From contig JBFMCO010000052.1 of assembly GCA_040754495.1 (NCBI GenBank), forward strand, positions 1 through 10,862: 10,862 nucleotides of DNA, read 5' to 3'. The stretch comes from Candidatus Micrarchaeota archaeon (GTDB taxonomy: Archaea; Micrarchaeota; Micrarchaeia; Anstonellales; Bilamarchaeaceae). Shown piece by piece: positions 1-10,862 of the stretch (position 1 is the stretch's first letter; each line of letters opens with the position of its first letter). A model generated the notes under the pieces. The model worked only from the letters and a program-made list of their open reading frames with translations, searched no databases and was not told the origin of the DNA. Both the position numbers and the translations under genes were made by a program.

Positions 1-1
1 G

Positions 2-1609
2 GACGCTGTTGGACGAATCCTGGACGATTGCCCATCCGTTGCCTGCGAACACGGAATTGACCACGGTTGCCGCGGGCGTCGTGGTGGTGAATTCCTGGAA
101 GCCGGCGAATGCGTTGTTCGAGCCGACCGAGTTCGCGAGGGTGTTGCCGGAGCCGTCCACGAAAAGGAAGCCGACATAGTTGTTGGAGGAGTTCGTATTG
201 TTGATGACCGAGCCGTTGGTTTCGGCCACCAGGACGCCGTTGTTGAAGAGCGTGTCCGACCCTTGTACTATGGCGCTTGATATGGATGAGCCGTCGGCGT
301 CGCAGAGAACGAGCTCGGATGGCGTGATGCCGGCCCAGGCCACGGTCTCGTTCGTGTAGTTGATGGGCCGCCCTCCCGAGCCGGTGAGGTTCAGCACAAG
401 GTTGTCGCAGTCCTCCGGGACGTACGGCGTTACCGAAAGGTCGAACTGCCCGTTCTCCTGCGCGAGGCTGTCCTGGATGGTTACGTTCGAGGCGTTCTGC
501 AGCTCGATTCCTGAATACGTGTTTCCGGAAACGTTGGAGGAGTTCAGGAGTATGTTGGTGCTGCGGATGAAATACCCGTAGTTCGCGTTCCCGAATGTCG
601 TCGTGTTGGTGAATATGGCGTCGGTGCCCCCGTCCACAAAGAATCCGCTCACGTTGTTGCCGAACGAGGTGTCATTGATGAAGACGCTTCCGCTGCCGAA
701 ATTATAGAAGAAGCCGGCATAGCCGTTGCTGAAGGCACTGTTGTTCGCGACAGTGTTGTTGGAGGCGCCGATGTTGAAGCCGACCACCGCGTTGGTGAAG
801 GCGGTGTTGTTCGCCACCAGCACCCCGGAGCTTGACAATACGCCGAGCCCGCCGTACGCGTTGCTGAATAGGACGTTATTTATCACGGTGGCGTTTGCCG
901 ATGAGAGTTCCACCCGGATTCCGTCCGAGCCGGTATTTGAGAACGCGGTGAGTTCCCTGAAGGTGTTGTTGTTCGAATTGAAGTAGGAGAAGAACCCGTG
1001 CTGGCCGTTGTCGAAAGCGGTGCTGTTCGTGATGACGTTGTTGGAAGAGGATGAGATGAACGCGACTCCGGACTGGGCATTTCCGAAGACGGTGACGCGT
1101 GTAAGGAAGTTGTTGTTCGACCCCCCGTTGAGCTCGATTCCGTAGGCGGCATTGTTGCTGTCAAAAGAAACTATGTCGGTGATGTTGTTGCGCGAGCTGG
1201 CCTCGAAAAGAAGGTTGTCGTTGGAGCTGTTGAATGCGGTGATATTGACGAAAAGGCTGTCGTTGACGCCCTTCGCGTGCAGGTCCTCGTAGTATCCTGA
1301 TAGTCCCGCGCAGTTCCTGACAGTGACGTTGGTTGCGGGGATAATCCCGATGCCCATTGCGAACGAGGTGCCGTTATTCGTTATGCTAAAGCCGTCGCAG
1401 TCGAGCGTGACGTTCGAGGACGATATCTTTACGCATGCGACGGCGAGCCCGTATATCTCCGGGACGCTCACGTTGGCCCCGGCGAGGCTGTTGGTAAGGA
1501 CATAGTCGCCGCCGGATGCGATGTCGGTGCAGCCGGTGATGTTCGTCGCGGAGAACGAAACCGAGGCGAGAAGCAGGAATGCCAGGAGGGGGTATTTTAC
1601 GGGGCTCAT
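2..1609 (-). CDS. Secreted right-handed parallel beta-helix (PbH1/NosD/CASH-like) surface glycoprotein, 3'-truncated by the window edge
   Basis: Manual translation from ATG 1609 is open for 536 codons to the window edge: MSPVKYPLLAFLLLASVSFSA|TNITGCTDIASGGDYVLTNSL...CVKISSSNVTLDCDGFSIT...GIELNGGSNNNFLTRVTVFGN...NNTAFTNAVVGF. It has a hydrophobic signal peptide, ~22-24-aa Asn/Gly-rich repeats and more than 25 N-x-S/T sequons. The ORF track misses it because the window contains no stop. Confidence 0.9.
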   Translation of the reverse strand, partial: MSPVKYPLLAFLLLASVSFSATNITGCTDIASGGDYVLTNSLAGANVSVPEIYGLAVACVKISSSNVTLDCDGFSITNNGTSFAMGIGIIPATNVTVRNCAGLSGYYEDLHAKGVNDSLFVNITAFNSSNDNLLFEASSRNNITDIVSFDSNNAAYGIELNGGSNNNFLTRVTVFGNAQSGVAFISSSSNNVITNSTAFDNGQHGFFSYFNSNNNTFRELTAFSNTGSDGIRVELSSANATVINNVLFSNAYGGLGVLSSSGVLVANNTAFTNAVVGFNIGASNNTVANNSAFSNGYAGFFYNFGSGSVFINDTSFGNNVSGFFVDGGTDAIFTNTTTFGNANYGYFIRSTNILLNSSNVSGNTYSGIELQNASNVTIQDSLAQENGQFDLSVTPYVPEDCDNLVLNLTGSGGRPINYTNETVAWAGITPSELVLCDADGSSISSAIVQGSDTLFNNGVLVAETNGSVINNTNSSNNYVGFLFVDGSGNTLANSVGSNNAFAGFQEFTTTTPAATVVNSVFAGNGWAIVQDSSNSV

Positions 1610-1630
1610 GATTCGGATTCAGGCTTAGGA

Positions 1631-1638
1631 TTTTAATC
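1631..1638 (-). promoter_or_regulatory. TATA box (GATTAAAA) preceded by purine-rich BRE-like GAAAGC; probably a leaderless transcript
   Basis: Lies 22 nt upstream of ATG 1609, the same spacing seen at several other starts in this window. Confidence 0.6.
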
Positions 1639-1699
1639 GCTTTCGGTTCTCCTAATTATTATATAAGGAGAAGGGCTACGGGGTGCCTCGCCCTCAGCC

Positions 1700-1707
1700 A
1701 TATAAAT
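1700..1707 (+). promoter_or_regulatory. TATA box (ATATAAAT) for guaAA
   Basis: Ends 22 nt before ATG 1729; no Shine-Dalgarno, consistent with leaderless mRNA. Confidence 0.6.
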
Positions 1708-1728
1708 TTTTTCGAATAGAAGCATGTC

Positions 1729-2334
1729 ATGATTCTCATCATCGACAACGGCTCCCAGTATACCCACCTCATAAAAAGGAACTGCCGCGAGCTCGGGTAC
1801 GATGCCGAGATGCTCTACAGCAAGGCATCCTACGGGCAGGTGGAGGAGCTGATGCGGACCGGGGTGGCGAGGATAATCCTCTCCGGGGGCCCGAGCTCGG
1901 TATATTCCGACCCCCCGAACCTCAGCTCAATGATATGCGAACGCATCCGGAACGGGAAACTGGAAACCGGAAACGGCAAGCCTCTGCCGCTGCTCGGCGT
2001 CTGCTACGGCCACCAGATGATAGCCCACGCCTTCGGGGCGAAGGTCGCGAAGGGGAAGAGCGCGGAGTACGGCCTGGGCGGGGTGGAGATTGACGACGAG
2101 GACGTCATTTTCAAGAATGTTCCGAGGAAAATCCGCGCATGGGTCTCGCATTATGACGAGGCGAAGGAGCTTCCGAAAGGTTTTGTGGGGCTCGCGCACT
2201 CGGAGTCGTGCGCCATCGAGGCGATGAGGCACAAGGAGCGGCCGATTTTCGGCGTCCAGTTCCACCCCGAGGTGTGGCACACCGAGCACGGTGAGGACAT
2301 CATCAGGAACTTCCTCGAGCTCTCCCCAAAATGA
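1729..2334 (+). CDS. guaAA: GMP synthase glutamine amidotransferase subunit A (class I GATase)
   Basis: MILIIDNGSQYTHLI N-terminus, ILSGGPSS oxyanion strand, nucleophile elbow LGVCYGHQ, WVSHYDE, and the GVQFHPEV His-Glu pair. The stand-alone ~200-aa size is typical of split archaeal GMP synthase. Confidence 0.93.
   Translation: MILIIDNGSQYTHLIKRNCRELGYDAEMLYSKASYGQVEELMRTGVARIILSGGPSSVYSDPPNLSSMICERIRNGKLETGNGKPLPLLGVCYGHQMIAHAFGAKVAKGKSAEYGLGGVEIDDEDVIFKNVPRKIRAWVSHYDEAKELPKGFVGLAHSESCAIEAMRHKERPIFGVQFHPEVWHTEHGEDIIRNFLELSPK
1955..1975 (+). repeat. Heptamer tandem repeat GGAAACT-GGAAACC-GGAAACG (3 units, in frame inside guaAA)
   Basis: Read directly. The 21 nt fall in the NGKLETGNGK stretch just before the catalytic-Cys strand. 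Confidence 0.8.
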
Positions 2335-2337
2335 CGC

Positions 2338-2967
2338 TCAGGCGCCAGGGGCCTGTTTTTGTTCGGCTTTTGGCAGTTCGCCCTTTGTCTTCGGCTCTGA
2401 TTCCTGGAGCTTCTGCATGGACTCCAGGACGTCCTCCTGCGAATAGAAATTGTAGTCTGCCCGCGTGAATTTCTCTGCGAACGCCTTCTTCCTGTTGAGC
2501 GAGCTCGACGCCTCCAGGACGTTCTCAAGGCCGGACCATATGGAATACCAGATGAGGACGGAAAATATCGTCAGGACGGGCACGGTTTCCAGCGCAGGGA
2601 CGAGAAATAGCGCAACGGACAGCGACACGCCGAGGAGGAGGCGGATTGCGCCGTTGTTGGCCTTCTCGCGGGTTTTCCGCTCTATGTCCCTGACGCGGTT
2701 CCTGAAGTGCTCCTTTACCCTTTTCTTTATCAGGGATTCTGTTTTGTCCGAGCGCAATGAGCGGGGCAGGGTGAAATTGACTACGAAATCGCCCTTGCCG
2801 GTGGCTGCGTAGCGCCTGCGGAGTTCGGATATGAAGTCCTCGGAGAGAAGGCGCTTCTCGTATGGCGAAGGGTCGAAGTCCGAGAAGAGGTCGTCGTAGT
2901 CGTCCAGGGCGATGTCGGCCTTCTGGAGGACGTCTGAAACCGTCATCGGCCCGTCTTTCCCGTCCAT
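2338..2967 (-). CDS. Conserved hypothetical membrane protein (2 predicted TM helices)
   Basis: Probable start MDGKDG at 2967; the longer ORF start overlaps the divergent gene, and a TATA lies 23 nt upstream of 2967. Acidic motif LDDYDDLFSDFDPSPYEKRLLSEDF; hydrophobic LLLGVSLSVALFLVPAL and VLTIFSVLIWYSIW. Confidence 0.75.
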   Translation of the reverse strand: MDGKDGPMTVSDVLQKADIALDDYDDLFSDFDPSPYEKRLLSEDFISELRRRYAATGKGDFVVNFTLPRSLRSDKTESLIKKRVKEHFRNRVRDIERKTREKANNGAIRLLLGVSLSVALFLVPALETVPVLTIFSVLIWYSIWSGLENVLEASSSLNRKKAFAEKFTRADYNFYSQEDVLESMQKLQESEPKTKGELPKAEQKQAPGA

Positions 2968-2989
2968 GGAATGAAAGGCGGCTTTGAGG

Positions 2990-2997
2990 TTTTTAAT
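2990..2997. promoter_or_regulatory. Single shared TATA element (TTTTTAAT / ATTAAAAA) for a divergent gene pair
   Basis: 23 nt from ATG 2967 (minus) and 23 nt from ATG 3020 (plus); it is the only AT-rich patch in the 52-bp gap. Confidence 0.6.
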
Positions 2998-3019
2998 GGT
3001 TGCACCGCAGAAAGTCATC

Positions 3020-3631
3020 ATGGCTACGAAGGTCTTCCTCATCCGGCATTGCCAGAGCGTCGCGAATGCGGAGAGGCGCTACAACTGCAGCATCGAAGAC
3101 GACGAGGGGCTGAGCGAGAAGGGGCTGGAGCAGGCGGCGCAGGTCGCGCGATTCTTTTCGGGCATGCTGGTCGGGAAGGTCTATTCGAGCCCCTTCCTCC
3201 GGACGCGCCAGACGAGCGCGGCCATCGCGGACGCGTGCGGAAGCGTGGTCGAGGAGTGCGATTTCCTGCGGGAGCTCGACTGCGGGCACTGGAACGGAAG
3301 GAGCGAGGAGGAGATAATGCGCGATTTCCCGGAGGTGTGGAGGGGATGGCACTACGACCCGCAGAACAACCCGATCCCTGGCGGGGAGACGCTGCTCGAG
3401 GTGCAGGCGAGGGCGCTGCCGGAGTTCGAGCGCATCGTGAAGCGCAACCGGGACGAGACGGTCGTTGTAGTAACGCACTATTGCGTCTTCAACGTCCTGC
3501 TCTGCTCCCTGGTATCAAGCCTGGCCAATTTCAGGAGCTTCGACACCAGGAACGGCACAATCGCGGAAATCAGGATGGAAAACGTCCCGCGCGTGGAGGC
3601 CTACTGGAACCCCACCCGCGGCAAGGATTAA
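3020..3631 (+). CDS. Histidine phosphatase superfamily protein (phosphoglycerate mutase-like, CobC/GpmB/PhoE type)
   Basis: VFLIRHCQS (RHG-type motif), GLSEKG, YSSPFLRTRQT, LRELDCGHW, PGGET, VVVVTH. Start placed at ATG 3020 (MATKVFLIRH) from promoter spacing. Confidence 0.88.
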   Translation: MATKVFLIRHCQSVANAERRYNCSIEDDEGLSEKGLEQAAQVARFFSGMLVGKVYSSPFLRTRQTSAAIADACGSVVEECDFLRELDCGHWNGRSEEEIMRDFPEVWRGWHYDPQNNPIPGGETLLEVQARALPEFERIVKRNRDETVVVVTHYCVFNVLLCSLVSSLANFRSFDTRNGTIAEIRMENVPRVEAYWNPTRGKD

Positions 3632-3633
3632 AA
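3626..3633 (+). promoter_or_regulatory. TATA box (GATTAAAA) overlapping the phosphatase stop codon, for the nucleoside phosphorylase gene
   Basis: Same octamer as 1631-1638 and 23 nt before ATG 3656; TAA 3629-3631 forms part of it. Confidence 0.5.
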
Positions 3634-3655
3634 TGAAATATTGCGATTAGCGTCC

Positions 3656-4372
3656 ATGCTCGCAGTAATAGGGGGAACCGGATTCTACACGCTCGGGAAG
3701 AAGATTGAGACGCTGAAGGCGGATACGGGCTACGGACCAGCCGAGGCCCAGAAGGTCCGCATTCTAGACGAGGAGCTGCTTTTCCTGCCGCGCCACGGCC
3801 CGGGCCACACGATTGCCCCGCACAAAATCAACTACAGGGCGAACATCGCCGCCCTGAAGGAGTTCGACGCCACGGGCGTGCTCACCTTCCATGCCGCCGG
3901 CGCCATATCGAAATTCAGGCCCGGCGACCTTGTCCTCGTTGATGATTTCATAGGCTTGTTCACCCCCGCCACGTTCCACGATGATTTCTCCGGCGGCATG
4001 AGGCACGCGGATTTTTCATCCCCGTTCTCTAAAGAGATGAGGGGGAAGCTCATCGAGGTGGCCGCGGCCGCCAAGGTGAAGCTGAAGACCGGAGGCATAA
4101 TCGCCTCGACGCCCGGGCCCCGCTTCGAGACCAAAGCCGAGGTGAAGGCTCTCGGGAAGATGGGGGCGAACCTCCTGAGCATGACGTCAGGCTACGAGAT
4201 GGCCCTGCTCGGCGAGGCGGAGATGGATTTCGTCTCGATTGCGGTCGCGACGAATTTCGCGGCCGGCGTGTCGAAGAAGCCGCTCAGCGCCGAGGAGGTA
4301 GTGGCGAACATGAAGGGCGCATACGGCCAGCTTGTCGCGCTTATCGGCGGCTTTGCAGAGGAAGTGGTGTAG
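3656..4372 (+). CDS. MTAP/PNP family-2 nucleoside phosphorylase, probably 6-oxopurine / methylthioinosine-specific
   Basis: LAVIGGTG, FLPRHGPGH, INYRANIAALK, AAGAI, PGPRFETKAE, SMT, and ATNFAAG (Asn at the base-specificity position). ATG 3656 is preferred over TTG 3641. Confidence 0.85.
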   Translation: MLAVIGGTGFYTLGKKIETLKADTGYGPAEAQKVRILDEELLFLPRHGPGHTIAPHKINYRANIAALKEFDATGVLTFHAAGAISKFRPGDLVLVDDFIGLFTPATFHDDFSGGMRHADFSSPFSKEMRGKLIEVAAAAKVKLKTGGIIASTPGPRFETKAEVKALGKMGANLLSMTSGYEMALLGEAEMDFVSIAVATNFAAGVSKKPLSAEEVVANMKGAYGQLVALIGGFAEEVV

Positions 4373-5452
4373 TCAGCGCGTGACCTTCGCCGATGCTATC
4401 TGCTCCAGGTATTCCTTGTTCTTCTCGAAGTATTCCCGGCTCGGCTTCAGTATGTCGGCAAGCTCGCGGGCCACCGCGTTCTTCAAGTCCACCGGATGGA
4501 GCTTGCCTTCGGAATAGACGCTCTTCAGCTCTTCCGCATCCCGCAGCTCGATGTCGCCGCCGAACTTGGCCGGGCGCTCTATCTTCATTTTCCGCTCGCG
4601 CAGGATGAGGTATTCGGCGTATTCCACGATGGGGTTGCCATCCACGATTTTTTCCGGGCAGTATGCCTTCTTTATCTTCGAGCTTATCTCCTCGGCGCCA
4701 TCATGGATGAAAATCGCGCTCGAGGGGACGCTCTTGCTCATCTTCGCGTCGATAGACTTGCCTTCCTTTTCCTCCGCGCTGGCGTTCGGGTCCATCCTCT
4801 GCATTCCCTGGAGGCCGGGCAGGAGGTGGCCGTGCACGGCCACGAAGTCCTTTTTGTAGTGGTGCGACAGCTCGCGGGCGAGCATGTGCACCTTGCGCTG
4901 GTCCATGCCTGCATGCGCTATCTGCACGTCCAGCATGAATATGTCCGCGGCCTGCATGGCCGGGTAGAGTATCGTCGCGGAAGATGTCGCATCGCTCTCC
5001 TTCCTTCCCATGATGGTGATGCAGCGGAGCATGCGGTTTATCGTGGTGTCCTTGGTTATCTTCAGGACGTCCTTCCAGTAGTCGTTGTCGTATCTCTCGC
5101 TCGCGAGAACGTAGTCGACGCGGCCCTCGTCGAGCCCGAGCGAGACGAAAGCGTGCTTGAAGTAGCCCTTGGCCACCGCGCGTATCTTCTCGAGGTCGCC
5201 GCCTAGCTTCTCGTTGATGTACGAATGGTAGTCGGCAAGGAAAACCGTCGGCTTTATGCCCGCGGCCAGAAAATCCCTGAGCTTGAGGGCGGTGCAGAGG
5301 CCGGTGCCGAGGTGCACCATGCCGGAGATTTCGAATCCGATGTAGTGGCGGGGCTGGTTGTAGCTCTCGAATACCTTCCTGAGGTCTGCCTCGGTGACGA
5401 GCTCCTCGGTGGGCTTTCGCCTGACCAGGGCTATCCTTGCCTCGATGTCCAT
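4373..5452 (-). CDS. tyrS: Tyrosine--tRNA ligase (archaeal type)
   Basis: YIGFEISGMVHLGTG (HIGH-like), FLADYHSYIN, YPAMQAADIF, AHAGMDQRKVH, KMSKS, KKAYCP, LHPVDLK. Confidence 0.96.
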   Translation of the reverse strand: MDIEARIALVRRKPTEELVTEADLRKVFESYNQPRHYIGFEISGMVHLGTGLCTALKLRDFLAAGIKPTVFLADYHSYINEKLGGDLEKIRAVAKGYFKHAFVSLGLDEGRVDYVLASERYDNDYWKDVLKITKDTTINRMLRCITIMGRKESDATSSATILYPAMQAADIFMLDVQIAHAGMDQRKVHMLARELSHHYKKDFVAVHGHLLPGLQGMQRMDPNASAEEKEGKSIDAKMSKSVPSSAIFIHDGAEEISSKIKKAYCPEKIVDGNPIVEYAEYLILRERKMKIERPAKFGGDIELRDAEELKSVYSEGKLHPVDLKNAVARELADILKPSREYFEKNKEYLEQIASAKVTR

Positions 5453-5474
5453 GGGATTTTAGTTGCCAGAAGGA

Positions 5475-5484
5475 TTATTTAAAA
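5475..5484. promoter_or_regulatory. Shared TATA element (TTATTTAAAA / TTTTAAATAA) for divergent tyrS and tRNA-Thr
   Basis: 23 nt from the tyrS ATG (5452) and 27 nt from tRNA nucleotide 1 (5511). Confidence 0.6.
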
Positions 5485-5510
5485 GTTGGCAAACACAGAT
5501 ACTCCTGCCA

Positions 5511-5633
5511 GCCTCTGTAGCTCAGCGGCAGAGCGCCTCTCTTGTAAGCTTTTAGGAATGGAAAGCCCGTTTTGGGCGCCTTTTCCTAAAAGGCGCAAGG
5601 AGGAAGTCGGGGGTTCAAATCCCTCCAGGGGCT
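5511..5633 (+). tRNA. tRNA-Thr(UGU) with a 51-nt intron in the anticodon loop (5547-5597, or equivalently 5548-5598)
   Basis: Acceptor GCCTCTG/CAGGGGC, D-arm GCTC-AGCGGCA-GAGC, anticodon stem CCTCT/GGAGG, loop CT-TGT-A^A, variable AAGTC, T-arm GGGGG-TTCAAAT-CCCTC. Discriminator U, no encoded CCA. The intron forms a 10-bp helix CTTTTAGGAA/TTCCTAAAAG. Confidence 0.93.
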
Positions 5634-5668
5634 TACTGGTTTTCTTCAATATTCACTGCATTCTCAGG

Positions 5669-5696
5669 GGTTTCCGGTTTCGGGTTTCGGGTTTTG
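5669..5696 (-). repeat. Heptamer tandem array, 4 units (plus strand GGTTTCC-GGTTTCG-GGTTTCG-GGTTTTG)
   Basis: Read directly. It is the reverse complement of the SGAAACN unit in guaAA; degenerate plus-orientation units follow at 5705-5731. Confidence 0.8.
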
Positions 5697-5730
5697 CCTT
5701 GTACGGAACCGGGAACGTAGGACTGGAAAC

Positions 5731-5752
5731 CGGGGCAACCCTCCAGGGGCTT
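5731..5752 (+). repeat. Degenerate direct repeat of the tRNA-Thr 3' end (att-like or tRNA remnant)
   Basis: CCCTCCAGGGGCTT is exact at both 5621-5634 and 5739-5752. Upstream CGGGG-CAA matches the T-arm CGGGGGTTCAAAT with deletions. Confidence 0.75.
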
Positions 5753-5754
5753 TT

Positions 5755-5900
5755 GTCAACTTGCCTCCAATCGAACGTCGCAACGTTCGATGGACCACAG
5801 AACGCAATTGTCCGACGCTTCGGACAATTTGCGCCTTGAACGGAGCGCCGTTCAAGTGCGCGGTTCGCCGTTCTGCCGGTCGCTAACGCTCGGCGTTGAC
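5755..5900. ncRNA. Putative structured non-coding element (RNA or ssDNA) with three perfect 9-10-bp hairpins and long-range pairings; family unknown
   Basis: Stems 5770-5778/5783-5791, 5806-5815/5820-5829 and 5835-5843/5848-5856, each with a 4-nt loop. Enclosing pairings are 5798-5804/5869-5875, 5793-5796/5878-5881 and 5755-5760/5895-5900. There is no evidence of expression. Confidence 0.45.
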
Positions 5901-5920
5901 GGTTTGCGGTTTCACAAACC

Positions 5921-5928
5921 TTATAATA
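5921..5928 (+). promoter_or_regulatory. BRE-TATA (CAAACC-TTATAATA) for the SSB gene; SD AGAGGT at 5961-5966
   Basis: Canonical-looking TATA 45 nt before ATG 5973, with a GAGGT SD 6 nt before the ATG. Confidence 0.6.
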
Positions 5929-5972
5929 ATTACCAAACCAGAATCATAAGACTAATTCATAGAGGTTTTGAA

Positions 5973-6257
5973 ATGAACATAAGCGAATTGAAGCCCGGCA
6001 CCGGCAGCGTAAATATCGAGGCCGAGGTAGTGTCCGTCGAGAGCGAGAGGGAAGTGAACAAGTACGGGAGGAAGCTTCGGGTCGCGAACGCCACGATAAA
6101 GGACGATTCCGGCTCCATAACGCTCGTACTCTGGAACGACCAGATTGACCAGGTCAAGGCCGGCATGAAGATAAAAATCGAGAACGGCTACGTGAACGAA
6201 TGGCAGGGCGCGCCCCAGCTCACGCTCGGCAAGTTCGGCAAGCTCAGCGTGCTCTGA
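5973..6257 (+). CDS. Single-OB-fold single-stranded DNA-binding protein (SSB/RPA family), 94 aa
   Basis: MNISELKPG..VNIEAEVV...LRVANATIKDDSGSITLVLWNDQID.VKAG..IKIENGYVNEWQG..QLTLGKFG is the archaeal RPA/SSB OB signature (DxSG.I.LVLW). True start is ATG 5973, not the ORF-track start at 5790. Confidence 0.9.
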   Translation: MNISELKPGTGSVNIEAEVVSVESEREVNKYGRKLRVANATIKDDSGSITLVLWNDQIDQVKAGMKIKIENGYVNEWQGAPQLTLGKFGKLSVL

Positions 6258-6630
6258 TTCTCGCCTTCCCATCCTTGTTTTCCACATAGACCGTGCCGGA
6301 CAGCCCGCCTGAAGCATCGGCCTCGCAGGGCACGGCCCTGACGATGGAGGCGTTGGCGCCCGATAGGCGTACGAGCCAGCCATCGTCCGATTCCACTGGT
6401 TCCAGCGATAATTCCGATGGCAGCTCCAGCCGCCTCATATTGCCCGCCCCCAGCGCGCAGACCTCGTCTATCGCGCCCGCAAGGGACATTGCGGACGCCC
6501 TGAAGGAATATGCGGCGATGCCACGCTCAGCGTAACCCTTTATGGCTGAGAGGGATGAGAGCGAGAGGGCAAGCAGGGAAAGCGCCACAAGGGCGAGAAG
6601 AAGATACTCCGCCGAAGCCTGCCCCTTCAT
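6244..6630 (-). CDS. Class III signal peptide-containing (archaeal pilin-like) protein, 128 aa
   Basis: Starts MKG|QASAEYLLLALVALSLLALSLSSL, matching the [KR]G|QxSxE[YF] cleavage motif followed by a hydrophobic helix. Its 3' end overlaps the convergent SSB gene by 14 bp. Confidence 0.82.
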   Translation of the reverse strand: MKGQASAEYLLLALVALSLLALSLSSLSAIKGYAERGIAAYSFRASAMSLAGAIDEVCALGAGNMRRLELPSELSLEPVESDDGWLVRLSGANASIVRAVPCEADASGGLSGTVYVENKDGKARIRAR

Positions 6631-6661
6631 TTCATCCCCGGACGAAGCGGCCGTCCGGGAG

Positions 6662-6669
6662 AATATAAA
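6662..6669 (-). promoter_or_regulatory. BRE-TATA (CAGAAAC-TTTATATT) for the pilin-like gene
   Basis: Consensus-like TTTATA with an upstream A-rich BRE, 32 nt before ATG 6630. Confidence 0.6.
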
Positions 6670-6707
6670 GTTTCTGCCGGAAGAGGAGTGGAACTGCACA
6701 CTGCCCG

Positions 6708-6735
6708 GGAAACTGGAAACACTGGACCGGAAACC
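6708..6735 (+). repeat. Heptamer units GGAAACT-GGAAACA...GGAAACC (intergenic)
   Basis: Same unit as in guaAA; two adjacent copies at 6708-6721 plus one at 6729-6735. Confidence 0.65.
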
Positions 6736-6762
6736 ACAGGAGCAATGGCTGAGGTGGGCAGC

Positions 6763-7527
6763 CTAGCGTATGTATGACACGCTCTTGCTGGCCTGCTCGA
6801 ACTGCTGCTCCATGGTCTTCTGGACCTCTTCCTGCACCTGCTTGAGGACCTTCTGGCTCTCGCGGGCCTTCTCGTCCAGGCGCTTGAGGTCTATCTTGAG
6901 GTCCAGGTACTTGGAAAGCGTGAGAACTATCTGCCTTGCGGATGCAGTATCTATGTAGCTGCCGTGCGTCTCCCCCATCACGCAGCTGCCCTCGACGCCC
7001 TTGAGCTTGCCGAGGGCCGGGAGAAGGCCCGCGGCCCCCACTATGGAGCCCTTGGCCTCCCCGAATATGACGCCGTGCTTCTTGAGCCGCTCGCGGAGCC
7101 CGTCCGTCGTGGCCACGCCGAAAATCCTGCGCTCCTCGCTGATTTTGCCGGTGCTGTAGCCGCCGACCGTGAGTATCTCCGTCACGCCGGCTTTCCTGCA
7201 GTAGTCCAGGATTGCCCCGGCCACCTCGTACTGGCCGACAGAGCTCATCGCCTGGATGTCTCCCAGCAGGATGAGGACGTCGCGCTTTTTGCCGCGGTGC
7301 ACGTAGAAGCTGTTCTTGATTATCCTCATGCCGCCTTTCTTTGTCATGAACACCTGGTGGGGGAAGTGCGGCGAAACGAGGTTGGCCACTTTCTCTGCCT
7401 TGAGCTCCTCGACCAGGTATCTTCCCACGACCTGCCCGATGAGGCCTATCCCAGGCAGCCCGGTGACAAGCACGCCGTTCTTCAGCTTCTTGTAAGCCTT
7501 CTTCTCGATGATGAGCGTCTCTTTCAT
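6763..7527 (-). CDS. Proteasome assembly chaperone PAC2-family protein
   Basis: LVTGLPGIGLIGQ, SPHFPHQV, LLGDIQ, ILTVGGY, GSIVGAAGLL, CVMGETHG, D..SA, DLKIDLKRL. It sits in the usual position downstream of nop10. Confidence 0.88.
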   Translation of the reverse strand: MKETLIIEKKAYKKLKNGVLVTGLPGIGLIGQVVGRYLVEELKAEKVANLVSPHFPHQVFMTKKGGMRIIKNSFYVHRGKKRDVLILLGDIQAMSSVGQYEVAGAILDYCRKAGVTEILTVGGYSTGKISEERRIFGVATTDGLRERLKKHGVIFGEAKGSIVGAAGLLPALGKLKGVEGSCVMGETHGSYIDTASARQIVLTLSKYLDLKIDLKRLDEKARESQKVLKQVQEEVQKTMEQQFEQASKSVSYIR

Positions 7528-7568
7528 ATGGAAAACCCTGGAACAGATTAGAGAGATTCTCGGCGGGG

Positions 7569-7576
7569 TATATTAA
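7569..7576 (-). promoter_or_regulatory. Possible internal TATA (TTAATATA) for the PAC2 gene
   Basis: AT-rich octamer in the 71-bp nop10-PAC2 gap, 42 nt before ATG 7527. Confidence 0.4.
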
Positions 7577-7598
7577 GCTTATGCCCCAGCTCTGGCCT

Positions 7599-7760
7599 TC
7601 AGGCGCCCGGGACTTGCCCCGCCTTCGCCCTGCGCCGGTATTCGCCGTACGGGTCGTTGGGATTGAAGCGGGCCGGGTGGGCTGATTCGGTCATCGCGCC
7701 GCAGTGCAGCTCTGAGAGCGTATAGGAGCCGCAGGTGCGGCAGATTCGCATCCTCTTCAT
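7599..7760 (-). CDS. nop10: H/ACA RNP protein Nop10 (53 aa)
   Basis: Manual translation: MKRMRICRTCGSYTLSELHCGAMTESAHPARFNPNDPYGEYRRRAKAGQVPGA. Contains YTL, HPARF.P.DPY..YRR. The ATG directly follows the aIF2alpha TGA. Below the ORF-track size cutoff. Confidence 0.92.
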   Translation of the reverse strand: MKRMRICRTCGSYTLSELHCGAMTESAHPARFNPNDPYGEYRRRAKAGQVPGA

Positions 7761-8513
7761 TCACTTCTCCCGGTCCGACTTGAAATCGCAATTGTGTTTC
7801 TGCGCATATGAGCGGATGTGCTCGAGCACGGCCGAGAGGCGCTTTTCCGCGCTCTTGTAGTCAGGCGCGGTCAGGGACACCTTGTAGCGCGGGGCGCCCA
7901 GGTAATGAACGGCGATGTCGTCCCCCACCTCAAGCGCCTTGCGCAGGTCGCTGATCCCGTCCGCGTTGTAGCATACGAGCGTGACGATGGAATCGACCTC
8001 GACTACGGGCTTCTTTATGCTTTTCTGCGCTACCTCCACGATTTTGGCCTTCACGGCCTTCGAGAGCTCGAGCTTCTTGAGAGCGTCCTCGCCCTTCAGG
8101 CTGACCTCCTTGAAGCACGTATAAATGTCGTCGAAGTGGGATTCGATTTCCTTCCTCACGGCGGCCGCGTCACCCGGCGCCTTCGCGGCCTCGAGCGCTA
8201 TCTCAAGGAGCTTCGTCCCCCGCTTCTCGTTCTGGACCATCTCGAGCTTCCGCTTCTTCTCCTCCTCGCTCACGCGCTTTATCGAGATGTCGACCTGGTT
8301 CTTCTCCCGGTCCACGCGGTGGACTTTCATCACGTGCCGCTGGCCCTCGGAGATGAACTCGTGGATGTTCTTTATCCAGCGCGGGGCCACCTCGGAGACG
8401 TGGAGGAACGCCTCGAGGTTGTTGTATTCCGGAAGTATGCAGAACGCGCCGTAGGGCATAATCTTCTTTATGACCGCTATGACCAGTTCGCCCTCGTCAG
8501 GAAGCTCGACTAT
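7761..8513 (-). CDS. eif2a: Translation initiation factor 2 subunit alpha (aIF2alpha); start inferred at non-canonical ATA 8513
   Basis: S1 domain LPDEGELVIAVIKKIMPYGAF...EAFLHVSEVA..WIKNI..FISEGQ..VMKV.RVD.EK.QVDISIKRV; C-terminal YLGAPRYKV..APDYKSAEK. Product identity is high confidence. The start is inferred (first in-frame ATG is 8459). Confidence 0.9.
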   Translation of the reverse strand: MVELPDEGELVIAVIKKIMPYGAFCILPEYNNLEAFLHVSEVAPRWIKNIHEFISEGQRHVMKVHRVDREKNQVDISIKRVSEEEKKRKLEMVQNEKRGTKLLEIALEAAKAPGDAAAVRKEIESHFDDIYTCFKEVSLKGEDALKKLELSKAVKAKIVEVAQKSIKKPVVEVDSIVTLVCYNADGISDLRKALEVGDDIAVHYLGAPRYKVSLTAPDYKSAEKRLSAVLEHIRSYAQKHNCDFKSDREK

Positions 8514-8535
8514 CCAATCACCGTCCAGGGGGCGT

Positions 8536-8700
8536 CTAGCCCAGCTCCGCGACTATCTTGCCGTGTATGACGGCCGTCCCCCCGCTCGGGTGGGCGAGAG
8601 GCTCCTTGCATCCGCCGCATTTGATTACCGACGTAGCGTGGCTGAACACGACCTGCTCGTTTCCGCACTTGCATTGCACCTTGAAGTATTTGCCTGCCAT
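8536..8700 (-). CDS. rps27e: 30S ribosomal protein S27e (54 aa)
   Basis: Manual translation: MAGKYFKVQCKCGNEQVVFSHATSVIKCGGCKEPLAHPSGGTAVIHGKIVAELG; SD-like GTGAT 3 nt before the ATG. Not in the ORF track. Confidence 0.93.
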   Translation of the reverse strand: MAGKYFKVQCKCGNEQVVFSHATSVIKCGGCKEPLAHPSGGTAVIHGKIVAELG

Positions 8701-8704
8701 AAAA

Positions 8705-8986
8705 TCACGACTTGAACTCGATTTTCTTCGTGGTCCTTCCTCCGACCACGCGCTCCTGCTTCTTCTTGCAGGTATTGCACTGCAGCACGAGCTTCTGCCT
8801 CTTGCCCTGCTTCTTCACGGTCTTCTCGCCCTTCCTCTTGCTGCCATGGCCTGCGAGCCTGCGCTTATGCCTGCGGTTGCCCGCTGCGAGCGAGCTTGCG
8901 CGCCCCTTGCTGGCTGCCTTGACCTTGTGAAGCTGGTGCTTCTTGCAAAAAGGACAATAGGCGTTTATCTCTTTCGGGAATTTCAT
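8705..8986 (-). CDS. rpl44e: 50S ribosomal protein L44e
   Basis: MKFPKEINAYCPFCKKHQLHKV...GNRRHKRRLAGHG...K...KLVLQCNTCKK. Start ATG 8986 follows SD AGGTGA-AAAAG. Confidence 0.95.
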   Translation of the reverse strand: MKFPKEINAYCPFCKKHQLHKVKAASKGRASSLAAGNRRHKRRLAGHGSKRKGEKTVKKQGKRQKLVLQCNTCKKKQERVVGGRTTKKIEFKS

Positions 8987-8995
8987 CTTTTTCAC

Positions 8996-9508
8996 CTACA
9001 CTATCTCGGCCATGCCGGCCTTGAGAAGCCACTCGGCCTCGGCGCGGGGGAGGAGCTGCTCCTCTCCCTGCTTGAAAGGGCCGTATAGGGCGTTGTCAAG
9101 GCCGCGGTACTGGGAAACGTCTTTGAGGATTTTTATCTTCCTCGAATTCGCCTGGACCGAATCCTCGCTGTCCCAGACGCTCTTGACCGTCTCCCTGGCC
9201 TTCTTAATAATCGAGGACAACTCTTTTAACAGTTCCTTTTCCTCCGCCGTGAGGCCGCCCCCTTCCCGCTCCCCGCGCACCGCCATCAGGACGATTTTCT
9301 CCTCCCGCTTGGCCTGTATGGACATGATGATTTTCTTGATGTTCTCGTGCTCCTTTATCGAGAGCAGGGACTTGGACTGCATCGCCTCGCCGCTCTTCTT
9401 CGCCAGAAGCGCCGACACCGAGGCGTAGAAGTCGTCCGGAAGCGCGACGATGGCCGAGGACTCCATCTCCTTGCGCTGTATGTCCCTCAAATCAGAATAT
9501 GTAAGCAT
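8996..9508 (-). CDS. DNA replication complex GINS subunit, Gins51/Gins15 type (A-domain then B-domain)
   Basis: MLTYSDLRDIQRKE...LPDDFY...REEKIVLMA...LTAEEKELL helical A domain, then KIKILKDVSQYRGLDNALYGPFKQGE..LP.AEAEWLLKAGMAE B domain. Conserved position directly upstream of rpl44e. Confidence 0.87.
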   Translation of the reverse strand: MLTYSDLRDIQRKEMESSAIVALPDDFYASVSALLAKKSGEAMQSKSLLSIKEHENIKKIIMSIQAKREEKIVLMAVRGEREGGGLTAEEKELLKELSSIIKKARETVKSVWDSEDSVQANSRKIKILKDVSQYRGLDNALYGPFKQGEEQLLPRAEAEWLLKAGMAEIV

Positions 9509-9612
9509 ATTACCCCCCAATGACCGGCGACCCGGCGGCAGAACATGCGCCGGTGCTCCCAGTCTCCGGCCTCCGGTTAAAGCTCCCGCAAATGAATTGC
9601 AGCCAACTGTTT

Positions 9613-10506
9613 TTATTCCTTCTTTGCCGGGGCGGCCGCATCGTCAGCTTTCTTCCTGCGTGGCTTCCTCTTCTTTTGCGGTTTCGGGTTTCGGGTTTCG
9701 CGTTCAGGAGGCAGGCGGCCGGATGCCGGCGCTTGGGTGCCGGCTGCGGGAGGCTGGCTGCCATGGGGCTGATGCCCCAAGTCCCCCGGCGCTCCGCGCC
9801 GAGGGCCGGCTGCGCGGGCGGGCCTGGCCTGAAGCGTGCGCTCGTCCTTCTCGAGCTCGATTGGGGGGGCCTTCCCGATGCGCATGATGCCCTCGCTCTG
9901 CGGTTTCCGCTCCTCCTTGGGGCGCGCAGGGTACATGGGAGCTTCCGCCATCGGCTTTGCCCTCGAAATCGGCATCTTGCCCCCCACAACGACCACTTCG
10001 AGCTTTTTGCGTTTCTTCAGGCCCAGAAGGACAAGGAACTCACCTATGGCGGTTTCGATGAAACCGCGGCGCTTGCGCCTGTTCTCGGGCTCGAGGCTGA
10101 CCTTGTACGGCGCCCCCATGGGCCCGCCCCCCACCAGGCCCCATTTCTCCTGCTCGTCGCCCACGCAGTTCCTGCACAGCCTCTTGTCGTTCCAGATATA
10201 GACGCGGCCCTTGAGGTCGCGGCCGCAGCGCTCGCACGTTTCCGGGTAGGAGAGGACCTCGAGCTTCGGCTTCTCGACAATGTGTTCCTCTGCCTTCCTG
10301 TCCGCATCCCGCATATCCTGTATGCAGTAGGGGCAGGCCCACTGGCCCTTGTACTGCTGGAGCTCGCTTGCCGGGAGATACATCCTGCAGCGCCAGCACT
10401 GCCGGTTCAGGCCGTAGAATATGCACGAGGAGCAGTACGGGAGGCCGTCCGCCCCGTACTCCATCTCGCTTTTCATGCCGCATCGCGTGCAGGTGCCGCT
10501 GCTCAT
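9613..10506 (-). CDS. Uncharacterised protein with three CxxC-x15/17/16-CxxC zinc-finger units and a basic, low-complexity C-terminal tail
   Basis: CTRC..CSSC, CWRC..CPYC, CERC..CRNC; TATA (TTTTTAAT, 10528-10535) 22 nt upstream; codon usage like neighbouring genes. Confidence 0.8.
   Translation of the reverse strand: MSSGTCTRCGMKSEMEYGADGLPYCSSCIFYGLNRQCWRCRMYLPASELQQYKGQWACPYCIQDMRDADRKAEEHIVEKPKLEVLSYPETCERCGRDLKGRVYIWNDKRLCRNCVGDEQEKWGLVGGGPMGAPYKVSLEPENRRKRRGFIETAIGEFLVLLGLKKRKKLEVVVVGGKMPISRAKPMAEAPMYPARPKEERKPQSEGIMRIGKAPPIELEKDERTLQARPARAAGPRRGAPGDLGHQPHGSQPPAAGTQAPASGRLPPERETRNPKPQKKRKPRRKKADDAAAPAKKE
9680..9700 (-). repeat. Heptamer tandem repeat (CGAAACC)x3, in frame within the zinc-finger gene
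   Basis: Plus strand reads GGTTTCG three times exactly, in the RETRNPKP stretch. Confidence 0.85.
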
Positions 10507-10527
10507 CGGATTCTAGACGCAACGAGG

Positions 10528-10535
10528 ATTAAAAA
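10528..10535 (-). promoter_or_regulatory. TATA box (TTTTTAAT) for the zinc-finger gene
   Basis: 22 nt before ATG 10506; same octamer as 2990-2997. Confidence 0.55.
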
Positions 10536-10548
10536 TGGTAACGCAGGG

Positions 10549-10862
10549 CTAATGGCTTTCCATGTAGCGCACGAGGTCCGCATTCCCGCTCCCGCGCAGG
10601 TCCCTCTTTATGGTCTCTTCCCACTGCTGCAGGGGAGGCATCGTGAAGCTGACTCTTCCGCCGCGGCCGGCCTCGGACTGGCGGGCCACCTGCATGCAGA
10701 GGCGCCTGATTTCGGCGTAAGTCTCCTGGATGCGGCTGCGCGAGAGCTGGCTGATTGTCACATGGACCTCGAACTTGCCGATATTGACGATGGTGATGGG
10801 AACTGCGATTTCGCTCGCGCCGGTGCCCGAGGATGCCCTCGGCCGGTTGCGCATGACGTATA
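10549..10862 (-). CDS. Hypothetical protein, probably the C-terminal part of a gene starting beyond the window
   Basis: The frame stays open upstream of ATG 10854 to the window edge (TAC GTC ATG). Plausible codon usage; no recognisable motif. Confidence 0.6.
   Translation of the reverse strand, partial: YVMRNRPRASSGTGASEIAVPITIVNIGKFEVHVTISQLSRSRIQETYAEIRRLCMQVARQSEAGRGGRVSFTMPPLQQWEETIKRDLRGSGNADLVRYMESH

Follow-up and report, generated by a model that had tools for sequence, protein, structure and literature searches.

Translation in archaea is, to our knowledge, usually said to start at AUG, GUG, and UUG only, and AUA initiates poorly in the systems tested so far. Near-cognate starts assisted by a Shine-Dalgarno (SD) sequence are known from prokaryotes, among them the AUU of E. 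coli pcnB, and NCBI translation table 11 includes ATA, ATT, ATC, and CTG among its start codons. The bacterial initiation factor gene infC (IF3) has a conserved AUU start (AUA in some species) and is under translational autocontrol, while in eukaryotes eIF1, through the poor context of its AUG, and eIF5, through uORFs in poor context, are autoregulated via start-site stringency. The eukaryotic homologue of aIF2-alpha, eIF2-alpha, has Sui- alleles in yeast, and we know of no report that eIF2-alpha itself is regulated through start-site stringency. Archaeal proofreading against AUU has been demonstrated for aIF1 (PMC4705826; PMC6237735).

The aIF2-alpha gene described here, from a tiny uncultured archaeon of the genus Bilamarchaeum (Micrarchaeota, order Anstonellales, family Bilamarchaeaceae), resembles infC in being an initiation factor gene with a conserved candidate AUH start behind an SD and a weak codon that appears to be kept by selection. 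It differs in that aIF2-alpha is unrelated to IF3 and is not the known archaeal start-codon discriminator, which is aIF1. With eIF1 and eIF5 it would share a link between initiation factor synthesis and start-site stringency, which for aIF2-alpha is a proposal, although these eukaryotic genes act via scanning and Kozak context whereas the present case combines an SD with a near-cognate codon. As in pcnB-type starts, a strong SD at optimal spacing would offset a third-base mismatch, but the case is archaeal, concerns a core translation factor, and is conserved across a genus or family.

We analyzed a stretch of 10,862 nucleotides (hereafter "the window"; contig JBFMCO010000052.1), which belongs to a genome assembly of 1.63 Mb with 59.5% GC and 80% completeness. 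The minus strand of the window carries the conserved archaeal operon L44e-S27e-aIF2-alpha-Nop10, in which all four genes were assigned by Pfam (Table 1). The start of L44e is ambiguous: GTG 8995 abuts the TAG of the upstream gene, and ATG 8986 lies three codons further, behind GGTGAAAAAG.

Table 1 Positions of the operon genes and of the initiation signals of aIF2-alpha in the window
Feature	Position	Strand	Basis and remarks
L44e ribosomal protein gene	8705..8995	-	Pfam PF00935; start GTG 8995 or ATG 8986
S27e ribosomal protein gene	8536..8700	-	Pfam PF01667, E=6e-15; ATG start, TAG stop 8538-8536
In-frame TAG closing the aIF2-alpha frame upstream	8553..8555	-	Sequence
Shine-Dalgarno GGTGAT	8517..8522	-	Stands alone in the 22-nt spacer between S27e and aIF2-alpha; pairs with the 16S 3' end
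ATA, proposed aIF2-alpha initiation codon	8511..8513	-	Sole near-cognate codon of the open frame that is in phase with the SD
First in-frame ATG of aIF2-alpha (residue 19)	8457..8459	-	Start of the public 232-aa gene call; without SD
aIF2-alpha coding sequence, ATA to TGA	7761..8513	-	250 codons plus stop; Pfam S1 and EIF_2_alpha, PDB matches
Nop10 gene	7599..7760	-	Pfam PF04135; ATG immediately after the aIF2-alpha TGA

A preliminary description of this DNA had stated that the aIF2-alpha frame contains no ATG, GTG, or TTG from the TAG at 8555-8553 to the ATG at 8459, and the minus-strand sequence confirms this. After the TAG, the frame reads TCG CGG AGC TGG GCT AGA CGC CCC CTG GAC GGT GAT TGG ATA GTC GAG CTT CCT, i.e., 13 codons without a canonical start precede the ATA, and the first canonical codon, ATG 8459, falls inside the S1 domain. 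The stretch from the ATA to this ATG encodes IVELPDEGELVIAVIKKI. A protein with an AUA start would begin (M)VELPDEGELVIAVIK, and one started at ATG 8459 (Met19) would begin MPYGAF. In the ATA-started protein, PF00575 (S1) spans residues 5-79 (E=1e-9), with the match opening at profile position 2 of 74, and PF07541 (EIF_2_alpha) spans residues 119-219 (E=5e-23). Matches to archaeal aIF2-alpha structures in the PDB comprise 1yz6 (P. abyssi, E=4e-40), 3aev, and 2aho, and ATA-started residues 3-234 align with 1yz6 chain residues 6-247, residue 3 being placed against residue 6. Based on its S1/OB and EIF_2_alpha domains, its similarity to solved homologues, and its archaeal operon context, the gene product is the a/eIF2 alpha subunit. 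The stretch ahead of ATG 8459 had also been read as the first strand of the S1 domain, and the Pfam and 1yz6 alignments bear this out: since the S1 match runs from residue 5 and residue 3 aligns with residue 6 of 1yz6, a start at ATG 8459 would delete this strand.

The proposed start unit, GGTGAT-TGG-ATA, has the same geometry as the S27e start GTGAT-TTT-ATG, as previously suggested, and the ATG and TTG starts of the genome peak at this same SD spacing (33 ATG, 11 TTG, 7 GTG, and 2 ATA at GGTGA + 9 nt). The motif GGTGATNNNATA is found once in the window versus 0.03 occurrences expected by chance, and the decisive evidence for the observation is conservation in relatives. We therefore rely on 81 distinct aIF2-alpha loci of related Micrarchaeota, gathered by a search for relatives and one scan of species-representative genomes and anchored on the conserved Pro; six further loci with plain ATG starts did not fit the anchor pattern and were left out. 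The preliminary description had proposed tabulating the codon that follows GGTGAT in relatives. In 40 of the 81 loci, the SD-phased codon, which follows the first G of GGTG at a distance of 9-10 nt, is not a canonical start; it is ATA, ATT, or ATC in 39 (33, 4, and 2, respectively) and CTG in one. The proposal of initiation at ATA behind an SD is thus strongly supported by this comparison. At this codon, more distant relatives and outgroups carry ATG or TTG, 9-11 nt downstream of GGTG and four codons ahead of the conserved Pro. In 18 of the 81 loci, no canonical codon exists anywhere between the upstream stop and the conserved Pro, and in 10 a stop codon stands immediately ahead of the ATA or ATC. 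The single CTG locus (L086, JBBIHC010000004.1) reads GGTGAT-GAA-CTG in an open frame without a canonical start.

Canonical codons do occur close to the ATA in some relatives. In four of them an ATG, GTG, or TTG immediately precedes the ATA, and as this codon is just 0-3 nt from the SD, it is the ATA that still sits at the usual spacing. In about 17 relatives, the GTG within GGTGAT is in frame, three codons upstream of the ATA and overlapping the S27e stop. This GTG could serve as a start there, and NCBI uses it in one relative (P0014), although in the window this GTG falls in another frame.

On the protein tree, a clade of 35 species (SH-aLRT 93) comprises 31 with ATA, one each with ATT, ATC, and GTG, and one with an odd N-terminal extension. 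At one locus (L066, JACRGD010000007.1), neither SD nor ATA is found, and a 26-codon N-terminal extension rich in Pro, Ala, and Thr opens with a GTG directly after a stop. Within the wider clade of 60 species, the remaining non-canonical lineages are interspersed with canonical ones on the protein tree, such that canonical and non-canonical codons must have interchanged at least four times, with eight changes being the more parsimonious account. Across the 35-species clade, the pattern of amino-acid conservation with free synonymous change starts at the ATA; one codon further upstream, a stop is found in 7 of 35 species and conservation is lost.

These comparisons bear on the conventional alternative, in which translation begins at ATG 8459, matching the public 232-residue call, and the protein does without the first S1 strand. 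This ATG is the first canonical codon of the frame and the one used by automatic gene calls. However, no SD precedes it, the 18 codons upstream of it are under protein-level selection, and the residues that would be lost align with the N-terminus of solved aIF2-alpha. Moreover, in three relatives it is replaced by CAA or CAG, and no canonical codon follows until 32 codons past the conserved Pro. We consider a start at this ATG highly improbable.

Other ways around the missing canonical start are less probable still. The preliminary description had raised a G-to-A assembly error at 8511 as one alternative, which the presence of the ATA in 33 independent assemblies excludes, and a CTG start at 8528 as another; this CTG precedes the SD and lacks conservation, with CTG at that position in 3 of 35 species. 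An S27e/aIF2-alpha fusion produced by frameshifting or readthrough is likewise excluded, as the phase between the two genes varies by species (+1, -1, or 0) and a stop lies directly before the ATA in 10 species. Apart from the missing canonical start itself, nothing favors an artefact or any such decoding, and we give these explanations next to no credence.

The SD provides a further distinction between the two groups of loci. In three genomes of the same genus, the 16S 3' end reads ...GAUCACCUCC, with which GGUGAU pairs perfectly; the anti-SD was read from these genomes since the 16S gene of the assembly itself is cut by a contig end (contig 48, 6425-7267, model position 828). An SD match of at least 6 nt accompanies 31 of the 40 non-canonical starts versus 6 of the 39 canonical-start relatives, and mean SD duplex energies are -10.1 kcal/mol and -7.6 kcal/mol, respectively. 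Most relatives with ATH-type codons have GGTGAT at a distance of 3-4 nt ahead of the start. On the decoding side, a motif search found the initiator tRNA of the genome to have an ordinary CAU anticodon. The corresponding initiator-type gene (contig 22, minus strand, index 27595-27703 of the reverse complement) combines A1:U72, three anticodon-stem G:C pairs, and CAU; it is interrupted after position 9 by roughly 30 nt that probably represent an intron in a non-canonical location. This gene was missed by ARAGORN, which identified 17 tRNAs in the genome, mostly with introns, and found neither tRNA-Met nor tRNA-Ile.

The proximity of S27e could suggest instead that ribosomes finishing this gene simply restart at the nearest usable codon, with the SD and ATA mattering little. 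In most relatives, S27e ends on the TGA contained in GGTGA, which leaves 4-5 nt to the ATA, in some S27e overlaps the ATA, and Nop10 in turn adjoins aIF2-alpha as TGA-ATG, all of which would suit termination-reinitiation. In the window and its closest relatives, however, the S27e stop lies 20-50 nt upstream of the ATA, yet GGTGAT-NNN-ATA is kept, and conservation of an SD that is free-standing in such a spacer is not a by-product of the S27e stop. More generally, the S27e stop falls ahead of the SD-ATA unit, within it, or beyond it depending on the species, whereas the SD-ATA spacing is constant. Termination-reinitiation as the whole explanation is thus improbable in our view. At loci L008, L046, and similar ones, S27e runs through both SD and ATA and stops at a TGA overlapping aIF2-alpha codons 2-3 (ATAGTTGA).

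If AUA is the start, its third base should be informative about selection, as a single A-to-G change would restore ATG. In the 35-species clade, where the GC3 of the aIF2-alpha gene ranges from 0.23 to 0.85 and synonymous sites are saturated, the third base A of the start ATA is kept in 31 of 35 species (0.89). For comparison, we considered the silent columns at conserved residues (35 multi-fold and 68 two-fold), in which the commonest third base has a median frequency of 0.51 and 0.69, respectively. None of these columns reaches 0.89, the multi-fold maximum being 0.83, and 0 of the 68 two-fold columns reach 0.94. ATA likewise makes up 94% of Ile codons at the start position versus 57% at conserved Ile columns. 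ATA is the commonest Ile codon in these genes, and its constancy at the start could come partly from codon bias. Being one transition away from ATG without this change having spread, and with a third base more constant than any silent site, the weak start codon appears to be selected for, not merely tolerated.

This pattern is difficult to reconcile with a neutral explanation, in which start-codon checking in Micrarchaeota would be loose and a change from ATG to ATA behind a strong SD tolerated without any function. The weak codon is also largely specific to aIF2-alpha. At the same loci, the operon neighbors use conventional starts: L44e has ATG in 45 of 45 cases, Nop10 a canonical codon in 43 of 44, and S27e an ATG at the aligned start or at most 3 codons from it. 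Among the other initiation factors of the genome, aIF1, aIF2-beta, and aIF2-gamma start with ATG and aIF1A with TTG behind GGTGAT-GTT, and ATG is also the start of RNase HII, S15, and Mrp. Genome-wide scans for ATA, ATT, ATC, CTG, or ACG behind GGTGA, GGTG, AGGT, or GAGG revealed no enrichment over control codons, spurious ORFs dominating the output of the loosest scan at the 60% GC of this genome, and strong-SD genes, as counted above, are not enriched in ATH starts.

Only aIF2-alpha and one other gene, encoding a zinc-ribbon membrane protein, stood out in these scans, and this second gene is a point in favor of neutral tolerance, with GGTGAT-GCT-ATA and no canonical start. Given the conservation of the A and the canonical starts elsewhere in the genome, we consider that explanation unlikely, though somewhat less so than reinitiation alone. 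The zinc-ribbon gene (contig 59, 8099-8488, plus strand; L116/L117) has no ATG, GTG, or TTG before the zinc ribbon and likely represents a second ATA start. Its counterparts in three relatives of the same genus show ATA or ATT at the equivalent SD-phased position, followed three codons later by an ATG, which is ACG in the present genome. Further candidates with ACG or CTG behind GGTGAT, namely GrpE (contig 62), an ORF on contig 36, and Lon (contig 65), were rejected since each has a plausible canonical start a few codons downstream.

We consider it likely that aIF2-alpha is translated from the AUA at 8513-8511, directed by the SD, into a full-length product, with the weak codon being kept by selection. 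GGUGAU, 3 nt upstream of the AUA, would pair with the 16S 3' end and thereby place the 30S subunit, and the initiator Met-tRNA (anticodon CAU) would pair with AUA despite a mismatch at the third base. Initiation there would yield the 250-residue full-length aIF2-alpha, presumably with an N-terminal Met, and may be assisted by coupling to S27e translation. The combination of weak codon and strong SD would have arisen where an ancestor had ATG or TTG, and selection would have maintained it throughout the genus Bilamarchaeum and much of the family. Most likely, this arrangement would restrict aIF2-alpha synthesis compared with that of the co-transcribed ribosomal proteins, and would tie it to the strictness of start-codon checking.

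This dependence could in principle close a loop like that of IF3 and the AUU start of infC, as the preliminary description had proposed: strict checking would reject AUA, a shortage of aIF2 or aIF2-alpha, or relaxed fidelity, would permit it, and aIF2-alpha would adjust its own synthesis. Archaeal aIF2 requires alpha for tRNA binding, so a scarcity of alpha should lower all initiation, which counts against such a loop. Another point against it is that the known archaeal discriminator is aIF1, not aIF2-alpha; on the other hand, archaeal pre-initiation complexes reject AUU only when aIF1 is present (PMC4705826). The retention of ATA rather than ATG by selection, the restriction of such a start to aIF2-alpha alone among the initiation factor genes of the genome, and the canonical starts of its operon neighbors would all fit autoregulation. 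Simple expression tuning accounts for the same data, however, and no conserved RNA structure or operator is seen around the start, where the predicted fold of positions 8470-8560 does not exceed shuffled controls (z=-0.1). We thus regard autoregulation as a tentative and rather doubtful extension of SD-directed initiation at AUA.

Public gene calls for aIF2-alpha differ in length, at 213, 232, or 250-255 residues, and the shortened ones lack part of the S1 domain. NCBI annotation calls the ATA start in three relatives, whose proteins begin MVELP. The public cluster holding the product of the window begins MPYGAF (232 aa), and the entry for Ca. Bilamarchaeum dharawalense, the type species, begins MHVSEV (213 aa). 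The finding thus reveals annotation errors in public aIF2-alpha gene calls. The preliminary description had known of no account of a non-canonical aIF2-alpha start, and our literature searches likewise found no paper on one.

Judging from comparative genomics, the conserved AUA start is very probably used for aIF2-alpha across about 40 species, making this a core initiation factor gene with an AUA start that is conserved and under selection. There is a small chance that it also reflects an aIF2 feedback on start-codon stringency in Archaea, which would have arisen independently in Micrarchaeota as a counterpart of infC/IF3 and eIF1 autoregulation; if so, aIF2-alpha synthesis from AUA would rise as initiation fidelity, or the activity of aIF2 or aIF1, falls. 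These genes offer a natural substrate for studying how the archaeal pre-initiation complex (aIF1, aIF1A, and aIF2) handles near-cognate codons behind an SD, and they raise the question of whether archaea couple the supply of initiation factors to start-codon stringency, as bacteria and eukaryotes do.
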